From Candidatus Aenigmatarchaeota archaeon (GTDB taxonomy: Archaea > Aenigmatarchaeota > Aenigmatarchaeia > PWEA01), in NCBI GenBank assembly GCA_046539325.1, contig JBKHHD010000002.1, forward strand, positions 32,001 to 96,000: a stretch of DNA of 64,000 bases, written 5' to 3'. This document shows, in pieces, positions 1 through 64,000 of this stretch. Both the position numbers and the translations under genes were made by a program. How positions within the stretch are numbered: the stretch's first letter is position 1; each line of letters starts with the position of its first letter. Below the pieces are notes generated by a model. It was given only the letters and a program-made list of their open reading frames with translations. It was not told the DNA's origin and ran no database searches.

Positions 1-900
1 AACGGTGGTAAACCAAACGCCCTAAACTACGGCCTCGACTACTGTGAAGGTGAACTTATATTCTCCCTGGATGCAGACTCCGTCCCGAGGGAAGGAGCTA
101 TAAGGAATATGATCTCCCACTTCGAGAAGGACGAAAGGGTTATGGCGGTCGTCCCAACCCTCAAGGTCATGGAACCCTCCAACCTTTGGGAGAAGGCACA
201 GGCCGTCGAATACGGAATAACTTCGTTTCTGCGTAAGATGCTTTCCTTCATAAACTCCCTCAACGTTACGCCGGGTGCACCGATGTACCGCAAGGAGTTC
301 TTCGAGGAGCACGGTGGATTCGACGAAACTACGGTTACGGAGGACCAGGAAATGGGTCTGAGGATACACGAGAAGGGATACAAGGTGGACCACGCCATAG
401 ATTCTGTGGTCTACACGAAGGCACCGGACGATATGAAGGGGCTGAAGACACAGAGGGTAAGGTGGAACTACGGAAAGCTAGAGAACCTTGCAAAATATAA
501 GCATATGTTGAGCAGGAACTACGGAAATCTAGGCACCTTTTACCTACCCACGACGCTGGCTTCCGTGGTGGTTCCTATAGCCCTTCTGTTGTACATAGGT
601 GCGAACTCACTGGATAGACTTTACAGTCTTCTACGTCACCAGTACCTAATAGAGTTCGACCTGGAGTACCAGATGGCTTCATTTCTGGAGTTCGGGTTCT
701 CGCCCAACATAGCCCACGTTATCCTCGGGTTTCTGATACTGTTCTCAGTAGTCACGTATATTCTGGCAAGGAGAAGGGTAAAAGAAATAGGTTTCAAGCT
801 ACCGTACATCTTCTACCTCTTCATCTACATATGGATACTTGCCGCATTCCAGTTTATAGCTCTTGTCCGGTTCATATTCGGAAGGAAACCGAAGTGGTAA
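1..900 (+). CDS. Processive GT2 glycosyltransferase (cellulose/hyaluronan synthase-like), 5' truncated by window edge
   Basis: Frame is open from base 1 (NGGKPNALNYG...LDADS). TED and QRVRW motifs; C-terminal TM helices. Confidence 0.85.
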   Translation, partial: NGGKPNALNYGLDYCEGELIFSLDADSVPREGAIRNMISHFEKDERVMAVVPTLKVMEPSNLWEKAQAVEYGITSFLRKMLSFINSLNVTPGAPMYRKEFFEEHGGFDETTVTEDQEMGLRIHEKGYKVDHAIDSVVYTKAPDDMKGLKTQRVRWNYGKLENLAKYKHMLSRNYGNLGTFYLPTTLASVVVPIALLLYIGANSLDRLYSLLRHQYLIEFDLEYQMASFLEFGFSPNIAHVILGFLILFSVVTYILARRRVKEIGFKLPYIFYLFIYIWILAAFQFIALVRFIFGRKPKW

Positions 901-945
901 GGAGAAAGATATTAATAGTAGGCTCGATTAAACTTCTCTGATAGC

Positions 946-2307
946 TTGAAAGATCTCGAAGAACTGAAGGGATGGATTTCAGAAAACAGGTACCTTCTCT
1001 TGATATGGATAGCTTCGACGCTGTTCTTCCTTTACCAGCAGTCCACGGGACTTTCCTGGGACTTCGCCGTCTACGAGATGAACGCGGAGTACCTCTGTTG
1101 TGACGGACACTACTTCGAGTGGGCCAGACCACCCTTTGCTCCGCTCCTCATGATCCTTTCCTCTGCCTTTACACTGTTCACGTGGAACTACGCAGGATAC
1201 GTATACGTCGTCATAGTTTCCGCGATATTTGGCTTCGGCTCCGTGAAATTCGCCGATGAGTTCGGAGTCGATAGAAGGCTGTTCTACGCTCTCATACTGT
1301 CGCCCTTCGTTCTAAACATGGGCCTCATGGCAGGCACGGAGCTGCTGACCCTGGGCTTACTGATGTTTTTTCTCTCCTACATAAAGGATATCAAGGGAGC
1401 CGTGTTTATGGGTTTGGCAGGTCTTTCGAGGTATCCTGCATTTATCTTCTTTCCGCTGGTCCTCTTCCAGAAGAACTGGAAGAAGATCCTCGCTTCCCTA
1501 CTGGTCATAGGCCTCGTTGTCTCGCCTTGGCTTCTTTACAACGAGATGAAGAGGGACGACCCCATCTACTCCTTAGAAAACAGTTACGCACTCAACGTCG
1601 AGCAGCGACATGACACGGTCGATGAGCCCGGACTCATGGACTTCCTATTGCCGATAGGTTACTACCTTCCCCTTCTCTTCCTCGGAGCTTACTTCAAGTG
1701 GAAGGAAAACTGGGGCGAAAAGGACTGGATTATAGTCGCCTTCACAGCTCTGGCCGTTTTCTCCTATCTCCGAACGCCTCACAAGGAACCAAGATACCTC
1801 TTCAACCTAATACTTCCAGCGGCCTATTTTTCATACCACAGTCTGAGAGATCGGCACGAAAAGATTTTTATTGTAGTTCTGGCTGTAAACCTGGTTCTTG
1901 CTGGAGCGTTCTTCGTACCGCTCGGCGAGTACGCAGACATGGGTGAGGCCGTACAAGCAACGGGTAACTGCATGGCAACATCGAATCTCTGGGTGCCGAT
2001 GAACTACCACGGAAAGCCAACCGAGCCAATCTCAACCAACATCTCAGAATCCCTGGAACAGGGGAATAGGGTAGTCCTTTTCAAACACGCCTCCAACTAC
2101 GAGACTTACTTGAACAGAATCGACTCAGAACAACCGATAATCGAAGAAACCGAAATCTATACAGTTTTTGGTTACGAAGATAGATGTTCACCGGAGAGAA
2201 AGGCCGACCGTTCCTTCCTGGTAAGGGAAGGGGAACTGAACGACATAGAAGGCTGCGAGGATATGTTTCCTTGGTTTATCTGCGTATTCTCTCCTTCAGT
2301 AGCATGA
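946..2307 (+). CDS. GT-C fold membrane glycosyltransferase (PMT/GT39-like)
   Basis: N-terminal TM, WD..VY, 'EWARPP', 'TE', 'SRYP' and 'HKEPRYL' motifs; about 11 TM segments. Confidence 0.75.
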   Translation: MKDLEELKGWISENRYLLLIWIASTLFFLYQQSTGLSWDFAVYEMNAEYLCCDGHYFEWARPPFAPLLMILSSAFTLFTWNYAGYVYVVIVSAIFGFGSVKFADEFGVDRRLFYALILSPFVLNMGLMAGTELLTLGLLMFFLSYIKDIKGAVFMGLAGLSRYPAFIFFPLVLFQKNWKKILASLLVIGLVVSPWLLYNEMKRDDPIYSLENSYALNVEQRHDTVDEPGLMDFLLPIGYYLPLLFLGAYFKWKENWGEKDWIIVAFTALAVFSYLRTPHKEPRYLFNLILPAAYFSYHSLRDRHEKIFIVVLAVNLVLAGAFFVPLGEYADMGEAVQATGNCMATSNLWVPMNYHGKPTEPISTNISESLEQGNRVVLFKHASNYETYLNRIDSEQPIIEETEIYTVFGYEDRCSPERKADRSFLVREGELNDIEGCEDMFPWFICVFSPSVA

Positions 2308-2935
2308 GAAGGATTTTAGGTGCGTCCCTCGTTCCGCTGAGGTTGGATTCACCTCTTCTCTGATCGTAATCCACCCAGACCTCCATCACGTTAAGCTCCT
2401 TCTTACATACCTGTGCGAAGATATTTGCCTCTATCTCGAATCCTCTGGCAATGAGCTCCAGGGAACGGAGAGCTTCCTGGGTAAAGCCAAGATAGCCTGT
2501 ACAAAGGTCCTCGGTTTTTCTGTAAAGGAGGGTCGCAGTAATGGAAAATAAACTGTTGCCCAGATGGTGACTCAACAGCATGTTTTCCTCATCCATATCC
2601 CTGACGCCACGTACCACGTCGCAGTTCTCTAAAAGCTCAAGGAAACGTGGTATGTACTTCGGCGGATAGGTCATATCTGCGTCCAGCATTACGAACCTGT
2701 CGTAGTCATCTATTATATGACCAACTGCAGCTCTGAAGGCTATGCCCTTTCCCTTCTCCCTTACCATCAGAACTCTGGCTCCCTTTTCTTTGGCTATCTT
2801 CACCGTGGCGTCCGTAGACAACCCATCTATAACCACGGGCTCGAGGTCGTAGCCGTCTACATCATGAATCCTCTCCAGAACCTCGCCTATAGCCTCCTCT
2901 TCGTTGAGCGTAGGAAGGAGAACTGCGTTCCTCAT
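2276..2935 (-). CDS. GT2 dolichol-phosphate glycosyltransferase (DPM1-like)
   Basis: LPTLNEE, IDGLSTDAT, GKG, LDADMTY, GFEIE and RRGES motifs. Confidence 0.85.
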   Translation of the reverse strand: MRNAVLLPTLNEEEAIGEVLERIHDVDGYDLEPVVIDGLSTDATVKIAKEKGARVLMVREKGKGIAFRAAVGHIIDDYDRFVMLDADMTYPPKYIPRFLELLENCDVVRGVRDMDEENMLLSHHLGNSLFSITATLLYRKTEDLCTGYLGFTQEALRSLELIARGFEIEANIFAQVCKKELNVMEVWVDYDQRRGESNLSGTRDAPKILLMLLKERIRR

Positions 2936-2985
2936 CCTATCGTCAAGATATTTATAACAAGGGTTTAAATGTTTATACGGTATTC

Positions 2986-3741
2986 ATGGGTGAGGTATTC
3001 GACACGAACTGGAAGAGATACGGAGCAGCGATAATCGCAACGCTAGTAGTCTTCGGCTTCGGTGTGGGACTGGGCTATGCCTTTGCTTCACAGACCGCAA
3101 GACGTGTAAGGAACATGCAAGAGGACCTCGAGGAGCAGCTCCTGGGCATGGAGGTTCAGGAGTCTCTGGCCGAGGAATACATCTGTGAGGCCGATATATT
3201 TGGGGTTAGTGAGGAAAGAACCAGTCTCGGACGGCGTCTCACCCGAATGGAGAACTCCTTCGGTCCCGAGGACGAAAGAGTAAAGGATATGAAGAAGAGG
3301 TACTCCTTGCTTTCAATAAGGCAGATGCTCGTCGTCGAGGAGTACAACGAGTTATGTAACGACAGCTACGCACCTATAATATTCTTCTACTCGAACAAGA
3401 AAAACGTGACTGACAGCGAGTCACAGGGCTACGTCCTGGACTACATATACGAGACGTATCCGGACGAGGTCGTGATTTACTCCCTGGACTTCGATCTCGA
3501 TGAACCAGGGCTCAACGCACTAAAGGATGTGTACAATGTCAACAGTACACCTACGATAGTTGTGAACGAGACGAAGTACGAAGGCCTGAGGGATCGTGAC
3601 GAGGTCGAGGAGATACTCACTGAGGAGACATATCTGGACCTCAAGGAGGAAGAAGTCGAACCGGAAAGTTCGAACGAGACCGAAAGTCTCAACGAAACCT
3701 CAGAACCTGAAAACCAAACGTCTGAGAACACAGAAAATTAG
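2986..3741 (+). CDS. Membrane-anchored thioredoxin-fold protein without CxxC
   Basis: N-terminal TM, 'FFYS', 'YNVNSTPTIVVN' cis-Pro loop, acidic tail. Confidence 0.55.
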   Translation: MGEVFDTNWKRYGAAIIATLVVFGFGVGLGYAFASQTARRVRNMQEDLEEQLLGMEVQESLAEEYICEADIFGVSEERTSLGRRLTRMENSFGPEDERVKDMKKRYSLLSIRQMLVVEEYNELCNDSYAPIIFFYSNKKNVTDSESQGYVLDYIYETYPDEVVIYSLDFDLDEPGLNALKDVYNVNSTPTIVVNETKYEGLRDRDEVEEILTEETYLDLKEEEVEPESSNETESLNETSEPENQTSENTEN

Positions 3742-3885
3742 AAAACCTCTCAGAAAGCTTCTTTAAGACAATAAAAGTTCATAAGCTCCTATGAAACAGT
3801 TAAATGGTCTTAAAAATGTTCTGTGGTTCGAACAGAGTCTCTCCACAGAACGAAATCGCAGGCCTGAAACTGTTTCAAGTTACCT

Positions 3886-3893
3886 TTTTATAA
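3886..3893 (+). promoter_or_regulatory. TATA box of the S-layer gene (long 5' UTR)
   Basis: TTTTATAA about 130 nt upstream of ATG 4021; SD AGGTGA just before the start. Confidence 0.5.
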
Positions 3894-4020
3894 GGGAAAG
3901 GGGTTATCTAGTGATGGAGTTAAAACAAAAGGTCCATCACGGACCGAATCCGGTTCCACCAAAATCTTTCGGAATCGGATAAACAAACAAAATTTTTAGC
4001 AAACTTAGGTGATTAGCAAC

Positions 4021-6756
4021 ATGCAAATTAAGAAACTTGCAGCATCTGCATTGGGTACATTGATGGCTGGAGCTTCTCTAGCCTTCCCAGCAGCAGCTGC
4101 ATCAATGGAAGATCTTCCAGCACCGTTCATCGAGGACGGTGAAGCCGACTTCTCAATGGTAGTCGGTCAGGACGCAGCACCTTCAGACGTTGTAGGTGCT
4201 ATCGACGTCGCAACGACCATGGGAGGTCAACCAACAGTAGAAGAAGAAGTAGAAACAGAAGGAGGTGTTTCAGAGTGGACAGCAGACAACGGAATCACAC
4301 TCAACAGAGAGAACAGCAACCTGTTCCTATATGATGCAACAGACGCAGAAGAAAGCCGACTAGACAGCAGAGACCTAGACGCACTCTCCTCAACAGAATT
4401 CACATCTGAAGACGGAGAAGACGTAGACGTAGAATACGAAGCAAACATCGGAAGCGAGAACCAGAGCTTCAACACAGCAGGAGACCACGACGACCCACTC
4501 CTACACGTCAACGTTGACACTGACGCTGAAGAAGACGAACTGTTCTCAGCAACCGTTGAATTCAGTGACAGCATCGACTTTACAGAGACAGACCACGGCG
4601 AAGGAGATGCAGACGAAGTTCTTGAAGATGGAGATGAAATCTCACTCTTCGGAACAGAGTACAGCTTCTCTGACGAGTCCGACAAAGACACACTCGTCCT
4701 TTACGAGAACAGTGAGACATTCGACGTCGAAGACGGAGACGAAGAAACAGTCGAAATCGGTGACGACGAACACACCTTCGAAACAGTAACAGTCAACGAA
4801 GAAGGAGACTCAGCAACAATCCGTGTCGACGAAGAACTTGAAGAAGTCAACGAAGATAGCGACGACGAAATCACAGTCGGCGACACAGACATCCGAGTAA
4901 GAAACATCTTCTCAACAGGCAGTGACGGAGAAGGAGTAGTCGAATTCGCAATCGGAAGCGACGAACTGAACATCCACGAAGACGGAGAAGTAGAGAAAGA
5001 CGAAGACGAAGTAGAAGGAGTCCACGCTGAACTCAGCGGAGGCGACTTCAACGACGTTGACGACATAGAGTTCCGTTTCGGAGCCGCAGACAGTGATGAG
5101 GACTACCTCGAAGCTGGCGACAGCTACACAGACCCAGTCTTCGGAGCACTTGAGTTCCACTACGGAGGACTCAGCCCGAACGCTGCTGAAGACCCAGCAG
5201 AGACAGTCGAAGTCGAAGCAGAAGATGAAGAAGCAGCAGAGATCAGCTTCATGGACGAGAGCGGCGAAGACGCAGACATCGCATTCAAACACGAAGACGC
5301 AGACAACAACCTGGCAGTTGACGACGACGAAGACATCGCGACCTACGACGGACAATCAGTCAAAGAAGAGGAACACCTCATCCTCAACCAGAACGAAGAC
5401 GCAGCGATGTACCAGGTCACAGACGTCGACGACACAGACCTCCAAGACGCACGTGACAGTGATGATGATAACGATCCTTACACTGAAGACGGAGAAGTCT
5501 CAGTAGAACTTGAGAACGTTGTCACAGGAGAATCAGTCACAGTCGAAGACGATGGACTAGAAATCGATGATGATGCTGCTGAAACAGTTGAACTCAAAGA
5601 TGAATCTGTCGAAGGAATGGACTTTGATGTCACGTTCGAAGGCGACGACCACGTCTCACTCGAAAGCACCTACGACGACGGACAGGCAGTCTATCCAAAC
5701 CTGTACAGTGAATCAGGTGCAGCAGTAGCATTCGCAGAAGAAGCAAGCAACTTTGCATCCATCACCGCAGATGATGAAGATAGTGATACACAGACTCACG
5801 ACATCAGACTTCCAAGTACCACGTCTTCAGGAGATCTAGACGTAACAGTGGAGATTGATGAGTCTAATGAGGAAGCAACGGTAACTGGAGATGGCGTCTC
5901 AGACGCTGACACAGAAGACGTAGACGAAGGAGCAACCATCGATTTCACAGCAGGAGAAGTTGACTACGACCTTGAGCTATCAAACGAGACTTTCGACGGA
6001 AATGCTGGTGATACGACGTTCGATCTGACTTTGAACGTTGACGAAGCAGACAGCAATCCGTCCGCAATGGTTCTTCAGCCTGAGGACGACGAAGAAGACG
6101 AGCACGGATTCATCTTCGAGCCTAAAGGCGCCGATGACGATGAGGTAGACGGCGGCGTAGACGTTGGCTACACAGGAGAAGACGACGACGACAGAGACGA
6201 TGTCCGTAAAGGCGGTTGGGCAACACAGGACATGGACAGTGAGGACAACGTCGAAGTAGGTTACAACACCTACGGTACGTACACAGAGTACGACACTGAT
6301 GACGACGACGAAGTCTTCACAGCTCAGCTTCCAGAAGCTCAGTCAACATCTGGTATGGCTCTGACTGGCGAAGACGGAGAGCTTTCCGCTGAAGGTGGCG
6401 GAGGTTCAGTGAGCTACGACAGGATCATGCCGGTTTATGATGCTGTCGGTGCACTCGACAGTGAAGTCGAAGACCCCGCAAGCCAGGATCTGATTCTGGT
6501 TGGTGGACCTACGGTCAACACTCTGGTCGACGATCTCGTCCAGGAAGGCAAGATCGAAGGAACAGGCGCAGAAGAAGAAGAAGAAGACACGTTCGAGTGG
6601 CAGGAAGACACGCCTGAAGTCCAGCTGGTCGAAGACGCATTCGCTGACGGTCAGACCGCTCTTGTTGTCGCAGGGTGGGACCCCGAAGACACGAGAGACG
6701 CTGCTTTCGAAGTGCAGGATCAGTTGAACCCTGACACTGAAAGTCCGTTCGCTTAA
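4021..6756 (+). CDS. S-layer protein (S_layer_N/S_layer_C type), extremely acidic
   Basis: Signal peptide, N-terminal 'VVGQDAAPSDVVGAIDVA', C-terminal 'LILVGGPTVNTL...LVVAGW...T..AA'. Strongly biased GAC/GAA codons. Confidence 0.9.
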   Translation: MQIKKLAASALGTLMAGASLAFPAAAASMEDLPAPFIEDGEADFSMVVGQDAAPSDVVGAIDVATTMGGQPTVEEEVETEGGVSEWTADNGITLNRENSNLFLYDATDAEESRLDSRDLDALSSTEFTSEDGEDVDVEYEANIGSENQSFNTAGDHDDPLLHVNVDTDAEEDELFSATVEFSDSIDFTETDHGEGDADEVLEDGDEISLFGTEYSFSDESDKDTLVLYENSETFDVEDGDEETVEIGDDEHTFETVTVNEEGDSATIRVDEELEEVNEDSDDEITVGDTDIRVRNIFSTGSDGEGVVEFAIGSDELNIHEDGEVEKDEDEVEGVHAELSGGDFNDVDDIEFRFGAADSDEDYLEAGDSYTDPVFGALEFHYGGLSPNAAEDPAETVEVEAEDEEAAEISFMDESGEDADIAFKHEDADNNLAVDDDEDIATYDGQSVKEEEHLILNQNEDAAMYQVTDVDDTDLQDARDSDDDNDPYTEDGEVSVELENVVTGESVTVEDDGLEIDDDAAETVELKDESVEGMDFDVTFEGDDHVSLESTYDDGQAVYPNLYSESGAAVAFAEEASNFASITADDEDSDTQTHDIRLPSTTSSGDLDVTVEIDESNEEATVTGDGVSDADTEDVDEGATIDFTAGEVDYDLELSNETFDGNAGDTTFDLTLNVDEADSNPSAMVLQPEDDEEDEHGFIFEPKGADDDEVDGGVDVGYTGEDDDDRDDVRKGGWATQDMDSEDNVEVGYNTYGTYTEYDTDDDDEVFTAQLPEAQSTSGMALTGEDGELSAEGGGGSVSYDRIMPVYDAVGALDSEVEDPASQDLILVGGPTVNTLVDDLVQEGKIEGTGAEEEEEDTFEWQEDTPEVQLVEDAFADGQTALVVAGWDPEDTRDAAFEVQDQLNPDTESPFA

Positions 6757-6780
6757 GGACCTTCAGATTAGGGTGATCTA

Positions 6781-6821
6781 GGACTGGTTGATTCCGGTCC
6801 AAACCCCCTCCCTTTTTCTTT
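6781..6821 (+). terminator. Hairpin plus U-tract after the S-layer gene
   Basis: GGACTGG-ttgatt-CCGGTCC followed by CCCTTTTTCTTT. Confidence 0.55.
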
Positions 6822-6895
6822 ATTATTCTTACGCGACCAGCCTTGGCTCCGTGAAGCGTAAGGTTTTTATTTCTCAACGTAGACTTCATAAACAT

Positions 6896-7327
6896 ATGTT
6901 TGAATTCTTTGACTTCGAGCACTTCTCATGGGGAGTAGTTGTAGCACTGTTCGCCGTTATCGTACTGCTCGGAGTTACCTTTGGATTCTCCGCGTCGCTG
7001 GACATAGAGATGGAGAAGGTCCCTCTCTACGCACTCCTCGGTTTCACGATATCTATGGCACTGTTTGAGGGTGGTCTCATCGTCTACCTCTACGGTGCAA
7101 ACCGTGGAGCCTTCCACTCCGAGGAGAGGAGGAAGAACCTTATCCTGAAGCTCAACTCAGTGAAGAACGCCAGGGAGGACGTCGAAGAGGGCTTCATGAA
7201 GAGGAACATGGACAAGGAGTCCAGGGACGAAATGCTGAGAGACCTCAAACAGAAGGAGCTGGAGATAAAGAACCAGCTGGAGACGCTACAGAAGGGCGAG
7301 CTGGATTTCGATATGGAGGGTGAGTGA
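6896..7327 (+). CDS. Hypothetical membrane protein (2 TM plus coiled coil)
   Basis: ATG 6896 in ORF 6788-7327; hydrophobic N-half, charged helical C-half. Confidence 0.6.
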   Translation: MFEFFDFEHFSWGVVVALFAVIVLLGVTFGFSASLDIEMEKVPLYALLGFTISMALFEGGLIVYLYGANRGAFHSEERRKNLILKLNSVKNAREDVEEGFMKRNMDKESRDEMLRDLKQKELEIKNQLETLQKGELDFDMEGE

Positions 7328-7328
7328 A

Positions 7329-7943
7329 ATGTCTTACTCCTTTGACTTCGATCTTACAAAGATATCTCGTTCCTTCTTCCGCGAGCTCGCAAGCTTCACG
7401 GAGAAGAGCGAGGTTCACAGAAAAACAGGGAACGCCTCGAGGAAACTGGCGAAGAAAATGAAGGTCAACGAGTTGACCGGAATTCCTATGACCGATGCGA
7501 TAACTCTGGTCGAAGACATGATAGACGTCCACGCGAAGAATCTCGCCCATGAGGACGAGTTCCAGGAGACGGAAAACAGGGCTCTTTTCCTTCCGCACTG
7601 CTCCAGGAAACACATGGACGGAGAGTGTGAAGCGAGCTTCGACCCCGAACTGTCCTCCTACAGCTGCAGAAAGTGCAGCGAGGACTGTCCCGTTAAGAAG
7701 GCAACGGAGATAGGAGAAGAAAGGGGCTACGATGTGTTTGTTTTCCCAGGAGGTTCCTGTATACCAAAGGTACTGGCGAAGAGGGACTACGATGGTGTAG
7801 TCGGTGTTGCATGTTCTGAGGAGATAAAGCTCGGGATAAAAAAACTGGAGGAAGCAGGTGTCGAATACCAGGGAATACCTCTGCTGAAGAACGGGTGTGC
7901 AAACACGGAGTTCAACATAGAGACGCTCAAGAAAAAGCTTTAA
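7329..7943 (+). CDS. DUF116 family protein
   Basis: LPHC, CxxCSEDC, PGGS, GVAC..E, PLLKNGC.NT motifs. Confidence 0.8.
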   Translation: MSYSFDFDLTKISRSFFRELASFTEKSEVHRKTGNASRKLAKKMKVNELTGIPMTDAITLVEDMIDVHAKNLAHEDEFQETENRALFLPHCSRKHMDGECEASFDPELSSYSCRKCSEDCPVKKATEIGEERGYDVFVFPGGSCIPKVLAKRDYDGVVGVACSEEIKLGIKKLEEAGVEYQGIPLLKNGCANTEFNIETLKKKL

Positions 7944-7968
7944 AATACTTACGCGAAAGTGTTCTACG

Positions 7969-8298
7969 ATGAAAGTAAAGACGTTGGCTGTGCTCGTGCT
8001 GGTAGTTTCTGCAACCTTGATGGTATCGGGATGTGTAGACTTCCTCAGAAGGACAGCAGACAGGGTCACAGGAGGCGAGTGTATAGAGCTTGAGAAAAAG
8101 GCAGAGACCAGACCGGGCATGGACTGCAAGTGTTATCCGACTGACTTCATTCCAGAAGGTGTCAAGAACCAGACAGATATGGAGCAACTGGAAGGAAAGT
8201 GCTACTGTACGTGCTCTTTCGAGGAAACCGACGAGGAGGCCAATATATCGATAGTCGAGGGCCCTGATGGAAACACGATAATTTCTCAGCTCACATAG
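7969..8298 (+). CDS. Small Cys-rich lipoprotein
   Basis: Signal peptide ending in the lipobox-like SGC; six further Cys. Confidence 0.6.
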   Translation: MKVKTLAVLVLVVSATLMVSGCVDFLRRTADRVTGGECIELEKKAETRPGMDCKCYPTDFIPEGVKNQTDMEQLEGKCYCTCSFEETDEEANISIVEGPDGNTIISQLT

Positions 8299-9460
8299 AC
8301 TTCTTCATAATTTCTCTCATAACCACGGTGGCGTATCTACCGGGCTTCAGAGAGAAGGATACTTCCACTGTTGCTTTACCTTCAACTTCCTTTACTTCAG
8401 TCACTTCAAAATCCGGTTTGATAAGGACAGCTCGTAATGTACCCTTTGAAGAAAGTTCTCCGAAGTCTTTGAATTCGAAGTCCTTGAGCTTTACATTGTC
8501 TTCCTGTAATGCTTGCTCGAGGTAGCTGTCGAAGCTTTGCGAGGAAAAGTTGGTTCCGTATCCCGGAACCTTACCAGGAAAGTTCCTCGCATCGTGTCTC
8601 AACAGCCGTGATACGGCTTTGTTGAAAACATAGGACTGGTAGGCATGGACGAAAAGTCTCCGTAGGTTTTTAGGGAAAACCTTGAAGACCTTGATCCAGT
8701 CCTTGTCCGTGGAAGGATTCAGACCGTTTAACTTTTTAATAAGATCCCTTTCGTAGGTAAGAGGTCTTGGAAAGTATTCCAGTGCTTCATCGTAGTTTTT
8801 ATTCTCTTCAAGCCTTGATCTCGCTTCTCTGAACTCCTGTTTCTCCGTGGAAAAAGTTTTGAAAAGGTAGGTTTCAACGGCTTCCCTGTAGTTTCTTCTG
8901 AGAAGCTCTTTTCCAACCAGGTGTGTGATAGGTCTCTTACCGCCGAATCTCTGTAGCCCATAGTAGTTGGGTACACCCTCCTTGATTTCTTCAGCGAGCT
9001 CTTGTAGCCTTTCCCTACACTCCTCCAAACCTACATCTATCCCTCTTAATGTTATGGTAAATCTGTTTTCCTTCAGGTCGCCGTTTTTGAGAGAACGGGA
9101 AACCTTCTTGACAGCTTCCACCTCTAGGCCTTCTTCGTCCAGCTTCACCTCCTCCCCATCCAAGCCCTCTAAGGTCACGAACTGGGTCGTACAAGCTCTC
9201 TTATCCTTCAAACCAGCGTATCCTATCCTCTTCTTTGAGAGACGTAGCTTTGACGAAATTCTGTCTATGGCCTCAAAGGTGGTCATATTCCGCTTCTTGA
9301 GCTTGCAAAGAAGGAAGTTTCCGCCCTCCTCAAGGTCTATGGGAACTTCTTCGACTACGAAATCCTCAGGTTTGGTCTTCAGCCTTCCTCCTATACCCGG
9401 AGAATCAGTTCCGTACTCCTCGATTCCGCAGAACTCTTCAAGATCGAAGTCATTGGACAT
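8291..9460 (-). CDS. truD: tRNA pseudouridine(13) synthase TruD
   Basis: PEDFVVEE, YAGLKDKRA.TTQ, PNYYGLQRFG, HAYQSY.FN, GRYATV.REI. Confidence 0.95.
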   Translation of the reverse strand: MSNDFDLEEFCGIEEYGTDSPGIGGRLKTKPEDFVVEEVPIDLEEGGNFLLCKLKKRNMTTFEAIDRISSKLRLSKKRIGYAGLKDKRACTTQFVTLEGLDGEEVKLDEEGLEVEAVKKVSRSLKNGDLKENRFTITLRGIDVGLEECRERLQELAEEIKEGVPNYYGLQRFGGKRPITHLVGKELLRRNYREAVETYLFKTFSTEKQEFREARSRLEENKNYDEALEYFPRPLTYERDLIKKLNGLNPSTDKDWIKVFKVFPKNLRRLFVHAYQSYVFNKAVSRLLRHDARNFPGKVPGYGTNFSSQSFDSYLEQALQEDNVKLKDFEFKDFGELSSKGTLRAVLIKPDFEVTEVKEVEGKATVEVSFSLKPGRYATVVMREIMKKSM

Positions 9461-9487
9461 AATCAACATCCATTGAAATATAATCTA

Positions 9488-9829
9488 TTACTTAATCAGA
9501 GGCAAGTGGCCTGTGACCTTGTCTATTTTTTCCTCCGATCCTGGACCCACGGCCAGAGCCGTCGTGGTTCCCTGAGGAATTTCTGTCCTTCCGGCGTCCT
9601 TCACGAGGTAAGCAGGTACGCCTATCCCCTCGGCATTCCTCTTGATTTGGAATAGCTCTTCCTCGTCTTCCACGCCAACTACCACCTTCTTCTCACCTGA
9701 TTTTTCCCATTTTCTAAGGTTCTTCTCACTGACCTTACGGTATGCTCCCAGAGAGGCGTGGGCCGCCTGCGCAGCCGCCTTCCCCTTGCTGAGGTTCAGA
9801 TCCTTTCTCACCACGATAACCTGTTTCAT
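9488..9829 (-). CDS. pth2: Peptidyl-tRNA hydrolase Pth2
   Basis: KQVIVVRKDL, GKAAAQAAHA, DAGRTEI, AVGP. Confidence 0.95.
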   Translation of the reverse strand: MKQVIVVRKDLNLSKGKAAAQAAHASLGAYRKVSEKNLRKWEKSGEKKVVVGVEDEEELFQIKRNAEGIGVPAYLVKDAGRTEIPQGTTTALAVGPGSEEKIDKVTGHLPLIK

Positions 9830-9865
9830 AGAAACAATTAAAAAGAAACGGACTTATATTGTTGT

Positions 9866-10450
9866 GTGAAAACCATGCTCCACGATCTGGAGGAGAAGTA
9901 CAGTATAAGAAGGAAGTTCACGGGACCGCTTCTCGTAGACGTAAATCCAAACTACCTGTCGATCCTTGCGCTCTTCTTCGCCTTCGCGTCGGGCTATATG
10001 TTCTACAGGAATCTCAACGTGCTCGCAGGTGTCTTCCTTCTCGCCAACGGTTATCTGGATATACTGGACGGAGAGGTCGCCAAGGAGTTCGGAAGGTCCT
10101 CAAAGTTCGGGGACTTCATAGACCACACCTTCGACAGAATAGCCGATCTCGCGATGCTACTGGGACTGGCACTGGGTCCTGTAGTTCCTCTCGAACTGGG
10201 GGGCCTCACGGCGGTAGTCGTACTCCTTGTCTCGTACATGGGCACGCAGCATCAGGCCATAAGCCAAGAGAGGCTCTACGGTGGTCTGTTCGGAAGAAGC
10301 GACAGGATAGCAGCACTTTTCGTCTTTTCCGTTGCCTCCTACTTTTTCCCTGAGGCACTGCTCTACGGAGTATACGTGGTCCTGATACTGTCGGCGGTAA
10401 CGTTTATCCAGAGGTTTCACAGATCCGCAAAGGAGATAAGACGCCTCTAA
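9866..10450 (+). CDS. CDP-alcohol phosphatidyltransferase (archaetidyl headgroup synthase)
   Basis: PN.LS and DxxDGxxA...GxFxDxxxD signature. Confidence 0.9.
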   Translation: MKTMLHDLEEKYSIRRKFTGPLLVDVNPNYLSILALFFAFASGYMFYRNLNVLAGVFLLANGYLDILDGEVAKEFGRSSKFGDFIDHTFDRIADLAMLLGLALGPVVPLELGGLTAVVVLLVSYMGTQHQAISQERLYGGLFGRSDRIAALFVFSVASYFFPEALLYGVYVVLILSAVTFIQRFHRSAKEIRRL

Positions 10451-10459
10451 GATAAAGGA

Positions 10460-11251
10460 CTAGACGGCCATGGCAACCGTAAACATGTTCCTTGCGGCTA
10501 GGGAGAGACCAAGTCCAAGGACAACTATCTTCAGCCAGTTCAGAAGCTCCACGTCCTCTACGACGTCGTCAAGAAGGTAAAGAACCGGCCATACGACAGC
10601 TATCTTCAAAGGGATCATTACCCAGGCACCTGTTGCGTCTATAAGGATATCAGGGAGAACATGTTTCTCCGTGTAGCCGAAGACGGTTATAGCTATGAAG
10701 GTCGAGGTACCGTCCATAAGGTGCCCGGAAAGTATGTGGTGGTTGATTCTGGTGAGGTATTCAGGGCAGAGCTTCGTGACCACGTAAAGGACGGCGGAAA
10801 GTGCACCGGCTATTCCGAGGACGTATACGAAGACCATGTAGTTCGGAAAGCCTATATTCGCGGCCGAGAAAAGACAAGCGAGGAAGGGAATTCCCCCAAA
10901 GATCCACATCCACTTAACGTAGGAAATACTGTATCTGTCCTCGAGGTACTGTGAAAGGAGGACTGTGGGTACCGTATACGCAGCTATGAGAAGGTGTATC
11001 CCAGGAGTGTTGAACCAGAAACCTGTAAATATCTCCGCATCACCCTGTCCCAGAGACCTCAAAATACCTCCGAGGAGAAGGTAAGGGACCATGGCCAGCA
11101 CAAAGCTCTTGTCTATATCCGTTCTTATTTTCTTGAGGAAGAAGCGGTGTATCAGATATATAGCAACTACGAGCAGAAGGGCGTATGCCACCGTCTCAAC
11201 CGTGGTGTATCCCGAACCTGCAAAGTATGACGCGTAGATCTCCTCCAGCAT
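10460..11251 (-). CDS. DUF63 family membrane protein
   Basis: GYT.VET..YA, TPG, H.MDGTSTF, Y.EKHVL, LGL...RN. Confidence 0.8.
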   Translation of the reverse strand: MLEEIYASYFAGSGYTTVETVAYALLLVVAIYLIHRFFLKKIRTDIDKSFVLAMVPYLLLGGILRSLGQGDAEIFTGFWFNTPGIHLLIAAYTVPTVLLSQYLEDRYSISYVKWMWIFGGIPFLACLFSAANIGFPNYMVFVYVLGIAGALSAVLYVVTKLCPEYLTRINHHILSGHLMDGTSTFIAITVFGYTEKHVLPDILIDATGAWVMIPLKIAVVWPVLYLLDDVVEDVELLNWLKIVVLGLGLSLAARNMFTVAMAV

Positions 11252-11787
11252 TACCAGGGGACCTCCTTTATACCCAGATAGTATGCGAGAAGGTTAAAAA
11301 AGTAGTGCACTGCTGGAGTTATGAAAACTATTAAAGCAGCGGACATGTAGGTCATGTCCGAGAGGACGAGTGCAACGGGCAAAGAGAATACCAGGAAGTC
11401 CAGCTGATCCACAAGAGGAATACTTGTTCCCCTCTCAGTTCCTGCTCTTCTCTTAAAGAAGGACGCGACCATATCGCCGAGCATAGCAGAAAGCGAGAGT
11501 ACGAAGGCGAGGGTTGCCGTCATGTATGGCGTCGAAAAGCCAAAGCCCGTGGTAATCTGGTTGAACTGTGGCCACAGAAGGATCTGGACGAGGCCTATGA
11601 AGACACCGGAAGCTATGGCAAATAAGAACCCTTCCCAAGTCTTTCCGCCACCAAGAAGGTCATTTCCACGGAACTCCTTGCCGAAGTCCATTCTATGTCC
11701 TCCACCGAAAACAGGCGCTCCGCCGTTGGCTATGTAGGCAGGAAGTATAATCCATAGCCCCTGGATCAATGCATGTAGCCAGCTCAT
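11251..11787 (-). CDS. carS: CDP-archaeol synthase CarS
   Basis: PAYIAN, G.GKTWEG, GD...SFFKRR.G, DQLDF and C-terminal K.VPW. Confidence 0.92.
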   Translation of the reverse strand: MSWLHALIQGLWIILPAYIANGGAPVFGGGHRMDFGKEFRGNDLLGGGKTWEGFLFAIASGVFIGLVQILLWPQFNQITTGFGFSTPYMTATLAFVLSLSAMLGDMVASFFKRRAGTERGTSIPLVDQLDFLVFSLPVALVLSDMTYMSAALIVFITPAVHYFFNLLAYYLGIKEVPW

Positions 11788-11882
11788 AGTCCCTATACTT
11801 ATAACCAGATGGTTTATAAAAATGCTGACTCTATGCTCAATTTTTTATGTTCAGAAGACAAAGAAAGTTCTGGGGTGATTTT

Positions 11883-12386
11883 ATCTCAGAAACAGACAAG
11901 AATCTCGACAACGCGTTTGGAGGCGAGTCCCGGGCAAGGAGCAAATACCTGCTGTACGCTGAAAGGGCCGAGGAGGAAGGTTTAGAACAGATAGCCAAGC
12001 TCTTCAGAGCAGTAGCCAAGGCAGAGGCAATACACATAGGCAATCACGCAGAGGCTATGGACAAGGTCAAAGAGACAGTGAACAATCTCCAGGACGCGAT
12101 AGAGGGAGAGAAGTATGAAAACAGCGAGATGTATCCAAAGTTCTTAGAGAAAGCCAGAGAAGAAGGCGAAAAGAACGCTGCAAGAAGCTTCCGCTGGGCA
12201 AAGGAAGTAGAGGAAGTCCATGAAGAGCTTTACAAGAAGGCCAAGAAGAAAGCAGAAGAAGGCAAGGATATGGAAGAGAAGAAAATCTTCATCTGTGGAG
12301 GCTGTGGCTACACGACCATGGATGAAGCTCCTGATGTGTGTCCGGTCTGCGGCGCTCCTAAGAAGATGTTTGAAGAAGTGGAGTAG
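11883..12386 (+). CDS. rbr: Rubrerythrin (probable ATC start at 11883; upstream ATG at 11847)
   Basis: AFGGES.A, EAIH, GE.YE..MYP, E..H and C-terminal CxxCG...CPVCGA rubredoxin motif. Confidence 0.92.
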   Translation: MSETDKNLDNAFGGESRARSKYLLYAERAEEEGLEQIAKLFRAVAKAEAIHIGNHAEAMDKVKETVNNLQDAIEGEKYENSEMYPKFLEKAREEGEKNAARSFRWAKEVEEVHEELYKKAKKKAEEGKDMEEKKIFICGGCGYTTMDEAPDVCPVCGAPKKMFEEVE

Positions 12387-12434
12387 GCTTCAAAATTTTA
12401 AAAAGGACTGAAAGGTCCAGAAGGGGGTGAAAAT

Positions 12435-12794
12435 ATGGAATGTGAGGAGGACTTATTTTGTGGTGTGAACTATGCTGATAAAGAGCCAGATGAAATGGAC
12501 GCTCTTGAGAAAAAGCATACGCCCGTTGTTGAAGTCGAGGAACTAGACGGCAATAGATATAGAGTTACTGTTAAGGTCGGCGAATACAAAGACCATCCAA
12601 ACGAGCACAACCATTTTATAGAGTCTATAGAGCTTTACTCCGGAAGAACATTTCTAGGGAGAGCTACATTTGCCTCGGCAAGGTCCAATCCGGAAGCGAC
12701 CTTTGAGGTAAAGTTAGACCATAAACATCCGTTTGTGGCCTTTGCACGGTGCAATATGCACGGCACGTGGCGCTCCAGGGGGAAGGAGATCTGA
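12435..12794 (+). CDS. sor: Superoxide reductase (neelaredoxin/class II SORL)
   Basis: EKKH.P, HP...HFI, CN.HG.W iron ligands. Confidence 0.9.
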
Positions 12795-12795
12795 T

Positions 12796-13173
12796 ATGGA
12801 AGAAAAGATTTACTCTATACAGAAGCACGACGCTTCGCAGCTTCACTACGACCTGCGGCTGGAGAAGGACGGCGTGCTGAAGAGCTGGGCCGTTCCGAAG
12901 GAGCCGCCCGAAGAAGAAGGGACTAAGAGACTAGCGATACAGGTGGAGGACCACGAGCTTGACTACGCCTTCTTTGAAGGTCAAATAGAGGAAGGAAACT
13001 ACGGCGCAGGGGAGGTGGAGGTCTGGGATAGGGGTAGCTACGAAGAAGTGAGCTGGAAGGAAAACAAGATAGTTTTTGAGATAAAGGGTGAAAAGCTGAG
13101 TGGGGAGTACGTCCTGGTGCGCTTTAAACCGGAGGAAGAGCCGGACAAGTGGCTGTTCTTCAAAAAAGGCTGA
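12796..13173 (+). CDS. Stand-alone LigD 3'-phosphoesterase domain protein
   Basis: [47 protein letters not shown]. Confidence 0.9.
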
Positions 13174-13215
13174 GTTTGTTTATTTAAGTCTTTATGACTA
13201 ATTTCATCCTGGATT

Positions 13216-13524
13216 ATGTCAGATTCTGAAAAAGAGGAAATCGATTGTGGTGTAAGCCCTGGGTTTATAAAACATCTCTATGACTCACTTCTAGACCATG
13301 AGAAAAACAGAGGACCCCATAAGGTAGAAGAAGGACATGGAAACTCTCTGGACAAGGTTATTATGGGCGAGAGGTTCGTTACCGACAGTTTTTTTGAGTA
13401 CAGAAACAAGAGGCTAGTCATAGAAAAGGAAGGTGGCTCTGACTATGAACTTCCAGGAAACTATGTAATTGACGCTGAAAACAGTGAAACGGACAATATC
13501 TGGCTTCAGGAAGAAGGCCTTTGA
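13216..13524 (+). CDS. Hypothetical acidic protein
   Basis: 102-aa ORF downstream of a TTTAAG box; no family recognised. Confidence 0.5.
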   Translation: MSDSEKEEIDCGVSPGFIKHLYDSLLDHEKNRGPHKVEEGHGNSLDKVIMGERFVTDSFFEYRNKRLVIEKEGGSDYELPGNYVIDAENSETDNIWLQEEGL

Positions 13525-13572
13525 TCTGGATACGAGGAAAAGATTTATTTCTGCAGTATAATTCTTGAAACA

Positions 13573-13650
13573 GGGCCTGTGGTCTAGTCTGGACAGGACG
13601 GTTGGTTGCGGACCAACAGATCCTGGGTTCAAATCCCAGCAGGCCCGCCA
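13573..13650 (+). tRNA. tRNA-Arg(GCG), intronless, encoded CCA
   Basis: GGGCCTG/CAGGCCC acceptor; GTTGG-TTGCGGA-CCAAC anticodon arm; TTCAAAT T-loop. Confidence 0.95.
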
Positions 13651-14160
13651 TCAGCATATATTTCTTCCGTACTCCTCTAAGAGGCTTCTATTTACCTGTA
13701 TAGGCGCGTCGGCGCGGAGTGCCACCGCGACTGCGTCACTAGGTCTCGAGTCAAGCCTGTAGACAGTTTCTTCCCTCTCCAGGTAAAGGTCAGCTATGTA
13801 AGCGCCGTCCTGTAGGTCGTGGACCCTCGCCATAACAACCTCCACGTCGTATCCACGGAGAGCATCTACCATAAGGTCATGGCTTCCTGGTCTTTCCCAC
13901 AGCTCGTTGTTCAAACCGTACTGTATAGACCTCGCCTGATCAACGCCTATAGTCATAGTCAGAGCATCGCAGTTGTGCCTGAGTTCGAGGTTCTGATTTT
14001 GGAGAAATACATTAGCTTCAACAAACCCTTCGTTCTCCACTGGAATTTCCGGTACTTCGCTGTCAGAAGGGGAAATAAGGAGGAGAGCAAACGCTACAAT
14101 AGCAGCGATTGCAAGCATTGAAGGCTTGTTCTCGGTTATTTTTTCGTTATCGTCACTCAT
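13651..14160 (-). CDS. Bifunctional nuclease (DUF151) with N-terminal TM
   Basis: IG..QA.SI, RP.SHDL, DSRPSDAVAVALR..API. Confidence 0.85.
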   Translation of the reverse strand: MSDDNEKITENKPSMLAIAAIVAFALLLISPSDSEVPEIPVENEGFVEANVFLQNQNLELRHNCDALTMTIGVDQARSIQYGLNNELWERPGSHDLMVDALRGYDVEVVMARVHDLQDGAYIADLYLEREETVYRLDSRPSDAVAVALRADAPIQVNRSLLEEYGRNIC

Positions 14161-14653
14161 CTTGTTCCACGGGAACTATTATTCCTTTGAGGTCTTCGTG
14201 CTCGTCGCGTAAATACTTTTTGCCAGTGAGAGCACAGACGAGAGCATCGAACTCGTCCTCCGTGAGGTTCTCCGTCCTCCTGACCTGAAGATTGTCCTCC
14301 GAAGCTCTTGGAAATACCTCTATTATCTCGAAGCCGTCCACCGTCTTCAGTTTTTCTACGAGGGACTTGGCACGTCTTACGAGAACCTTCATTCCGGGAA
14401 AGTTAGGTGAAAGTACGTCGTAGCCCTTCTCCTTTAACTCTTCGTCACAGTCTCTGTACATGCCGTCCTCAGGGAAGCCAAGGGGCGCATCCAGAGCTAT
14501 AAGGTCCGGGTTAACACCCTTCACTACTTCAAGGATCTCCACATCCGTCTTAAGAACCTCCGTTCTCACAGAACAACCGTCCAGAAGACAGAACCCTGTG
14601 TCGTTTTCCTCTTTACCTGCAAGGTCCAGTCCCACGACCTTCATAGTTGTCAT
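14153..14653 (-). CDS. DUF429 family (RNase H-fold) protein
   Basis: GLDLAG, ALDAPL, R.CD..L, IEVFP, DALVCAL. Confidence 0.8.
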   Translation of the reverse strand: MTTMKVVGLDLAGKEENDTGFCLLDGCSVRTEVLKTDVEILEVVKGVNPDLIALDAPLGFPEDGMYRDCDEELKEKGYDVLSPNFPGMKVLVRRAKSLVEKLKTVDGFEIIEVFPRASEDNLQVRRTENLTEDEFDALVCALTGKKYLRDEHEDLKGIIVPVEQDE

Positions 14654-14664
14654 TTCTCCTTGAG

Positions 14665-15156
14665 CTAAATAAAGTATAGGTTTGCGAGGATTATTACTGT
14701 GACTGTGCAGAATATGATAGGTAGGAAAGGATACCTGTCTCCTTTACTGAGTATAGATCTGAGAACAAGAGAGAAGATCTTCAGAAGAAGGTAGAAAGCT
14801 AGAAGAGGTGTAAAGCTTAAGAGGGTTGAGACCGCTACAACAGCAGAGACGTCCATCTTAGCAAGTCTGAATACGAAGCCTGTCCTTCGCCAGGATAAAA
14901 GAACAAATGCACCTATCAGAATCCACTTACCTAAGAATAGCGGTGGGAAGGATCCTTCGACAAACTGAGGGTAAAAGTCCACTATGGCCATCACGCCTGA
15001 GAATATCAACCAGAAATGGAAGAACTCTTTCTGTGCCGCCGTCTTCTTGAGGTCACTTATCGAAGATACAGCGAGGGAGCCAAGAAGAAAGAGCATAGCA
15101 TATATTTGATAGGTGGTCAGTTCCAGCTGCAGTCCTTCCGCAAGCTCCGCTAACAT
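14665..15156 (-). CDS. Membrane protein, possibly prepilin peptidase (A24)-like
   Basis: 'SISDLKK', 'AKMD' and C-terminal 'YPFLP' resemble A24 motifs. Confidence 0.45.
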   Translation of the reverse strand: MLAELAEGLQLELTTYQIYAMLFLLGSLAVSSISDLKKTAAQKEFFHFWLIFSGVMAIVDFYPQFVEGSFPPLFLGKWILIGAFVLLSWRRTGFVFRLAKMDVSAVVAVSTLLSFTPLLAFYLLLKIFSLVLRSILSKGDRYPFLPIIFCTVTVIILANLYFI

Positions 15157-15231
15157 GTTTAGGTTTTGTGGCGGTCTGTATTTAAAATTTTCAGATAAAG
15201 AATTAAAAGATAGATACCCAATGATGATGCA

Positions 15232-16635
15232 ATGAAGAAGCTTCTTGGTCTGATCCTGGGGATAGCAGCGTTCATCGGGTTCTCGGAGACATCTTACGCG
15301 TATATCTCGGGATCAAATACTCGAGCTCATGTACTTATGAGTACCGGAGAAATAGTACTTTCTTCTATACTGTTATTTCTGGTAAACCTTTTGATAACGA
15401 TTATAGTTATCTCAGTTCTCGTAAAGATGTTTTGCAAATGGAACACCAAGAAAATTATAGTACTTTCTCTGACAACAGCTACTGGTTTCTTATTTTTTGA
15501 CCTTCTAACGTTTTTCTCATTGACGCGTTCCGGAATGGAAGGACATTCTATATCAATATTCTACCAGGTCTTCAGAACACTAATAGTTGTTGCAGTGGTT
15601 TACGGGTTAGAGAAGTTATATCTGAAGTTTACAGAAGACGGAGGAATAAAAAAGGCCTTGGTATTTGCAGTTTCAGCTGCATTTATCATTAACTCCGTAG
15701 CCTTCACTGGCCTATATTACTACGGGGGCATGGATACACTTCTTCCTGGTATACCTGAACCAAAAAATGGCAGGCGAGACAAATCAACAGCTACAACTGA
15801 AGATGTTCTTGTCATTGAAAACGAGGAAATCAGTCCTTCGCCGGTTAAAGCTAACGATGTCTTTGATTTTTCCTTCCATTTAACCAATATCAACAAAAGA
15901 GAAAAGGCAGAGAACGTTGAGGTCAGGTTATACGAGACAGATATGTGCGACCTGCATGACGACAGTGCTGAAGGATTAAGTGATGTTGTCATCTTTGAAG
16001 AGGCCACAAGAATGATAAAATGGAACTTGAAAGCGCCTAATGAAGATGAACTCGGTCTGATGGAGGATACTTGTTCGCTTGAATACTACGTTAAGTATGA
16101 TTTCGGGACCCAGGGCCATGCAGATCTCTACGCCATGGATGAAAATGTTTCCGAGGACGATGAAATCGCTCAGGTTTCTCCTTCAACAGAAAAAGGTAAG
16201 GGTCCATTGAAAATAGAGATTGAATTCGGTGGTCCACAACCTTTCAGAAAAGGAAGTACCATACCTTTCAAAGTAAGACTTAGAAACGTAGGCGAGGGTG
16301 TTGTAGAATACATAACACCAGAAGACTTGATTATTAACATAAGCTATGACGATGATGAAAACCAGATAAATGAAAACTATCTGTATCAAGAGGACGAATG
16401 GGAAACGGGCTGCAGGCTTCCAGTTGGCGAGGTAGATGAAAACATACCGTTTATCGATGACACAAGTCCTCCTATAGCCTGCAGATTATACTTTCATGAA
16501 GGAAACGAAGACAAGGACTACGGAACCTACTTCGAAGAGCCTCTGAGTGAATTCAACATAGAAGTAAGTGTAGAGAACTATACCTATAAGCTTACCAGTA
16601 AAAAATCTGTAGAAATTGAAACTTCTTCTAATTAG
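15232..16635 (+). CDS. Multi-TM protein with extracellular Ig/CARDB-like domains
   Basis: Signal plus about 4 TM, then acidic beta-rich domains ('F.F.LTN', 'VRLRNVGEG'); more AT-rich than neighbours. Confidence 0.55.
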   Translation: MKKLLGLILGIAAFIGFSETSYAYISGSNTRAHVLMSTGEIVLSSILLFLVNLLITIIVISVLVKMFCKWNTKKIIVLSLTTATGFLFFDLLTFFSLTRSGMEGHSISIFYQVFRTLIVVAVVYGLEKLYLKFTEDGGIKKALVFAVSAAFIINSVAFTGLYYYGGMDTLLPGIPEPKNGRRDKSTATTEDVLVIENEEISPSPVKANDVFDFSFHLTNINKREKAENVEVRLYETDMCDLHDDSAEGLSDVVIFEEATRMIKWNLKAPNEDELGLMEDTCSLEYYVKYDFGTQGHADLYAMDENVSEDDEIAQVSPSTEKGKGPLKIEIEFGGPQPFRKGSTIPFKVRLRNVGEGVVEYITPEDLIINISYDDDENQINENYLYQEDEWETGCRLPVGEVDENIPFIDDTSPPIACRLYFHEGNEDKDYGTYFEEPLSEFNIEVSVENYTYKLTSKKSVEIETSSN

Positions 16636-16727
16636 CAATTAACCCTATCAGGACTTGTTCTGGTTTCTATTTAAAATTTGAGACAGGACAGCATATTTTT
16701 AAGTTTGACTGGGTAAAAGGTTAGAAT

Positions 16728-18053
16728 ATGGTACTTGATAACCTTTCCGAGGGAATACAGAATGCAGTTGACAAGATCAGCGGCAAGAGTCTCGTGGACG
16801 AGGAAGTGATAAAGGAGGTGTGTAAGGACATACAACGCGCTCTGCTCCAGTCTGACGCAGACGTTGAGCTTGTCTTTGACCTCACGGAGTCGATAAAGAA
16901 GCGTGCTCTGAATGAAGAACCACCAGAAGGACTTACGGAGAAGGAGCACGTTGTAAACATTGTATACGAGGAGCTTGTGAAGTTTGTTGGTCAGGACGAG
17001 GCAAAGGTCTCTCTGGACAAAGGAAGGATACTTCTTATGGGTACCTTTGGCTCAGGAAAGACTACAACAAGCGGGAAGCTGGCGCGTTTTTACAAGAACC
17101 GTGGACTGAAGCCAGCCCTGGTTGCATGCGATACCTACAGGGAGGCAGCTTACGACCAGCTGAAGCAGATAGGCGACAGGCTTGACGTGCCTGTATACGG
17201 CGATCCGGATGAGGAGGATTCAGCTAGGGTTCTGAAGGACGCACTTGAAGAGATAGAGGAAGAGGTAGTTATCGTGGACTCCTCTGGAAGGGACGCGCTG
17301 AACGAAGATATGATAGAGGAGATAAGTACCCTAAATGATATACTGGAGCCAGACGAAAGGTTCATTGTAATTCCTGCTGACATGGGACAGCAGGCAGGAA
17401 AACAGGCTAGAAGATTTCAGGAGGAACTGGATATAACTGGCGTGGTGGTTACGAAGATGGACGGTACGGCCAAAGGTGGTGGCGCTCTTTCTGCATGTGC
17501 CGCTACAGGTGCAAGCGTGAAGTTCATAGGTACCGGAGAGGAGATGAAGGATCTGGAGAAGTACGATCCGGAGCGATTTGTCTCGCAGCTTATCGGCTAC
17601 GGTGACCTGGAGGGTCTTCTGGAGAGAGTCGATGAAGAAGAAGCGGCGGAGCAGGCCAAAAAGATGATGGAAGGTGAGTTTACGTTAGAGGACTTCCAGA
17701 GCCAGATGGAGCAGGTCCAGTCCATGGGCTCTCTGGACGAAGTTATGGGCAAGATTCCAGGGATAAGCAAATCAAAGCTTCCGGATGGGTTGATAGATAT
17801 GCAGGAGGAGAAGATGGAGCTATACAACTATATAATAGATTCTATGACGCCTGAAGAAAAGAAGGATCCCAAGGTCATAGGCTCTTCGAGGAAGAGGAGG
17901 ATAGCCAAAGGTTCCGGGACGGAGGTTGAGAACGTCTCCGAGCTCATCAAGCTGTACAGGCAGTCGAAGAAGGCCATGAAGATGTTCAAAGGCGGAAGAG
18001 GCGGAATGAAGGGTAATCTGAAAAAGATGATGAAGCAGTTCGGCGGATTCTGA
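16728..18053 (+). CDS. srp54: Signal recognition particle protein SRP54
   Basis: ALLQSD, GSGKTTT, DTYR.AA, DSSGR, TKMDGTAKGGGALS and Met-rich M domain. Confidence 0.97.
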   Translation: MVLDNLSEGIQNAVDKISGKSLVDEEVIKEVCKDIQRALLQSDADVELVFDLTESIKKRALNEEPPEGLTEKEHVVNIVYEELVKFVGQDEAKVSLDKGRILLMGTFGSGKTTTSGKLARFYKNRGLKPALVACDTYREAAYDQLKQIGDRLDVPVYGDPDEEDSARVLKDALEEIEEEVVIVDSSGRDALNEDMIEEISTLNDILEPDERFIVIPADMGQQAGKQARRFQEELDITGVVVTKMDGTAKGGGALSACAATGASVKFIGTGEEMKDLEKYDPERFVSQLIGYGDLEGLLERVDEEEAAEQAKKMMEGEFTLEDFQSQMEQVQSMGSLDEVMGKIPGISKSKLPDGLIDMQEEKMELYNYIIDSMTPEEKKDPKVIGSSRKRRIAKGSGTEVENVSELIKLYRQSKKAMKMFKGGRGGMKGNLKKMMKQFGGF

Positions 18054-18073
18054 TCCAGAGAAGTTTCTGTGTT

Positions 18074-18694
18074 CTAAAACGAAAGAGCTTCTAAAGGAAC
18101 AGTTTGACCTCCAGCAGATGCGGAAGACTCTATTCCTCCTAACCAGAAAAGCGGTATGAAAACAATTAAGACAACTACTAATCCCAGTAATACAGTACCT
18201 AATATAACTGAAGCCGCTGCTTTTCCGGTGCTCATTCCATGCATCTTCTCTATGCCCCTTGCTTCCGCATATATAATGTAGATAAAAACAAGAAGGTTTA
18301 AGATCGGTATCCATCCAAAAAGAGCATTTATAGCAGTCGGGTAGGAAACAGCTTCTGTAGTTTTCTGATACCCATCAAATCCAAACAGCTTTACAAAGAC
18401 ATGGATAAATCCTGACTGTAACAGTAAGCCAAGGGTCCCGCTGATCACGCCAACTAAAAGAAGGTAAAAAAGGCTTTCAAGCACTGATACACCCGGCATC
18501 GGTTTGGTCCCAATGCCAGCCATTATTTGAATCTCCTGTGAAACAAAGACAAGGAGTGATAGAACTATGCCGGATGTAACCGCGAATTTGATTGGATAAC
18601 TGTAGTTCCCTCTTTGTTCAACATCTTCGTAGAAGTCCACGGGACTTAAAACAATTTTCTTGGCCTGTTCAGCCCACTCCTTGAGCCAGTTCAT
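18074..18694 (-). CDS. Yip1-domain membrane protein
   Basis: 'LSP.DFY', H.FVKLFG..GY.KT, WIP, GI..MH.MS.GKA. Confidence 0.75.
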   Translation of the reverse strand: MNWLKEWAEQAKKIVLSPVDFYEDVEQRGNYSYPIKFAVTSGIVLSLLVFVSQEIQIMAGIGTKPMPGVSVLESLFYLLLVGVISGTLGLLLQSGFIHVFVKLFGFDGYQKTTEAVSYPTAINALFGWIPILNLLVFIYIIYAEARGIEKMHGMSTGKAAASVILGTVLLGLVVVLIVFIPLFWLGGIESSASAGGQTVPLEALSF

Positions 18695-18746
18695 AGTTGG
18701 TATTAGTAAAAAGAGATTTAAAAGCTTGGAGTCTTAGAGGTAAGCT

Positions 18747-19313
18747 ATGCGAATACTGTTGATAGGCGATATGCATATTCCGGAAGAAGCTGAGGAGATT
18801 CCAGACGAGTTCTTGGAAGAAGCAGAGAGCTGCGACCTTATAATATGTACAGGCGATTTGACAGAAAATATGGTTCTTGATGAGCTGTTTGAGAGGGCAA
18901 AGGTAAGAGCCGTCAAAGGAGAAAAGGACTACATAGATCTTCCTGAGCAAGACCTTGTGACTATAGAAGAAATGAAGTTCGGCGTTGTTCACGGTCATCA
19001 GATCGATGAAGTTATCGACAGCGAGAACGAGAAGATGGAGGACGAAAGAGATAGAAGCTGCGAGGCAAGTGAAGAAGAAGGCAAGGACAGCGACGGAAAA
19101 GGACATGCGGAAAAGCTCATGGAGTTCGCAGATCTGTTGAAGGCAAACGTTCTGGTTACAGGTCATACACACAAGCCTTTCAGAACAGAAAAGAGCGGAA
19201 CTGTCCTTCTAAACCCTGGAAGTGCTACAGGCGTTGGCGGCGGAAAAAGAACCTGTATGGTCGTTGAAGTGGAGGGCACGGATCTGAGGGAATGTGAAAT
19301 TCTTACAGCGTAA
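18747..19313 (+). CDS. YfcE/Vps29-family metallophosphoesterase
   Basis: GDMH, TGD, KGE.D, HGH, GHTH, NPGS; acidic insertion. Confidence 0.85.
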   Translation: MRILLIGDMHIPEEAEEIPDEFLEEAESCDLIICTGDLTENMVLDELFERAKVRAVKGEKDYIDLPEQDLVTIEEMKFGVVHGHQIDEVIDSENEKMEDERDRSCEASEEEGKDSDGKGHAEKLMEFADLLKANVLVTGHTHKPFRTEKSGTVLLNPGSATGVGGGKRTCMVVEVEGTDLRECEILTA

Positions 19314-19366
19314 CTGAGGACGAGAAACACTTTTATATTTTGCTCCAGAACTTAGTTTTGGTAGAG

Positions 19367-19984
19367 ATGTTGGAGAGATTAAAGAGGTTACTGTCCGGCC
19401 TTTTCGGCGACAAAAATCAGATAAAGCTTGGTATATACGGTCCACCGAACACAGGAAAGACTACACTCGCAAACAGAATTTCTGAGGAGTTCACAGGCGA
19501 AGAGATGGGTAGTGCTTCTGAAGTTCCGCATGAGACAAGGGCTGTCCAGAAGAAGGAGAAGGTGAACCTGCAGACGGATGGAAAAGAGATATCGATGAAC
19601 CTCCTGGACATGCCAGGTATTTCTACGAAGGTCGACTACAATGATTTCGTTGACCATGGAATAGATGAAGACGAAGCGAAGGTCAGGAGCAAAGAAGCAA
19701 CGAAAGGTGTAGTCGAAGCCATAAAGTGGTTGGACAAGGTCGACGCTGTTCTAGTTGTCTTTGATTCTACGGATGATCCTTATACGCAGGTCAATGTAAC
19801 CATTCTCGGAAATCTCGAGGCAAAGGACATCCCAATAATACTTGTAGCGAACAAAACAGACCTCGATGAGGCAGATCCAGAAAGCATACAGGACGCGTTC
19901 CCACAGTACAACTTCACGCAGATTTCTGCCAAGGAGAAGGACAACCTCGACGATCTGTACAAGGAGATAGTTGAAAACGTCTAA
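19367..19984 (+). CDS. oapA: Era-like GTP-binding protein (OapA)
   Basis: GIYGPPNTGKTTLAN, PHETR, DMPG, EATKGVVEAIKWL, DPYTQVN, NKTD. Confidence 0.85.
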   Translation: MLERLKRLLSGLFGDKNQIKLGIYGPPNTGKTTLANRISEEFTGEEMGSASEVPHETRAVQKKEKVNLQTDGKEISMNLLDMPGISTKVDYNDFVDHGIDEDEAKVRSKEATKGVVEAIKWLDKVDAVLVVFDSTDDPYTQVNVTILGNLEAKDIPIILVANKTDLDEADPESIQDAFPQYNFTQISAKEKDNLDDLYKEIVENV

Positions 19985-19994
19985 GGTGCTTTAG

Positions 19995-20378
19995 ATGGCC
20001 AAGAAAAAGAAGGAAAAGAAGGGTGGAGTAAAGATAGAGTTTCTTTCAAGGTTGAGGCTCCAGGAGAAGGCCTTTGAAGATAAGCTCGACATGATAATGG
20101 ACGGCGTCAAGGACGAAAACATCTTGGTTCTGGAAGAAGCTTTGAGTCCACAGGAAAAAACGCAGCTTATAGAGAAGTCGATGGAAGAGTGCGACGAAGA
20201 TTTTCCTGGCATAGAGTTCTCAGGATTCGATGCCAGGGAGAACTGGATTGAGAAAATTTTAGGTACTATAACAGGCAAACCTCAGAAGGACGGCCTGCTT
20301 ATCGTTGGTTCTTCCGACGTGATGGAGAAAGTGGAGGAAGACAAAGACGCTATTTCAATGATAGCCAAGCTGGAGTGA
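19995..20378 (+). CDS. oapB: DUF2073 protein (OapB)
   Basis: ILVLEE.LSP.E...LIE..M, F.GIE; second gene of the conserved oap triplet. Confidence 0.8.
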   Translation: MAKKKKEKKGGVKIEFLSRLRLQEKAFEDKLDMIMDGVKDENILVLEEALSPQEKTQLIEKSMEECDEDFPGIEFSGFDARENWIEKILGTITGKPQKDGLLIVGSSDVMEKVEEDKDAISMIAKLE

Positions 20379-20382
20379 TCTG

Positions 20383-20775
20383 ATGCCACACAAGTGCTTG
20401 AACTGCGGGAAGACACTCGAGGAAGATTCGGACGAGCTTATGGAAGGCTGTAGTAACTGCGGCCAGAAGCTGTTCGTTTTCGAAGGCGATAAGGACATAA
20501 GTGATAGTGAAAGAGACTCTATAGTTCAGGACGTGGAGGAGTTCATGGACAACCTTGAAGAGGAAGAAGAAGCAAAGAAGAGGCTTCAGGAAGCGATGGA
20601 GTTCGACCTCGAATCGATAAAGGTAGAGGAACCAGGCGTTTACGAGATAAACCTGAGGAAGCTTCTTGAGGAGATTCCACTTATTGTGGAGATGAAGGAA
20701 GGCGAGTACTACATATACCTACCTTCTGCCTTCAGTAAGGATAGGAAGAACATACGTATAGACGACCTGGTTTAA
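20383..20775 (+). CDS. oapC: DUF2072 Zn-ribbon protein (OapC)
   Basis: MPHKC..CG...GC..CG, ESI...PGVYEINL, G.Y.I.L. Confidence 0.85.
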   Translation: MPHKCLNCGKTLEEDSDELMEGCSNCGQKLFVFEGDKDISDSERDSIVQDVEEFMDNLEEEEEAKKRLQEAMEFDLESIKVEEPGVYEINLRKLLEEIPLIVEMKEGEYYIYLPSAFSKDRKNIRIDDLV

Positions 20776-20824
20776 GGAACTCCGGTACTAGCTTATTTAA
20801 TTGTTGAAACCAAAGATATTTTCT

Positions 20825-22102
20825 ATGAAATTTGAAAGTTTGAAGGGTTTCCGGGACTTTTTGCCCGAGGAGATGGTTGCAAGAAGGGAGGTCTTCGATA
20901 GAGTTGAGAATGTTGTAGGGAAGTTCGGCTTCAGGGAGATAGATCTTCCTTCCCTGGAAAAAAGGAAGCTGTTCGAGGTGAAGAGCGGGGAAGAGCTAGT
21001 TGACCAGACATACAGCTTCAAGGACAAGGGCGAAAGGAATGTAACCTTGATTCCTGAGCAGACTCCGTCCCGAGCCAGACTGTTAGCGCAGGAGAAGTCG
21101 TTGAACCGGCCCGTGAAGTGGTACTCCACATCGAAGCGCTGGCGCTACGAGCAGACGCAGAAGGGAAGGCTGAGGGAGTTCTATCAAACGGATATAGACA
21201 TCTTCGGCGCGAACAGCGTGGAGGCAGACGCGGAAATACTTGCAGTCCTGGTCGAGATTATGGACGAGCTGGAGGTATTGGACGCTGTGGACGTTCTCGT
21301 AAACGACAGAAACCTTATGGAAGAGGTACTGGAAGAAGAAGGCACCGAAGAGAAGAGAAAGGTCATGGAAATTATAGACGACAAGGAGAAGATGAAAAGA
21401 GAAGAGTTTATGGAAGAGCTGATGGACATCGGACTTGGCAAGGAGGAAAGTGAGAGGATAGAGGAGCTCACCTCTATCAGCGGGCCGATTGGACAGAAGC
21501 TGGGGGAGGTAGAAGAGCTTGTATCAGAGGATAACAAAGCTCTGGAGAGGATGATGGAGCTGAAGGAAATTCTCAAGAGCTACGGTGTTCTTGACAAGGT
21601 AAAGCTGGACATGTCGATAGTCCGCGGCTTGGACTACTACACAGGCCTCGTGTTCGAAGTTTTTGATAAGAAAGGTGAGCTGCGCGCTATATGCGGCGGT
21701 GGTAGGTACGACGAGCTTGTTGAGCTTTTCGGCGGTGAAAGTGTTCCTGCAGTTGGCTTCGCGATAGGGGACGCGGTTATCGAGGAGCTTATGAGAAGAG
21801 AAGATGTTTGGCCTGAGGAAGAGCTAGAAACGGACGTGTACGTGCTTCCTGTATCTGATGAAATCCGCGAGGAAGCTACGGACATTGTCAGAAAGTTGAG
21901 GGACGAAGAGCTGATTGTTGAAACCGACCTCAAGAACAGGAACGTTTCGGCGCAGCTGAACTACGCTAATTCGATAGGCGCAGACAAGGTAATTATAGTT
22001 GGTGAAAGGGACCTGAAAGAAGGTAAGGTAACAGTAAAAGACATGGAGTCGGGAGACGAAAAACTAATAAGTTTGGAGGAAGTAGTTGAGAAAGTCAAAT
22101 AA
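20825..22102 (+). CDS. hisS: Histidine-tRNA ligase
   Basis: KGFRDFLP, PE.T, RYE..QKGRLREFYQ, RGLDYYTG, GGGRYD. Confidence 0.97.
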   Translation: MKFESLKGFRDFLPEEMVARREVFDRVENVVGKFGFREIDLPSLEKRKLFEVKSGEELVDQTYSFKDKGERNVTLIPEQTPSRARLLAQEKSLNRPVKWYSTSKRWRYEQTQKGRLREFYQTDIDIFGANSVEADAEILAVLVEIMDELEVLDAVDVLVNDRNLMEEVLEEEGTEEKRKVMEIIDDKEKMKREEFMEELMDIGLGKEESERIEELTSISGPIGQKLGEVEELVSEDNKALERMMELKEILKSYGVLDKVKLDMSIVRGLDYYTGLVFEVFDKKGELRAICGGGRYDELVELFGGESVPAVGFAIGDAVIEELMRREDVWPEEELETDVYVLPVSDEIREEATDIVRKLRDEELIVETDLKNRNVSAQLNYANSIGADKVIIVGERDLKEGKVTVKDMESGDEKLISLEEVVEKVK

Positions 22103-22107
22103 CGTGT

Positions 22108-22181
22108 GGCCGGGATGGTGTAGCGGTTTAGCACGAGGGCCTGTGGAGCCCTTAGCCCGGGTTCGAATCTCGGTCCCGGCC
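22108..22181 (+). tRNA. tRNA-His(GTG) with encoded G-1
   Basis: G+GCCGGGA/TCCCGGC+C acceptor; AGGGC-CTGTGGA-GCCCT anticodon arm; starts 6 nt after the hisS stop. Confidence 0.95.
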
Positions 22182-22255
22182 CTTTTTCTTGACCTTTAAA
22201 TAGTTCCAATGTTAATCTAGAGCTGCGCGGTTTTTGGTGGGGTTGCCGTAAGATA

Positions 22256-22261
22256 TTTAAA
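22256..22261 (+). promoter_or_regulatory. TATA box of the rRNA operon
   Basis: TTTAAA about 30 nt before the structured leader. Confidence 0.55.
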
Positions 22262-22292
22262 CCTCACTCTGAATTACTTTACGCTGTTAAGG

Positions 22293-22435
22293 CGTGCCGG
22301 CGTAGTTGAGCCTTGGACGTTCTGACGTCCAGCGATGACCAAAATTCCAGGCACGAACAAATGATGAGGAAGGGAGTTCAATCTCTTCTGATGTAGGAAA
22401 CCCGAGAATGAAACCGAGAGGTTTCAGTAGCCAAA
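22293..22435 (+). ncRNA. Pre-rRNA leader with K-turn/C-D motifs and BHB processing stem
   Basis: ATGATGA(22361-67)...CTGA(22388-91); TTGA...GATGAC. AGCC-AAA (22429-35) pairs with GGCT-AAA (24778-84) around the 16S. Confidence 0.7.
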
Positions 22436-23905
22436 TGTAGTTGGTGTGACGCGAGGACTAGTTTACTCTCTTACCAATTCCGGTTGATCCTGCCGGAGGC
22501 TACCGCTATCGGGATTCGATTTAGCCATGCGAGCCGAGGGTGGTTTATCCGCCCGGCGGACTGCTCAGTAACACGTAGTCAACCTCCCCTCAGGACGAGT
22601 ATAACCCCGGGAAACTGGGACTAATACTCGATAGGAAAGGGATACTGGAATGTTCCCTTTCTGAAATGTTCCGACGCCTGAGGATGGGACTGCGGTGGAT
22701 TAGGTCGTTGGGGGTGTAACGGACCTCCAAGCCTATAATCCATACGGGCGTTGAGAGACGGAGCCCGGAGACGGACTCTGAGACACGAGTCCGGGCCCTA
22801 CGGGGCGCAGCAGGCACGAAACTTTTACAATGCGTGAAAGCGCGATAAAGGGATCCCGAGCGCCTTGGCATTGCCAAGGCTTTTTTGGAGTGTAAAAAGC
22901 TCCACGAATAAGGGGTGGGAAAAACGGGTGCCAGCCGCCGCGGTAATACCCGTGCCCCAAGTGGTGACCACGATTATTGGGCCTAAAGCGTCCGTAGCCG
23001 GCCGGATGGGTCCTCAGTGAAATCCTGCGCTAAAACGTAGGACTTGCCGGGGAAACTATTCGGCTTGGGACCGGGAGAGGTCGGGGCTATTCCTGGGGTA
23101 GCGGTAAAATGCTGTAATCCCAGGAAGAGCGCCTGTGGCGAAAGCGCCCGGCTGGAACGGCTCCGACGGTGAGGGACGAAAGCCAGGGTAGCGAAGGGGA
23201 TTAGATACCCCCGTAGTCCAGGCCGTTAACGATGCCCGTTTGGTGTAGCATCTCCTACGTGGAGGCGCTGTGCCGTAGCGTAGGTGTTAAGCGGGCCGCC
23301 TGGGGAGTACGTCCGCAAGGATGAAACTTAAGGGAATTGGCGGGGAAGCACCACAAGCGGTGGAGGCTGCGGTTTAATTGGATTCAACGCCAGGAACGTT
23401 ACCAGCGCTGACAGCATGATGACGGTCCGCTTGAAGAGCGTACCTGAAGCGCTGAGAGGTGTTGCATGGCCATCGTCAGCTCGTACTGTGAAGCGTCCGG
23501 TTAAGTCCGGTAACGAGCAAGACCCACATCCCTAGTTGCTATCGTGTCCTTCGGGACGCGAGCACTCTAGGGAGACCGCCTCCGACAAGGGGGAGGAAGG
23601 TGTGGGCGACGGTAGGTCTGTATGGCCCGAATGCGCTGGGCTACACGCGGCCTACAATGGTCGGGGCAGCGGGTTGCGACTCCGAGAGGAGGAGCTAATC
23701 CCAAAACCCGGCCTTAGTTCGAATCGAGGGCTGAAACCCGCCCTCGTGAAGCCGGAATCGCTAGTAAGCGAGGGTCACTATCTCTCGCTGAATACGTCCC
23801 TGCTTCTTACACACACCGCCCGTCAAGCCATCCGAGTGGAGCCTTGATGAGGCTTGGGAAATTTTCTCAGGTCTAATCAGGGCTCCGCAAGGAGGGCTAA
23901 GTCGT

Positions 23906-24719
23906 AAATTAATTGCGACCTCGGACCGAAAGGTTCGAGAAAACCCGGCTGTATGCTGGAAACTCCACTCATACCAGGCTGCCGGAATTGTCCTAAGCTT
24001 TTTATCAAAAGCACGGGCAATGTAAGGTAGAGAGGTCTGGTCGTTGTGGACAATCAGCAGGGAAGCTCACTACTCTGACCTGAAAAGGTGAGGTATAGCC
24101 CCTCAGAGACTGCACGCCGGCCCCTAACGGAGCTGATTGGATGTCACAAAGCTACCTCAAGGGAATACTTCACGATGCCACGGAAAGGAAGTACACCTAC
24201 CGAATTTCACAAAAGAACAAAGATTTCATTGAAAAGCTGGCCGAAATGATTCGAGATCTGGGCAAAAAAGCCTGGATTTAAGAAGAAGGCAACCGAGGAA
24301 TATACGTAGTGGAATTTAGTAAGAGTGGTCTCAAAAAGCAAGAAATCGAAACAAGACAAGAAAAAAGAGACTATATCCGTGGCTACTTCGACGCTGAAGG
24401 AAGCGTTCCAAGGAGTCCTGAAGTGCGACCTTACATTTACTTCGCACAACAGGACAAAAAAGACCTAAAGAAAGTGAAGAAATTCATTGAGGAGTTTTAA
24501 ATTGAAACAGGCAAACTCCACAGACCCAGTAAGGAGTCTGATCCAGATTACTGGAGATTTTACATCTCCACAAAGGATCACAAAAAATTTGCCAGAGAAA
24601 TAGGCTCTTGGCATCCAAAGAAAAATCAGCTGCTGAGGGAGATGAGACAGTCCACGCCTCGATGCGAGTCGGGGTGACACTTTCAAAGTGTCCGAACACC
24701 ATTATGGTGTGAGCATGTG
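23906..24719 (+). mobile_element. Group I intron at 16S position 1498 (E. coli numbering)
   Basis: Exon ends in U and intron ends in G. P1 GUCGU/GCGAC with a U.G pair. Core elements: P TATGCTGGAAA, Q AATCAGCAG, R TCAGAGACTG, S GAGACAGTCC. Confidence 0.92.
24141..24677 (+). pseudogene. Intron-encoded LAGLIDADG homing endonuclease with two in-frame stops
   Basis: YLKGILHDA and YIRGYFDAEG motifs; TAA at 24279-81 and 24498-500 in an otherwise continuous frame. Confidence 0.85.
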
Positions 24720-24760
<41 letters not shown>

Positions 24761-24809
24761 AATTCATACCAACTACAGGCTAAAATTTCGGGTTTCCTAA
24801 AGAACATAC

Positions 24810-25018
24810 GGGCCCGTGGTCTAATGGCAATGCAGAACCGTGTTCCGATTTACGGTTTGCACCGGAATGACGTCGCCCTTGCAAGGCGAAGACTGTGGGT
24901 TCAAAAGAGACCACTTTGGAATGAAAACACTTTACTGAAAACGGAGTTTTCGTAAAGATCCAAGCTTCGTTTGAAATATTTTCCAAAGGGTTTTCTGGAA
25001 TTCCCACCGGGTCCACCA
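24810..25018 (+). tRNA. tRNA-Ala(TGC) with two non-canonical introns (21/22: 24830-24867; 59/60: 24906-25001), encoded CCA
   Basis: GGGCCCG/CGGGTCC acceptor; TCGCC-CTTGCAA-GGCGA. BHB-like junctions (TTCA/TGGA with AAA and ATT bulges) restore TTCAAAT. Confidence 0.88.
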
Positions 25019-25210
25019 GTACTGTTCGCGATTTTAGAAAGTTTTAAATAACTTCACTGTTACAGGACTTTTGAACCTGATACAGGCCTGATAAGATGAC
25101 TGGAAAGTAAGACTTGAAGGATTAGTTGCTTACTTCAGTCTGTTCTTTTTCGTTTTGTTGTATAGTTTTAATGTGCAGCTCTCTACCGCAGGTAGAGGGT
25201 GAAGAGTGAT

Positions 25211-25290
25211 AAGGGACGATGAATTGAGTTTTGTGAACACCCTTTGATCCCGAGAGGGAGATGATAGTAAGACGATCACAAGAGTCCCTT
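25211..25290 (+). ncRNA. Two-guide box C/D sRNA in the 16S-23S spacer, predicted targets 23S U2552 and U1920
   Basis: AAGGGAC/GTCCCTT terminal stem; C ATGAATT, D' TTGA, C' ATGATAG, D AAGA. Guides are complementary over 11 nt to 28002-28012 and 27367-27377. Confidence 0.8.
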
Positions 25291-25391
25291 GGATGAGCTG
25301 TTATACGTCAAGTCTTGGAAACTTATGTTTCCAGTTTGAAATCCGAGAGGATTTCAAGACCCACCAGCCAACTAGGCTGGAATGGGTCTAT

Positions 25392-28347
<2,956 letters not shown>

Positions 28348-28492
28348 CATGGACGCATTCCAGCCTGGGCTAAAGGTGGATCTTGAAATCAAGGAACACA
28401 AACTTAGAAACAGAGGTTTCCAAGACTTGGCGTATAGCAGCTGAAGCTCTTTTCTCATAAGATTTAAATTGTTAGAATCAAATGTTCCTACT

Positions 28493-28946
28493 GTGGTGAG
28501 CTGGAGAGGGACCACCGGGATAGTTTGGATGAGGTTGTTTTCCTTCACAGGAAACACCCTTGTATTCCCGGAGGAAGCTCCTCCCACCCGTTGTGCTGTA
28601 AAAGTGCAACGAGGCCCAGGCTCGCAAGAGTCCGTCCTGAGAGGGAACGGAACAGGGAACAGAAACGATACCCCCGCGCTGGAGCGTTGAAAGCTGAGAA
28701 GGCACGGAGGGATGGAACGTACCCTGATCTGGGTGGTGCAAGACCAAATAGGCTCCGGGAAATGGATGTGCCTTGCACGTCGGTCTCTTGGAGCGGGTAG
28801 GTCGCTATTTGGAGTCCGTGAGGGCTTCAAACTTGGAAGCATCTGCTTCCGAGAAGATGAATGTCCCGAAGACCTGACATGGACGCGGACTTCGTCCACG
28901 TCGTTTTTGGGTCCGAACAGAAGGAGGGCTACTCCCAGCACACCAC
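28493..28946 (+). ncRNA. rnpB: RNase P RNA
   Basis: P1 GTGGTG..GCTGG/CCAGC..CACCAC, CR-I GAGGAAGCTCCTCCCACC, AACAGAAAC, GGTGCAAG, CR-V AACAGAAGGAGGGCTA; TTTAAA promoter at 28463. Confidence 0.9.
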
Positions 28947-28973
28947 ACTATTTTCTCGCTTGGATTTTAGGCA

Positions 28974-29355
28974 CTACAGAACTTTACGCTTTATTCTTCT
29001 GTAATATCTGAGGAACAAACCTATAATAATCGAAAAGGCAGTAAATATCAGAAAGTAATAAGGTGGAAACAGCTCTTCGGGTGGGGCTGTTGGAGCTGGT
29101 CTTGTTTCGAGACCCAAAGTAAGTTGAAATAAGAGAATAGTGACGAATATAGTTAACAAAATCAAGGCCTTTCTCTGCATCTTGTCGTAACCTGTAAATA
29201 TAATATAAATTACTAAGACAAGACCAGCAAGTGGTAGTATGAGAGTAGAAGTAAAGCCGACAACAGGTCTAAGGGTTGAAGCTATGAAACCAAGTAAAAA
29301 TAAAAAATCCGAAAACTAAGAAGGATTTTCCGGCTTTCTCTGTAAAGTTTCTCAT
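28974..29355 (-). pseudogene. Small multi-TM membrane protein gene, frameshifted at an A6 tract
   Basis: Removing one base from the run at 29302-29307 joins ATG 29355 to ORF 28974-29180. Confidence 0.55.
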
Positions 29356-29538
29356 AATTATGTTTCAGTGTTTCTATTTAATTAATTTATTAAGGCACTA
29401 CACTTCCTTAATCTCTATATTCCACTCATCTTTAAGCTTACATACAGGTTATCTTCTGTCCTTCCACCCTCCTCAAATAAATACCTAAAATCTCATTGGT
29501 TGGTATTTCGCCGGCTTCACATGACACTCATAACCAGG

Positions 29539-29790
29539 TTATTCATTCATTCTAATTACTCTTTTTCTACTTGTTGAATACCTCTTGAACCCTGCATAGA
29601 GTAAGTTGGCAAGTCCCACTGTCCACCATCCCAAGAATAGGAATATCAAGAAGTGTGCTAATCCACTGCCATAAGAATATCTCTCCATCACTACTTTATG
29701 GTGAGCATCGGTCTTCACTTTCCAACCCTCTTCTATTAGGTCATTCTTCTTGTTTTCTAACTCCTCCTTTGAGTCAACAGTCAGAGCCAT
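29539..29790 (-). CDS. Small membrane protein
   Basis: SD GGGGAGGTGA; 'GWKV...GS..AH.L.....WWT.GL.NL.Y' pattern. Confidence 0.7.
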   Translation of the reverse strand: MALTVDSKEELENKKNDLIEEGWKVKTDAHHKVVMERYSYGSGLAHFLIFLFLGWWTVGLANLLYAGFKRYSTSRKRVIRMNE

Positions 29791-30147
29791 TTATCTATCA
29801 CCTCCCCCTTGACTTATCTATCATACTTGCATCTTTTACTAAAAAAGGTACTAAAGATATAAAAGATTAAGTTTCTTAAAATTCTTCTTCTGAACTAGGA
29901 AAGAACTAGAATATACGCCCAAACCAATACCCATAGAAGAATAAAGGATTTCAAGGACTACAACTTTTAAATAGATTCGTTTGTAAAACTATAGTGGAAG
30001 GTAACACAGGCCAGTGATCTAGGCGGTGAGGTACTTCCAGAAGATTGCACTATTTTCTTTCATGGATTTTAGGCACTACAGGTAGAGCTGCGGTGTTGTC
30101 TTCGGGTACCCAATGACTTAAGTATCTGTCTTCTTCAATACAAATCC

Positions 30148-31194
30148 ATGGAAAGTGAGAAGGAGTACATCAAGCCCGATATTGTAACATCTTCTGTCAG
30201 GAATGTTGAGCCGCTTAAGGAGAAGGACAAGGTTCCAGTTCTGAAGAAGGATGGAAGTCCGGAGCCTGGAGACGTAGCCGTTGCGAAGGTTGTCGAGGAA
30301 GGCGGAAGCTACGACGAGGCAGAGCTGGAGGGCGGTGAAATGGTAAAGCTGGAAGAGGGTGATTTAATTGTGGGCGTCCTGGGCGTGAGAAAAGCTGTCC
30401 GTGGCTTTGCCTCAAGAATACCTGAAAAACTGGAAAGGGGGGATCCCATCGACTTCGTCTCGTCAGGAGGCGTGATGGCGGAATGTTTGAGCTCGCCTGA
30501 AGAGCTCGGTAAGCCCTACCGTCTGGAGTTCAGAGGCTTCGTTGCAAACGATACAGGTAAGGTAAATATATCCGAATACTCGATAGATCTTCAGGACAAA
30601 CTAAAGGTGGACTGTCCTGTAGTCCTTGTTGCAAGCTCTAGAATGGACGCAGGTAAGACCACGTTATGTGCAGGGCTTATTGAAAAGTTCTCTGAAAGAG
30701 GTAAAAAGGTCGGAGCTGTAAAACTCACAGGGGTTACAAGGCAGAGGGACAACCTCAGCATGAAAGAAGCCGGGGCCATCTGCTCCTACGAGTTTACGGA
30801 CTGCGGGTTACCTTCTTCGACATGCAGTGCTGAAAAAGCTGTGAAGGCTAGCAAGGGGCTTATAAGCGAAGCTGCCGAAGGCGCGGACATCGTAGTCGCA
30901 GAGTTGGGTGCAGGTCTACTTTCCTCCTACAATGTTCTGGAAGTTTTGAAGGACGGAGAGATAAAGGAAGCATGTAGCAGCCTTATATTCATGTCCATAG
31001 ATCCTGTGGGCGCCTACGGAGGCTTGAGAATACTTAAGGACCATAGCTACAGGCCTGATGTAATCTCCGGGCCCACTACTGATACGGATGCAGGAAGGGA
31101 AAACATACGGAGGTTTACTGAAGTACCTGTCTTAAACGGGATACACGACATAGACAAAATATCCCAAATCATTTTCGAAAAGGTGTTTTCGTGA
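30148..31194 (+). CDS. DUF1611-like P-loop protein
   Basis: N-terminal beta domain, SRMDAGKTT, KLTG...RD, F.D.GLPS, VAELG.GL. Confidence 0.65.
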   Translation: MESEKEYIKPDIVTSSVRNVEPLKEKDKVPVLKKDGSPEPGDVAVAKVVEEGGSYDEAELEGGEMVKLEEGDLIVGVLGVRKAVRGFASRIPEKLERGDPIDFVSSGGVMAECLSSPEELGKPYRLEFRGFVANDTGKVNISEYSIDLQDKLKVDCPVVLVASSRMDAGKTTLCAGLIEKFSERGKKVGAVKLTGVTRQRDNLSMKEAGAICSYEFTDCGLPSSTCSAEKAVKASKGLISEAAEGADIVVAELGAGLLSSYNVLEVLKDGEIKEACSSLIFMSIDPVGAYGGLRILKDHSYRPDVISGPTTDTDAGRENIRRFTEVPVLNGIHDIDKISQIIFEKVFS

Positions 31195-32144
31195 GAAAGG
31201 TCGCTGTTCTCTGGGATGAAAGGTATATTTCTGAGGATGAAGTTCTCTTTGAAGACGAGAAGCTGAAGAAGACTATGGAATACTTCTGCAAACAAGGAGA
31301 AAGAAAAGGGCTGAAGGTCTACGTTTCGCACTTTTCTTCCTACGACAAAGGTAAGCTTGAACAGGCCTATACTTTTGATGGTCAGTGGAAAGAGGTAAAA
31401 AACATAGAGATAGATCTGGTCTTTGACAAGTTCTACTTCAACGAAGAGACGAAGGAGCTGAAGTACAGGATTGATGAAGAGGTAGGTATATTCAACCAGC
31501 CCGAGTTCGAGGAGTTCTGCAAGGACAAGTTCAAAGTCTACTGCACCTTCGCTGGTTACGTGCCCAAGACTGTCAGGGCAAATAAAAACGACCTCGATAA
31601 ACTTCTCGACGAGTTGATAACGGAAAATATAGTGGTGAAACCACGCTTCGGATCTGGAGGTGAGTCCGTTAAGATCGTGTCTAAGGACAAGGTTTCAAAA
31701 GCTCTGGAAGGCTTTGACGACGAAGAAATAAAGGAAGGTAATGTACTTCTACAGGAGTTCGTAGACTCCTCAAGAGGCATTCCATCCCTCGATGTAAACG
31801 GAGTCCATGATCTGCGAATTGTACTTGTAGACGGAAAGCCCTCCTATTCCTTTGTAAGGACTCCTGAAAGGGGAAAAATAAGCAACGTGAGCAGAGGCGG
31901 AAACATGGAAACTGTTTCCCTGGAAAACATCCCTGAGAAAACAATGGACGTGGTAAAAGAAATCGACAAAGTGATGTCAGATTACGATGACCGGATTTAC
32001 TCCATAGACTTCCTGTTCAGTGAAAGTGGGGAACCTTTCGTAGTGGAACTCAATTCAAAGCCCGGGATAAAGTTCAACGGAGAAGAAGTTACAAAGAGGA
32101 AGAAGAAGTTCATCCAGGATATAATTCAAGCACTGAGTTCCTAG
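31191..32144 (+). CDS. ATP-grasp peptide ligase (RimK/YheCD-like)
   Basis: DK, VKPRFGSGG, QEFVD, DLR, SNVSRGG, IDF, ELNSKPG. Confidence 0.85.
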   Translation: MRKVAVLWDERYISEDEVLFEDEKLKKTMEYFCKQGERKGLKVYVSHFSSYDKGKLEQAYTFDGQWKEVKNIEIDLVFDKFYFNEETKELKYRIDEEVGIFNQPEFEEFCKDKFKVYCTFAGYVPKTVRANKNDLDKLLDELITENIVVKPRFGSGGESVKIVSKDKVSKALEGFDDEEIKEGNVLLQEFVDSSRGIPSLDVNGVHDLRIVLVDGKPSYSFVRTPERGKISNVSRGGNMETVSLENIPEKTMDVVKEIDKVMSDYDDRIYSIDFLFSESGEPFVVELNSKPGIKFNGEEVTKRKKKFIQDIIQALSS

Positions 32145-33025
32145 ACCTCCTGGGCGGAAAGGGCCTTCTGTTTAACGAAGGTTACCATCTCCTCGGGTAT
32201 ATCGACACCCACCACTTCCGAAGTCTCCTCAGTTATTCCAGGAGAAGCGTTTATCTCAACTATAAAGCCTTCCTCGTCGGAGCTTATTATATCAACGCCG
32301 CAGATATCAAAGCCCGTGAGCTTTGAGGCCTTTACTGCCATCTCCCTCATCCACTCTGGTGCATCGAACTCCTCGCGGTTACCGCCTCTGGAGATGTTAG
32401 AACGCCACTCTTTCTCCAAGCCTATCCTCTTGTAGGAGTAGGTTTCTTCTCCTATCACCAAGATCCTTATATCTTCGCCGGGGTTCTCTATAAAGTCCTG
32501 TAAGCATATATCCTGTTCAAACACCTCCAATGTATCGATTATAGGGCGAAGCTCTGATTCGTCCTTGGCTCTCATTATTCCCTTTCCACCGTAGCCGGAA
32601 ATGAGCTTTATAGTTACAGGATAGCCTATGTCCTTCGCGGCATCGGTCGCTGCCTCAGTGGAAAGCGTATATATGGACCTCGGAACCTTCACCTCGCTTC
32701 CACTGAGCTCTTTGACCGTGGAGAACTTGTTCGAGGATATTGAAAAGGAATCAGAATCCATGTGTACGTAGGAGTCCGATTCGTTGAGTATCTCTATTAA
32801 CTGCTCCGAAAACAGAAGGTCCTCCCCCGAAAGCCTTGGAAAGACAACATCAAAGTCTGTGAGTTCCGTGTTTTTGTACATAACCCTTGGACTTCCATCG
32901 AATCTATATTCGTACCTCACACCTTCTATCGGAACTGCAAGCACGCTTTCAAAGTACTCCTCTGCCTTCTCGATGATGTAAGGATGCTGCTCAAGGAACG
33001 GAGTATATATTATTGCAAACTTCAT
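32141..33025 (-). CDS. RimK-family alpha-L-glutamate ligase
   Basis: NK, K..SGYGGKG, QDFIE..GEDIR, WRSNISRGG, GVD, EINASPG. Confidence 0.9.
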   Translation of the reverse strand: MKFAIIYTPFLEQHPYIIEKAEEYFESVLAVPIEGVRYEYRFDGSPRVMYKNTELTDFDVVFPRLSGEDLLFSEQLIEILNESDSYVHMDSDSFSISSNKFSTVKELSGSEVKVPRSIYTLSTEAATDAAKDIGYPVTIKLISGYGGKGIMRAKDESELRPIIDTLEVFEQDICLQDFIENPGEDIRILVIGEETYSYKRIGLEKEWRSNISRGGNREEFDAPEWMREMAVKASKLTGFDICGVDIISSDEEGFIVEINASPGITEETSEVVGVDIPEEMVTFVKQKALSAQEV

Positions 33026-33861
33026 CTTTCCTCACCTTCTCCTTCAGGCTTTAACATATCAGCTATCTTTTCGAAACTGTTCTTCCCTGAAACCTTCATG
33101 AACCTCTCCACATCAGGATTCATGTGCATATCAACAACCTTGGAATCAACCAGCCTTACCGAGCAGAACTGGGAGCCTATCGCTTCGGCAGCGTTTTCCA
33201 CAATTTCAGCAACATCTGAGGGAGGTTTATGGTATTTCTCGCTGGAGCTATCCCTCTTTGGTGACTTTCTCCATGAGTCGCTGCTTATCTTCGTCGAAAT
33301 GATGTCACCGTCTATGTAAAGACAGTCGTAAACTTCACCCTCAATGAACTCCTGAACAACCATATAGTTCTTTCCGTGCTCAAGGCTCTCGGAAAAGGCC
33401 TCTATGCTGTCTGGATCCTCTGTCTTCATTATATCCTTCCTTTCAAAGCCCTCGAATTTCTTGCAGACAACATCACCGTCAAACTCCTTCTTGACACCGT
33501 TTATTGACTTTTCTGAAGACACGACAAAGGTCTTCGGGACAGGTATATTCTTCTCAGTAAGCACTTTGAAGAGGTATGGCTTCTTCGCTATTATGTAGTA
33601 GGAAGTACCGTCCATAACCGTGTTTATATCCTTCTCCATTATACTTTCAAGAAATATTCTTGTGAAAGTCAGGGCCTTCGGAGTAGGTCTTATGAAAAGC
33701 GCATCGTAGTCCTCGACCCTTCTTCCACCGACGTAAGAAACAACTTCCTCCTGGTTCGCATCTATCTTTACGTCTTCTATAGAGTAGTTGTGAAGCTCCT
33801 CGAAGTAGTCCTCGAACTTCTCCCCCAACGACTGATCCTCAGTTATCGTCAATAAATTCAT
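33022..33861 (-). CDS. Degenerate RimK-like ATP-grasp protein
   Basis: IPVPKT and VVQEFIEG are kept, but the Gly-rich loop, DIR, GVD and ExN motifs are lost. Confidence 0.7.
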   Translation of the reverse strand: MNLLTITEDQSLGEKFEDYFEELHNYSIEDVKIDANQEEVVSYVGGRRVEDYDALFIRPTPKALTFTRIFLESIMEKDINTVMDGTSYYIIAKKPYLFKVLTEKNIPVPKTFVVSSEKSINGVKKEFDGDVVCKKFEGFERKDIMKTEDPDSIEAFSESLEHGKNYMVVQEFIEGEVYDCLYIDGDIISTKISSDSWRKSPKRDSSSEKYHKPPSDVAEIVENAAEAIGSQFCSVRLVDSKVVDMHMNPDVERFMKVSGKNSFEKIADMLKPEGEGEER

Positions 33862-35416
33862 CTAAACCCCCCTCTTCGTCTTCCTCCTCCGGAACCCAAA
33901 TCCTCCTGACTTTTTCCTCCGACCTCCAGTCCTCGGCGAACTTGCTTACGGAGCTTGGTATAACCTCCTTCAGTATGTTCCCCTTTCTTGCTATCTTTGA
34001 AAGCTGGACCTCCAAACTCTTTGAAAGCTTGTCGTAGAGCTTCGGATGTGAGTATACAAGGCCTTCCTTCAACCTCCAGTAGGCCGTGGTTCCTTTCGGA
34101 GCAAGCGGTATATAGCCCCTGGACTTATCGTACTCCTTCATTGCCTCCTGCATGTCACTGTAGCTTACGTAGTAGACCCCTCCGCTCTTTGAGCTCGGAT
34201 CCATGACAAGGATCTCGTCGCCTTCAACACCCAAACATAGAACGTAGTGGCCTGTGGTCGCATCAGGGAATATGACAGGCTTCATGAAGTGTAGTACAAC
34301 CAAAGCGCCATCGTTCAGCCAGACCTTGAGCTCCCTCTTCAGGTTGCTTATCTCCTCGTATGAAATGTAGCTTGCATAGACCTCGCCGTTTGTAAGGCTT
34401 TCAACTGAATCAGCAAGATCCTCACCCTCCGTTCCTCCGTCCAGCTTTGTACCTGCTTCCTCGCCTATCTCTTCCTGACTCACGTCGTATCCGAAGATCG
34501 CTAGAGCCATTTCTGCCGAAGCAGGCCCGCAGTACGCGGGATTCTGCGCCCGAAAGTAGTCGGTTACTTCGTCCAACGTCTCCACATCGGCCTTAGTCCT
34601 TTTGAAGTAAACCTCTCCGTCCATGGCCTCGCTGTTAGGTACAAACATGAAGTAGCCCGAGTCCGTGGAAATCGTAGTTCCGAACTTAGTTATATCACGT
34701 ATCTCACCGGACTCTTCCTTGAACTTCACCTTCCTTCCCTTCTTAAACATATTCGAGCTCTTGAGGTAGAATCCGGCGGCGTAGTTGACCACAAGATCCT
34801 TGAATCCAAAGAAAAGTATCAACGCGACCACGAAGACAATGGCATAGGCTGCAGCCTTTAGCGTCTCCTCCAGAAGGTAGGACGAAACGCCTGCCTGTAC
34901 AACTGCCATCTGTACCACAAGGACGTAGAGGAATATCCTGAATACCTTAAGTATTATGTCCACGGCCCTTGGGCTCAGGCCAAAGTCCTCTGTAAACTCA
35001 CCCATGTCTATGGCCTCGAAGAACCTTCTAAGGAGGTCCATCACCAGGTTTACGACTATGAAACCAAGTACTATTATCAGAACCGTGGATATAAGGGTTG
35101 GAAGGTTGTCAAGTGTTTGTACAATTATATTGTTGGTCATGGGTGCATTGAGGAAAAGCAGGGCGATGAGTATAACAAATATAAGGGCTATGTACTCCAC
35201 TATCTTCGACGGCTCTGACTTCCTTTTCTTGATACTTTCAACTGCATCCTCCCCAGAAGTCCTCCTCATAGTCACATGCCGCGAAAGCTTTGAGATAAGC
35301 TTGGTTAGAAAGATACCGACCAAAAGGATTAGTATAGTACCTATTATCCTCCCTTCAGTAGGCTCAAGGAAGAAATCTACAAGTGCGCCAAAAGAATTTT
35401 CCAACATTGTAATCAT
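33839..35416 (-). CDS. MscS-type mechanosensitive channel fused to a C39/papain-like cysteine peptidase
   Basis: TM helices, 'FGFKDLVVNYAAG', beta-domain 'G.IRDI..F.T...VPNS', then Q...YCGPAS, GHY and MDPS triad. Confidence 0.85.
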   Translation of the reverse strand: MITMLENSFGALVDFFLEPTEGRIIGTILILLVGIFLTKLISKLSRHVTMRRTSGEDAVESIKKRKSEPSKIVEYIALIFVILIALLFLNAPMTNNIIVQTLDNLPTLISTVLIIVLGFIVVNLVMDLLRRFFEAIDMGEFTEDFGLSPRAVDIILKVFRIFLYVLVVQMAVVQAGVSSYLLEETLKAAAYAIVFVVALILFFGFKDLVVNYAAGFYLKSSNMFKKGRKVKFKEESGEIRDITKFGTTISTDSGYFMFVPNSEAMDGEVYFKRTKADVETLDEVTDYFRAQNPAYCGPASAEMALAIFGYDVSQEEIGEEAGTKLDGGTEGEDLADSVESLTNGEVYASYISYEEISNLKRELKVWLNDGALVVLHFMKPVIFPDATTGHYVLCLGVEGDEILVMDPSSKSGGVYYVSYSDMQEAMKEYDKSRGYIPLAPKGTTAYWRLKEGLVYSHPKLYDKLSKSLEVQLSKIARKGNILKEVIPSSVSKFAEDWRSEEKVRRIWVPEEEDEEGGLDEFIDDN

Positions 35417-35518
35417 GTTGTAGTTTTTGTTTGCCCCAGGACAGTTTTACACTTATCTAATTTAAAACTAACCCCTGTTTTTGGAGTAAAAAGCATCTTG
35501 CGGAGCATATCCAACACA

Positions 35519-35659
35519 TTAGAAGACTCCGTGGCCGTCGAACCTGTCCCTTTCCTTTCTAAGCTTCACATAGCAGTCCGTACAGAGAATTCTTCCGCCA
35601 TCCTCGAACCTCCTGCTAGACCGCTTCCAGAAAGTCCCGCACTCATCACATATGGGCAA
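35519..35659 (-). CDS. 46-aa zinc-finger microprotein (not in ORF track)
   Basis: SD GGTGA + TTG: MPICDECGTFWKRSSRRFEDGGRILCTDCYVKLRKERDRFDGHGVF. Confidence 0.7.
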   Translation of the reverse strand: MPICDECGTFWKRSSRRFEDGGRILCTDCYVKLRKERDRFDGHGVF

Positions 35660-35766
35660 GCTCTCACCAACAGACCTTTCCTGAGAACGAAGGTTTATAA
35701 AAATTTCCCGAGGCGTGGAGACAAGTTTTAAATATATAAAGGATAAACTTAAGGAAGTGTTTTGAA

Positions 35767-35931
35767 ATGGAACTGATGTGTAACTCTTGTGGCACGAACC
35801 TCATAGGGGAAGACGACTTCGTCAGGTTTGACTGTCCGAACTGTGGAGAGTCAACAGTGATAAGGTGCAGGAAGTGCCGCAGGAAGAAGAACCCTTACAA
35901 GTGTGAGGAGTGCGGTTTCGAAGGACCGTGA
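35767..35931 (+). CDS. HVO_2753/DUF1610-family double zinc-ribbon protein (not in ORF track)
   Basis: MELMCNSCG...FDCPNCGE..IRCRKCR...YKCEECGFEGP. Confidence 0.9.
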   Translation: MELMCNSCGTNLIGEDDFVRFDCPNCGESTVIRCRKCRRKKNPYKCEECGFEGP

Positions 35932-35974
35932 CCTTTATATTACTAAGGTTCCGAAAATAGGTATGGTGTCTTAA

Positions 35975-36400
35975 ATGCCCGGAATGTTTGCAGCGAGAAA
36001 GCTCAAAAAAGATAGGAAGAAGTTCCGCTGGAAGGAGAAGGACTACAAGGACAGAATGACCCAGTTCAAGAAGAAGAGAGGTCCCCTTGAAGGAGCCCCA
36101 CAGGGTAAAGGGATTGTCCTGGAAAAGCGGGTAGTTGAAGCTATGCAGCCCAACTCAGCACTGAGAAAATGTGTAAGGGTACAGCTTCTGAAGAACGGCA
36201 AGCGTGTAACGGCTTTCTGCCCAGGCGACGGAGCGATAGAGCATATTGACGAGCATGATGAAGTTCTTATAGAAGGACTGGGCGGTTCAGGAAAGGGAGC
36301 CAAGGGTGATATTCCTGGTGTAAGGTGGAAGGTAATCCAGGCCAACGGTGTTTCACTCAAAGAGCTGGTCAGAGGAAACAAGGAGAAACCAACGAGATGA
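35975..36400 (+). CDS. rps12: 30S protein uS12
   Basis: [28 protein letters not shown]. Confidence 0.97.
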
Positions 36401-36406
36401 TAAACT

Positions 36407-37000
36407 ATGAAGATGTTTGGAAAGTGGGACGTTGAAGGAATTGAAACCGAGGATCCTGGACTGAAGGACCAGATCAATCTTGAACCAATGCTAGCTCCTA
36501 AGAAGTCACATGGAAGACATGCAGGCAATCGCTTCTCAAAAAACGAGGTCAACCTCATTGAGAGGCTCATGAACCACCTTATGGGGCCTGGGCACAGAGG
36601 AGATAAGCATAAGATAAGCTCAGGTAGGTGCGGCGGCGATTCAGACAGTGCATGGAAGATAATGAAGGAATCCTTGGAGATAATAGAGGAAAGGCAGGAC
36701 AGTAATCCTATAAAGGTTCTGCTTGAAGCTGTGGAAAATACTGCCCTTGTAGAAGAAGTTTCTTCGTATCAGGTCGGTTCGATAATAAAGAGAAAGGCCG
36801 TTGTAACGGCCCCGCAGAGGCGCGTGGACCTATCGTTGAGACATATGGCACAGGGAGCATACTCCAACTCCGTCGGATCAAACAAGGATATGTCCGAATG
36901 CTTGGCTGATGAGATAATCGCCGCCTACAACAAAGAAAGGGAGTCCTACGCTGTAAGGCAGAAGGAAAGGTTTGAAAGGGAAGCAGAGGGAGCAAGATAA
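36407..37000 (+). CDS. rps7: 30S protein uS7
   Basis: FGKW, IERL.N, APQRRVD, CLADEII; position in the str operon. Confidence 0.95.
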   Translation: MKMFGKWDVEGIETEDPGLKDQINLEPMLAPKKSHGRHAGNRFSKNEVNLIERLMNHLMGPGHRGDKHKISSGRCGGDSDSAWKIMKESLEIIEERQDSNPIKVLLEAVENTALVEEVSSYQVGSIIKRKAVVTAPQRRVDLSLRHMAQGAYSNSVGSNKDMSECLADEIIAAYNKERESYAVRQKERFEREAEGAR

Positions 37001-37018
37001 AAATACTAAGTGATTGTT

Positions 37019-39205
37019 ATGGCAAAGGATCTATCGGAACGTGTAAAGAAGCTGATGAGGAAGCAAAAACACATAAGGAATATAGGCACAGCTGCACATA
37101 TAGACCACGGTAAGACAACGCTCACGGACAATCTTCTTGCCGGTGCCGGAATGATATCCGACGAGCTGGCAGGTGAACAGCTTTTCATGGACTACGACGA
37201 TCAGGAGCAGGAGCGTGGAATCACTATTTATTCTGCAAATGTTTCAATGGTCCATGACTTCGAAAACGAAGACTATCTAATTAACCTTATAGACACACCA
37301 GGCCATGTGGACTTCGGAGGAGACGTCACGAGAGCGATGAGAGCTGTGGACGGAGTTATAGTTCTCGCCTGTGCTGTAGAAGGCGTTATGCCTCAGACTG
37401 AAACTGTAATACAGCAGGCACTGAAGGAAAGGGTCAAGCCGGTTCTGTTCATAAACAAGGTCGACAGGCTGATAAATGAGCTGGAGATGGACGCAAAGGG
37501 AATGCAGGAGAAGTTCATGAAGATAATAAGGGAGGTGAACAACCTGATAAGGAAGTACGCGGAAGACGAGTACAAGGACAAATGGACCGTTTCCGTAGAC
37601 GACGGAAGCGTCATGTTTGGCTCAGCACTGAAGAACTGGGCGATTTCAAAGCCATATATGGAAGAGAGTGGAATTACTTTCAAGGATATACAGGAGAAAT
37701 GTTCAGAGCAGGAACATAAGGAGCTGTGGAAGGAAGCTCCGCTGCACCGTATAGTTCTAAACGGTATAATAAGACACCTGCCTAATCCCAAGAAGGCACA
37801 GAACTACAGAATACCTAAGATCTGGCCAGGAGACGCAGAGTCGGAGGCTGGGAAGGATATGAGGGAGTGTAATGCAGAAGGAAAGCTGGCTGCTATAACC
37901 ACAAAGGTATACGACGACCCACATGCCGGTTCTGTCGCAACAGGTAGAATTTTCTCAGGAAGTCTGACCGAAGGACAGGAAGTACACCTTGTAGGCCAGC
38001 ATAAGGACGAGAGGATGCAGCAGGTATGCGTCTACAAGGGACAGGAAAGAGTTCCCATGGACAGCGTACAGGCAGGAAACATAATAGGTCTTGTAGGAGT
38101 TCCTGATGCCTTTTCAGGAGAGACTATATGCAATCCGGACTACAAGATAGATCCCTTCGAGGAGATAAAGCATGTCTTTGAGCCTGTTGTGACCAAGGCT
38201 GTAGAGGCAAAGAAGACGAAGGATCTTCCGGACCTGGTTCAGTTCCTCAGAAAGGTGAGCAGAGAGGACCCGACGCTGGAGGTAGAGATAGATGAGGAAA
38301 CCGGTGAGCATCTGGTTTCGGGTCTGGGCGAACTACATATACAAGCAAAGGTCGAGAAAGGACTCAAAGACGAAGGAATTCCTATAGATAGCTCCCAACC
38401 CATCGTTGTTTACAGGGAAACCGTAAAGAACGAAAGCGATACGTTTGAGGGCAAGAGCCCGAACAAACATAATAAGTTCTACTTTGAGGTAGAGCCCCTC
38501 GCTGACGAGATATACAAGGCTATAGCCAAAGGCGAGATAGATGAAGGAGAGTACAAGGGAAAGAGCAGCGACCTAGCAAACGAGTTAAAGGACCTTGGAA
38601 TGGACGACGACGATGCAGAGGGCGTAGAGCTAATAAAGGAGAAGAACATTTTCACGGACGCCACCAAGGGAATCCAGTACCTTAACGATACAATAGAACT
38701 TGTCAGGGAAGCAATAAGTGATCTGATAGACGAAGGTCCTCTCGCAAGAGAGCCGTGCTCAAAGCTTCTCATCAGGCTCGTGGATGCAAAGCTACACGAA
38801 GACGCTATACACAGAGGACCTGCACAGGTCACACCTGCTGTAAGGTTCGCCGTAAACAACGCAATACTTAGCTCCAACGCCACACTTCTGGAGCCGAAGC
38901 AGATTCTAAGGGTTGAATCACCCCAGGAACATATGGGAGACGTTATGACAGAGGTACAGAACAGAAGAGGCGAGGTAATGAACGTTGATACGGAGGAAGG
39001 TACAGCAGTCCTTACAATAAAGCTCCCAGTAGAAGAGATGTTTGGATTTGAAGGAGAGCTCAAGTCCGCAACCGAAGGTAAAGGTTTCTACTACCTAAAG
39101 GATGTTCTCTTCGAATACATGCCGGACAACCTGAGAAAGGACAGGATCAAGGATATCAGAGAAAGGAAGGGACTAGGAAGAGAAATACCACAGCCAGAGG
39201 CATGA
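37019..39205 (+). CDS. fusA: Elongation factor aEF-2
   Basis: AHIDHGKTT, RGITI, DTPGHVDF, NKVD, diphthamide loop HEDAIHRG. Confidence 0.98.
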   Translation: MAKDLSERVKKLMRKQKHIRNIGTAAHIDHGKTTLTDNLLAGAGMISDELAGEQLFMDYDDQEQERGITIYSANVSMVHDFENEDYLINLIDTPGHVDFGGDVTRAMRAVDGVIVLACAVEGVMPQTETVIQQALKERVKPVLFINKVDRLINELEMDAKGMQEKFMKIIREVNNLIRKYAEDEYKDKWTVSVDDGSVMFGSALKNWAISKPYMEESGITFKDIQEKCSEQEHKELWKEAPLHRIVLNGIIRHLPNPKKAQNYRIPKIWPGDAESEAGKDMRECNAEGKLAAITTKVYDDPHAGSVATGRIFSGSLTEGQEVHLVGQHKDERMQQVCVYKGQERVPMDSVQAGNIIGLVGVPDAFSGETICNPDYKIDPFEEIKHVFEPVVTKAVEAKKTKDLPDLVQFLRKVSREDPTLEVEIDEETGEHLVSGLGELHIQAKVEKGLKDEGIPIDSSQPIVVYRETVKNESDTFEGKSPNKHNKFYFEVEPLADEIYKAIAKGEIDEGEYKGKSSDLANELKDLGMDDDDAEGVELIKEKNIFTDATKGIQYLNDTIELVREAISDLIDEGPLAREPCSKLLIRLVDAKLHEDAIHRGPAQVTPAVRFAVNNAILSSNATLLEPKQILRVESPQEHMGDVMTEVQNRRGEVMNVDTEEGTAVLTIKLPVEEMFGFEGELKSATEGKGFYYLKDVLFEYMPDNLRKDRIKDIRERKGLGREIPQPEA

Positions 39206-39287
39206 AGCTTATAAACAAGTATTTATAAAAGAAGAGTACATACTACAAAAGGGGTATTAATCCCATAATTTCAAAGGAGGTGTGAAT

Positions 39288-40556
39288 ATGGCAGACAAAC
39301 CACATTTGAACCTAGTCACGATAGGTCATGTAGACCACGGTAAGTCCACGTTAGTGGGACACCTGCTCTACGACACAGGAAACCTACCGGACAAGGAGTA
39401 CAAGAAGCTTGAAGAAGCTGCAGAGGAAGCAGGAAAGGAAACCTTCGGGTTCGCTTTTGCTATGGACAGCCTGAAGGAAGAAAGGGAAAGAGGAGTTACC
39501 ATCGATGTAGCTCACACAGAGTTCGACACGGACAACTACCACTTTACAGTGATCGATGCTCCAGGACATAGAGACTTCGTCAAGAACATGATTACAGGAG
39601 CTTCACAGGCCGACGCCGCGATCCTTGTTGTTTCAGCCAAGGACGGCGTACAGGACCAGACCAAGGAGCATAGCTACCTTGCAAAGGTTCTAGGTGTAGG
39701 TGAAATCATAGTAGCGGTCAACAAGATGGACACAGTAGACTACTCAGAGGACAAGTTCGAAGAGGTCAAGAAAGAGACGCAGGACCTTCTGAAGAGCATT
39801 GGCTTCAAGCCTGGCGACATTCCATTCGTACCTGTCTCAGCTTTCTACGGCGACAACGTAGCTGAGCCAAAGGACGAGATGGACTGGTACGACGGTCCGA
39901 CCATCTACGAGCTTCTTGACGATCTAGAAGAACCAACGAAGCCAGTAAACAAGTCCATGAGAATTCCTATCCAGGACGTTTACACCATCACAGGTGTAGG
40001 TACGGTTCCTGTAGGAAAGGTAGAGACAGGTCAGATCAAGAAGGGCGACAAGGTTCTCTTCTTACCTTCCGACGTAACCGGAGAAGTGAAGTCAATAGAG
40101 ATGCATCACGAAGAGGTAGATGAAGCTCAAGCTGGTGACAACATCGGTTTCAACACGAGAGGAATTTCAAAGGAAGACATAAGAAGAGGAGACGTAGCCT
40201 GTGATCCAGACGATCCCGTGACAGTAGCGAAGGAGTTCAGAGCTCAGATAATCGTCATGGAACATCCCAACGTTATCGCAGAGGGATATACGCCTGTTTT
40301 CCACTGCAACACCGCACAGGTAGCTTCGAAGTTCGTAGACCTCGAGAAGAAGGTCGACTCGAAGACCGGTGAGACAAAGGAAGAGAATCCGGACTACCTC
40401 AAGACAGGTGACTCAGCAGTGGTCAAGATCAGGCCCACAGAACCAATGGCGATTGAAGAACAGGGTGAGTTCCCAGAACTGAGCAGATTCGCTATTAGGG
40501 ACATGGGCAAGACCGTGGCCGCAGGAATCTGTATAGAAGTGACTGAAGAGGCCTAA
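39288..40556 (+). CDS. tuf: Elongation factor aEF-1alpha
   Basis: [38 protein letters not shown]. Confidence 0.98.
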
Positions 40557-40659
40557 AACCTCTCCTAATTTTTATTTTCATCTTAATTATTTATTTTAGG
40601 TTCTACCAACCAAAAGCTATTTAAATTCTAACCATCCAAAGTCGTATGCCGGTGTTAAT

Positions 40660-40983
40660 ATGCCAGGAAAGGCCAGAATAAATTTAGCAGGTAAGGACCA
40701 TGAGGTCCTTGAAGAGATCTGCAAAGAGATTACGGGTATCGCAGAGAAGTACGGAGTAGCTTACTCCGGTCCGGTTCCACTGCCAACCAAAAAGCTCAAG
40801 GTTCCTGTGATGAGAACGCCTTCTGGGCAGGGAACTGGCCACGGAAACGCAACATGGGACCACTACGAGCTCAGAATCCACAAAAGACTCATAGAGATGG
40901 AAGCCAACAAGCGCGCTCTAAGAAGGATAATGGGAACGGATATTCCTGAAGAGGTCAACATAGAGATAGAACTGGATGAGTAG
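40660..40983 (+). CDS. rps10: 30S protein uS10
   Basis: SGPVPLPTKKL, RTPSG, ELRIHKRLI. Confidence 0.96.
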   Translation: MPGKARINLAGKDHEVLEEICKEITGIAEKYGVAYSGPVPLPTKKLKVPVMRTPSGQGTGHGNATWDHYELRIHKRLIEMEANKRALRRIMGTDIPEEVNIEIELDE

Positions 40984-41047
40984 TTCTTCTCCTCAAACTA
41001 ATTTAAACTTCAATGATAATTTCTCATGGAGAGGCAACTACGAAGTA

Positions 41048-41189
41048 GCCGGGGTAGCGAAGCCAGGTCCACCGCGCCAGCTTGGAGCTTTCGACTGAAA
41101 AGCTGGTGGGCGTCAAGGGGCCAAAGGACGTAGTCGAAGACTACGTCGTTCCAACGAAGCCCGCGTGGGTTCAAATCCCACCCCCGGCG
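41048..41189 (+). tRNA. tRNA-Ser(GGA) with introns at 37/38 (41088-41100) and in the variable arm (about 41117-41158)
   Basis: GCCGGGG/CCCCGGC acceptor; CCAGC-TTGGAG|A-GCTGG; BHB TTGG/CTGA. Spliced variable arm GGGC-GTCAA-GCCC. Confidence 0.88.
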
Positions 41190-41260
41190 CTCGTAAGTTC
41201 TACATTTTTCTCTGGGAAAATTCTTAACCTTTAAATACCTTAGCTTCCTAATTATGGTTG

Positions 41261-41368
41261 TCTCTCAACGTACCGTTTGGGAAGACCGTCTTCCCGTCTG
41301 AAAGGTGACTTTCAGAGCTTGTAAAAGACCTGATCCGCTTCTAGATCGTGGGCTCCCCATCGGAAAGG
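41261..41368 (+). ncRNA. Unidentified structured RNA or leader upstream of rpl3
   Basis: Follows TTTAAATA (41230). Hairpins GGGAAGAC/GTCTTCCC and TCTGAAAG-GTGA-CTTTCAGA, plus a third imperfect hairpin. Confidence 0.4.
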
Positions 41369-41503
41369 TATATAAATATACGGAACAGTTAAAGTTCCGT
41401 GTTCGACCCACAGGTTTTAAAAGGTTTACATTGTAAAAGTTTGCGATAAGAAATCGCAAATAATGGAAGCTTTGCTTCCAGTAAATAGAGGTTAAGTGGT
41501 AAC

Positions 41504-42463
41504 ATGCCGGAACCAAGCAGACCGAAAAAAGGCTCTACAGGAATGTGGCCCAGGAAACGGGCTAGCCGTATGTATCCCTCAGTAAATTCCTGCGTGGATA
41601 CAGATGAGTGTAAGCCTCTGCTGTTTGCTGGTTACAAGGCCGGCATGACCCAGGTCACTATGAAGGACCTGAGAAAGACCTCGCCAACAAAAAACCAGAT
41701 TATTTCTGCTCCTGTAACTGTTCTCGACATACCTCCTCTCCTTGTTATCGGTGCACGCTCCTACAAAGATACTGTAGAAGGGCTTACTGTCGTGGAGGAT
41801 GTAGGCGCTGAAGAGGAAGATATTCCAAAGAAGGTGAGGGAAAGGGTACATATACCAGAAAGGGACAGCTTTGAAAAGGAAGGTGATTTAATAAGGTTTA
41901 TTGTTTCAATGCAGCCGCAGAGAAGCGGTCTCGGAAAGAAGGAGCCAGAGGTGTTTGAGGTTCCGATTGGCGGAAGCTTTGAGGAACAAGAGGAATACGC
42001 AGAAGAGAAGCTTGGAGAGGAGCTTAAGGTTGAAGACGTCTTTGAAGAGGGAGAGTTCCTTGACGCTATAGCTATAACTAAAGGTAAAGGATACGAAGGT
42101 CCTGTGACAAGGCACGGAGCTAAGATAGACAGGAGGAAGGACGAAGCTCCACGAAGAATTGGAAGTATGGGAGCAAGAGGCCAGGGAAGAGTTCTACATA
42201 CGACTCCGCAGCCAGGCCAGCACGGCCTACACAGGAGAACGGACGAGTGCAAACATTTCCTTGGTTCCTTTGATCCGGAAGAGATAAATCCTGAAGACGG
42301 CTTCGGTAACTATGGCCTCGTAAAGGAAAACTCATTGCTTATCAAGGGAAGTGTACCTGGTCCAAAAAAGAGGCTTGTAATGCTGAGGAAAAGTATTAAG
42401 GATCAGTCAAAGCTTCCTGTGGAAATAAAGGATATAAATACTTCAAGCCAGCAGGGTGTATGA
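41504..42463 (+). CDS. rpl3: 50S protein uL3
   Basis: PRKRA, AGYKAGMT, TKGKG.EG, KGSVPGPKKR. Confidence 0.96.
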   Translation: MPEPSRPKKGSTGMWPRKRASRMYPSVNSCVDTDECKPLLFAGYKAGMTQVTMKDLRKTSPTKNQIISAPVTVLDIPPLLVIGARSYKDTVEGLTVVEDVGAEEEDIPKKVRERVHIPERDSFEKEGDLIRFIVSMQPQRSGLGKKEPEVFEVPIGGSFEEQEEYAEEKLGEELKVEDVFEEGEFLDAIAITKGKGYEGPVTRHGAKIDRRKDEAPRRIGSMGARGQGRVLHTTPQPGQHGLHRRTDECKHFLGSFDPEEINPEDGFGNYGLVKENSLLIKGSVPGPKKRLVMLRKSIKDQSKLPVEIKDINTSSQQGV

Positions 42464-42464
42464 C

Positions 42465-43262
42465 ATGGTCAAAGTACATAATGTAAAAGGTGAGGAGAAG
42501 AACGAGGTCAGTCTGCCAGAAGTATTTGACGAACATTACAGGCCTGACCTGATAAAGAGAGCAGTTCACCACTACCAGTCCAGGAGGAGGCAGAGCTACG
42601 GCGCTGACAAGAGAGCTGGTATGAAGACTTCAGCGCATTACGAAGGCTCCAGACATGTCGACAACAGCTCGCAGATGATGAACAGAGAAATGTCAAGAAT
42701 GCCCAGAGAACATGGCGATACGGCCAGAAGGTTCAGAGCACTGCTTGCTCCCCACGCTGTAGGAGGTATGAAGGCGCATCCTCCGAAGGCTGACAAAAAG
42801 TTTGACAAGGGGCTCAACAAGAAGGAGAGGAAGAAGGCGACGAGGAGCGCTATAGCTTCAACCGCCAACGAAGAAGCTGTAAAGGAAAGAAACCATAAGT
42901 TTGAAGGTGAGCTTCCGCTTGTAGTCGAGGATAAAATAGAAAGTATGGAAAGGACAAACGATGTGGAGGAGGCCCTGGTTAAGCTTGGCTTGGAGGAAGA
43001 GCTGCAGAGAGCTAAGAAAAAGAAGGTGAGGTCAGGAAAGGGAAAGAACCGTGGTAGGAAATACAAGACAAAGAAATCCGTGCTTATAGTTGTTGGTGAA
43101 GACGAAGGTATTAAAAGAGCCGCGAGAAATATTCCGGGTGTCGAAGTAAGGAAGGTCGATGAGCTAAATGCCGAGCTGCTCTCGCCGGGAGCACATGGCT
43201 CAAGGCTTACAGTTTACAGCGAATCCGCTCTTGACGTTATAGAGAAGAGGTGGGAGAGATGA
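42465..43262 (+). CDS. rpl4: 50S protein uL4
   Basis: RPDLIKRAV, GG..AHPPK, RSGKGK.RGR, RNIPGV. Confidence 0.96.
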   Translation: MVKVHNVKGEEKNEVSLPEVFDEHYRPDLIKRAVHHYQSRRRQSYGADKRAGMKTSAHYEGSRHVDNSSQMMNREMSRMPREHGDTARRFRALLAPHAVGGMKAHPPKADKKFDKGLNKKERKKATRSAIASTANEEAVKERNHKFEGELPLVVEDKIESMERTNDVEEALVKLGLEEELQRAKKKKVRSGKGKNRGRKYKTKKSVLIVVGEDEGIKRAARNIPGVEVRKVDELNAELLSPGAHGSRLTVYSESALDVIEKRWER

Positions 43263-43522
43263 AGAGGCCAATGGACGTAATAAGATATCCACACCTGACA
43301 GAAAAGTCCGTAAGTATGGTAGAGGAAGAGAACAAGCTTGTATTTATAGTTCAAGATTCGGCAAACAAAAACGAAGTTAAGTGGGCCGTAGAGGAGGAGT
43401 TCGGCGTTGGCGTAGTAAAGGTAAATACTTTAAACACGATGAAAGGTAACAAAAAAGCTATAGTTCAGCTGTCCGGGGACGACAACGCTATAGATATAGC
43501 AACAAGACTCGGAATGCTGTAG
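43259..43522 (+). CDS. rpl23: 50S protein uL23
   Basis: P.LTEKS, ENKLVFIV, KVNT, KKA.V.L. Confidence 0.96.
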   Translation: MKRPMDVIRYPHLTEKSVSMVEEENKLVFIVQDSANKNEVKWAVEEEFGVGVVKVNTLNTMKGNKKAIVQLSGDDNAIDIATRLGML

Positions 43523-43541
43523 ACTATGGATATGGTGTGAT

Positions 43542-44234
43542 ATGCCTAACAAAACGAGAGCACAGAGGAAAGGAAGCAGCAGAAATATAAGGACACCTAG
43601 CCATCGCTATGATAAAAAGGCAGACTTCGACGACGTAGAAGGAGAGATTGTAGATATAGTCCACGATCCATCGAGGTCTGCTCCTCTGGCAAAGGTAAAG
43701 CTTGAGGACGGCGAGGAAAGGTTTATAATAGCGCCACAGGGATTGGAGACAGGTGATAAAATAAAATGCGGTATATCCGCGCCCATAGAACCTGGAAACA
43801 GACTTAAGCTGGCTGAAATTCCCGAAGGAGTTCCGATTCATTCTATAGAAATCAAGCCCGGTGAAGGAGGTAAGCTGGCAAGGTCTTCAGGTACCTATGG
43901 GACCGTAAAGATGCACGATATAGATAAAACTGTTGTGGAGCTTCCCTCAGAGAAGACGAAAAACCTGAATCCGGAATGCAAAGCTACTGTGGGGGTTGTT
44001 GCAGGAAGCGGAAGAAAGGAGAAGCCCTTCGTCAAGGCAGGAAGCAAACACAAGGCTATGAAGGCAAGAGGAAAGAAATATCCAACGGTTTCCGCAGTGT
44101 CTATGAACCCCGTGGACCATCCGTTCGGAGGTTCCACTAAACCCGGTAAACCAAAAACCACAAAATCAACGGCACCGCCTGGCCAGAAGGCTGGTTCATT
44201 CGGTGCAAAATCTTCCGGTAAGAGGGAGGATTAA
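43542..44234 (+). CDS. rpl2: 50S protein uL2
   Basis: [23 protein letters not shown]. Confidence 0.97.
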
Positions 44235-44236
44235 AT

Positions 44237-44617
44237 ATGGCAAAAGATTTTACGTTCAGAGGCAAAACGGTCGAAGAGCTTCGTGAGCTGGATCTGACGG
44301 AGTTCGCCGAGCTGCTGGACTCAAGGAAAAGAAGAAGTCTACTCAGAGGTCTTACTGACGCTCAGAAGGATCTACTTGAAGGCGTCAGGGAAGGCGAAGA
44401 CTACGTCAAGACCCAGGCCAGAGACATGGTAATTCTACCTGAGATGGTAGGAACTAGGATAGGAGTTCACAACGGAAAGGACTTCGTTGACGTAGAGATC
44501 GAGCCTGAGATGATAGGACACTACCTTGGCGAGTTCGCAAAAACGAGAAAGAAGGTCGACCATTCAGCGCCAGGACTCGGAGCTACAAGAACCTCGAAGC
44601 ACGTGCCTCTGAAGTAG
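44237..44617 (+). CDS. rps19: 30S protein uS19
   Basis: [22 protein letters not shown]. Confidence 0.96.
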
Positions 44618-44631
44618 TAAGGTGAAAAAAT

Positions 44632-45021
44632 ATGACAGGATATCCGGTTCAGGTTGAGGAAGAAGACGTGAAGGCAGCAGGCATAGATCTCAGGATTTCA
44701 AGAAAGAAGGCACATAAAATCTGCAAGGAAATAAACAACAAGAAGATGAAGCTGAACAGAGCAAAGGAGTTCGCCGAGAACCTCGTCGAAGGCGACGAGA
44801 ATATAGGAGGTAAAACGTACAAGAAAGCTGCGGAAGGCGTACTTGAGGTACTGAACAACGCAGAAAACAACGCAGAGTTCAAGGGAATTGACACTGGAAA
44901 GCTGAGAATCAAAACAATAACAGCAGAACCCGGAAGCACGCTCCGAAGAATGAGAAGGAGAAGGGATTTTGGAAACAGGTTAAAAACAGCTAACGTAAAA
45001 GTCGTACTTGAGAGAGGATAA
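44632..45021 (+). CDS. rpl22: 50S protein uL22 (short, divergent)
   Basis: LRISRK, L.NAENNAEFKG; operon position. Confidence 0.9.
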   Translation: MTGYPVQVEEEDVKAAGIDLRISRKKAHKICKEINNKKMKLNRAKEFAENLVEGDENIGGKTYKKAAEGVLEVLNNAENNAEFKGIDTGKLRIKTITAEPGSTLRRMRRRRDFGNRLKTANVKVVLERG

Positions 45022-45022
45022 A

Positions 45023-45853
45023 ATGACACTTGAAAGAGAGTTTATCAAGAAAGGCATAAACAAGAACCAGCTGGAGGACTTTTTTGAAAGAGAGTACCCG
45101 AGAGCTGGCTACACAGGCTGTGATATTAAAAGAACACCTATGGGAGTTAAGATAACGATATATGCCGATAAGCCTGGTCTTATAATCGGCAGAGGTGGCG
45201 GAAGAATCGACGAGATCACAGAAAAGCTAGAGGAAGACTTCGGCTTTGAGGACCCGCAGATAGATGTAGATGAAATCGAGAAGCCTGAACTCGACGCGAA
45301 AATAATGGCAAAGGAGATAAAAAACGCTATCGAGAACGGCGCCAGCTACAAGAGAGTTGCTGGAGGAGTTTTAAGAAGTATAATGAACAGAGGGGCTGCC
45401 GGAGCTGAGATAAAGATATCCGGCAAGCTTTCAGGAGCAAGAGGAAGGACGGAAAGGTTCCAGGATGGATATATGAAAAGCTGTGGTGAACCTGCGAAAA
45501 GACTTGTGGACAAGGCTGTGATGCATGCAAAGACCAAGCCCGGTACAATAGGAGTAAAGGTAAAGATAATGGAAGAGAAGCCGGACGAAGGGCTGAAGGA
45601 CGTGGAAGAGGAGACGGAAGAAGAGGAGAAAGAAGAGGAGACGGAAGAAGAGTTTGACCTTACAGAGGAAAAGGTAAATGAAATAATTGACTCATCGATT
45701 TCAGGGGCAAAGGACAAGATAAGGGAAATTGAAGACGAACTGGACCTCGAGGACTATAAGAAGATACTCGATTACGAAATGGACGACAAGAAGAGGAAGG
45801 GCATGATGAAGTTCCTGAAGAAAAAAGTGGATGAATTCAGCGAGGAGGAATAA
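45023..45853 (+). CDS. rps3: 30S protein uS3 with extra C-terminal domain
   Basis: KPGLIIGRGG, GAEIKISGKL, GVKVKIM, then an acidic linker and a helical domain. Confidence 0.95.
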   Translation: MTLEREFIKKGINKNQLEDFFEREYPRAGYTGCDIKRTPMGVKITIYADKPGLIIGRGGGRIDEITEKLEEDFGFEDPQIDVDEIEKPELDAKIMAKEIKNAIENGASYKRVAGGVLRSIMNRGAAGAEIKISGKLSGARGRTERFQDGYMKSCGEPAKRLVDKAVMHAKTKPGTIGVKVKIMEEKPDEGLKDVEEETEEEEKEEETEEEFDLTEEKVNEIIDSSISGAKDKIREIEDELDLEDYKKILDYEMDDKKRKGMMKFLKKKVDEFSEEE

Positions 45854-45854
45854 T

Positions 45855-46049
45855 ATGGCGATACTGACTACGGAAGAAATGGAAGATATGAGCAAGGATA
45901 ACCTGGAGGAAAGGCTTGACGAGCTTCAGCTGGAGCTCGCAAAGGAAAAGGCACAGGTCAAAATAGGCGGTGTACCGGAAAATCCAGGTAAGATGAACGA
46001 GATGAAAAGGACCATAGCAAGGATAAAAACAAAACTTTCCGAGATGTGA
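45855..46049 (+). CDS. rpl29: 50S protein uL29
   Basis: MAIL...E, ENPGK...KRTIARIKT. Confidence 0.93.
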   Translation: MAILTTEEMEDMSKDNLEERLDELQLELAKEKAQVKIGGVPENPGKMNEMKRTIARIKTKLSEM

Positions 46050-46060
46050 GGTGAAAATAA

Positions 46061-46366
46061 ATCGCTAACTGTCCCGACTGTGGTATGCCGGAGGAACTCT
46101 GTGTCTGCGATACCATAGCAAAGGAAGAGGAAAAGATAGAGGTTCGCAAGACAAGGAGGAGCTACGGAAAGGAACTCACCATAGTAGAAAACGTTTCGGA
46201 AGATATGAACCCTGAGGAACTCGCAAAGAAGTTAAAGAAAAACCTTGCGTGTGGCGGAACTTATAAGGAAGGTAGGATAGAACTACAGGGCGACCACCTA
46301 CGGAGGATAAAGGACATCCTCATCGAGGAGGGCTTCCCTGAAGGCAAGATAGAAATAAAGAACTGA
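46061..46366 (+). CDS. sui1: Translation initiation factor aIF1 (SUI1), probable ATC start
   Basis: (M)ANCPDCGMPEELCVC zinc knuckle, YGK, LACGGT, IELQGDH. Confidence 0.92.
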   Translation: MANCPDCGMPEELCVCDTIAKEEEKIEVRKTRRSYGKELTIVENVSEDMNPEELAKKLKKNLACGGTYKEGRIELQGDHLRRIKDILIEEGFPEGKIEIKN

Positions 46367-46367
46367 T

Positions 46368-46646
46368 ATGAGAAAGGTCGAAAACCTCCCCAGGCACGAG
46401 CTGATCGGTCTGGAGATGGAGGTAGTTGAAAGCGAGAATACGTCGGAGGAGGGCATACACGGGAAGGTGGTGGACGAACACAAAAGTGTTTTAAAAGTTG
46501 AGTGCGAAGGTGATGAGAAAACCTTGAGGAAAAGGGGACGCGTGTTTAAGTTCGAGCTCCCTTCAGGAAAAAAGTGCAAGATCGAAGGTGAACTCCTGGA
46601 AGGACGTCCCGAGGAAAGAATAAAGAAAAAATTGAGGAAATGGTGA
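46368..46646 (+). CDS. rnp1: RNase P protein component 1 (Rpp29)
   Basis: HELIGL.EV, GI.G.VVDE, L.GRPEERIK. Confidence 0.92.
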   Translation: MRKVENLPRHELIGLEMEVVESENTSEEGIHGKVVDEHKSVLKVECEGDEKTLRKRGRVFKFELPSGKKCKIEGELLEGRPEERIKKKLRKW

Positions 46647-46650
46647 AAAA

Positions 46651-46968
46651 ATGGCACTAGGACTAGGCGTGAAGGCTCCAGAGAAGGAGTGCGAAGACAA
46701 AAACTGTCCGTTCCACGGACAGCTTCCGGTTAGAGGTAGAACCTTTGAGGGTGTAGTTACCTCAAAGAACGGAAAAACCGTGACTGTGAAATGGCAGTAC
46801 CATCACCATGTACCGAAGTACGAGAGGTATATGAGAAGAAACACAAAGGTCATGACACACTGTCCGCCGTGTATGGATATTGAGGAAGGCGATGAAGTCA
46901 AGATAGGTGAAACCAGACCCATATCAAAAGGTAAAAGCTTCGTCGTGATTGAAAAGCTAGGTGAATAA
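46651..46968 (+). CDS. rps17: 30S protein uS17
   Basis: C.D.NCPFHG, KYERY, HCPPC, ETRPISK. Confidence 0.96.
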   Translation: MALGLGVKAPEKECEDKNCPFHGQLPVRGRTFEGVVTSKNGKTVTVKWQYHHHVPKYERYMRRNTKVMTHCPPCMDIEEGDEVKIGETRPISKGKSFVVIEKLGE

Positions 46969-46969
46969 A

Positions 46970-47368
46970 ATGAGAGCTGTTGGGAGCAAAGTTACAAGAG
47001 GAATAGGAGTTGGCGCAAAGCTCGAGTGTGTAGACAACACTGGAGCAAAGTTGTTGAAGGTAGCTTCAGTTGTAAACTATAAGGGGACAAGACAGAGACA
47101 GCCTAAGGCGGGAGTGGGCGACGTTGTAAGATGTTCCGTGGTAAAGGGCTCGCCTGATATGAGGGAGGAAACACCCCTCGCAGTAATCGTAAGACAGAAA
47201 AAGGACTGGAGAAGACCCAGTGGAAGGAGGGTCAAGTTCAATGACAACGCAGCCGTACTGATAAATGAAAGGAACGAGCCACGTGGAAGCGAGGTAAGGA
47301 GAGCAATAGCAAAGGAGGTAGTCGAAAGGTTCCCTGAGATAGGAAAGGTTGCAAGAGTTGTGGTATAA
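46970..47368 (+). CDS. rpl14: 50S protein uL14
   Basis: CVDNTGAK, AGVGD, F.DNAAV. Confidence 0.96.
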   Translation: MRAVGSKVTRGIGVGAKLECVDNTGAKLLKVASVVNYKGTRQRQPKAGVGDVVRCSVVKGSPDMREETPLAVIVRQKKDWRRPSGRRVKFNDNAAVLINERNEPRGSEVRRAIAKEVVERFPEIGKVARVVV

Positions 47369-47892
47369 TGAAAACAAAGAAACCTGACAAACAAAGGAAA
47401 AGAGCTGCAGAAGCTCCGATGCACAGGAGACAGAAGAAGGTCTCGGCTATACTTGAAAAGGATCTTAGGGACGACTTTGGAAGAAGGAGTTTGCCTCTCA
47501 GGAACGGCGACGAAGTAAAGGTAATGAGGGGAGACTTTAAAGGAAAAGAAGACGAGGTCCGCGGAGTAGATCTTAAAAATATGAAGGTCACCCTAGAAAA
47601 TCTTGAAAATGAAAAGGTAGACGGTACAGAGGTAAGGCCCAAAATAGATCCATCGAACTTAATGATACTGGAACCTGATCTCTCGGACAGGGAAAGGGAA
47701 GAAATAATCAAAAGGTCGGGCGGCGAGGTCTCGGAAGAGTTTAAGAAGACAGAAGAGGAAGAAGTGGAGGAAGAGGAAGAAAAGACGGAGGAAGAAGGGT
47801 TCAAATGTGAGATATGTGGAGACACATTCGACTCAAAACAAGGACTTAATGTACACAAAGGAAAGGCACATCCAGACTACATGAAGTCGTGA
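47368..47892 (+). CDS. rpl24: 50S protein uL24 fused to a C-terminal C2H2 zinc finger
   Basis: P.KQRK, GDEVKVMRG, PSNL; tail FKCEICGDTFDSKQGLNVHKGKAH. Confidence 0.93.
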   Translation: MKTKKPDKQRKRAAEAPMHRRQKKVSAILEKDLRDDFGRRSLPLRNGDEVKVMRGDFKGKEDEVRGVDLKNMKVTLENLENEKVDGTEVRPKIDPSNLMILEPDLSDREREEIIKRSGGEVSEEFKKTEEEEVEEEEEKTEEEGFKCEICGDTFDSKQGLNVHKGKAHPDYMKS

Positions 47893-47902
47893 GGTAGATA
47901 TT

Positions 47903-48607
47903 ATGACAAGACACCAAAAAGCGTTATCTTCACCGAAAACTTACCCAATAAAGAGAAAGGAAAGAAGCTGGGCGATAAAGCCTAGTCCAGGTCCACATTC
48001 CGAAGAGAACTGTGTACCGCTAGGTATAATTGTAAGGGACGTTCTTGGATACGCGGAAACTGTAAGTGAAGTTAAGGGAATTCTAGAGGAAGATAAATGC
48101 AGCGTTGATGGAAGAAAGGTAAGGGACCACAGATTCCCTCTTGGAATCTTCGACTCACTGAGACTTGGTGATGAATACTTCCGTCTGGTTCCATCGAAAA
48201 AAGGTTTCGAGCTTGTAAGGATAGACAAACAGGAAGCTGGAAAGAAGCTTTGCAGAGTAGAGGATAAAAATGTACTGAAAGGCGGGGAAATTCAGCTGGC
48301 TTTGAATGACGGAAGGACAGTTGTAGCGGACGGGGAACTGAAGGATATAGATACAGGATCTTCCCTTATACTTTCACTGGAAGATAACGAATGTGACAAT
48401 ATACTGAAGCTGGAAGAAGGACAGGACGTAATGATAATGGGAGGTAAGAACAGGGGCGAGTTTGCCTCTTTCATAGAAAAGAAGATCCTCAAGGGAAGCA
48501 GGGAAGACAGAGTACTTATCGAGCAGGACGGCGAGGAGATAGATCTTCCACAAAGCCTTGTAATACCCATAGATAAAGACGAAATAAAGATAGAAGCCGA
48601 AGAGTGA
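47903..48607 (+). CDS. rps4e: 30S protein eS4
   Basis: PSPGPH, RDVLGYA, VDGRKVRD..FPLG, GGKNRG. Confidence 0.95.
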   Translation: MTRHQKALSSPKTYPIKRKERSWAIKPSPGPHSEENCVPLGIIVRDVLGYAETVSEVKGILEEDKCSVDGRKVRDHRFPLGIFDSLRLGDEYFRLVPSKKGFELVRIDKQEAGKKLCRVEDKNVLKGGEIQLALNDGRTVVADGELKDIDTGSSLILSLEDNECDNILKLEEGQDVMIMGGKNRGEFASFIEKKILKGSREDRVLIEQDGEEIDLPQSLVIPIDKDEIKIEAEE

Positions 48608-48611
48608 AAAT

Positions 48612-49127
48612 ATGTCTGAGGAAAATCCAATGAGAGAGATCGAACTTCAGAAGGTAGTCCTCAATATAGGTACAGGAGGTCCAGGTGAAGAGCTCGAAAA
48701 GGCTAAAAACCTTCTAGAGGACCTAACAGGAAGAGAAGCAAAGGTCACAGAGGCGAAGAGCAGGAGCGCTTTCGGTGTATCAAAGGGAAGGGATATAGGC
48801 GTTATGGTAACACTCCGTGGTGAGGAAGCCGAAGAGTTCCTTGAAAGAGCGCTTAAGGCCAGGGACCACAAGCTAAAAAGAAGTAGCTTCGACGACCAAG
48901 GAAACTTTTCAGTAGGGATTCAGGAACATATAGACCTTCCTGGAACCGACTACGATCCAGAAGTCGGCATATTCGGTATGGATATAACAGCTACGCTTGA
49001 AAGACCTGGATTTTCCATAAAGAGAAAAAAGATACCCAAAAAGATAGGAGAAAATCATAAAATAACAAAGCAAGAGGCTATAGATTTCATGAAAGAAAAA
49101 TTCAACATTGAAATAACTGGTGAATAA
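48612..49127 (+). CDS. rpl5: 50S protein uL5
   Basis: NPMRE, KVVLNIG, VTLRG, FD..GNFS.G, YDP.VGIFGMD. Confidence 0.96.
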
Positions 49128-49128
49128 A

Positions 49129-49260
49129 ATGGCAAAGAAAGAAGTTCCAAAATGCAGAAGGTGCGGTAACAACTGGGGAATAATAAGGAAGTACGATCTG
49201 TATATATGCAGGCAGTGCTTCAGAGAGGTAGCTGAGGAACTTGGATTTGAAAAATACTAG
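49129..49260 (+). CDS. rps14: 30S protein uS14 (not in ORF track)
   Basis: [43 protein letters not shown]. Confidence 0.95.
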
Positions 49261-49268
49261 GTGTTAAA

Positions 49269-49655
49269 ATGAAGCAATCAATACTTTCAGACTGCATGTC
49301 AACAATAAAGAACGCAGAAAACGTTGGCAAGGATAGATGCACTGTAGAGTCTTCAAAAATAGTACTTGAAGCCCTGAAGACACTCCAGAAAGAGGAATAC
49401 ATCGGCGAGTTCGAAAAGATAGAGGACAACAGAGGAGACAAGTTCAGGATAGAGCTACTGGGAACCATAAACGACTGCAACGCAATAAGGCCAAGGTTTT
49501 CGGTGAAGAAGGACGAATACGAGGACTGGGAGAAGAGGTATCTACCTGCCAAAGGAATGGGCTTCCTCATAGTCAGTACTTCAAGAGGCATAATGACGCA
49601 TGAAGAGGCGAAGTCCAAAGGAATAGGCGGAAAGCTCGTAGCTTACGTTTACTGA
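49269..49655 (+). CDS. rps8: 30S protein uS8
   Basis: YIGEFE, IRPRF, YLPA, STSRGIMTH, GGKLVAYVY. Confidence 0.96.
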   Translation: MKQSILSDCMSTIKNAENVGKDRCTVESSKIVLEALKTLQKEEYIGEFEKIEDNRGDKFRIELLGTINDCNAIRPRFSVKKDEYEDWEKRYLPAKGMGFLIVSTSRGIMTHEEAKSKGIGGKLVAYVY

Positions 49656-49662
49656 TGATAGT

Positions 49663-50196
49663 ATGAAGAGAAAAATCGATGTACCAGAAGACATGGAAGT
49701 AGAGGTCACAGACACAGGTGTAGATGTCAAAGGCGATGGTGATGAGGTAAACGTCGAGATCAACCATCCACTTATCGATATAAGCTCTGGGAATGGATCT
49801 GTCGTTATAGAAACGAAGAAGGAAACTAAAAAGACTGGCAGCATTTCAAAGACATTCGAATCAAAGATAGAGAACGCTATAAAGGGGATAAAGGAAGGTT
49901 ACGAATACAAGCTAAAGGTAATATACAAACATTTCCCAATGGAAGTTAGGGAACAAGGCAACAAGCTCGTGGTCTCAAACTTCCTTGGCGAGAAAAAGGA
50001 CAGAGAAGCTGACATACTGGACGGTGTGGAAGTCGAAGTGGACGGCGAAGATATATTTGTAAGGGGTGCCGACAAAGACAAGGTCGGTCAAACAGCTGCA
50101 AACATAGAAAGGGATATGCAGGCACCGAACAAGAAGGATAGAAGAGTTTTCGAGGACGGAATATATATAGTTGAAAAACCCTCCACGGAGAACTGA
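49663..50196 (+). CDS. rpl6: 50S protein uL6
   Basis: Y.HFP, NFLGEK, VGQTAANIE, DRRVFEDGIY. Confidence 0.96.
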   Translation: MKRKIDVPEDMEVEVTDTGVDVKGDGDEVNVEINHPLIDISSGNGSVVIETKKETKKTGSISKTFESKIENAIKGIKEGYEYKLKVIYKHFPMEVREQGNKLVVSNFLGEKKDREADILDGVEVEVDGEDIFVRGADKDKVGQTAANIERDMQAPNKKDRRVFEDGIYIVEKPSTEN

Positions 50197-50200
50197 TAAG

Positions 50201-50515
50201 ATGTCGGACAAAAAATTCAAAAGGCAGAACTCGAGCAGAAAGCTCAACGATTCATGGAGAAAGCCAAAGGGCCACCACTCCTCCATGAGGAAAAAGAAGG
50301 GAGGTCAGGGAAAGATGCCCTCACCAGGCTACGGAAGCGAAAACAAAGGTATGCACCCTTCAGGCTACTACGAGGTCCTCGTACGTAATATAGACGACCT
50401 GGAAGAAATAGACAAAGACGAGGAAGCGGCCAGAATAAGCTCAAAACTGGGGAAAAGGAAAAAGGAGGAAATAGTTGAAAAAGCCGAAGAAATGGAAATA
50501 AAGGTTTTGAACTGA
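50201..50515 (+). CDS. rpl32e: 50S protein eL32
   Basis: FKRQ, WRKPKG, HPSGY, IKVLN. Confidence 0.94.
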   Translation: MSDKKFKRQNSSRKLNDSWRKPKGHHSSMRKKKGGQGKMPSPGYGSENKGMHPSGYYEVLVRNIDDLEEIDKDEEAARISSKLGKRKKEEIVEKAEEMEIKVLN

Positions 50516-50524
50516 GGAGGTAAA

Positions 50525-50686
50525 ATGTTTTTGAGATTTGAGGAAACTAAATGTCCTCTTTGTGGGACTTCAGGAAAGGACTCGGACATAGAAGAGCTTT
50601 CGGACTGCCCTAAATGTGGGGCAAAGTTCAACGAGTTCGGAGTTGTACACGCTCCACAAACAGAGAGAAATATCCACTGGACATGA
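50525..50686 (+). CDS. 53-aa CPxCG zinc-ribbon microprotein within the spc operon (not in ORF track)
   Basis: SD GAGGAGG + ATG: MFLRFEETKCPLCGTSGKDSDIEELSDCPKCGAKFNEFGVVHAPQTERNIHWT. Confidence 0.8.
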   Translation: MFLRFEETKCPLCGTSGKDSDIEELSDCPKCGAKFNEFGVVHAPQTERNIHWT

Positions 50687-50696
50687 GGTGTTGAGA

Positions 50697-51152
50697 TTGG
50701 ACCTATCCACACAGAAAGAAATGGCAGCAGACGTCTTGGACTGCGGGAAGAACAAGGTATGGATAGACTCGGAAAGGCAAGAAGAAGTAGTGGACGCTAT
50801 AACTAAGGCCGATATAAGAAGGCTTGTCCAGAAAGGTATAATAAAGGAAAAGGAAAGCAACGGACAGTCAAGGTCCAGAACAAGAAAGAAACAAGCACAG
50901 AAGAAGAAAGGCAGGAGGAAGGGACATGGCAGAAGAAAGGGCTCGACGAAAAAAAGAAAGAAGAAATGGATAAGCAGGATAAGGGCCCAGAGGAAGCTGC
51001 TAAAAGAGTTAAGAGACAATGGTAAAATTGATAGGTCCACGTACAGAAGCCTTTACAAAAAGTCAAAGGGCGGAAGATTCGATTCGAAAAAACAGTTAAA
51101 AAACTTTATCAAGAAAGAAGGTATGCTGAAACAAGGTGAGGATCTTGAATAA
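50697..51152 (+). CDS. rpl19e: 50S protein eL19 (TTG start)
   Basis: MDLSTQK..AA..L.CG..KVW, GRRKG.G.RKG, WI.RIRAQR. Confidence 0.95.
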   Translation: MDLSTQKEMAADVLDCGKNKVWIDSERQEEVVDAITKADIRRLVQKGIIKEKESNGQSRSRTRKKQAQKKKGRRKGHGRRKGSTKKRKKKWISRIRAQRKLLKELRDNGKIDRSTYRSLYKKSKGGRFDSKKQLKNFIKKEGMLKQGEDLE

Positions 51153-51705
51153 CGACATTAAAAGAAGGAGGAAGGAGAAGAAGACCGACTACAACCAGAG
51201 GCTCAAGCTTCTGAAGAGCGGCGAGCCTAGGTTGGTAGTAAGGAAAAGCAATAACCATACGAGAATCCAGCTCACTGCATGGAAGGAAGATGGAGACGAA
51301 GTTTTAGCTAGAGGCGCAACAGATGAGCTCGAGGAGTTCGGCTGGAAAGGACATACAGGAAACCTACCCGCAGCTTATCTGGCAGGATACCTTATGGGTC
51401 AAAGAGCGCAGGAGAAAGGTATAGATAAATGTATACTTGATATCGGATTACAGAAGAACACGCAGGAAAACAGAATATATGCCGCCGTAAAAGGTGTTAG
51501 AGATGCAGGAGTTGAAGTTCCCGTAAGCGAGGAAATGATCCCTTCAGAAGAGAGAATTCAAGGAAAACATATAGAAGAACACGCCTCTGAAATGAACGAA
51601 GGCGAGAAGAAAGAAAAGTTTTCAGGCCTTATAGAAAAAGGCTTTGATCCAGAGAAGATAACCCAAAACTTTGAAAACGTTAAACAAAATATAGGTGAAG
51701 AATAA
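51145..51705 (+). CDS. rpl18: 50S protein uL18
   Basis: RRR.E.KTDY..RL, PRLVVRKSN, NLPAAYL.G. Confidence 0.95.
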   Translation: MNNDIKRRRKEKKTDYNQRLKLLKSGEPRLVVRKSNNHTRIQLTAWKEDGDEVLARGATDELEEFGWKGHTGNLPAAYLAGYLMGQRAQEKGIDKCILDIGLQKNTQENRIYAAVKGVRDAGVEVPVSEEMIPSEERIQGKHIEEHASEMNEGEKKEKFSGLIEKGFDPEKITQNFENVKQNIGEE

Positions 51706-52412
51706 TGCCAGAAGAACAAACAAAGGACTGGACGCCACAGACAGAACTCGGCAAAGAAGTCGTAGACGGTAAGATAACCTCAGTAGATGAAGTATTTGAG
51801 CAGGGCAGGAAGATAATGGAGCCTGAAATAGTAGATATTCTCCTTCCGAACCTCGACCATGAGCTTGTACTTGTAGGTGGTTCACCTGGCAAAGGTGGTG
51901 GAATAAGAAGAACACCCGCCAAAAGAACGGCAAAGATGCATAAAAGTGGAAGGAAGTACAAGATGACAGCCCTAGCTGTAATAGGAAACAGAAACGGTTA
52001 CGCCGGAATAGGAGAAGGGCAAGCTTCTGGCTCAGGAGCTTTCCGAACAGCTATACAGAAGGCTATAAGCAACTCAAAGCTAAATATAATACCTGTCAGA
52101 AGGGGCTGCGGTTCATGGGAGTGCGAATGTGCCTCGCACCACTCCATACCCACACAAGTAGAAGGTAAGTCAGGAAGCGTGAGAGTAGTGCTGAAGCCAG
52201 CCCCAAGAGGTGTAGGCCTTGTAGTCTCAGATGAAGTCAAGAAGTTCCTACAGCTAGCTGGAATAGAGGACTGCTGGGCAAAGACGTTTGGAAAGACTAG
52301 AACAAGAGGGAATCTGATAAAGGCTGTATACAACGCCCTGAGGAACCTCAACCAGCTCAAAATTAACGACGAGTTCAAGGAAAAATCAGGAAGTTTGATA
52401 GGTGAAGCATGA
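51705..52412 (+). CDS. rps5: 30S protein uS5
   Basis: W.P.T.LG, RRGCGSWEC, GKSGSV, PAPRG.GL. Confidence 0.96.
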   Translation: MPEEQTKDWTPQTELGKEVVDGKITSVDEVFEQGRKIMEPEIVDILLPNLDHELVLVGGSPGKGGGIRRTPAKRTAKMHKSGRKYKMTALAVIGNRNGYAGIGEGQASGSGAFRTAIQKAISNSKLNIIPVRRGCGSWECECASHHSIPTQVEGKSGSVRVVLKPAPRGVGLVVSDEVKKFLQLAGIEDCWAKTFGKTRTRGNLIKAVYNALRNLNQLKINDEFKEKSGSLIGEA

Positions 52413-52810
52413 TGTACGCAGCAGTTAGAATAAGGGGTGAGGTTGGCGTAAACAAGGAGTTAGAGGATACTCTAAAGATGCTTAACCTGAACAAAAAGTT
52501 CAGCTGCACTCTGCTACCTGAAACGGAAGACTACGAAGGTATGCTTAAGAAGGTAAAGAGCTTCGTTGCATGGGGACAGGTCGATAAAGAAGTCACAGAA
52601 GAGATACTTGAAAAGAAAAGCGTTGAAGAGGCAGAGGAAGTAGTAGAGGCCCTCGAAGAAGGAGAAAGTCTCAGTAAGATCGGCGCGAAAAGGAGCTTCC
52701 CGCTTTCGCCACCCTCAGGAGGGTTCAGTAAAAGTACAAAGAAGCTCTATCCAAAGGGTGAAGCAGGCAAAAGAGACGATATCAACAAGCTACTTGAGAG
52801 GATGATTTAG
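52409..52810 (+). CDS. rpl30: 50S protein uL30
   Basis: AVRIRG, TL.MLNL, GML.KV, LSPP.GGF, IN.LLERM. Confidence 0.93.
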   Translation: MMYAAVRIRGEVGVNKELEDTLKMLNLNKKFSCTLLPETEDYEGMLKKVKSFVAWGQVDKEVTEEILEKKSVEEAEEVVEALEEGESLSKIGAKRSFPLSPPSGGFSKSTKKLYPKGEAGKRDDINKLLERMI

Positions 52811-52811
52811 T

Positions 52812-53228
52812 ATGGGTAAAAAGAAAAAGCACAGAGGTTCAGGAACACACGGCGGAGGTTCAAAGAAGAAGAGAAGGGGAGCAGGAAACCGTGGCGGACG
52901 AGGTAAGGGTGGTGGCAAGCATAGGAAGATCAAATACCAGAAAGAAAAGAAAGTTGAAAAAGGTTTCAAGAGACCTGGAGCAGTTAAGGACAGTAAAAGG
53001 GGTATAAATATAAAGGAGCTTGAGGGGAGGCTCAAGGAGTTTATAGAAATAGGTGCCTGTGAGAAAGAAGATGGTGTTTATAAAATAAACTTAAAGGAAG
53101 CAGGCTACGATAAGCTTCTTGGCTCCGGAAAGATTACAGAGAAACTAGAAGTGGAAGCCGAAGACTTCTCAAAAAAGGCCAAGGAAAAACTGGAGGAAAG
53201 AGGAGGAAGCGTAATTGAACTATCGTGA
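52812..53228 (+). CDS. rpl15: 50S protein uL15
   Basis: RGSGTHGGG, RGAGNRGGRG, KLLGSG. Confidence 0.95.
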   Translation: MGKKKKHRGSGTHGGGSKKKRRGAGNRGGRGKGGGKHRKIKYQKEKKVEKGFKRPGAVKDSKRGINIKELEGRLKEFIEIGACEKEDGVYKINLKEAGYDKLLGSGKITEKLEVEAEDFSKKAKEKLEERGGSVIELS

Positions 53229-54621
53229 CTTACTTTCCATTGTTCCTGGTGTTGAAGACCCAAAGAAGAGGCTTAACTTCAACGACAAGTTGAAGTGGAC
53301 AGGAATAATAATCATTGTATACTTCATAATGGGAAACATAACTGTCTGGGGGGTTTCTCCGGTCGGCTTGGAGAGGTTTCAATTTCTGCAGACAATCGTT
53401 GCTTCCGAGTTCGGTTCTCTCATAACCCTTGGAATTGTCCCTATAGTTAATGCATCTATCATACTACAGCTTCTAACAGGAAGCGATATACTTCAGTGGG
53501 ATACCAACACGCCTGAAGGAAAGAAGCTATTCATGGGTACACAGAAGCTTCTGGCAGTAGTATTCTGTTTAGTTCAGGCCACGGCCTTCGTTTCTTTCGG
53601 TGCAATACCTGCACAGACAGGGATGACCGCCTTTGTAATAGCACAGATCGCAGCAGGTGGAATACTGATCGTGCTCATGGACGAAGTGATCTCAAAGTGG
53701 GGCTTCGGATCAGGCGTTTCGTTGTTCATTGCTTCCGGCGTTTCAATGGAAATAGTTCAGAGGTTGTTCAACCCACTGACTGCTCAAGGAACACTACCTA
53801 CGGCTGCTGAGGGTGCTGCAGGTTACATACCTCAAGTTTTCCAAACACTTGCAGTAGGAAACTTAGTCGAAACTGTCGCAGCTCTCATACCTATGATCTT
53901 CACCGTGCTTGTATTCTTCCTTGTAATATACCTTAACGGTATGAAGGTCGAAATACCACTCGCATTCGGCCAGGTAAAGGGCTTCGGTCAGAGGTATCCA
54001 CTGAACCTTCTTTACACTAGCGTAATTCCTATAATATTTACACATGCACTACTGGCCAACTTGAATATAATGGGTCAGATGCTGGCCGAGAGGGGCATGC
54101 CAATCCTAGGAAGGTTCGGGGAGGAAGGAATACCGGAATCTGGCCTCCTTTACTGGATATACAGTCCCCAGGCGGCCACACCCAGAGACGGCCTACTCAC
54201 AGAGATTGTGGTTAGCAGAATAACCGATGCCCCGCTGCCAGAAGTAACGATAGCCTGGATACCCTACGTAGCCACTGTATGTCTGCTAACTATAGTATTT
54301 TCTGTTTTCTGGATGAAGACGTCCGGCCAGGACTCACAAACCGTCGCTGAAAGAATCCACAACATGGGAATGTCTGTACCTGGATACAGAAGGGACAAAA
54401 GGATAATAAAGAGGATACTGGATAGATATATACCCTACCTTGCAGTCCTTTCAGGACTATTTATCGGAATGCTGGCTGTGTTTGCGGATTTCTTTGGAGC
54501 GGTGGGCGGAGGAATAGGCATACTGCTGGCCACAATGATAATATACAGGTTGTACGAAGAGCTTGCACAGCAGCATATGGAAGACATGCATCCAGCTCTG
54601 CGGCAGTTCATTGGAGAATAA
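53215..54621 (+). CDS. secY: Preprotein translocase SecY
   Basis: KLKWT, LGIVPIV.ASII.QLL, KWGFGSGVSLFI, YTS.IP.I, G.GILL. Confidence 0.97.
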   Translation: MNYRDLLSIVPGVEDPKKRLNFNDKLKWTGIIIIVYFIMGNITVWGVSPVGLERFQFLQTIVASEFGSLITLGIVPIVNASIILQLLTGSDILQWDTNTPEGKKLFMGTQKLLAVVFCLVQATAFVSFGAIPAQTGMTAFVIAQIAAGGILIVLMDEVISKWGFGSGVSLFIASGVSMEIVQRLFNPLTAQGTLPTAAEGAAGYIPQVFQTLAVGNLVETVAALIPMIFTVLVFFLVIYLNGMKVEIPLAFGQVKGFGQRYPLNLLYTSVIPIIFTHALLANLNIMGQMLAERGMPILGRFGEEGIPESGLLYWIYSPQAATPRDGLLTEIVVSRITDAPLPEVTIAWIPYVATVCLLTIVFSVFWMKTSGQDSQTVAERIHNMGMSVPGYRRDKRIIKRILDRYIPYLAVLSGLFIGMLAVFADFFGAVGGGIGILLATMIIYRLYEELAQQHMEDMHPALRQFIGE

Positions 54622-54662
54622 ACTTTTAACCGAAGAAACAAAGGTTATTATGGTGTGGAAAA

Positions 54663-55295
54663 ATGGTATTTGAGAACGCAGTTACAGGGGTCTTTTTGAT
54701 ATCAGTAGCCATAAGCTTCGTAATTTCGCTCCTGTACAAGGTTCTGATGGACCAGGAAGAACTTAAAGAAATAAAGGAAAAGATGAACGAGCTACAGGAG
54801 AAGTCCAAAGAAGCAAGGGAAGAAGGTAACGAAGAAGAGGCAATGGAGTACACACAGAAGACTATGAAGCACAGTAAAAAGCAGATGAAGATGCAGTTCA
54901 AGCCTATGATGGCTACTTTCATAATAATAATCCCTATATTCTGGTTTGTAATGCCAGGCCTCTATCCTTCAGCAACTGTAAACCTGGCTGAAACGAATAC
55001 GCTTGAGTACGGAGGACTGGAAAAGACTGTAACCCTTGAAAACGAGGATCCCCTTGAAGTGACCGTGGACGGTGAGACCTTACAGGAGAACGGGGTTGTG
55101 AGGATAAACGACCACAGGCTGAAGCTGACCGAGTACAGAGCCGGTCAAGAACAACTGGAGTTTTCAAGGGTAGCTGTTCAGCTTCCTGTTTCTCTGCCGT
55201 TCTGGGGCAGCGCCTTAGGCTGGCTTGGATGGTACATTCTAATTTCTCTTGGAGTATCACAGGTATTCAGAAAGCTTATGGGAGCAAGACCATGA
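54663..55295 (+). CDS. DUF106/EMC3-TMCO1 (Oxa1 superfamily) membrane protein
   Basis: TM, coiled coil, 'QFKPMM.T..P', 'LGWLGWYIL.S'; lies after secY. Confidence 0.85.
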   Translation: MVFENAVTGVFLISVAISFVISLLYKVLMDQEELKEIKEKMNELQEKSKEAREEGNEEEAMEYTQKTMKHSKKQMKMQFKPMMATFIIIIPIFWFVMPGLYPSATVNLAETNTLEYGGLEKTVTLENEDPLEVTVDGETLQENGVVRINDHRLKLTEYRAGQEQLEFSRVAVQLPVSLPFWGSALGWLGWYILISLGVSQVFRKLMGARP

Positions 55296-56251
55296 GACGC
55301 GAGTTCAAGTTCAAGGAAGCAGTAGTCTCCGACGCCCGTTTCGGTAACTACCCTAGTTCTCGGGATACGAAAGAGATGATACAAAGAGGTGTGGTAGTTC
55401 TAGACAAGCCAAAGGGCCCGACATCGCACCAGGTAACGGGTTGGGTAAAGGATATCTTCGGTATAGATAAGGCAGGACATACCGGAACCTTGGACCCAAA
55501 GGTTACAGGCGTACTTCTCATCGCGCTAAGCAAGTCCACGAAGGCTATGCCTGTTCTGAACAAGCTGGACAAGGAATACGTTGCAGTAGTCGTTCTTCAT
55601 GAGGAATCGGAGAAAGAAGAGGTGGAGGAAGTTTTAAACAGCTTTCGCGGTGAAGTAAAGCAGGTTCCGCCTAAGAAGTCGGCCGTTAAGAGGAGGGAAA
55701 GAACAAGAGAAATCAAAAATCTGGAGCTTCTTGAAAAGACCGGAAAGGACCTGTTGCTGAAAATAAACTGTGAGGCAGGAACCTACATACGTAAGCTCGC
55801 GCACAACATCGGCGAAGAGCTGGGTTGTGGAGCACATATGAAGGAACTGAGGAGGACCGCCGTGGGGCCCTTTACCGAACAAAAGGCTGTAAAGCTTCAG
55901 ACATTGAAGGACGACTACGTTTTTTTCAAGGAAGATGAAAACGAAAATATAAGGAAGGATATACTGCCCGCTGAGGTCTGCGCGGACGTTTCACCCTGCA
56001 TAGTCGTCAAGGACACAGCTATCGAAGCACTGTGCAACGGGGCAGACCTAGGAGTGGGCGGCGTGTCCGCAGTAGAAAGGTCTATAGAAGCCGGTGATAA
56101 ACTTTCTATCCTTTCAGGAAAAGGCGAACTGGTTGCTGTAGGTGAAGCAGAGATGGACGCCAAGAAGATATACCAGAAGAAGAACGGGAAAGCGGCTTCG
56201 TTGATAAACGTTATGATGGAACGCGGCACATATCCGAAGGGATGGAACTAG
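55292..56251 (+). CDS. cbf5: RNA-guided pseudouridine synthase Cbf5
   Basis: DKPKGPTSHQV, GH.GTLDPKVTG, EAGTYIRKL, ELRRT, PUA domain. Confidence 0.96.
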   Translation: MRREFKFKEAVVSDARFGNYPSSRDTKEMIQRGVVVLDKPKGPTSHQVTGWVKDIFGIDKAGHTGTLDPKVTGVLLIALSKSTKAMPVLNKLDKEYVAVVVLHEESEKEEVEEVLNSFRGEVKQVPPKKSAVKRRERTREIKNLELLEKTGKDLLLKINCEAGTYIRKLAHNIGEELGCGAHMKELRRTAVGPFTEQKAVKLQTLKDDYVFFKEDENENIRKDILPAEVCADVSPCIVVKDTAIEALCNGADLGVGGVSAVERSIEAGDKLSILSGKGELVAVGEAEMDAKKIYQKKNGKAASLINVMMERGTYPKGWN

Positions 56252-56295
56252 AAAACTGGAAAGATTTAAAAAGGTTTGGATTCATAAGAGTTGTG

Positions 56296-56472
56296 ATGTC
56301 TTCCCCCGGAAACGTGGAGGAAATGATGGAAGTACTCGCCTGTCCAAAGTGCAAAGGCGACGTAAAGCTTAATAAAAAGGAAAACAAGATAGTTTGCCAC
56401 GACTGCCGGCTCAGGTTTTCCGTCGAAGACGGCATACCAAATATGCTGTTGGATGAAGCGGAAAGCTTTTGA
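56296..56472 (+). CDS. trm112: Trm112 family protein
   Basis: LACPKCKG...C..C...F.VEDGIPNML. Confidence 0.88.
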   Translation: MSSPGNVEEMMEVLACPKCKGDVKLNKKENKIVCHDCRLRFSVEDGIPNMLLDEAESF

Positions 56473-56478
56473 ACGGAG

Positions 56479-56679
56479 GCCGGGGTAGCGAAGCCAGGTC
56501 CAACGCGCCGGATTTGAGAACGGATCTATTGACGAGAGGATGATATAACTGTTTCAAGAGATCCGGTGGGCCGCGTAAGGTCCTGTATCTGTGGAAGTCC
56601 ACGTGGGTTCAAAAGAGAACGCTTTGGAAGTGAAAACACCTTTTCCAAAGGGTTTCTGAAAGTCCCACCCCCGGCGCCA
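56479..56679 (+). tRNA. tRNA-Ser(TGA) with three introns (37/38: 56519-56560; variable arm: 56577-56596; 59/60: 56614-56662), encoded CCA
   Basis: GCCGGGG/CCCCGGC acceptor; three BHB motifs (TTTG/CAAG, CCGC/GTGG, TTCA/TGAA) whose removal gives a normal cloverleaf. Confidence 0.9.
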
Positions 56680-56697
56680 CATAAAAAAGGTGAAAAA

Positions 56698-57168
56698 ATG
56701 GTTGAAGAAAGGAAAAACATATTAAGAATTTTCAGGACGGACATTCCCGGAGACTGGAAAATAGGTGAAGGTCTGAGACAGCTAAAGGGTGTTAGCTTTT
56801 CAACAAGCAAGCCCATACTGAAAAAAGCAGATGTAGACCCTACCAAGGCCGCAGGGGATATAACTGATGAGGAAAAAGAATCTATAAAGGAAGTTATAAA
56901 GTCAGGACAGATCCCCTCGTACCTACTCAACAGAAGGAAGGATCCAGAAATAGGAGAAGATAGAATGCTTACCTCAAACGACCTGGAAATTCAGGAGAGA
57001 CAGGATATAGAGGATATGAAGAAGCTCGGCAGCTACAGAGGAATGCGTCACAGACATGGACTTCCGGTGAGAGGTCAGAAGACACAGTCCAGCTTCAGAG
57101 GAGACAGCTCTGTCGGTGTAGCTACAGCTGAAATAAAGGCAGAAAAATCAGGGGAAGAAGGTGAATAA
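56698..57168 (+). CDS. rps13: 30S protein uS13
   Basis: P.YLLNRRKD, YRG.RH..GLPVRGQ.T; SD AGGTGA. Confidence 0.96.
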   Translation: MVEERKNILRIFRTDIPGDWKIGEGLRQLKGVSFSTSKPILKKADVDPTKAAGDITDEEKESIKEVIKSGQIPSYLLNRRKDPEIGEDRMLTSNDLEIQERQDIEDMKKLGSYRGMRHRHGLPVRGQKTQSSFRGDSSVGVATAEIKAEKSGEEGE

Positions 57169-57169
57169 A

Positions 57170-57652
57170 ATGGGGGATCCAAAGAAACAGAGAAAGAAGT
57201 ATGAGAAGCCTCTTATACCCTGGGACGAGAGAAGAATAGAGAACGACAAGGATATTATGAAGAACTACGGACTGAAAAGAAAGGAAGAGATACTCAAGAT
57301 GGAAAGCTTTTTGAGAAAGCTGAGAAGGAGAGCAAGGGATGCTGCCGCAGGATCCTCCGAGAAGGAGAGAAATGAACTGCTTCAAAGGTGTAGGAACATC
57401 GGACTCATTGGCGAAGACGATGATGTTGGACAGATCCTGCGAATCGAGCTGAAGGACGTACTTGAAAGAAGGCTTCAGACGCTTGTCGCAAAGATAGATG
57501 GCGTAAGAAGTCCTGGGCACGCAAGGCAGCTTCTGACACATGGCCATGTAAAAGTAGACGAAAAGGTAATGACTTCGTCTTCGTTCTTCGTTCCAAAGGA
57601 TCTCGAGGACAAAATATCCGTAGATAAAAAGGCACTGGTGATGGACGAATGA
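57170..57652 (+). CDS. rps4: 30S protein uS4
   Basis: MGDPKK, YGLK.K.E, LERRLQT, ARQL..HGH. Confidence 0.96.
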
Positions 57653-58035
57653 GTCAGAGAAAAGGTCTAGCAAGAATACACTCGTCCGAGAACAACACTA
57701 TCATACATATAACTGATATGAGCGGCGCAGAAACTATAAGCAGATACTCTGGTGGAATGGCTGTGGATCAGGACAGGGACAAAGGCGAGCCGTTTGCTGC
57801 TATGCAAGCAGCAAAGAAGGCAGCCAAAGAGGCAAAGGAAAAGGGAATTGACAAGGTAGATATAAAGGTAAGAGCTCCAGGCGGACACGGCTCAAAGAGC
57901 CCAGGTCCGGGAGCACAGCCTGCTATCCGTGCTATAGCCAGAGCCGGAATGAAAATAGGCAAGATTGAAGATATAACTCCAGTGCCACATGATTCAACGA
58001 GAAGGCCTGGAGGCAAAAGAGGAAAGAGGGTCTGA
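57649..58035 (+). CDS. rps11: 30S protein uS11
   Basis: [27 protein letters not shown]. Confidence 0.96.
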
Positions 58036-58037
58036 TT

Positions 58038-58820
58038 ATGGAATTTGAAAAGATTGAGGAGGACGACAAGAAGCTTAAATTTGTTACAAAGGATACAAAT
58101 CCAGCTATGATGAACGCTTTGAGAAGGATCTCGATGAACTACATTCCTGTGCTTGCAATAGAGGACGTCGGAGTAAAGGAAAACAGTTCGCCGATATTCG
58201 ACGAAGTTATAGCCCAGAGGCTGGGGCAGGTACCGCTTGTCTTTGATCCAGACAAGTTTACGTTGAAGGGAGAATGCGACTGTGAAGACGGCTGTCCTAA
58301 CTGTGAGGTTGACTTCACGTTTGAAGGCGAAGGACTTGGAAGGCTTTACTCGAAGGACCTCGTCTGTGAGACGGGCGATATCGAGGTACTATATGACGAG
58401 ATACCTATAACAGAGATGGATGAAAATCAGAGGGTCGAGCTTGAAGCAACCGCAGTATTATCGAAGGGAAAAGATCACTCGAAACATCAGGCAGCTATTT
58501 CCTCGTACCAGTACTACCCTATAATCGATATAGACAACGATGAGCTCACGAAAGAAGAAAAGGGTCGCTGCGTCGAGGTGTGCCCAAAGGATGTTTTTGA
58601 GCTCGATGGCGGCGACCTGAAGGTTTCAGAGGAAAAGAAATGTACTGTATGCAAAGAATGCGTCAACGAAGTGGATACAGGCGTAGTAGTTACAGGCGAC
58701 GAGGAGAAGTTCATATTCACCATAGAGTCTACCTGTTCACTAAGCCCCCAAGAAATAATTGAGAAGGCCGCTGACATACTTGAGAAGAAGTCCGAGAAGG
58801 TAGTCGAAAAGTTAAGCTAG
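58038..58820 (+). CDS. rpoD: RNA polymerase subunit D (Rpo3) with ferredoxin-like domain
   Basis: NALRR, NSS..FDE..A.RLG, H.K, CVEVCP...CTVCKEC. Confidence 0.94.
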   Translation: MEFEKIEEDDKKLKFVTKDTNPAMMNALRRISMNYIPVLAIEDVGVKENSSPIFDEVIAQRLGQVPLVFDPDKFTLKGECDCEDGCPNCEVDFTFEGEGLGRLYSKDLVCETGDIEVLYDEIPITEMDENQRVELEATAVLSKGKDHSKHQAAISSYQYYPIIDIDNDELTKEEKGRCVEVCPKDVFELDGGDLKVSEEKKCTVCKECVNEVDTGVVVTGDEEKFIFTIESTCSLSPQEIIEKAADILEKKSEKVVEKLS

Positions 58821-58962
58821 CGGGGGTAACCAAGCGGTCAAGGTAAAGATACGACTAAAGGTGCAGGACTTAAGCTCTCAGCTTAAGTATTGAGGCCCAT
58901 TGGGCGATGATAAGAAATCCTGTGGCTTAGTGCCTTCGTCGGTTCGAATCCGGCCCCCCGCA
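58820..58962 (+). tRNA. tRNA-Leu(TAA) with introns at 21/22 (58842-58858) and 37/38 (58875-58916)
   Basis: GCGGGGG/CCCCCGC acceptor; BHBs GGTC/GACT and CTTA/TAAG; long variable arm. Confidence 0.9.
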
Positions 58963-58982
58963 TCAACAAAGAGGTTTTGGAT

Positions 58983-59336
58983 ATGGAAAAAACGAACCCG
59001 GTACTGAAGAAGACTGTAAGCAGGCTCGAGGAGAAAGGCAGAAAGGAAGAGTTAGATTTATGGAAGGATCTCGCCAAGAGGCTGAAGAAGCCAAGAAGGA
59101 ACAAAAGTTCGGTAAATATCTCAAAGATAAACAGACATGCAAAGGAAGGCGAAACTGTAGTCGTTCCAGGAAAAGTAACAGGCTACGGTAGCTTGGATAA
59201 GGATGTGGACGTTGCTGCATTTGATTTTTCAAAAAGCGCAAAGGAGAAGGTGGAGGAAGGGGGCAAGGTTATGAGTATACTGGATCTAGCTGAGGAAAAT
59301 CAGGAAGGCGAAAACGTAAGGATAATGGAGGGTTAA
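58983..59336 (+). CDS. rpl18e: 50S protein eL18
   Basis: KTNP, W..LA..L, VN.SKI.R, VVPGKV.G.G. Confidence 0.94.
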   Translation: MEKTNPVLKKTVSRLEEKGRKEELDLWKDLAKRLKKPRRNKSSVNISKINRHAKEGETVVVPGKVTGYGSLDKDVDVAAFDFSKSAKEKVEEGGKVMSILDLAEENQEGENVRIMEG

Positions 59337-59337
59337 A

Positions 59338-59736
59338 ATGATCGTTGATGCAGAAAACCAGGTTATGGGGAGACTATCTTCGGAAGTAGCTTCGTTGTTG
59401 CTTGATGGGAAGGAAGTCAAGGTTATCAACTCAGAGAAGGCAATCAAAACTGGCAAGCCTGAGGATACCGTAAAGAAATACCTTAAAAAGAAAAGTATCG
59501 GCGATCCGAGACACGGACCATATTCCTCGCTAAGGCCGGAAAACATACTCAGGGACTCGATAAAGGGAATGCTGCCCACGGAAAAGGAAATAGGAAGGCA
59601 GGCTCTTAAGAGATTGGTAATAGTTCAGGGGAACAGTGGTGAGGAAGGAAAAGCTATCTCAAAGAGCGCCGAGGATCTGACAACAAATTATATAACTCTT
59701 GAAGAGTTATCAGAAAGGATAGGTGGAAAACAATGA
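59338..59736 (+). CDS. rpl13: 50S protein uL13
   Basis: IVDA...GRL.S.VA, GP, GMLP. Confidence 0.94.
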   Translation: MIVDAENQVMGRLSSEVASLLLDGKEVKVINSEKAIKTGKPEDTVKKYLKKKSIGDPRHGPYSSLRPENILRDSIKGMLPTEKEIGRQALKRLVIVQGNSGEEGKAISKSAEDLTTNYITLEELSERIGGKQ

Positions 59737-60134
59737 CGATAAACGCTGTAGGTAAAAGAAAGGAAGCCAGGGCACAGGCAAAGGTCACAGAAGGAAGCGG
59801 AAATATAAGGATAAACTCAAGGCCTATCGAAAGCTTCAGCGATGAGATGTTCAGACTAATGATAAAGGAACCGCTGAAACTTGCAGAGGACAGAACAGAA
59901 GATGTAGATATAGATGTTGATGTAAACGGTGGAGGCAAAATGGGACAGGCAGAGGCTGTAAGACAGGCCATAGCTAAAGGACTTGTCGAGTTTACGGGAG
60001 ATGAAAAGCTTGAGAAGAAGTTCGAAAACTACGACAGATACCTGCTTGTAAGGGACTCTCGCACGGCCGAACCACACAAACCTTCGGTCTCTTCAAAGGG
60101 AGCCAGAAAGCACAAACAGAGGAGCAAGAGGTGA
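59733..60134 (+). CDS. rps9: 30S protein uS9
   Basis: GKRK.A.A, GGG.MGQAEA.R, YDR.LLV.D.R, GAR...Q.S.R. Confidence 0.95.
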   Translation: MTINAVGKRKEARAQAKVTEGSGNIRINSRPIESFSDEMFRLMIKEPLKLAEDRTEDVDIDVDVNGGGKMGQAEAVRQAIAKGLVEFTGDEKLEKKFENYDRYLLVRDSRTAEPHKPSVSSKGARKHKQRSKR

Positions 60135-60138
60135 CAAG

Positions 60139-60330
60139 ATGCTGATACCTGTAAGGTGTATAAGTTGCGGCAAGCCGGTAGGCCATCTATGGGAGGAGTT
60201 CAAAGAAAGAGAAGGAGAGGAAGACACGAAGGAAGTTCTTGACGACCTCGGCCTCGAGAGGTACTGCTGCAGAAGCCTTTTCATAACACACACAGATTTA
60301 GCTGGAAAGGCATCAAAGTTCAAGAAGTAG
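60139..60330 (+). CDS. rpoN: RNA polymerase subunit N (Rpo10)
   Basis: MLIPVRCISCG, LDDLG..RYCCR. Confidence 0.96.
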   Translation: MLIPVRCISCGKPVGHLWEEFKEREGEEDTKEVLDDLGLERYCCRSLFITHTDLAGKASKFKK

Positions 60331-60378
60331 CGCTAATATTTATTTATAATAAGTACAAGACTATTAGTGGTGACTATA

Positions 60379-61773
60379 TTGAAGAAGATTTTACCCCTCC
60401 TGTCGGCATTCATTCTATTGTCGATCTCAATGCCTACAGCAGCTGCACACCTGGAAGTAAGTTTCGAGGAGGAGGGTTCCTGTAAGATTTTGCCGCATAC
60501 ATACGAGATAAATATAACAAACACACACGATTCAGAGGATCTGATCCGGCTTAGCAGACCACGCGAGTTCTCAAGATGGATGTCTCTGTCGAGAAGTATT
60601 ATGAGGATACAGGCAGGCGAGACCGAAACAACTGAGTTAACTATTGAAGCTCCGAGAAACGTTGAACTTGGCGAATACCAGACTAACTTTTCTATATTTT
60701 CCGAGGACTACGAAGATGTTTCAACAACCGGAGAACTTTGCTTCATAGTTCTTAGAGACTATTCAATGATCGTCAGGGACTTTGCCGTAGACAAAGAGGA
60801 ATACGGACCCATGGACCAGGTTAACTTCTCTGTAACAGTTGAGAACGACGGTACAAAGGACTTCGACGACGGCGAGTTCAGAATAGAAGTAACTAAGGAA
60901 GGTGAGCAAATTGCAACTGATCTCGAGAAGTTCGAACTGGAAACAGGGAAAGGTAAAACTGTGGCCAGTTCAATAAACCTCAAGGAACATCAGGCACCAG
61001 GAACCTACGACGTAATGTACGAGGTAAGAGGTGCTGGCCACAAGATACAGTCCGGTGAAGCTAGCTTTGAAGTAATGGAGATGGCCAACTACGAGATAAG
61101 CGAAGAGTCGGATGGAAGATACATCATAAGAACAAACACAATAAATGCAGAAAACAGAGGCAATATATTAGAACAAAAGGAAATAAATAGAACTGCAGTA
61201 TTTCCTTTATCGCTGCTGACCACGGCCGAGGGGGCAGATGTGACCCGGGAAGGTCTCCATACAGTTTACAGCTGGAACATTGAACTTGAACCAGGTCAGT
61301 CCACACAGCTAAGTTATCAGATAAACTACTGGCCTCTGTACATTCTAATAATACTTCTGGCTCTCATAGCGTTCAGGCTGTTCCTTTACATGAAAGCACC
61401 TGTCGTGAAGAAGGAGGTAGTCAAAAGCGAAATATCCGAAGACAAAAGGGTCCTCACCATATCGCTTCACGTCAAAAACCGGTTCTTCGGAAAAGCCAAA
61501 AACGTTATACTGGAGGACTCTGTGCTTTCCGTGACAAGAGTTCTGGACGAGTTCGATACGGTCAAACCAAACATTGAAAGGAAGGACGACGAAACAACGC
61601 TCAGGTGGAAGCTTGGTGAGATGTTGGCCGGAGACGATAGAGTTATACATTACAAGGTCAAAGTTCTTGTTGAATCCGTTGATGAGCTTGTCTTTCCTCC
61701 AGCCAAGGTAAGGGGTGCAGTAGGAAAGAGAACTTTCGAAAGATCTTCTTCCAAGGTAAAGCTTGGTGTTTAA
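60379..61773 (+). CDS. Secreted Ig/CARDB-like surface protein with TM and cytoplasmic beta domain
   Basis: Signal peptide, 'VENDG', 'PGTY.V', TM 'WPLYILIILLALIAF', C-terminal DUF11-like fold. Confidence 0.6.
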   Translation: MKKILPLLSAFILLSISMPTAAAHLEVSFEEEGSCKILPHTYEINITNTHDSEDLIRLSRPREFSRWMSLSRSIMRIQAGETETTELTIEAPRNVELGEYQTNFSIFSEDYEDVSTTGELCFIVLRDYSMIVRDFAVDKEEYGPMDQVNFSVTVENDGTKDFDDGEFRIEVTKEGEQIATDLEKFELETGKGKTVASSINLKEHQAPGTYDVMYEVRGAGHKIQSGEASFEVMEMANYEISEESDGRYIIRTNTINAENRGNILEQKEINRTAVFPLSLLTTAEGADVTREGLHTVYSWNIELEPGQSTQLSYQINYWPLYILIILLALIAFRLFLYMKAPVVKKEVVKSEISEDKRVLTISLHVKNRFFGKAKNVILEDSVLSVTRVLDEFDTVKPNIERKDDETTLRWKLGEMLAGDDRVIHYKVKVLVESVDELVFPPAKVRGAVGKRTFERSSSKVKLGV

Positions 61774-61822
61774 CGTTACTCCAAAGAAAAGATTTAAAAA
61801 GTTTGGATTCAACGACTAGTAA

Positions 61823-61938
61823 GGCTGGCGGCCAAAGCGGAGGGGCAACTCCCGTACCCATCCGAACACGGAAGAAAAGTCCTCCAGCGATTTGGTCAGT
61901 ATCCTCAATCCGAGGAGAACTCCAGGACGCTGCCAGCC
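61823..61938 (+). rRNA. rrf: 5S rRNA (unlinked from 16S-23S)
   Basis: GGCTGGCGGC/GCTGCCAGCC stem; CCCGTACCCATCCGAACACGGAAG. Confidence 0.92.
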
Positions 61939-62002
61939 GCTATTTATTCTCCGGGCTAAGCATAAATACTTAAAAGGTTTGTCACAAGAATGTTATGTCG
62001 TT

Positions 62003-62100
62003 GCCGCGATGGTGTAGCGGCTCAACTCTCGAAGAGAGGGGGCCAAGCATAGAGCCCTGTCGAGGCTCTGACCCGGGTTCAAATCCCGGTCGCGGCGCCA
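62003..62100 (+). tRNA. tRNA-Asp(GTC) with D-loop intron (21/22: 62025-62046), encoded CCA
   Basis: GCCGCGA/TCGCGGC acceptor; GAGCC-CTGTCGA-GGCTC; BHB GGCT/GGCC with CAA and AAG bulges. Confidence 0.9.
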
Positions 62101-62115
62101 TTCCCGAGGTATAAG

Positions 62116-62319
62116 ATGTCAGTATCCAGCTGCCCAAGTCTACAGGATAATAAGGAGGAGTGCAGCTGCGCGTATTCAGGCTGTCCCAGAAAAGGCAAGT
62201 GTTGCGAATATATCAGGTACCATAAGAAAAGAGGAGAAGTCCCTGGTTGTTTGTTTCCCGAAGGGGCAGAGGGAAGCTACGACAGGTCCATAGAAAGGTT
62301 CGTGAAGGCAGTGAGCTAA
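62116..62319 (+). CDS. DUF6485-like small Cys-rich protein
   Basis: C.C.Y.GCPRKGKCCE...YH....VPGC.FP...E.SYDRSIE.F. Confidence 0.7.
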   Translation: MSVSSCPSLQDNKEECSCAYSGCPRKGKCCEYIRYHKKRGEVPGCLFPEGAEGSYDRSIERFVKAVS

Positions 62320-62323
62320 GCAG

Positions 62324-62443
62324 GGGTCCGTAGCTCAGCCTGGCAGAGCACTGGGCTTTTAACTTAATATGTTAAAAGAGCTAGACGTTATGTCGATGAT
62401 GAAAGAAACCCAGGAGTCGCGGGTTCAAATCCCGTCGGACCCA
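62324..62443 (+). tRNA. tRNA-Lys(TTT) with 37/38 intron (62362-62407)
   Basis: GGGTCCG/CGGACCC acceptor; CTGGG-CTTTTA|A-CCCAG; BHB CTTT/AAAG. Confidence 0.92.
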
Positions 62444-62581
62444 TAACAACCCATTCGTCAATAGTCTATAAAAAAACACCAAAACCTTTATAAACGTTAA
62501 GTTATAATGGAGTTTACCAGCTTATGTGCTTTTCTCCGAAGATAGGGTGCGATATTTCGTATAAAATGTGATGGGGAGATT

Positions 62582-62827
62582 ATGGCAAAAGACTACAGCG
62601 TTACAGACCACAAGAGAGTACCGGAACATGAGGTTTTGGGGGACGAGGAAAAGGAAGAGCTTCTTGAAGAGCTGGGTGTAAAGGAACAGCAGCTTCCAAA
62701 GATATACGACACTGACCCCGTTGTCAAAGAGATAGACGCTTCAGTCGGTGACGTTCTTAAAATCAAAAGAAACAGTCTAACAGCAGGCAAGGCTTTGTAC
62801 TATAGGCTAGTAATAGAGAAAAAATAA
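62582..62827 (+). CDS. rpoH: RNA polymerase subunit H (Rpo5)
   Basis: H..VP.H, QLPKI..DP, GDV.KI.R.S.TAG...YYR.V. Confidence 0.96.
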   Translation: MAKDYSVTDHKRVPEHEVLGDEEKEELLEELGVKEQQLPKIYDTDPVVKEIDASVGDVLKIKRNSLTAGKALYYRLVIEKK

Positions 62828-62835
62828 CAGATAAA

Positions 62836-64000
62836 ATGAAAGGTAAAAAACTCCAGGCGCTTCTAAAGGCGTTCAAATCCGAGAAAGGGTTCGCAAAGTA
62901 TCAGATAGAGGCCTACAATAGATTTGTAGACGAAAGGCTACAGGAGATAATAGACGGTATAGGAGAAATAGAGCCCGAGTCCGAGAAGCTGGGCGACTTC
63001 AAGATAGAGCTTGGCGAGGTGAGGGTTGGGGAACCTTCGGTAAAGGAGGCGGACGGAAGTCTAAGGCAGATACTCCCCAAGGAAGCGAGGTTAAGGGATA
63101 TAACATACTCTGCGCCGATATTCCTTGAAATGACAACAAAGGCAGACGGTGAAGTTCATGAACAAAAGGAGGTAAAGATCGGTGAGCTTCCTGTAATGGT
63201 TAGGTCAAAGAAATGTCCGCTATCTGATATGACCGACGAAGAGCTTATAGAGGCAGGTGAAGACCCGCAGGATCTCGGCGGATACTTCCTTATAAACGGC
63301 ACTGAAAGAGTTCTAATGCTTCTCGAGGAAGTGGCTCCAAACAGAGTCATTGTAGAGAAAAAGGACAAGAAGAAGGTAGAATACGCTGCAAGAATAAACT
63401 CTGAGAGGAGTGGTTGGGGTCAAAGGCATACTATAAACAAGAAAAGGGACGGTCTTCTAACAATTTCCTTTGCAAACGCACGAAAAGTCCCATTGGTCGT
63501 GGTTATGAGGGCGCTAGGACTCGAGACGGATAAAGATATCGTACAGGCAATAACCGAAGAGGAAGAGTATCAAGAGGAAATCTACGCGAACCTCTACGAA
63601 ACAGAAGTCTCCGACACAGAGGAAGCTCTGAGCTATATAGGTAAGGGCATGAATGTATCGGAGGAAGAATATAGGAAAGAAAGGGCAGCAGAAGTAATAG
63701 ACAAATATCTCCTGCCGCATATAAGTCAGGACGAAGAAGGTAGGATGGACAAGGCAATGTACCTCGGAAGATGCGCAAAAAAGATACTATACGTTGCAAA
63801 CGGAGACCTTGAGCCAGATGACATAGACCACTACAGAAACAAGAGGATAAGAACAAGCTCCGAGCTCCTGGAAATACTTATAAGGAGTAAGCTACTAGGA
63901 AGAGTTGGCTTGATTTCAAGGATAAAGTACAACTACAAGAAGATAGCCAGAAGAGGTAAGGTGCCAACTATAAATACTGTAGTCGAGTCCGATATGCTGA
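62836..64000 (+). CDS. rpoB: RNA polymerase subunit B (Rpo2), 3' truncated by window edge
   Basis: QIEAYNRF, P.EARLR.ITYSAP, IGELPVMVRS, GGYFLING.ERV, DDIDHY.NKRI. Confidence 0.96.
   Translation, partial: MKGKKLQALLKAFKSEKGFAKYQIEAYNRFVDERLQEIIDGIGEIEPESEKLGDFKIELGEVRVGEPSVKEADGSLRQILPKEARLRDITYSAPIFLEMTTKADGEVHEQKEVKIGELPVMVRSKKCPLSDMTDEELIEAGEDPQDLGGYFLINGTERVLMLLEEVAPNRVIVEKKDKKKVEYAARINSERSGWGQRHTINKKRDGLLTISFANARKVPLVVVMRALGLETDKDIVQAITEEEEYQEEIYANLYETEVSDTEEALSYIGKGMNVSEEEYRKERAAEVIDKYLLPHISQDEEGRMDKAMYLGRCAKKILYVANGDLEPDDIDHYRNKRIRTSSELLEILIRSKLLGRVGLISRIKYNYKKIARRGKVPTINTVVESDML

What the first reader, a model, noticed from the sequence alone, without database searches (positions are those of the whole stretch)
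25211..25290. rRNA spacer encodes a two-guide C/D RNA aimed at 23S positions 2552 and 1920 of the same transcript
Seen: a 7-bp terminal stem encloses C (ATGAATT), guide GTGAACACCCT, D' (TTGA), TCCC-GAGA-GGGA, C' (ATGATAG), guide TAAGACGATCAC and D-like AAGA. Guide 1 pairs 11 nt with GGGGTGTTCAC (28002-12), with -5 on 28006, the A-loop U2552. Guide 2 pairs 11 nt with TGATCGTCTTA (27367-77), with -5 on 27370, helix 69 position 1920. Both guides match this organism's unusual bases at those sites. Known: Um2552 (RlmE/FtsJ) and Cm1920 (TlyA) are classic enzyme-made methylations, and K-turn/C-D motifs occur in archaeal pre-rRNA spacers. Inference: the pre-rRNA carries its own guide and may replace stand-alone methyltransferases. 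A third, weaker K-turn (GTGA 25206 / GATGAGC about 25292) has a 7-nt match with -5 on C2556.
Basis: partly seen in the sequence, partly recalled or inferred. Interest (0 to 1): 0.88.

Follow-up and report, generated by a model that had tools for sequence, protein, structure and literature searches.

The report
Methylation guide RNA inside rRNA spacer
The spacer in front of the 23S rRNA gene of this tiny-genome archaeon carries a conserved box C/D-type guide RNA whose two antisense arms match the ribosome's A loop and helix 69, so the rRNA precursor seems to bring along the guide for its own ribose methylation.

Summary
Window 27370 aligns to E. coli 23S position 1920. Window 28006 aligns to the A-loop U that is called U2552.

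The 80-nt element is real. A covariance model finds it directly 5' of the 23S gene in 9 of the 10 genomes of the order whose spacer-23S junction is assembled, and in 20 of 151 sampled genomes of the class. Both helices covary: 95% of cells are paired and 11 of 12 pairs show compensatory changes. The box GA dinucleotides and the D' antisense core GAACACC are invariant. The modal spacer length is the archaeal 12 nt.

The D' guide pairs with the genome's own A loop in 13 of 13 testable genomes. The D guide follows a U-to-C change at position 1920 with an A-to-G change, but it has decayed in 6 of 16 genomes.

Fibrillarin, Nop5 and L7Ae are encoded; no FtsJ/RlmE domain is found. No other convincing C/D guide was found in the genome.

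Methylation and expression are untested. In this genome one spacer is 18 nt and the boxes are degenerate. The third "guide" is not supported.

The parts
25210..25217 (+). 5' strand of the terminal stem (C stem of the C/D K-turn)
   Evidence: Pairs with 25284-25291. 7 of 8 pairs of this helix show compensatory changes in 19 sequences.
25218..25225 (+). Box C region: 3-nt bulge GAU, sheared GA (25221-25222), then AUU.
   Evidence: Read. TGA is present in 18 of 19 aligned relatives; G045 is the exception. The 3' half departs from the RUGAUGA consensus.
25226..25243 (+). C-to-D' spacer (18 nt) holding the D' guide. 25233-25243 is antisense to the A loop.
   Evidence: 11 contiguous pairs with 28002-28012. 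The core GAACACC is invariant in 19 of 19. The spacer is 12 nt in 11 of 19 relatives and 18 nt only here.
25244..25247 (+). Box D' (TTGA)
   Evidence: TGA is invariant in 19 of 19 and always lies 2 nt after GAACACC plus one variable box base.
25248..25259 (+). Hairpin TCCC-GAGA-GGGA, which closes the internal C'/D' K-turn
   Evidence: 4 of 4 pairs have compensatory changes; 98% of cells are paired.
25260..25267 (+). Box C' region: bulge GAU, sheared GA (25263-25264), then UAG. C' is ATGATAG, 25261-25267.
   Evidence: U25265 opposite U25245 and A25266-U25244 give a standard stem II.
25268..25279 (+). D guide (12-nt spacer), antisense to the 3' strand of helix 69
   Evidence: 11 Watson-Crick pairs with 27367-27377. 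The guide A/G covaries with target U/C at 1920.
25280..25283 (+). Box D (AAGA)
   Evidence: GA is aligned in 18 of 19 and abuts the terminal stem. G021 carries CUGA one base off register. The first two bases vary.
25284..25291 (+). 3' strand of the terminal stem
28002..28012 (+). Target 1: 23S A loop (helix 92). T28006 is the U2552 equivalent.
27367..27377 (+). Target 2: 3' strand of 23S helix 69. T27370 is position 1920.
25201..25209 (+). 5' side of the outer junction: GAAGAGU, predicted to pair with the 23S trailer, then GA next to the terminal stem (non-bulged strand of the 'third K-turn')
   Evidence: Co-fold. GA directly 5' of the stem is seen in most relatives as GGGTYGA.
25292..25300 (+). 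3' side of the outer junction: GAU-GA-GCUG (bulged strand of the 'third K-turn'), which runs into the processing stem
   Evidence: An ATGAGAC/ATGAGCT-like motif follows the element in most relatives. Fold.
25296..25398 (+). 5' strand of the 23S processing stem
   Evidence: Complementary to 28342-28443. The same arrangement is seen in G001, G006, G011, G014 and G084.
28342..28452 (+). 3' strand of the 23S processing stem and the trailer that pairs with 25201-25207

Best explanation
The 80-nt element is a double-guide box C/D sRNA gene. It is built into the 16S-tRNA(Ala)-23S spacer as a side branch at the outer end of the 23S processing stem.

Proposed mechanism:
1. The element is transcribed before the 23S rRNA.
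2. Its two K-turns bind L7Ae. One is the terminal C/D K-turn. The other is the internal C'/D' K-turn, closed by a GNRA hairpin.
3. Nop5 and fibrillarin then join.
4. The D' guide pairs with the A loop and places fibrillarin on the ribose of the U2552 equivalent (window 28006).
5. The D guide pairs with the 3' strand of helix 69 and places it on position 1920 (window 27370).
6. It probably acts on the same nascent transcript, and perhaps later in trans after release during spacer processing.

The guide supplies the near-universal A-loop methylation in a lineage without an RlmE-type enzyme.

Shown here: the anatomy, its conservation, covariation of the helices, conservation and partial covariation of the guides with their targets, presence of the protein genes, and absence of a detectable FtsJ domain.

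Inferred: protein binding, methylation, action in cis, and the way the RNA is released.
For: 1. Anatomy fits two K-turns in the C/D register. The stem II changes are compensated: U-A replaces G-C at the terminal motif; U.U plus A-U at the internal one.
2. Conservation in place. Model R1 finds the element directly upstream of the 23S gene in G000, G001, G006, G010, G011, G014, G016, G018 and G021 (E from 4.6e-30 to 5.5e-8). That is 9 of the 10 order genomes whose spacer-23S junction is assembled. It is found in 20 of 151 genomes of the class sample and 17 of 151 of the phylum sample with R2. G028 was found by regex.
3. Covariation: 95.3% of 193 cells are paired and 11 of 12 pairs have changes on both sides. 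0 of 500 shuffles reach the score. Slid controls give 38-52% paired.
4. The boxes and the D' guide core are the conserved columns, while the stems drift.
5. Spacing: C-D' is 12 nt in 11 of 19; C'-D is 12 nt in 12 of 19.
6. The D' guide pairs with the genome's own A loop by 8-11 contiguous pairs, with position 5 on the U, in 13 of 13 genomes whose A loop was fetched.
7. The D guide pairs with its own helix 69 by 10-11 pairs in 8 of 16 and by 8 pairs in 2 of 16. Where 1920 is U the guide has A (G000, G001, G010, G011, G014, G016, G021). Where it is C the guide has G (G079, G084, G135).
8. Fibrillarin and Nop5 are adjacent genes and L7Ae is present. Fibrillarin is found in 148 of 151 genomes of the class.
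9. No FtsJ domain in G000, while all 14 control genomes score. Full-length FtsJ hits occur in 2 of 151 genomes of the class.
10. Haloarcula 23S carries only three ribose methylations, and they lie in these same two helices (Gm1909, Um2552, Gm2553). Yeast cytoplasmic ribosomes use a guide, snR52, for the U2552 equivalent (passages of PMC2584109). U2552 is a predicted C/D target in five of the archaea analysed, and helix 69 is a methylation hot spot (passages of PMC4644070).
Against: - The boxes depart from consensus: C is AUGAAUU against RUGAUGA; D is AAGA against CUGA.
- In this genome a 6-nt insertion makes the C-D' spacer 18 nt. A review states that the 10-12 nt spacing is essential for archaeal sRNPs (passage of PMC3608112).
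- The D guide is not complementary to helix 69 in 6 of 16 genomes, including the congener G006, which has two central mismatches, one of them at the target base.
- The second position upstream of D' covaries between two clades (C-G, U-A) but is mismatched in families f3 and f4.
- Each compensatory change is probably a single event.
- The alignment used for pair counts was fitted to the model.
- The element was not found in 9 of 12 other-order genomes with an assembled 23S 5' end. It is absent from most families of the class, which also lack RlmE, so the guide is not the only answer to that loss.
- There are no data on RNA, methylation or binding.
Confidence: 0.8

Rival explanations
1. The element is a K-turn and antisense module that works as a folding or processing chaperone in cis, without methylation. 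L7Ae binds the K-turns at the base of the 23S processing stem. The two antisense arms transiently hold the A loop and helix 69, to order 23S folding or to time spacer cleavage.
For: The element sits at the outer end of the processing stem and forms a junction with a third K-turn-like motif. The boxes are degenerate, and the 18-nt spacer here would disfavour catalysis (PMC3608112 passage). The D guide is dispensable in 6 of 16 genomes.
Against: The distance between the antisense core and D' is invariant in 19 of 19 and puts position 5 exactly on the universally methylated U. The 12-nt modal spacers are the ruler of the methylating sRNP. Fibrillarin and Nop5 are kept although no other guide was found.
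Confidence: 0.12
2. The family is a real guide RNA, but the copy in this genome is decaying. The 6-nt insertion and weak boxes have inactivated one or both guides.
For: Only G000 of 19 has an 18-nt C-D' spacer. C and D are the least consensus-like of the set.
Against: Both antisense arms are the best of all genomes compared, at 11 pairs each. All GA dinucleotides and both stems are intact. Stem II changes are compensated. There is no RlmE to take over.
Confidence: 0.06
3. The resemblance is chance: a spacer hairpin with TGA and GA words and accidental complementarity.
For: TGA and GA words are common. Single 9-nt matches next to such words occur at the shuffled rate genome-wide: 48 observed against 46-51 in shuffles.
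Against: Conservation across families, covariation, the invariant antisense core and the joint probability of the two matches.
Confidence: 0.01

Closest known systems
Archaeal double-guide box C/D sRNAs (L7Ae-Nop5-fibrillarin sRNPs)
   Same: Two K-turn motifs (C/D and C'/D'). Two antisense spacers with a modal length of 12 nt. The target lies opposite the fifth base upstream of D or D'. The targets are known methylation hot spots of 23S. The three core protein genes are present (PMC4644070 and PMC3608112 passages).
   Different: It is encoded inside the rRNA operon spacer, fused to the 23S processing stem, rather than standing as its own gene. The boxes are degenerate (AUGAAUU and AAGA here). 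C'/D' is a full K-turn closed by a covarying hairpin rather than a K-loop. The spacer is 18 nt in this genome. It is apparently the only recognisable rRNA guide in the genome.
Box C/D guide in the intron of archaeal pre-tRNA(Trp)
   Same: The guide RNA is carried within the precursor of the molecule it modifies, so it can act in cis. The element is mentioned in PMC7994747 and PMC2584109, whose listings and passages I saw. The details of the mechanism are recalled.
   Different: That guide is an intron excised by the splicing endonuclease and it targets a tRNA. This one is a spacer element and targets the 23S rRNA 2.1-2.8 kb downstream.
Yeast snR52, guide for Um2921 (the U2552 equivalent)
   Same: An RNA guide does the job that RlmE/RrmJ does in bacteria and that Mrm2 does in mitochondria (passage of PMC2584109).
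   Different: It is a eukaryotic snoRNA with its own gene, and it is not part of the pre-rRNA.
RlmE/RrmJ/FtsJ (Um2552) and TlyA (Cm1920) stand-alone methyltransferases
   Same: The same target nucleotides.
   Different: They are protein-only enzymes. No FtsJ-domain gene was found in this genome. The TlyA assignment to 1920 is recalled, not checked here.
K-turn motifs in archaeal pre-rRNA spacers and processing stems
   Same: An L7Ae-type motif next to the processing stem. The outer junction motif (25206-25209 with 25292-25298) fits this kind.
   Different: Those motifs are not reported to carry antisense guides. This comparison rests on recall: the paper I wanted, PMC100335, is not held.

Membership tests
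Archaeal box C/D sRNA | Terminal C/D K-turn: canonical stem, 3-nt bulge, tandem sheared G.A/A.G, boxes RUGAUGA and CUGA | tested here: met
   The geometry is met: an 8-bp stem, bulge GAU, and GA opposite GA. The box letters match only in part: AUGAAUU has 3 mismatches and AAGA has 2. The stem II pair is compensated (U-A). GA is conserved in relatives.
Archaeal box C/D sRNA | Internal C'/D' motif | tested here: met
   UUGA, hairpin, AUGAUAG, with U.U and A-U in stem II. The hairpin covaries in 4 of 4 pairs.
Archaeal box C/D sRNA | Spacers of 10-12 nt between the box motifs | tested here: inconclusive
   C'-D is 12 nt here. C-D' is 18 nt here, but 12 nt in 11 of 19 relatives and 13-14 nt in 6.
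Archaeal box C/D sRNA | Antisense of about 9 nt or more to rRNA or tRNA, with the target opposite the fifth base upstream of D or D' | tested here: met
   11 pairs for each guide. The targets are the U2552 equivalent and position 1920.
Archaeal box C/D sRNA | Guide and target co-conserved or covarying in relatives | tested here: met
   D' guide: 13 of 13 pair with their own A loop. D guide: 10 of 16 pair, with an A-U to G-C switch at 1920; 6 of 16 do not pair.
Archaeal box C/D sRNA | Core proteins L7Ae, Nop5 and fibrillarin encoded | tested here: met
   273, 202 and 107 bits, all over the Pfam cut-offs.
Archaeal box C/D sRNA | Accumulates as a small RNA bound by the core proteins | not testable with these tools
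   No RNA run is listed for this DNA.
Archaeal box C/D sRNA | 2'-O-methylation at the predicted sites | not testable with these tools
   This needs RiboMeth-seq, mass spectrometry or a structure.
Any curated Rfam family | Match to a covariance model | tested here: not met
   There is no Rfam match over 25211-25290, even at E up to 10. RF00095 gives no hit in the genome, but it also scores no control genome above its cut-off.

The most novel reading that the evidence does not exclude
The spacer element is the organism's only rRNA methylation guide. Fibrillarin, Nop5 and L7Ae would then be kept in a 0.7-Mb genome to serve one RNA. That RNA is transcribed as part of the pre-rRNA, assembles at the foot of the 23S processing stem, and methylates the A loop and helix 69 of its own transcript in cis. 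This would couple modification to processing and replace RlmE across several families of small-genome archaea.
Probability: 0.3. Interest if true: 0.85.

Novelty: new variant of a known kind. Interest (0 to 1): 0.72.

Why it matters
Box C/D guides are known as free-standing or intron-borne genes acting in trans. A guide conserved inside the rRNA spacer and fused to the processing stem would be the rRNA counterpart of the tRNA(Trp) intron guide.

It would give a natural system in which modification, folding and processing of one transcript can be studied together.

It offers one explanation for why reduced archaeal genomes keep the whole C/D machinery. It would also show how the near-universal A-loop methylation is kept without RlmE.

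It gives a minimal two-site guide set, A loop and helix 69, that mirrors the only ribose methylations found in a halophile 23S rRNA.

Practically, the covariance model can annotate this RNA in many metagenome-assembled genomes. The 12-nt and 18-nt natural variants are a ready-made test of the spacing rule.

I found no description of such an element in the library searches or in the reviews and papers whose passages I read. Subscription journals and supplements were not visible.

Tried and rejected
**Third guide.** The 7-nt match GGGTGAA with 28008-28014 does put position 5 on the C2556 equivalent. But 88% of random 12-mers reach 7, and the antisense is not kept outside the genus. It is rejected as a guide and kept as a junction motif.

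**Other C/D guides in the genome.**
- A canonical double C/D regex gave 0 hits.
- A half-motif scan with a 9-nt rRNA antisense gave 48 hits against 46-51 in shuffles.
- The relaxed two-K-turn grammar gave 10 hits with a run of 9 or more, against 4, 4 and 4 in shuffles. Only the spacer element is strong on both arms.
- RF00095 gave no hit, but that model has little power: none of the 14 controls scored over its cut-off.
- tRNA targets and single-guide RNAs were not covered.

**FtsJ profile across the class.** Most of the 133 of 151 'matches' are weak partial Rossmann-fold hits. Only G058 and G075 are full length, and G010 scores 66 bits over half the model. There is therefore no usable presence/absence contrast with the element.

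**A-loop guide elsewhere.** Five genomes of families f7, f10, f12, f14 and f17 were searched by pattern. The 5 matches look like coding sequence, not C/D RNA.

**Organism naming.** The attempt through fibrillarin relatives returned only two distant records.

**Expression.** No RNA holder is listed for this stretch.

**MFE folds.** They cannot model K-turns. I used them only for the long processing helix. The pairing of 25201-25207 with the trailer is a prediction for this genome alone.

**G013.** Its spacer holds GTGAATACCC followed by AAGA, in the same register. This is possibly a diverged copy. It was seen by eye and not scored by either model.

**Closed or unavailable.** Paper supplements were not opened.

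Full report
**Setting.** The window is G000:C2:32001-96000 of a 715-kb, 10-contig archaeal genome rated 91% complete.
- Rfam places the 23S rRNA at 25387-28352, RNase P RNA at 28496-28943 and 5S rRNA at 61824-61938.
- Rfam's 16S hit (22477-23950) misplaces the 3' end. The gene is interrupted after AGTCGT (23905) by an 814-nt insert (23906-24719). The insert gives a sub-threshold group I intron match (30.6 bits, E 1.6e-5). It carries a LAGLIDADG_3 reading frame broken by two in-frame TAA codons.
- The 16S gene ends at 24760 with GGATCACCTCC, so the true spacer is 24761-25386.
- The spacer holds a tRNA-Ala(UGC) with two insertions, at 24810-25018. ARAGORN and Rfam missed it. ARAGORN calls it once both insertions are removed in silico: 3927 of 35,280 boundary combinations give tRNA-Ala.

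**The observation.** Read in K-turn register, the terminal motif is:
- stem 25210-25217 with 25284-25291;
- bulge G25218-A-U25220;
- sheared G25221-A25222 opposite G25282-A25283;
- then A.A and U-A.

The internal motif is:
- hairpin stem 25248-25251 with 25256-25259, with a GAGA loop;
- bulge G25260-A-U25262;
- sheared G25263-A25264 opposite G25246-A25247;
- then U.U and A-U.

So the departures from RUGAUGA/CUGA at the stem II positions are compensated. The D guide spacer is 12 nt and the D' guide spacer is 18 nt.

Antisense 1 (25233-25243) pairs with 28002-28012 by 10 Watson-Crick pairs and 1 G-U. Antisense 2 (25268-25278) pairs with 27367-27377 by 11 Watson-Crick pairs. The fifth bases upstream of D' and D lie on T28006 and T27370.

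Aligned to an annotated E. coli 23S, 27370 is position 1920. 28006 is the U of GGCUGUUCG, which is position 2551 of that 2903-nt copy. The standard name U2552 is recalled.

**Chance.** Of 5000 random 12-mers of spacer composition, 36 reach a run of 11 or more across position 5 against the rRNAs. Both guides do.

**Conservation.** Two congeners, G001 and G006, carry the element at 84% spacer identity.
- A covariance model built from the three (R1) finds it directly upstream of the 23S gene in six further genomes of two other families of the order: G010, G011, G014, G016, G018 and G021, with E from 1.7e-14 to 5.5e-8.
- Three weak hits elsewhere (G007, G008, G009) I do not count.
- Ten genomes of the order have the spacer-23S junction assembled. 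Nine have the element. The tenth, G013, has only a possible diverged copy seen by eye.
- In an even sample of the class, 20 of 151 genomes score: family f19 8 of 12, f9 2 of 3, f25 1 of 2.
- A second model built from 19 sequences (R2) scores 17 of 151 genomes of a phylum sample and adds f23.
- G028 (f13) was found by regex.
- Of 12 other-order genomes with an assembled 23S 5' end, 3 have the element. The other 9 (f7, f10, f12, f14, f17) show no such antisense within 1.5 kb upstream.
- Five of those genomes have no C/D-like copy elsewhere.

**Structure.** On the 19-sequence alignment:
- 95.3% of 193 cells form standard pairs.
- 11 of 12 pairs show changes on both sides.
- 0 of 500 shuffles reach the covariation score.
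- Sliding the partner by 1-3 columns drops pairing to 38-52%.

The alignment was fitted to the model, which favours the structure. The three-genome MAFFT alignment already shows compensatory changes in both helices.

The conserved columns are the TGA of C, GAACACC, the TGA of D', the ATGA of C' and the GA of D, while the stems drift. The C-D' spacer is 12 nt in 11 of 19, 13-14 nt in 6, and 18 nt only in G000; one could not be parsed. The C'-D spacer is 12 nt in 12 of 19.

**Guides and targets.**
- *D' guide.* It pairs with the genome's own A loop by 8-11 contiguous pairs, with position 5 on the U, in 13 of 13 genomes whose A loop lay in the fetched DNA. The A-loop core GGTGTTC is itself invariant, so this is co-conservation. 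At the second position upstream of D' the pair is C-G in the window's genus, U-A in f19, and mismatched in f3 and f4.
- *D guide.* Among 16 genomes with helix 69 in hand, it pairs by 10-11 pairs in 8 (G000, G001, G010, G011, G014, G016, G021, G135) and by 8 in 2 (G079, G084). It does not pair in 6 (G006, G018, G045, G114, G123, G143).
- *Covariation at 1920.* In the ten that pair, the base opposite 1920 follows the target: A with U in seven and G with C in three. In G021 a consensus CUGA lies one base off register, so its target base is uncertain.

**Machinery.**
- Fibrillarin (273 bits) and Nop5 (202 bits) are adjacent on contig 2, and L7Ae (107 bits) is on contig 1.
- Fibrillarin is found in 148 of 151 genomes of the class.
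- No FtsJ domain is found in G000, while all 14 control genomes score.
- In the class only G058 and G075 have full-length FtsJ hits.
- Three genome-wide scans found no second convincing rRNA guide.

**Place in the precursor.** 25296-25398 is complementary to 28342-28443. This is the 23S processing stem. The element ends 5 nt before it. In G001, G006, G011, G014 and G084 the long helix with the 23S trailer likewise starts just after the element.

In G000 the fold also pairs 25201-25207 with 28446-28452. That would make the element a branch of a three-way junction; this is a prediction only.

Similar words, GGGTYGA and ATGAGAC, flank the element in most relatives. I read this as a further L7Ae-type junction motif, not a guide.

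**Mechanism.** This part is inferred. The sRNP assembles on the nascent spacer. It methylates the U2552 equivalent and position 1920 of the 23S made after it. It is freed or trimmed when the spacer is processed.

**Known parallels.**
- U2552 is a predicted C/D target in five of the archaea analysed, and helix 69 is a methylation hot spot (PMC4644070 passages).
- Haloarcula 23S has just three ribose methylations, at 1909, 2552 and 2553. Haloferax has an RrmJ homologue for Um2552, and yeast uses the guide snR52 (PMC2584109 passages).

**Against.** The boxes are degenerate. The spacer is 18 nt here, whereas a 10-12 nt spacing is described as essential (PMC3608112 passage). The D guide has been lost in some relatives. 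There are no RNA or methylation data.

**Novelty.** Six library searches and passages of five papers gave no report of a C/D guide in an archaeal rRNA spacer. Subscription papers and supplements were not seen. I file it as a new variant of a known kind.

Noticed in passing
window 23906-24719: The 16S gene is interrupted near its 3' end, after AGTCGT and before AACAAGG, by an 814-nt group-I-like intron (Rfam RF00028, 30.6 bits, below the gathering score). The intron carries a LAGLIDADG_3 frame broken by two in-frame TAA codons (24279-24281 and 24498-24500). Rfam's 16S hit therefore ends wrongly at 23950; the real end is 24760. G001 and G006 lack the insert. Group I introns in archaeal rRNA genes have been described (PMC6125680, listing and abstract seen).
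   Followed up: partly
window 24810-25018: A tRNA-Ala(UGC) sits in the spacer, with a G3-U70 pair and an encoded CCA. Two insertions split it, one in the D-loop region (about 24827-24868) and one in the T-loop region (about 24905-25000). ARAGORN and Rfam missed it; ARAGORN calls it after both insertions are removed in silico. G001 has no D-loop insert but has one next to the anticodon, so intron positions turn over within the genus.
   Followed up: partly
window 28496-28943: The RNase P RNA gene lies 144 nt downstream of the 23S gene on the same strand. It scores only just over Rfam's gathering score (85.7 against 84). It is possibly part of the rRNA transcription unit.
   Followed up: no
L052 (G018), L073/L074 (G045, G114), L054 (G013): 23S helix 69-71 region: In these relatives the 23S alignment breaks a few bases after helix 69 (after GGTAGCGTAA or GTCTTAA), which suggests introns inserted next to the D guide's target. 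G018, G045 and G114 are also genomes whose D guide no longer matches helix 69.
   Followed up: no
window 41048-41189 and 62324-62443: These Rfam tRNA hits are 142 and 120 nt long and ARAGORN does not call them. They are probably further intron-bearing tRNA genes.
   Followed up: no
G058:C78:2408-2953 and G075:C49:3490-4035: These are the only full-length FtsJ/RlmE-like genes (187 and 200 bits) among the 151 sampled genomes of the class. Both are in one genus of family f12, a family where the spacer guide was not found.
   Followed up: no
L054 (G013), about 240 nt upstream of its 23S gene: The spacer holds GTGAATACCC followed by AAGA, in the same register as the D' guide. It would pair with the A loop with one G-U next to the target. 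A large insertion follows and there is no helix 69 antisense. This is possibly a diverged copy that both models miss.
   Followed up: partly
L081 (G074:C20:40291-40363): This family f19 copy has only two bases between D' and C' (ATGA-AA-ATGATGA). That is a classical K-loop rather than the hairpin-closed K-turn seen in the window.
   Followed up: no

Follow-up and report, generated by a model that had tools for sequence, protein, structure and literature searches.

The aIF1 (SUI1) gene of this Aenigmatarchaeota genome very probably begins its translation at an AUC codon at position 46061, as judged by comparison with its relatives. By analogy with bacterial infC, we lean toward a reading in which aIF1 would limit its own synthesis through this start. 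The window, which is the whole stretch of 64,000 nucleotides that we analysed, corresponds to C2:32001-96000 of a DPANN genome (G000; Aenigmatarchaeota) of 715,179 bases in 10 contigs, rated 91% complete. Bacteria (with IF3) and eukaryotes (with eIF1) keep the stringency with which start codons are chosen steady through a poor start of the proofreading factor's own gene. In archaea, aIF1 is the homologue of eIF1, yet mRNAs use Shine-Dalgarno pairing as in bacteria. We know of no described archaeal equivalent of the IF3 and eIF1 self-control, and a conserved AUH (AUC, AUA or AUU) start on aIF1 would, if it does serve self-control, supply an archaeal third case.

The aIF1 start site and its conservation in the order

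The aIF1 gene lies within an S3-L29-aIF1-Rpp29-S17 operon, in which ribosomal protein S3 precedes L29 and the neighbours were identified by Pfam (Table 1). The L29 stop codon TGA shares two bases with the aIF1 Shine-Dalgarno (SD) sequence and lies 11 nt 5' of the ATC in this genome and genus, and the Rpp29 ATG stands one base past the aIF1 stop. The aIF1 frame, IANCPDCGMPEELCVCDTIAKEEE..., reads from ATC 46061 to TGA 46364-66, and its product carries a SUI1 domain (PF01253, residues 23-93, E 7.1e-21, 74.9 bits against a cut-off of 25.5), which was the sole SUI1 match in a Pfam search of the whole genome. The product also matched the NCBIfam subfamily model NF002096 (PRK00939) at 122.3 bits against a cut-off of 98 and fell under the cut-off of the equivalog model TIGR01158 (93.1 versus 111.65); the NCBI name for the NCBIfam models that it matched is 'YciH'. 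Residues 3-99 aligned with positions 4-101 of the 102 in the PRK00939 profile, and the pairing of residue 3 with position 4 indicates that the family normally begins within one residue of the ATC. The N-terminus, a predicted zinc knuckle, matches the archaeal motif CX2CGLPX3C-phi-C, with M replacing L in this genome and in G003. PMC6237735 describes this motif and zinc binding for aIF1 of M. jannaschii.

Table 1. Features of the aIF1 region, in positions of the window
Feature	Position	Strand	Remarks
rpl29 (ribosomal protein L29)	45855..46049	+	ATG start; TGA 46047-49; Pfam Ribosomal_L29 E 5e-15
Shine-Dalgarno GAGGTGA	46048..46054	+	6 nt 5' of the ATC; complementary to the 16S 3' end
In-frame TAA	46058..46060	+	closes the aIF1 frame on its upstream side
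ATC, proposed aIF1 initiation codon	46061..46063	+	aligns with the ATG column of out-group genes
aIF1 (SUI1) CDS, predicted from ATC	46061..46366	+	101 codons plus TGA 46364-66
Zinc knuckle (predicted) C-PD-C-G-M-P-EEL-C-V-C	46070..46108	+	Cys codons 46070, 46079, 46100, 46106
First in-frame ATG (M of MPEEL), probably not the start	46085..46087	+	column unconserved in the genus; no SD
RNase P subunit Rpp29	46368..46646	+	Pfam RNase_P-MRP_p29 E 2e-24

The preliminary description of this DNA had proposed an AUC start on the basis of a GAGGTGA run, an in-frame TAA behind it and the frame ATC GCT AAC TGT CCC GAC TGT GGT ATG (46061-46087), and each of these was verified in the sequence. The 16S rRNA of this genome ends in ...GGATCACCTCC (at C2:56750), so that GAGGTGA forms a perfect SD of 7 bases, complementary to the 16S 3' end over its full length. 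Between the TAA and the first Cys codon there are only the codons ATC, GCT and AAC, which bears out the claim that no ATG, GTG or TTG is available there. The first ATG indeed sits past the first CxxC, and no SD-like run precedes it.

The order comprises 6 families and 9 genera with 22 species genomes; all of these possess the aIF1 gene, and we read its start region in each. The start column contained ATC in 17 genomes, ATA in four and ATT in one, and never ATG, which is common at the aligned column in other orders of the class (e.g., L023, L028, and L029). An SD of the GGTGA type was found exactly 6 nt upstream of the AUH codon in 21 of the 22 genomes; the remaining locus (L019) has a G-run at 5 nt. 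Thus, an alignment of aIF1 upstream regions from relatives, which the preliminary description had suggested as a check, revealed a non-AUG start codon kept in 22/22 genomes, and an ATG at the position of 46061, which would have counted against the proposal, was absent from all of them. The order-wide ATC, ATT or ATA at the out-group ATG column, the fixed SD spacing, the synonymous-only variation of the Cys codons and the ATG starts of flanking genes together support initiation of aIF1 at AUC.

We also applied a conservative rule by which any canonical codon up to 9 codons before the first Cys was counted as a start. Under this rule, 18 of the 22 genomes had a near-cognate codon only, and the other four had a canonical codon only at position -1 before the Cys (ATG in three, GTG in one), 15 nt from the SD. 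Fourteen genomes offer no canonical in-frame codon until 15 to 45 codons beyond the first Cys, and a start there would cost the protein its knuckle and some of the SUI1 fold. In four more genomes, including that of the window, the first such codon was located five codons past the first Cys, behind the first CxxC. Residues C4, C7, G8, P10, C14, and C16 were invariant in all 13 aligned aIF1 proteins. Within the genus, the codons between the ATC and the first ATG differ synonymously (TGT/TGC, GGT/GGA/GGG, and CCG/CCC/CCT), which argues that this stretch is translated, and the open frame is 101 aa long in 6/8 genomes.

Public protein calls already include the ATC-started, 101-residue form, both for the product of the window (P0002) and for a relative (P0003, from NCBI), with MANCPDCG as the shared N-terminus. 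Other public calls (P0004, P0005, P0008, P0021, P0023, and P0027) are truncated to 93 aa (beginning MPEEL or MPKEL) or to 60-63 aa, with the zinc knuckle or half of the SUI1 domain gone. Gene callers restricted to ATG, GTG and TTG thus cut this essential gene back to 93 or some 60 residues in the public records and will also miss other AUH-started genes in these genomes.

The shorter versions, which come from Prodigal-type calling, raise the question of whether aIF1 begins elsewhere: at the downstream ATG, at a codon just before the first Cys as available in the four genomes mentioned above, or by a restart after L29 that bypasses normal start-codon selection and for which the 11-nt distance between the L29 stop and the ATC in this genome would be favourable. 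We consider these alternatives improbable. The M of MPEEL is present in two of the eight genus genomes, and the other six have CTG, CTA, TTG or CAG, that is, Leu or Gln, in its place; a protein beginning at MPEEL, which the preliminary description had named as a refuting outcome, is therefore disfavoured, and we rejected this start because its Met is unconserved and knuckle Cys residues would be lost. More generally, the truncated forms lack invariant Cys residues or half of the SUI1 domain, and the PRK00939 alignment opens at residue 3 of the longer form. Against a dependence on restart, a genome from another family of the order (G021) retains both the ATC and the SD though its L29 frame ends about 40 nt before the aIF1 frame. 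Termination-reinitiation from the L29 stop could nevertheless contribute to initiation at the AUC, by a route that is maybe less sensitive to aIF1.

A base-call check had also been proposed, and it found no differing letter in three Logan re-assemblies, which are contigs rather than raw reads. The stretch was identical in the contigs of three public runs: two, at depth 62 and 73, are perhaps from the source sample, and the third, at depth 2 and spanning 45900-46142, is from a different sample within the same study. The genome is metagenome assembled, and another such assembly (G274) has a frameshifted metK, yet an error in sequencing or assembly, or decay of the gene, is an exceedingly remote explanation for the AUC: beyond the identical re-assemblies, 22 species genomes assembled independently share this class of codon, no break interrupts the frame, the knuckle varies only synonymously, and the gene is the sole SUI1 gene of a genome rated 91% complete.

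The flanking genes of the operon served as controls for start-codon usage. L29 starts at ATG in 22/22 order loci, S17 in all 21 loci with a match and L14 in all 19 loci with a match. Rpp29 has a canonical start in 22/22 loci (TTG in one, and ATG one or two codons upstream in two). We found no AUH start among these four genes at any site examined in the order loci. For L14, the mechanical list of open reading frames gives GTG 46961 as the start; relatives keep only ATG 46970, several of them with a stop between the two, and from the alignment ATG 46970 is the likelier start.

As a separate observation within the genus, the nine nucleotides ATC GCT AAC (46061-46069) are invariant, third positions included, in 8/8 genomes, and the codons that follow vary synonymously. 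Constraint on the context of the start may be reflected in this invariance.

Non-canonical starts in other genes of the class

We screened genome-wide for other genes with such starts by comparing all stop-to-stop frames between the window genome and two others and identifying conserved protein upstream of the first canonical codon. The first comparison was with G021 (same order, another family; 800 of 833 kb compared, the last 33 kb absent, with 6200 N), and the second was with G274 (another family of the class, with aIF1 at ATG; 740 of 742 kb compared, the last 2.4 kb absent, with 8400 N). Clear cases were counted from flagged rows sorted by eye, and these counts are lower bounds. Most flagged ortholog pairs could be dismissed as broken frames, as rRNA or antisense shadow frames, or as extensions by 3-5 residues that run across the SD region by chance. 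Counting codons behind GGTGA in the window genome was too noisy, as GGTGA is frequent within genes, and ortholog comparison was used instead. In G274, metK was found to be frameshift-split a few codons past its ATG (near G274:C1:704,100).

Among the 369 ortholog pairs with G021 (324 at stricter cut-offs), we detected at least three clear non-canonical starts per genome, with gene identities assigned by Pfam. In the window genome, these were aIF1, glmS, and a PIN_9 gene; in G021, they were aIF1, rpoN at ATT, and rps15 at ACG. The 248 pairs with G274 yielded at least one clear case in that genome, pheS at ATC behind GGTGA plus TTTT, and one doubtful case. The rpoN (L115:2087-2278, - strand) and rps15 (L126:4129-4590, + strand) genes of G021 likewise have their apparent ATT and ACG starts behind GGTGA plus TTTT, and in each the corresponding column of the window genome has ATG. 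The apparent ATC start of pheS (L230:18324-19568, + strand) occurs in G274, where aIF1 itself has an ATG start.

Both additional cases in the window genome are outside the window. In glmS (C1:86836; L151:1501), an ATC behind a GAGGT run directly precedes the catalytic Cys codon and must for that reason be the start. Across the 18 order genomes with a match, glmS starts at ATG in 15, at GTG in two and at ATC in this genome only, and its ATC may have arisen recently, may be peculiar to one strain or may stem from misassembly. The PIN_9 (PF18477) gene (C1:88895-89287; L173:1501-1893) has ATC or ATT behind GGTGA or GGTGG in all nine genomes of family f1, where the first ATG is found only past the conserved LDANF motif. 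Elsewhere in the order, 10 of 12 PIN_9 loci have ATG at that column or the next, and the other two (L190 and L191) are truncated or disrupted N-terminally. Judging from these comparisons, the class makes occasional use of AUH initiation, and aIF1 is the case with the deepest conservation.

These additional genes keep an alternative account of the aIF1 start alive, in which the AUC start is real and no feedback operates: the weak codon would set a low, fixed output of aIF1 within a highly expressed operon, or it would be tolerated through lax start selection in reduced genomes. The occurrence of AUH or ACG starts behind strong SDs in PIN_9 (9/9 f1 genomes), glmS (1/18), rpoN and rps15 (G021), and pheS (G274), at about three clear cases per genome as a lower bound in the G000-G021 comparison, is consistent with a weak start being a mere tuning device or a sign of lax start selection in the class. 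The conserved AUH start of PIN_9, a gene without a known link to start-codon choice, indicates that such tuning exists, and the position of aIF1 among ribosomal protein genes fits this account as well. The sequences would bear the same marks whether aIF1 is under feedback or is tuned down to a fixed level within a strongly expressed operon.

Nevertheless, we regard this account as possible but on balance unlikely. Neutral tolerance leaves unexplained the 22/22 conservation without any ATG. Over six families the third base has drifted between C, A and T and has never become G, which argues for selection keeping the start weak. Sporadic drift looks like glmS, with its single ATC among 18 genomes, and the difference between the two genes supports selection on the aIF1 start. 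Furthermore, Rpp29, another low-copy protein of the same operon, has kept a canonical start in 22/22 loci. Finally, if aIF1 rejects AUH codons as a review (PMC4705826) reports for Sulfolobus, an AUH start on the aIF1 gene itself entails feedback.

A candidate self-limiting loop

Our preferred reading, self-limitation of aIF1 through its own AUC start, would work as follows. The strong, unstructured SD 6 nt upstream would position the 30S subunit, and the ordinary initiator tRNA (anticodon CAU) would pair with AUC except for a third-position mismatch. Because initiation complexes formed at non-AUG codons would be destabilised by aIF1, its own mRNA would be initiated less as the factor rises and more as it falls. 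The result would be a self-limiting loop built like that of bacterial infC (IF3, AUU), with a purpose shared by eukaryotic eIF1 and its poor start context. Two of these steps we infer: that aIF1 of this organism discriminates against AUC and that this discrimination feeds back on the level of aIF1.

Several features of the genome are consistent with the first steps of such a loop. The window genome has one tRNA with anticodon CAU that combines A1:U72 with three G:C pairs in the anticodon stem, which we take to be the marks of an ordinary archaeal initiator tRNA. An unusual initiator tRNA was thus ruled out as an explanation, as the CAU initiator looks standard. We detected no conserved RNA structure around the start, as the consensus of the 22-sequence alignment contained two invariant pairs at -0.54 kcal/mol without covariation. 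In the window genome, the single-sequence fold at the start was no better than that of shuffled sequences (z +1.14; 181/200 shuffles folded at least as well). In the same genome, Aragorn predicted 11 tRNA genes without an intron search and 30 with it, some of the 30 being doubtful (e.g., 'Stop(tta)'), and many tRNA genes seem to carry introns.

The biochemistry of other archaeal aIF1 proteins bears on the later steps. According to a review (PMC4705826), S. solfataricus 30S-aIF1A-aIF2-tRNAi complexes bound both AUG and AUU mRNAs without aIF1 and only AUG mRNA with it. If the factor studied here rejects AUH codons in the same way, feedback would follow automatically from an AUH start. Likewise, P. 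abyssi aIF1 is described as a proofreader with a role in fidelity in the part of PMC6237735 available to us, where self-regulation is mentioned for eukaryotic eIF1 only. The protein encoded here would resemble those of M. jannaschii, P. abyssi and S. solfataricus in its SUI1 fold, its N-terminal zinc knuckle and its 30S fidelity function; unlike here, the available parts of PMC6237735 and PMC4705826 describe no non-AUG start or self-regulation for them. We also searched full-text literature, with subscription journals mostly outside its scope, and found no report of a non-AUG start or self-regulation of archaeal aIF1.

The bacterial infC gene reportedly combines an AUU start codon with translational autorepression, which Butler et al. 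are said to have described in 1987. The aIF1 gene is similar to infC in that a fidelity factor rejecting non-canonical starts is encoded behind an AUH codon and an SD, in that the odd start codon is kept among relatives (here 22/22) and in that the expected logic is the same, with more factor giving less initiation on its own mRNA. In contrast to infC, the codon here is AUC, AUA or AUU, the gene is inside a ribosomal protein operon and the two factors, IF3 and aIF1, have unrelated folds. For infC, feedback is proven, whereas for aIF1 it is proposed from sequence.

For eIF1, Ivanov et al. reportedly found in 2010 that an AUG in poor context brings about negative autoregulation. aIF1 is a homologue of eIF1, sharing the SUI1 domain and the role in start-codon stringency, but eIF1 uses an AUG in weakened context that is reached by scanning, whereas the aIF1 gene would use a near-cognate codon placed by an SD. 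We found no conserved poor-Kozak AUG of the eIF1 type, as the aIF1 start has no AUG and a fixed 6-nt SD spacer.

aIF1 start codons outside the order

A broader reading, which we put forward tentatively and hold to be somewhat doubtful, is that self-limitation of aIF1 recurs in archaea, with AUH in this order, CUG or GUG in Asgard archaea of the Thor type and perhaps UUG in archaea of the Nitrososphaerota type. If so, the same control logic would be present in all three domains of life, on two unrelated factors. The level of aIF1 would then also set the output of the AUH-started PIN_9 nuclease and sporadically that of glmS, rpoN, and pheS, which would amount to a stringency regulon. The presence of AUH starts in these same genes is also the reason that plain down-tuning of aIF1 stays a live rival. 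The other weak-start aIF1 genes (CTG, ATA, Asgard CTG or GTG, and Thermoproteota TTG) share the weak start with those of the order and differ in the class of codon. GTG and TTG are ordinary archaeal start codons, and such aIF1 cases are therefore weaker evidence. Furthermore, many archaea have ATG for aIF1, so any such loop would not be universal.

Class-wide, we obtained an aIF1 match in 349/371 genomes and read start-region DNA at 110 loci. The 66 further distinct loci outside the order, mostly Aenigmatarchaeota, comprised 46 with ATG, 15 with GTG or TTG and five with a near-cognate codon only. These five have CTG (L027, L045, L048, and L099) or ATA (L083); the CTG-only loci L045, L048, and L027 belong to the Aenigmatarchaeia families f19 and f16, and L083 belongs to family f7. 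At several of the GTG-start loci outside the order, the GTG is inside the SD and CTG or ATA occupies the usual column.

In the Asgard phylum of L099, a locus labelled Thorarchaeota, we sampled 151 genomes and read the best 30 loci. The 28 new loci among these best 30 (in the range L231-L259) included no ATG, 16 with GTG and 12 with a near-cognate codon only, mostly CTG. Two of the near-cognate-only loci have a GTG 12 codons upstream, inside the SD; L259 has ATA, and L255 perhaps has ATT. A sample of 61 Thermoproteota genomes (the phylum of L105; Pfam based, best 30 matches) mostly had ATG. Both of these samples take the best 30 matches and are therefore biased by clade. Among the 17 new knuckle-bearing Thermoproteota loci, 11 start at ATG and six at GTG or TTG, and of the loci without a knuckle, read by eye, 11/12 have ATG. 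Six look-alike Thermoproteota aIF1 genes (LSEIC...) start at TTG behind AGGTGA (L268, L281, L286, L287, L289, and L290), and one of them, L287, is the same place as L105 and is labelled Nitrososphaerota.

Follow-up and report, generated by a model that had tools for sequence, protein, structure and literature searches.

A candidate single-K-turn guide for 2'-O-methylation of U39 in a 37/38 intron of tRNA-Ser(UGA) from a DPANN archaeon

Background

Canonical box C/D sRNAs have two K-turns, with guides of approximately 12 nt between the boxes, and the usual archaeal guide duplex is 10–12 pairs long. Artificial half-mer box C/D RNAs, with one K-turn and one guide on Nop5-fibrillarin, are used in structural and biochemical work. 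Competition between a guide fold and a splicing fold is known for pre-tRNA-Trp.

The closest described system is the pre-tRNA-Trp intron of Euryarchaeota (Haloferax volcanii; Pyrococcus sR50), which is a box C/D guide for Cm34 and Um39 (PMC4090602, PMC7994747, PMC6313347). Reviews call it the unique self-guiding tRNA intron (PMC4090602), and in the section cited here Um39/Cm39 is listed for tRNA-Trp only (PMC6313347). The elongator tRNA-Met of Nanoarchaeum equitans has a stable 66-nt intron RNA that was proposed to be a C/D box sRNA; according to the cited part of that report, tRNA-Trp alone was known before this case (Randau 2012, PMC3491384). Pyrococcus also has free C/D guides that address nucleotide 34 in tRNA-Leu(CAA), Leu(UAA), Met and Trp (PMC7994747). 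A full-text literature search, with most subscription journals outside its reach, found no guide encoded by an intron of tRNA-Ser, Thr, Tyr, Gln or Leu.

Results

The tRNA-Ser(UGA) gene and its introns

The window, i.e., the whole stretch of DNA that was analysed, is 64,000 nt long and represents positions 32001–96000 of contig C2 of an archaeal genome (G000; 715 kb, 10 contigs, 45% G+C, rated 91% complete). It holds an rRNA operon, an RNase P RNA and tRNAs. A search for sequencing runs listed six, none of them recorded as RNA. The positions of the features discussed are listed in Table 1.

Neither ARAGORN nor Rfam reports a tRNA in the raw sequence at 56479–56679. ARAGORN names tRNA-Ser(tga) only after removal of all three introns, and removal of two gives no call. 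Three good motifs from a bulge-helix-bulge scan place the splice junctions at 56518/56561, 56576/56597 and 56613/56663. In intron 1, positions 56513–56516 form the central helix with 56555–56558, flanked by 3-nt bulges, and the outer helix has 7 pairs. Removal of intron 3 restores a standard T-loop in the ARAGORN model. The three introns of this gene are protein-spliced. With G1 at 56479, the anticodon U34 G35 A36 is at 56515–56517, A38 is at 56561 and U39 is at 56562; this numbering follows from the bulge-helix-bulge scan, which gives the exon ends 56518/56561 with a 4-bp central helix, and from the ARAGORN call on the intron-less sequence. The locus has no Rfam family match at the gathering score, and there is none below E = 1 within 56440–56720.

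The segment 56603–56669, which comprises the T-arm and parts of the 59/60 intron, is approximately 90% identical to window positions 24895–25008 (locus L020). Part of the match is the T-arm common to both, and paralogy of the 59/60 intron with this segment is possible.

Table 1. Positions of the features discussed, in window coordinates unless a contig is named. Guide, box and target assignments are predictions.
Feature	Position	Strand	Basis
tRNA-Ser(UGA) gene, encoded CCA, three introns	56479–56679	+	hand parse; ARAGORN after intron removal
Intron 1, canonical 37/38, 42 nt, bears the guide module	56519–56560	+	bulge-helix-bulge scan
Antisense (guide) element CGGATCT; counting upstream from the box, A56524 is fifth	56521–56527	+	sequence, register script
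D'-like box TTGA, non-bulged K-turn strand	56529–56532	+	sequence
Minimal C-stem: C-G pair closing GNRA tetraloop (GAGA)	56533–56538	+	sequence
C'-like strand: 3-nt bulge GAT (56539–56541), sheared GA (56542–56543), then T, A	56539–56546	+	sequence
Central splicing helix, 3' strand; partner is nucleotides 32–35	56555–56558	+	bulge-helix-bulge scan
Target strand AGATCCG: last two intron bases and A38–G42; U39 is the predicted 2'-O-methylation site	56559–56565	+	complementarity, register
Intron 2, variable arm, 20 nt (alternative boundary 56578–56595)	56577–56596	+	bulge-helix-bulge scan; ARAGORN requires removal
Intron 3, T-loop 59/60, 49 nt	56614–56662	+	canonical motif, helices of 5, 4, 4 pairs
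tRNA-Leu(UAA) 37/38 intron module: guide, TTGA (58890–58893), hairpin, GATGATAA; fifth base pairs with U34 (58871)	58880–58913	+	9 pairs, no G-U
16S-23S spacer module: 10-nt guide, one base, TTGA (25244–25247), 4-bp stem with GAGA loop, GAT, GA	25233–25267	+	motif scan
23S target of spacer module; T28006 pairs with the fifth base	28003–28012	+	perfect 10-nt match
Members of the K-turn-less intron family	C2:6816–6987, C2:111178–111305, C6:2890–3037, C6:3691–3868, C8:7380–7514		

A guide module in the 37/38 intron

All sequence elements of intron 1 that were named in the original prediction are in place. The antisense element is the exact complement of the target strand, giving a duplex of 7 pairs with no G-U, and one unpaired base, A56528, lies between this 7-mer and TTGA. 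When the register is determined by script, A56524 pairs with T56562, which puts U39 opposite the fifth base upstream of the box as predicted.

Downstream of TTGA, the C56533-G56538 pair closes the GAGA tetraloop to give a C-stem of one pair, followed by the sequence ATGATAT (56540–56546). In a K-turn parse, G56542 and A56543 could form tandem sheared pairs with A56532 and G56531, U56544 is opposite U56530, and A56545 is paired with U56529, so that the T and A of the C'-like strand stand opposite both T residues of TTGA. TTGA, the C(GAGA)G cap, the 3-nt bulge and the GA together represent a predicted K-turn of the box C'/D' type.

The intron has the internal C'/D' K-turn/K-loop motif, with TTGA in place of CUGA. 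The antisense element is directly upstream of the D/D' box and the target is opposite the fifth base, in a duplex of only 7–8 pairs. The element is in a 37/38 intron and is complementary to its own anticodon arm, where only position 39 is addressed. There is no C-like box (RUGAUGA) upstream of the guide and no D-like box (CUGA) near the 3' end of the intron, and in place of the bipartite symmetry of two guides with approximately 12-nt spacing between boxes, the intron has a single guide and a single K-turn.

Conservation among relatives

The tRNA-Ser(UGA) locus is found in all seven other genomes of the genus and in the one other genome of the family that was searched. The guide is conserved in these relatives: guide and xTGA box are kept in 9/9 family genomes, and a manual parse of the alignment finds the K-turn in 9/9 also. 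The box is TTGA in eight of the nine orthologues and ATGA in G008. Closing stems vary. The C(GNRA)G cap is present in 7/9 (GAGA in three, GAAA in three, GTGA in one), and G005 and G008 have much longer inserts with a 3-bp closing stem, then the 3-nt bulge and GA by the same kind of parse. The stretch of intron 3' of the K-turn varies in both length and sequence. A C or U at the equivalent of position 56520 lengthens the duplex to 8 pairs in 8/9 of the relatives.

Across the nine orthologues, 79/81 cells of the guide duplex are paired. There is one double change, C-G to U-A in G001, where a guide base pairs with the final nucleotide of the intron; in the splicing fold this nucleotide has no partner. 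Covariation in the guide duplex is thin, in that this single double change gives a value also found in 60/500 column shuffles. The splicing fold is paired in 81/81 cells with no double change, and its central helix (4 pairs in nine sequences) in 36/36. From these counts the orthologues display strong conservation with little covariation, and because the guide pairs with a conserved tRNA stem, conservation alone does not separate a guide from a mimic of that stem.

The same module is present on six metagenome contigs, which add one new intron variant and no guide variant. A strict module pattern has matches in 6/371 genomes of the class, all of them in the same genus, with none in the reversed control; this pattern is too specific to be informative on other lineages.

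G012, a genome from the same order but a different family, has a Ser(UGA) 37/38 intron of approximately 84 nt in which the box C/D layout is more complete (locus L010, contig C96, reverse strand, approximately 1270–1530). By a manual parse, the internal guide of this intron matches, in fifth-base register, the sequence of the 16S decoding site. When a decoding-site guide of this kind was sought in G000, hits were no commoner than in the reversed control. The 42-nt intron looks like the reduced end of a series that includes longer forms of the G012 type.

Related modules in other tRNA introns

Approximately 19 anticodon-loop introns of the genome were read, with tRNA identities parsed by hand; the inventory is incomplete because ARAGORN mis-calls genes with multiple introns. 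Eight introns have TTGA with a closing hairpin and GAUGA, one (Lys-UUU) is degenerate and ten have no module. In 8/8 intron modules, as determined by script, host nucleotide 34 or 39 is the partner of the fifth base 5' of TTGA. The nucleotide addressed is U39 in Ser-UGA, Ser-CGA and Thr-UGU, C39 in Tyr, C34 in Trp and Met, and U34 in Gln-UUG and Leu-UAA. The duplexes have 7–10 pairs with 0–2 G-U, and exactly one unpaired base beside the box in six of the eight. GATGA, i.e., bulge plus GA, is common to all eight and to a further module in the rRNA spacer described below. In seven introns the order is guide, TTGA, hairpin and C'-like strand; in Tyr it is C-like box, 12-nt guide and TTGA. Each of the four distinct anticodon stems (Ser-UGA, Ser-CGA, Thr-UGU, Tyr) is matched by its own guide. 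tRNA-Ser(GGA), with a C31-G39 pair, provides an internal contrast: its anticodon-loop intron of 13–14 nt has no module. These paralogues in the same genome are the strongest evidence for the predicted guide function.

The original prediction had placed three introns at position 34 or 39. The third of these, Lys(UUU) at 62324–62443, does not fit: it has a good C-like element (GATGATGA) and an 8-nt antisense to its own anticodon loop, but the box is degenerate with no clear D' box, and the predicted target could be U33, U34 or U35. For these reasons, i.e., degenerate box and ambiguous register, it is kept outside all module counts. The original prediction also took TTGA/ATGATA as a compensated version of CTGA/ATGATG. 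Compensation is seen only against the textbook consensus; within the genome, T is opposite A in all eight intron modules and in the spacer module, and the Ser-CGA orthologue in G003 has a CTGA box with the partner strand unchanged.

The Ser-CGA module is kept in all seven assembled family orthologues, with five different closing hairpins. Contiguous guide pairs number 7, 4, 8, 6, 8, 6 and 6. The value of 4 is from G001, where the guide has two mismatches, so the antisense element is not always maintained. The Thr-UGU module is kept in 6/6 family orthologues.

Three observations on other introns are added here. ARAGORN mis-calls the segment 58820–58962 as Leu(aag) with an intron at 32; a hand parse instead gives tRNA-Leu(UAA), with an intron at 37/38 and an apparent extra insertion in the D-arm region. 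The tRNA-Trp intron (C1:116084–116240, reverse strand) has one clear C34 module and, next to a small hairpin and a GTGACA word, another antisense stretch with potential pairing around U39; this stretch has no convincing K-turn and was left uncounted as a ninth intron module. A second intron family, which has no K-turn, shares an A/T-rich hairpin and a common 3' motif, and its members interrupt several tRNA genes, either at 37/38 or within a D-loop. This suggests one intron that has spread among tRNA genes.

The target positions also bear on a pseudouridine guide. H/ACA guides, including archaeal H/ACA RNAs, also use a K-turn or K-loop bound by L7Ae, and U39 is a common site of pseudouridine; the intron might represent an H/ACA-like guide for pseudouridine 39, and in several relatives an ACA triplet follows the K-turn. 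In the predicted structure, however, U39 is within a continuous duplex, whereas a two-sided pocket would leave it unpaired; there is no ACA in the 3' portion of the G000 intron, and C34 and C39, which are targets of the same module type, cannot become pseudouridine. An H/ACA-like function is extremely improbable.

The modules also differ in how well they would fit a mature tRNA. The active guide might be the excised Ser(UGA) intron, linear or circular, working in trans on a target other than its own precursor, either mature tRNA-Ser or a different RNA. As the original prediction had noted, the 7-mer is complementary to the mature tRNA (A36–G42) as well in this genome. The tRNA-Trp intron RNP is reported to be trans-acting (PMC7994747, PMC4090602), and the internal guide of the longer G012 intron fits 16S rRNA. 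However, the duplexes of the sister modules run into intron bases and are shorter on mature tRNA: Ser-CGA has 5 contiguous pairs in place of 7, and Tyr loses an internal pair. The compensatory change in G001 restores a pair with an intron base, and no stretch of at least 8 nt in 16S, 23S or 5S rRNA matches the Ser(UGA) guide in the right register. Action on a mature or a foreign RNA is quite unlikely.

Chance controls

The loose box motif is common, with 153 hits on both strands of the 715-kb genome, and perfect 7-mers occur somewhere within ±90 nt in 2/56 mismatched combinations of guide and tRNA. The motif alone and the 7-mer alone are therefore weak evidence. The improbable part is the register. 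For the Ser-UGA guide, 143 of 200000 shuffles of its own 12 bases reach a 7-pair duplex in the exact register. Over all modules, between 99 and 827 of 200000 such shuffles per module give a duplex of at least 7 pairs, with no more than 1 G-U, on the target nucleotide seen in the genome. With the register kept and the guides permuted over the eight tRNAs, each guide forms 7–10 pairs on its own tRNA and 6 or fewer on the others, with the sole exception of one combination of 9 pairs, of which 7 are G-U. Genome-wide scans for self-targeting K-turns under loose rules gave 189, 465 and 122 hits; they are too noisy for statistics and were useful only to spot the Ser(CGA), Gln(UUG) and spacer modules.

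The complementarity could also be a relic or a coincidence, i.e., the 5' part of the intron may be a decayed duplicate of the 5' half of the anticodon arm, with boxes that arose by chance. The start of the intron does resemble the exon, with a stem strand and TTGA beside U33 and the UGA anticodon, and the abundance of the loose motif fits as well. Against this, TTGA is the box in all eight intron modules whatever the anticodon, on which ground an origin of TTGA as an exon duplicate was rejected. The anticodon-loop guides (Met, Gln, Trp) are antisense sequences and not copies, and the K-turn is kept through changes in closing stem and loop while neighbouring intron sequence drifts. A relic or coincidence is very improbable.

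A module in the 16S-23S rRNA spacer

The spacer module has the same type of layout and its guide matches 23S rRNA (Table 1). T28006 aligns with the first loop U of helix 92 in the E. coli 23S gene, position 2553 of the 2905-nt annotation. If a one-base offset to the conventional 2904-nt numbering is assumed, T28006 is the equivalent of U2552. The A-loop is described as always modified at the equivalents of U2552 and/or G2553 (PMC7994747). The module is kept in G001 and G006, the two relatives with a matching spacer, where the stem is compensated and the loop is changed from GAGA to GCAA. This predicted module is a positive control for the module type, in that its register falls on a known modification site and no tRNA splicing is involved.

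Protein genes and other guide RNAs

Genes for fibrillarin and Nop5 are adjacent at C2:22464–23733. The Nop5 protein has the archaeal N-terminal domain and the Nop domain. The L7Ae gene is at C1:74075–74344. The original prediction of a half-size box C/D-type module whose fifth base selects U39 is thus supported by conservation in 9/9 genomes, by seven more introns, by the spacer copy and by the RNP genes.

The FtsJ family holds protein-only enzymes for U2552 and for tRNA positions 32/34. No gene of this family (PF01728) was found in the genome, and one is present in 14/14 control genomes; at 91% completeness the absence is suggestive only. The modules described here cover the usual sites of the family, 23S U2552 and tRNA position 34.

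A crude regex scan for canonical two-box sRNAs gave hits mostly in coding regions, and a good-looking one (C3:87372–87456) is in apparent coding sequence. A stricter but still crude two-box scan that required rRNA complementarity gave one weak candidate in the genome, and absence of such RNAs is not implied by either scan.

Competing folds and a proposed mechanism

The predicted energy of the anticodon arm with intron 1 is -15.7 kcal/mol for the guide-duplex fold and -8.9 kcal/mol for the splicing fold, and the minimum-energy fold of the whole gene contains the guide duplex. Based on these values, the naked precursor should be in the guide fold.

The Ser(UGA) 37/38 intron is probably a guide with one K-turn that directs 2'-O-methylation of U39 in the pre-tRNA. 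From the anatomy, conservation and register of the module and the protein genes of the genome, we infer the following sequence of events. TTGA and the GAUGAUA strand would form tandem sheared G-A pairs capped by the C(GNRA)G mini-stem. L7Ae would bind the kink and recruit Nop5-fibrillarin. The 7–8 bases immediately 5' of TTGA would open the anticodon stem by base-pairing with its 3' side and with the final two nucleotides of the intron. U39 would then be opposite the fifth base from the box, and its 2'-OH would be methylated by fibrillarin. Since the guide duplex and the bulge-helix-bulge fold are mutually exclusive, methylation would come first, followed by the refolding that permits the endonuclease cut. 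Action in cis on its own precursor is plausible; it could equally be that one pre-tRNA, or an excised intron, acts on another pre-tRNA.

The two folds may instead constitute a switch without methylation. L7Ae, or the RNA alone, would keep the pre-tRNA in an unspliceable fold and so time or proof-read splicing, or would stabilise the excised, possibly circular, intron. The guide duplex does compete with both the splicing helix and the anticodon stem, and its predicted advantage in stability is 6.8 kcal/mol; there is one K-turn only, the duplex is short, and both folds are equally conserved in the pair counts (79/81 and 81/81 cells). No fixed register would be required of a switch, yet in every one of the eight intron modules the fifth base falls at 34 or 39, and that of the spacer copy is on U2552, where no tRNA is spliced. 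In addition, the hosts of the position-34 modules include Trp, Met and Leu(UAA), which are tRNAs that are guide-methylated at 34 in Pyrococcus. A switch of this kind is unlikely, and methylation guided by the intron is the preferred interpretation.

Discussion

The weak points of the guide interpretation are the single K-turn, the duplex of 7–8 pairs, the variant TTGA box, the thin covariation and the decayed Ser-CGA guide in G001. A broader proposal is held more tentatively, as possible though short of probable. For key ribose methylations this DPANN lineage may have replaced free two-kink guides and FtsJ-type methylases by single-K-turn guides carried in precursors, i.e., in the introns of eight or more tRNAs, directed at position 34 (Trp, Met, Leu, Gln) or position 39 (two Ser, Thr, Tyr), and in the pre-rRNA spacer (U2552). 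If this is true, a half RNP with one kink is a natural and sufficient form of the box C/D enzyme, and the upkeep of guides is a selective reason to retain tRNA introns.

Confirmation of the guide function would provide a functional reason for many of the introns in DPANN tRNA genes, would show that a half C/D RNP works in vivo, and would establish Nm39 sites, newly predicted here, in Ser, Thr and Tyr. A 42-nt intron and three proteins would then represent a compact natural system for the ordering of a guide fold and a splicing fold. The organism is uncultivated. On sequence evidence, the principle of the Trp intron appears here in a one-kink form within a single reduced genome: in tRNA-Ser, across a whole group of tRNAs and in the rRNA spacer.

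Free archaeal C/D sRNAs are similar in the proteins expected, L7Ae, Nop5 and fibrillarin, in the register rule, and in position-34 targets that overlap. Half-mer C/D RNAs are laboratory constructs, whereas the half-size form here would be a natural and conserved state. As in the N. equitans tRNA-Met, a C/D-like element is found in a non-Trp tRNA intron of a DPANN archaeon, and the Met module here points at C34. Unlike that case, where one intron is concerned and the cited part of the report names no target nucleotide (PMC3491384), the modules here are in at least eight tRNAs and address position 39 in Ser, Thr and Tyr. The Trp intron is the nearest parallel in that the guide is in the 37/38 intron of its own substrate, follows the fifth-base rule, has targets at 34/39, and forms a duplex that is incompatible with the splicing fold. 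The Ser(UGA) intron differs from it in its tRNA-Ser host, in having a single internal K-turn of C'/D' type with no terminal C/D pair, in having one putative guide and not two, and in its length of 42 nt, its TTGA box and its duplex of 7–8 pairs.

Follow-up and report, generated by a model that had tools for sequence, protein, structure and literature searches.

The window considered here, the whole stretch of 64,000 nucleotides from a Candidatus Aenigmatarchaeota archaeon, contains a tRNA-Leu(UAA) gene that is interrupted by two introns (Table 1). A manual parse of the sequence gives the acceptor stem GCGGGGG/CCCCCGC and an anticodon stem formed by 58864-68 with 58918-22, with C32 to G37 at 58869-74 and A38 at 58917. 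A repeated GGT allows the ends of the first intron to be placed only to within 3 nt; its sequence, AAAGATACGACTAAAGGT, is conserved among relatives from the same genus. The second intron lies between G37 and A38, and 31 orthologous or paralogous Leu introns agree with it in length and position.

The finding is of practical use for annotation: standard tRNA finders miss or mistype intron-bearing tRNA genes of this kind. For example, ARAGORN with introns allowed locates the tRNA (G000:C2:90820-90962, the same gene as window 58820-58962) and mistypes it as Leu(aag) with a single 59-nt intron. The Rfam tRNA model stayed below threshold at the gene, and we were not able to find any Rfam family matching the Leu(UAA) intron, even at E values up to 10. 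The public sequencing runs listed for window 57500-60500 are four DNA runs from one study, two of which may derive from the source sample, with no RNA run among them.

Table 1. Features discussed in the text, with positions counted from the first letter of the window
Feature	Position	Strand	Basis or remark
tRNA-Leu(UAA) gene, two introns, 83-nt mature tRNA	58820..58962	+	manual parse of the sequence
tRNA-Leu(UAA) intron 1, 18 nt, D-arm	58845..58862	+	manual parse; outside the guide module
tRNA-Leu(UAA) intron 2, 42 nt, canonical 37/38 position	58875..58916	+	manual parse
Target strand: A31, C32, U33, U34 (58871), A35, A36, G37 and the first two intron bases (CT)	58868..58876	+	complement of 58880-88
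Guide AGCTTAAGT, 9 nt	58880..58888	+	exact reverse complement of 58868-76
D'-type box UUGA	58890..58893	+	sequence
C-stem hairpin: GCCC (58895-98), loop AUU, GGGC (58902-05)	58895..58905	+	sequence
C'-type box GAUGAUAA: GAU bulge, GA (58909-10), UAA	58906..58913	+	sequence; ATGATAA is 58907-13
UAAG, 3' strand of the 4-bp central BHB helix	58911..58914	+	pairs 4/4 with C32-A35 (58869-72)
tRNA-Lys(UUU) 37/38 intron, family member	62362..62407	+	same window
Lys(UUU) guide GTTAAAAG	62371-78	+	62376 pairs with U34 (62358)
Lys(UUU) D' position, reads CUAG rather than NYGA	62381-84	+	sequence
Lys(UUU) C' box GAUGAUGA	62395-62402	+	sequence
Two-K-turn C/D sRNA, 16S-23S rRNA spacer	25213-25288		terminal C/D and internal C'/D' both present

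Intron 2 carries an antisense guide in the register of archaeal box C/D guide RNAs: guide base 58885, the fifth upstream of UUGA, stands opposite U34 (58871). One spacer base separates the guide from UUGA, and seven of the nine guide pairs fall in exon sequence. The two boxes are variants of the C-type (RUGAUGA) and D-type (CUGA) boxes, which pair as a K-turn or K-loop through tandem G-A pairs and the pairs beside them, and A58912 of the C' box pairs with U58890 of the D' box. Between UUGA and the 4-bp stem, G58894 is either unpaired or part of a G-G mismatch, which makes the K-turn of this copy slightly irregular; in most relatives the stem directly adjoins the D' box, without the extra base. 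The 42-nt intron contains a single box pair and a single guide, so that neither a bipartite C/D RNA nor the two-guide arrangement of the tRNA-Trp type (C34 and U39) is present, and inspection of the flanking exons by eye gave no RUGA-type motif. Natural C/D sRNAs are defined in part by a second K-turn, and its absence from the Leu intron speaks against a C/D guide.

The same intron can also form the splicing motif. The BHB of pre-tRNA-Leu(UAA) has a 4-bp helix and two 3-nt bulges (A36-G37-C and A-A-A38) at the splice sites, with an outer intron helix of just 2 bp. Among the 31 Leu introns the central helix pairs 4/4 in 20 and 3/4 in 11, and its intron strand reads TGAG in Leu(CAA), covarying with the anticodon. 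Since UAAG overlaps the C' box, the guide/K-turn fold and the BHB fold are mutually exclusive. The computed energies are -15.9 kcal/mol for the guide hairpin versus -9.7 kcal/mol for the BHB, and the MFE structure (-20.6 kcal/mol) includes the guide hairpin.

An earlier note on this DNA had described a 9-nt complement followed by TTGA, a GCCC/GGGC hairpin and ATGATAA, and each of these elements lies where the note had placed it. Its further statement that U34 is paired with the D-5 base of the intron can be read directly in the sequence, and the mutual exclusion it proposed for the methylation and splicing folds follows from the bases that the C'-like box shares with the BHB strand.

Conservation of the Leu introns

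BLAST matches, taken without selection by motif from 61 genomes related to the source at the level of genus, family, order or class, gave 31 complete Leu introns (23 UAA and 8 CAA). A wider set of 63 unique Leu introns includes 39 tRNA-context matches from a scan of public genomes, in which guide, spacing and YGA were preset by the search pattern. Note that the relatives share ancestry and that the counts therefore overstate the number of independent events.

The register in which the fifth base from D' faces N34 is kept in 31/31 introns. At least six contiguous guide pairs from position 2 are present in 30 of them; in the guide of L039, a mismatch at position 2 is followed by six pairs. Introns of UAA genes have the guide CTTAAGT and those of CAA genes CTTGAGT, with G in place of A opposite the change from U34 to C34. 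An alignment of orthologues had been suggested as a check on the guide, and both the fixed register and the change opposite C34 are what it reveals. The loop of the guide-target hairpin has a size of 1-7 in 29/31 introns. The fixed 1-nt spacing between guide and box could also be purely structural, a constraint of joining a hairpin to a K-turn.

A C'-type box (NNUGA downstream) is found in 30/31 complete Leu introns and in 62/63 unique ones. In L015, from genome G025, the guide is kept and the C'-type box is absent, which shows that the guide hairpin can persist without the K-turn. The earlier note had named, as evidence against its own reading, relatives that keep the hairpin and lose the boxes or the spacing. 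As far as the register is concerned there is no such relative among the 31, and as far as the C' box is concerned L015 is one.

The D' box varies among the 63 unique Leu introns (TTGA, ATGA, CTGA, TCGA or GTGA), and position 1 of D' forms a standard pair with position 6 of C' in 51/61 introns (U-A 39, C-G 5, A-U 4, U-G 2, G-C 1). The mean over permutations was 39.2, and 0/20,000 permutations reached 51; the predicted non-canonical stem of the K-turn is thus supported by covariation. The letters of the C-stem vary as well and the pairing stays, as in GGAAC/GTTCC, GTCC/GGAC and GCAAG/CTTGC among relatives; in a few relatives a short K-loop takes the place of the stem. We see the Leu(UAA) module in records whose titles name Aenigmatarchaeota, Woesearchaeota, Pacearchaeota, Nanohaloarchaea and Nanoarchaeia.

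Other tRNA introns and the C/D machinery

The module is not limited to tRNA-Leu(UAA). In the source genome, position 5 of the guide stands opposite C34 in the Met, Trp and Leu(CAA) introns, opposite U39 in the Thr(UGU) intron and opposite C39 in the Tyr intron. Guides for N34 and N39 lie in separate tRNAs (Leu, Met, Trp and Lys versus Thr and Tyr), and those of the second class (class 39) pair with two intron bases and positions 38-43. The Trp and Tyr modules were followed in the source genome only. The Trp intron has a second complementarity, GGATGT versus ACATCC, in the register of U39, with no GA box after it.

Orthologues were recovered for several of these introns. Guide and D' box are present in 13/13 distinct Met introns and RAUGA in all 12 complete ones (L062 ends at a contig edge). 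All nine recovered Thr(UGU) genes conform, and one of them, L079, has a compensatory change (C39 with a guide G). The recurrence that the earlier note had proposed is supported, by the introns of Met, Trp, Thr and Tyr as well as by Lys(UUU), although not all of its examples hold. For Lys(UUU) the guide is in register as claimed, whereas the D' position in the source genome reads CUAG; a canonical D' box occurs in 5/11 distinct Lys(UUU) introns (L211, L212, L217, L220 and L222), which have CCGA, TTGA or CTGA, a stem and RAUGA in unchanged register. The Ser example is not supported: the 37/38 intron of Ser(GGA) in the window (41088-41100) has 13 nt and, by eye, neither a hairpin nor a C box. No intron was found by ARAGORN (introns allowed) in Leu(GAG) and initiator Met of the source genome.

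The genome encodes the C/D machinery, with genes for fibrillarin (E 3.6e-82), Nop5 (2.3e-60) and L7Ae (2.4e-31). It also contains a two-K-turn C/D sRNA in the 16S-23S rRNA spacer, to which a scan for NYGA-stem-NNUGA pointed us and which serves as a positive control. Internally this sRNA has UUGA-stem-GAUGAUA, a motif built like the Leu intron module and with the same box variants. Complementarity of its guides to 23S rRNA is 10/10 and 11/11, and one of them sets position 5 on the A-loop U. The D' guide, the box and the internal stem are conserved, with compensatory changes in the stem, at nine loci including that of the source genome itself; the terminal stems pair in the three relatives inspected by eye. 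No Rfam family matches this sRNA even at E values up to 10.

Genome-wide scans gave little signal. The NYGA-stem-NNUGA scan with D1:C6 pairing returned 99 matches versus 100-134 in shuffles, that is, no enrichment. A loose search for target, guide, NYGA and RTGA gave 65 matches versus 36-52 in shuffles; apart from the introns of Leu(UAA), Leu(CAA) and Met, none of these matches is convincing. Complements of rRNA of 10 nt followed by N and NYGA, outside the rRNA operon, numbered 233 versus 215 in a reversed-sequence decoy, again no signal. For two-guide sRNAs of canonical form, a strict regular expression (RTGATGA ... CTGA) had 0 matches genome-wide, and a relaxed one had 19 versus 2-7 in shuffles, with matches that resemble purine-rich coding sequence. 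These blank scans do not mean that other guides are absent.

Predicted methylation and competing explanations

From the sequence evidence we consider it probable that the 37/38 intron of tRNA-Leu(UAA) is a C/D guide with one K-turn and that it directs the methylation of N34 ahead of splicing. A minimal guide of this type aimed at U34 had been the central proposal of the earlier note, and register, covariation, recurrence and the protein genes all speak for it. In the naked precursor, the 9-nt guide would fold back and pair with the anticodon loop, leaving 3 nt as the loop of the resulting hairpin, and UUGA together with GAUGAUAA, clamped by the GCCC/GGGC stem, would form a C'/D'-type K-turn. 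L7Ae would bind this K-turn, and Nop5-fibrillarin would then methylate the 2'-OH of the nucleotide paired with guide base five, counted upstream from UUGA, which is the wobble U34. The guide hairpin would sequester C32-G37 and the K-turn would occupy bases that the BHB needs. As both would block the BHB, splicing would take place only after release of the RNP and refolding of the RNA, and methylation presumably comes first. Since the guide-target hairpin is tight, action in cis on the same pre-tRNA is favoured.

The choice of targets matches the tRNA positions known to be guided by C/D RNAs. According to a review (PMC7994747), Pyrococcus has four C/D sRNAs that serve N34, in Leu(CAA), Leu(UAA), Met and Trp, and the introns with N34 guides (class 34) are carried by tRNAs that include all four.

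It is possible, if unlikely, that the intron is a true C/D guide that works in trans only; it would be excised, probably circularised, and would persist as a stable small RNA guiding the methylation of other tRNA-Leu molecules, precursor or mature, as is reported for the tRNA-Trp intron of Haloferax. According to the passages on this intron in two reviews, the tRNA-Trp intron RNP does act in trans (PMC4090602, PMC11408192), and with seven of nine guide pairs in the exon the mature tRNA-Leu could be bound, too. On the other hand, the complementarity of Leu(UAA) extends two bases into the intron and class-39 guides also pair with two intron bases besides positions 38-43, both of which point to the unspliced precursor as the substrate. 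Furthermore, the short loops between target and guide would favour the intramolecular hairpin kinetically and thermodynamically.

We find it improbable that the intron serves as a device for folding or quality control in which L7Ae masks the anticodon loop and delays or licenses splicing, with neither methylation nor fibrillarin involved. Such a device would agree with the exclusion of the BHB by the more stable guide hairpin, with the hairpin that L015 keeps without a C' box, and with the specificity that single-site C/D complexes lose in vitro (PMC1635284). It leaves unexplained, however, why it is always N34 or N39 that stands opposite position 5, both being C/D-methylated in archaeal tRNA-Trp, why class 34 includes the four tRNAs whose N34 is C/D-guided in Pyrococcus, and why the box variants and the 1-nt spacer are common to the module and the rRNA-targeting sRNA of the genome.

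That the complementarity is a by-product (of a duplicated palindromic CTTAAG loop or of BHB pairing) with box motifs arising by chance can practically be dismissed: CTTAAG is its own reverse complement, so that a direct repeat would yield six of the nine pairs, and the box-plus-stem motif alone is not enriched genome-wide, yet the guides that face the loops without a palindrome, in Leu(CAA), Met, Trp and Lys(UUU), are antisense and not direct repeats, the BHB helix uses another segment, which covaries on its own, at the 3' end of the intron (TAAG or TGAG), and among 1,000,000 mononucleotide shuffles of the intron only 12 reproduced the arrangement, scored as 7 nt or more in register with NYGA and RTGA. 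Chance or palindrome origin is thus contradicted by the comparative data, the shuffles and the D1:C6 covariation.

Relation to known guide RNAs and significance

Among the closest known systems to the proposed cis guide is the one in Euryarchaeota (Haloferax, Pyrococcus sR50) in which the tRNA-Trp intron guides Cm34 and Um39 of its own tRNA (PMC4033218). Like the Leu intron, the Trp intron sits at position 37/38 within its own target, has antisense guides ahead of D-type boxes, follows the +5 rule and has a wobble target, and guide pairing competes with the splicing motif in the accounts given by four reviews (PMC4090602, PMC7994747, PMC11408192, PMC4033218). It is, however, described as a complete two-guide sRNA, whereas the Leu intron has 42 nt, one guide and one C'/D'-type K-turn, in the order guide-D'-stem-C', with no terminal C/D motif and a guide-target loop of 3 nt. 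In their sections on tRNA introns, reviews from 2014 and 2024 (PMC4090602, PMC11408192) treat tRNA-Trp as the sole case of an intron encoding a guide for its own tRNA.

A second relative is the elongator tRNA-Met of Nanoarchaeum equitans, also a DPANN archaeon, whose 66-nt intron contains a stable C/D-like RNA with one box C-like motif, one box D motif and a GC hairpin (Randau 2012, PMC3491384). The excerpted text of that paper considers a guide role possible, names no target or register, treats a single case and does not mention introns of tRNA-Leu, Lys, Thr or Tyr. Compared by description alone, this RNA probably belongs to the same family as the Met module with its 13 orthologues. The claim that no such family had been described therefore stands in part: the N. 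equitans RNA was reported in 2012 and the two-guide tRNA-Trp intron is classical, whereas for archaeal introns of tRNA-Leu, Lys, Thr or Tyr no account of a guide turned up in the literature searched, outside which most subscription journals and supplements lie.

Other systems share the target and differ in design. The Pyrococcus sRNAs act, as reviewed, on the same wobble riboses (UUR-reading Leu and elongator Met) with the same enzyme system, but they are separate genes that work in trans with two box pairs, whereas the Leu guide lies inside its substrate's own intron. Bacterial TrmL (Cm34/cmnm5Um34) and eukaryotic Trm7-Trm734 (Nm34, including ncm5Um34), as tabulated in PMC4033218, make the same product in the same tRNAs, but as proteins only, without guide RNA and by an unrelated mechanism.

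Half-mer or single-site C/D constructs used in crystallography and enzymology have one stem-closed K-turn and one guide, which is the topology of the intron module. They are artificial, whereas the Leu module is natural and conserved, and we found no description of a natural conserved half-mer C/D RNA in the literature searched. Half-mer C/D RNPs are mentioned in PMC6239191, and a fully single-site M. jannaschii C/D complex is reported to have been active in vitro with its site specificity lost (PMC1635284).

We can put forward, tentatively and with more doubt than confidence, a broader scenario: DPANN archaea with reduced genomes may have moved tRNA methylation guides into the substrates, where they act obligatorily in cis, the closing loop of the hairpin may replace the second K-turn as the +5 ruler, and the module may lock the splice sites out of the BHB until N34 or N39 is methylated. 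If true, this lock would be a built-in checkpoint of modification before splicing for at least seven tRNAs, and the module would be a naturally occurring exception to the rule that site specificity of a C/D RNP takes two box pairs.

In vitro work suggests that two box pairs are needed for site specificity, and a natural half-size C/D RNA is a ready test system for the +5 ruler; the module also lets the coupling of modification and splicing through mutually exclusive RNA folds be tested. For the organisms themselves, the module would give a functional reason for retaining 37/38 introns in the tRNAs that carry it. It spans seven tRNA species and two target positions in the class of the source genome, and intron-encoded self-guiding would then be general in a large uncultivated branch of the archaea, beyond tRNA-Trp.

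The tRNA-Leu(UAA) gene and the folds of its intron

Reading of the sequence places a tRNA-Leu(UAA) gene, interrupted twice, at 58820-58962 (+). The source genome (G000 in the following) has 715 kb in 10 contigs. ARAGORN without introns did not see the gene, ARAGORN with introns allowed mis-typed it as Leu(aag) and gave it only one intron, of 59 nt, and the Rfam tRNA model stayed below threshold there; the element boundaries in the table come from a manual parse. The earlier note had proposed that the 37/38 intron holds a self-targeting C/D guide for U34, and every element that it listed for this gene was found in its place. We call the arrangement of guide, 1-nt spacer, D'-type box, stem and C'-type box, which would form one K-turn, a module.

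U34 (58871) pairs with 58885, the fifth base upstream of TTGA. An extra G (58894) stands between UUGA and the 4-bp stem in this copy, whereas in most relatives the stem abuts the box. In 12 of 1,000,000 shuffles of the intron, 7 nt or more stood in register, with N plus NYGA after them and RTGA further on.

The last intron bases also form a textbook bulge-helix-bulge (BHB) splicing motif, in which TAAG (58911-14) pairs 4/4 with C32-A35 and the bulges, of 3 nt each, are A36-G37-C and A-A-A38. TAAG overlaps the C'-like box, and an anticodon loop that is paired with the guide is not available to TAAG; hence the guide and splicing folds are mutually exclusive, as had been claimed. For the naked RNA the energies are -15.9 kcal/mol for the guide hairpin fold versus -9.7 kcal/mol for the BHB fold, and the structure of minimum free energy (-20.6 kcal/mol) includes the guide hairpin.

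Coordinates of the features discussed (C1 to C8 are contigs of G000; other positions are those of the window)
Feature	Position	Strand	Remark
tRNA-Leu(UAA) acceptor stem		+	GCGGGGG/CCCCCGC; manual parse
D-arm intron, 18 nt	about 58845-62	+	manual parse
Anticodon stem	58864-68/58918-22	+	manual parse
C32-G37	58869-74	+	manual parse
37/38 intron, 42 nt	58875-58916	+	canonical position; manual parse
A38	58917	+	manual parse
Guide AGCTTAAGT	58880-88	+	exact reverse complement of 58868-76 (A31-G37 and first two intron bases)
D'-type box TTGA	58890-93	+	one spacer base after guide
Stem GCCC/GGGC	58895-98/58902-05	+	between boxes
C'-type box GATGATAA	58906-13	+	3' of GCCC/GGGC stem
Elongator Met locus with intron module	C3:32387-32516		position 5 opposite C34
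Trp locus with intron module	C1:116084-116240	-	position 5 opposite C34
Leu(CAA) locus with intron module	C2:24664-24802		position 5 opposite C34; paralogue class
Thr(UGU) gene with intron module	C4:60220-60372	-	position 5 on U39
Tyr(GUA) locus with intron module	C3:60548-60691	-	position 5 on C39
Spacer sRNA terminal stem			GGGAC/GTCCC
Spacer sRNA boxes			C GAUGA, D' UUGA, C' GAUGAUA, D AAGA
Spacer sRNA internal stem			UCCC-GAGA-GGGA
Spacer sRNA D' guide	25233-42		10/10 match to 23S local nt 2617-2626
Spacer sRNA D guide	25268-78		11/11 match to 23S local 1981-1991
tRNA genes with block-sharing introns	C1:45748-45870, C2:6816-6987, C2:111178-111305, C6:2890-3037, C6:3691-3868, C6:4489-4646, C8:7380-7514

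Leu introns of the relatives

With the Leu(UAA) gene as BLAST query against G000 and 60 relatives, we obtained matches in 52 of the 61 genomes. All loci with a match extending into the intron were kept, that is 32 sequences (16 fetched separately), while L016, L020, L021, L024, L025, L027, L029-L034, L042 and L044 were excluded as 3'-exon-only matches. One locus that was kept (L013) is interrupted by a contig end. The 31 complete introns comprise 23 of Leu(UAA) and 8 of Leu(CAA); among the CAA introns is a paralogue class that G000 also has.

In all 31 complete introns N34 lies opposite the fifth guide base upstream of an NNGA box; note that this, like every orthologue count given here, comes from related genomes, which are not independent observations. 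Thirty have 6-10 contiguous guide pairs from position 2, and in the remaining one, L039, position 2 is mismatched and six pairs come after it. UAA genes have CTTAAGT as their guide, CAA genes CTTGAGT. CTCAAG not being palindromic, the guide covaries as a genuine antisense rather than as the copy of a duplicated loop. The BHB strand at the 3' end of the intron covaries separately (TAAG versus TGAG), with 4/4 pairs in 20 introns and 3/4 in 11. A loop of 1-7 nt joins the 5' end of the guide to its target in 29/31, and an NNUGA box follows downstream in 30/31. The Leu(UAA) locus L015 of a class-level relative (G025:C1:99307-99406) retains the guide as ACTTAAGT-T-TCGA, but its intron lacks a UGA-type C' box downstream; the hairpin is thus able to survive where no K-turn is evident and no C' box follows.

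When one genome per prokaryotic species was scanned with an exact pattern, at least 119 stretches matched, 80 of which were examined. Among these 80 matches listed, 39 have a tRNA-Leu context, all in archaeal-titled records. Aenigmatarchaeota predominate among them, and the other titles listed are Woesearchaeota, Pacearchaeota, Nanohaloarchaea/Nanohalarchaeota, Nanoarchaeia and one 'Methanosarcinales' bin. The 41 listed without such a context are mostly bacterial-titled, with a few archaeal ones.

Pooling the BLAST-derived introns with the scan-derived ones in tRNA context gave 63 unique Leu introns; in the scan-derived subset guide, spacer and YGA were set by the search pattern, and only the downstream features are informative. 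NNUGA was found in 62/63. The stem-loop between the boxes varies in sequence and keeps its pairing (GGAAC/GTTCC, GTCC/GGAC, GCAAG/CTTGC, GAAAC../..GTTTC and others), and a few introns have a 5-8-nt loop there, as in ordinary archaeal K-loops. In box C/D K-turns the consensus pairs are C1-G6 and U2-U5. In 51 of the 61 introns that could be scored, position 1 of D' and position 6 of C' make a standard pair (U-A 39, C-G 5, A-U 4, U-G 2, G-C 1), a number that none of 20,000 permutations reached (mean 39.2). For UCGA boxes, G is at C' position 5 in 3/4. Taken together, these positions pair as they do in box C/D K-turns.

Modules in other tRNA introns and in the rRNA operon

By reading and a script check, we found the guide-N-UUGA-stem-GAUGA module in five further 37/38 introns of G000 outside the window (see table), and the Met and Thr orthologues conform, which bears out the earlier suggestion of a recurring family. 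For elongator Met, matches in 13 genomes among the 61 gave 13 distinct sequences; (A/G)TGAGC-N-TTGA is present in 13/13 (with AAGA as the box in one), and RATGA follows a stem or loop in 12/12 complete introns. The gene that we read as Thr(UGU), called 'tRNA-Arg(gcg)' by ARAGORN, has a guide complementary to A38-C43 and to the two final bases of the intron. All 9 recovered orthologues conform, and in an order-level relative (L079) C39 is accompanied by a compensatory A-to-G change in the guide. The Tyr(GUA) arrangement is C-box/guide/UUGA, enclosed by a GCACC/GGTGC stem. By eye, the 82-nt Trp intron also holds GGATGT, complementary to its last two bases and A38-C41, in a register that would place U39 at position 5; what follows is a TGGC/GCCA hairpin rather than a GA box, and the stretch is perhaps what is left of a second guide.

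The two introns that had been named as further members fared less well. In the Lys(UUU) gene (62324-62443) the guide is indeed in register for U34, but the D' place reads CUAG. Among 11 distinct Lys(UUU) introns, canonical NYGA and K-turn occur in five and CUAG in three, G000 among them; two have no clear reading and one an unrelated intron. No clean module was present in the 4 Lys(CUU) introns examined. The 13-nt Ser(GGA) intron (41088-41100) is a BHB only and gives the claim for Ser no support.

Non-canonical introns of several tRNA genes of G000 have near-identical blocks in common, among them ..CCTTTT(T)..(A)AAACGTTC[AG]CGAAAA.. and AACCTTTTCCGCTGACGCGCAAAACGTTCACGAAAAG, which hints at an intron family that is repeated and perhaps mobile. 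The genes concerned are mis-typed by standard finders; 'tRNA-Stop(tta)' and 'Phe(aaa)' are two such calls.

The 16S-23S spacer holds a C/D sRNA that is complete, with two K-turns, and whose boxes are degenerate (25213-25288, +); no Rfam family matched it. Position 5 of its D' guide falls on the A-loop U (local 2620) in GGGUGUUCAC, which we take to correspond to E. coli U2552, where 2'-O-methylation is universally conserved. Nine loci, that of G000 included, keep the D' guide and box, the internal stem-loop and the C' box, with compensatory changes in the internal stem, and the terminal stems pair by eye in three relatives examined. The internal D'/C' motif takes the form seen in the intron modules, whose box variants are therefore ones that the lineage really uses. 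The spacer itself (23951-25386) is about 1.4 kb long, and neither ARAGORN without introns nor Rfam called a tRNA in it. Two more box-like arrangements stand in the 5' leader between tRNA-His and 16S (22313-22391, +): one has CTGA (22322-25) and GATGA (22334-38) on either side of an 8-nt loop, with 8 nt that match 23S ahead of it; the other has a consensus AUGAUGA (22361-67) with CUGA (22388-91) 20 nt downstream.

Methylation as the best reading

Pfam finds fibrillarin, Nop5 and L7Ae genes in G000 (E-values 3.6e-82, 2.3e-60 and 2.4e-31). The best reading of the modules is that they would be 2'-O-methylation guides. Guide base 5 faces positions 34 and 39 only, the two at which, according to PMC4033218 and PMC4090602, the tRNA-Trp intron guides methylation in Haloferax and Pyrococcus. 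Furthermore, the carriers with N34 at position 5 include the four tRNAs, Leu(CAA), Leu(UAA), Met and Trp, whose N34 is addressed by Pyrococcus C/D sRNAs according to PMC7994747. Leu(GAG) and initiator Met of G000 are intronless, and the spacer sRNA serves as a positive control in the same genome; both point the same way.

Two box pairs are a defining trait of natural C/D sRNAs, whereas the intron module has one K-turn only: it matches the D'-guide/D'/C' half, with the 5' end of the guide tied to its target. According to PMC1635284, an RNP of M. jannaschii that was fully single-site showed activity but lost its site specificity; half-mer RNPs are known otherwise from crystallisation constructs (PMC6239191). 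Potentially, the hairpin loop might act as the ruler in place of the second K-turn; alternatively, one Nop5 dimer might be common to two precursors.

The two-guide tRNA-Trp intron is the classical case, and the C/D-like RNA reported in 2012 for the Nanoarchaeum equitans tRNA-Met intron (PMC3491384) is probably the Met member of the family, so the earlier statement that no such family had been described holds only in part. For archaeal tRNA-Leu, Lys, Thr and Tyr introns, a full-text search of incomplete coverage found no guides described; neither did it find an account of a conserved one-K-turn self-hairpinned architecture or of a DPANN-wide spread. Reviews of 2014 and 2024 list Trp alone as a self-guiding intron (PMC4090602, PMC11408192). 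An intronic family of putative one-K-turn guides, on a principle known from Trp, is well supported by the sequence comparisons.
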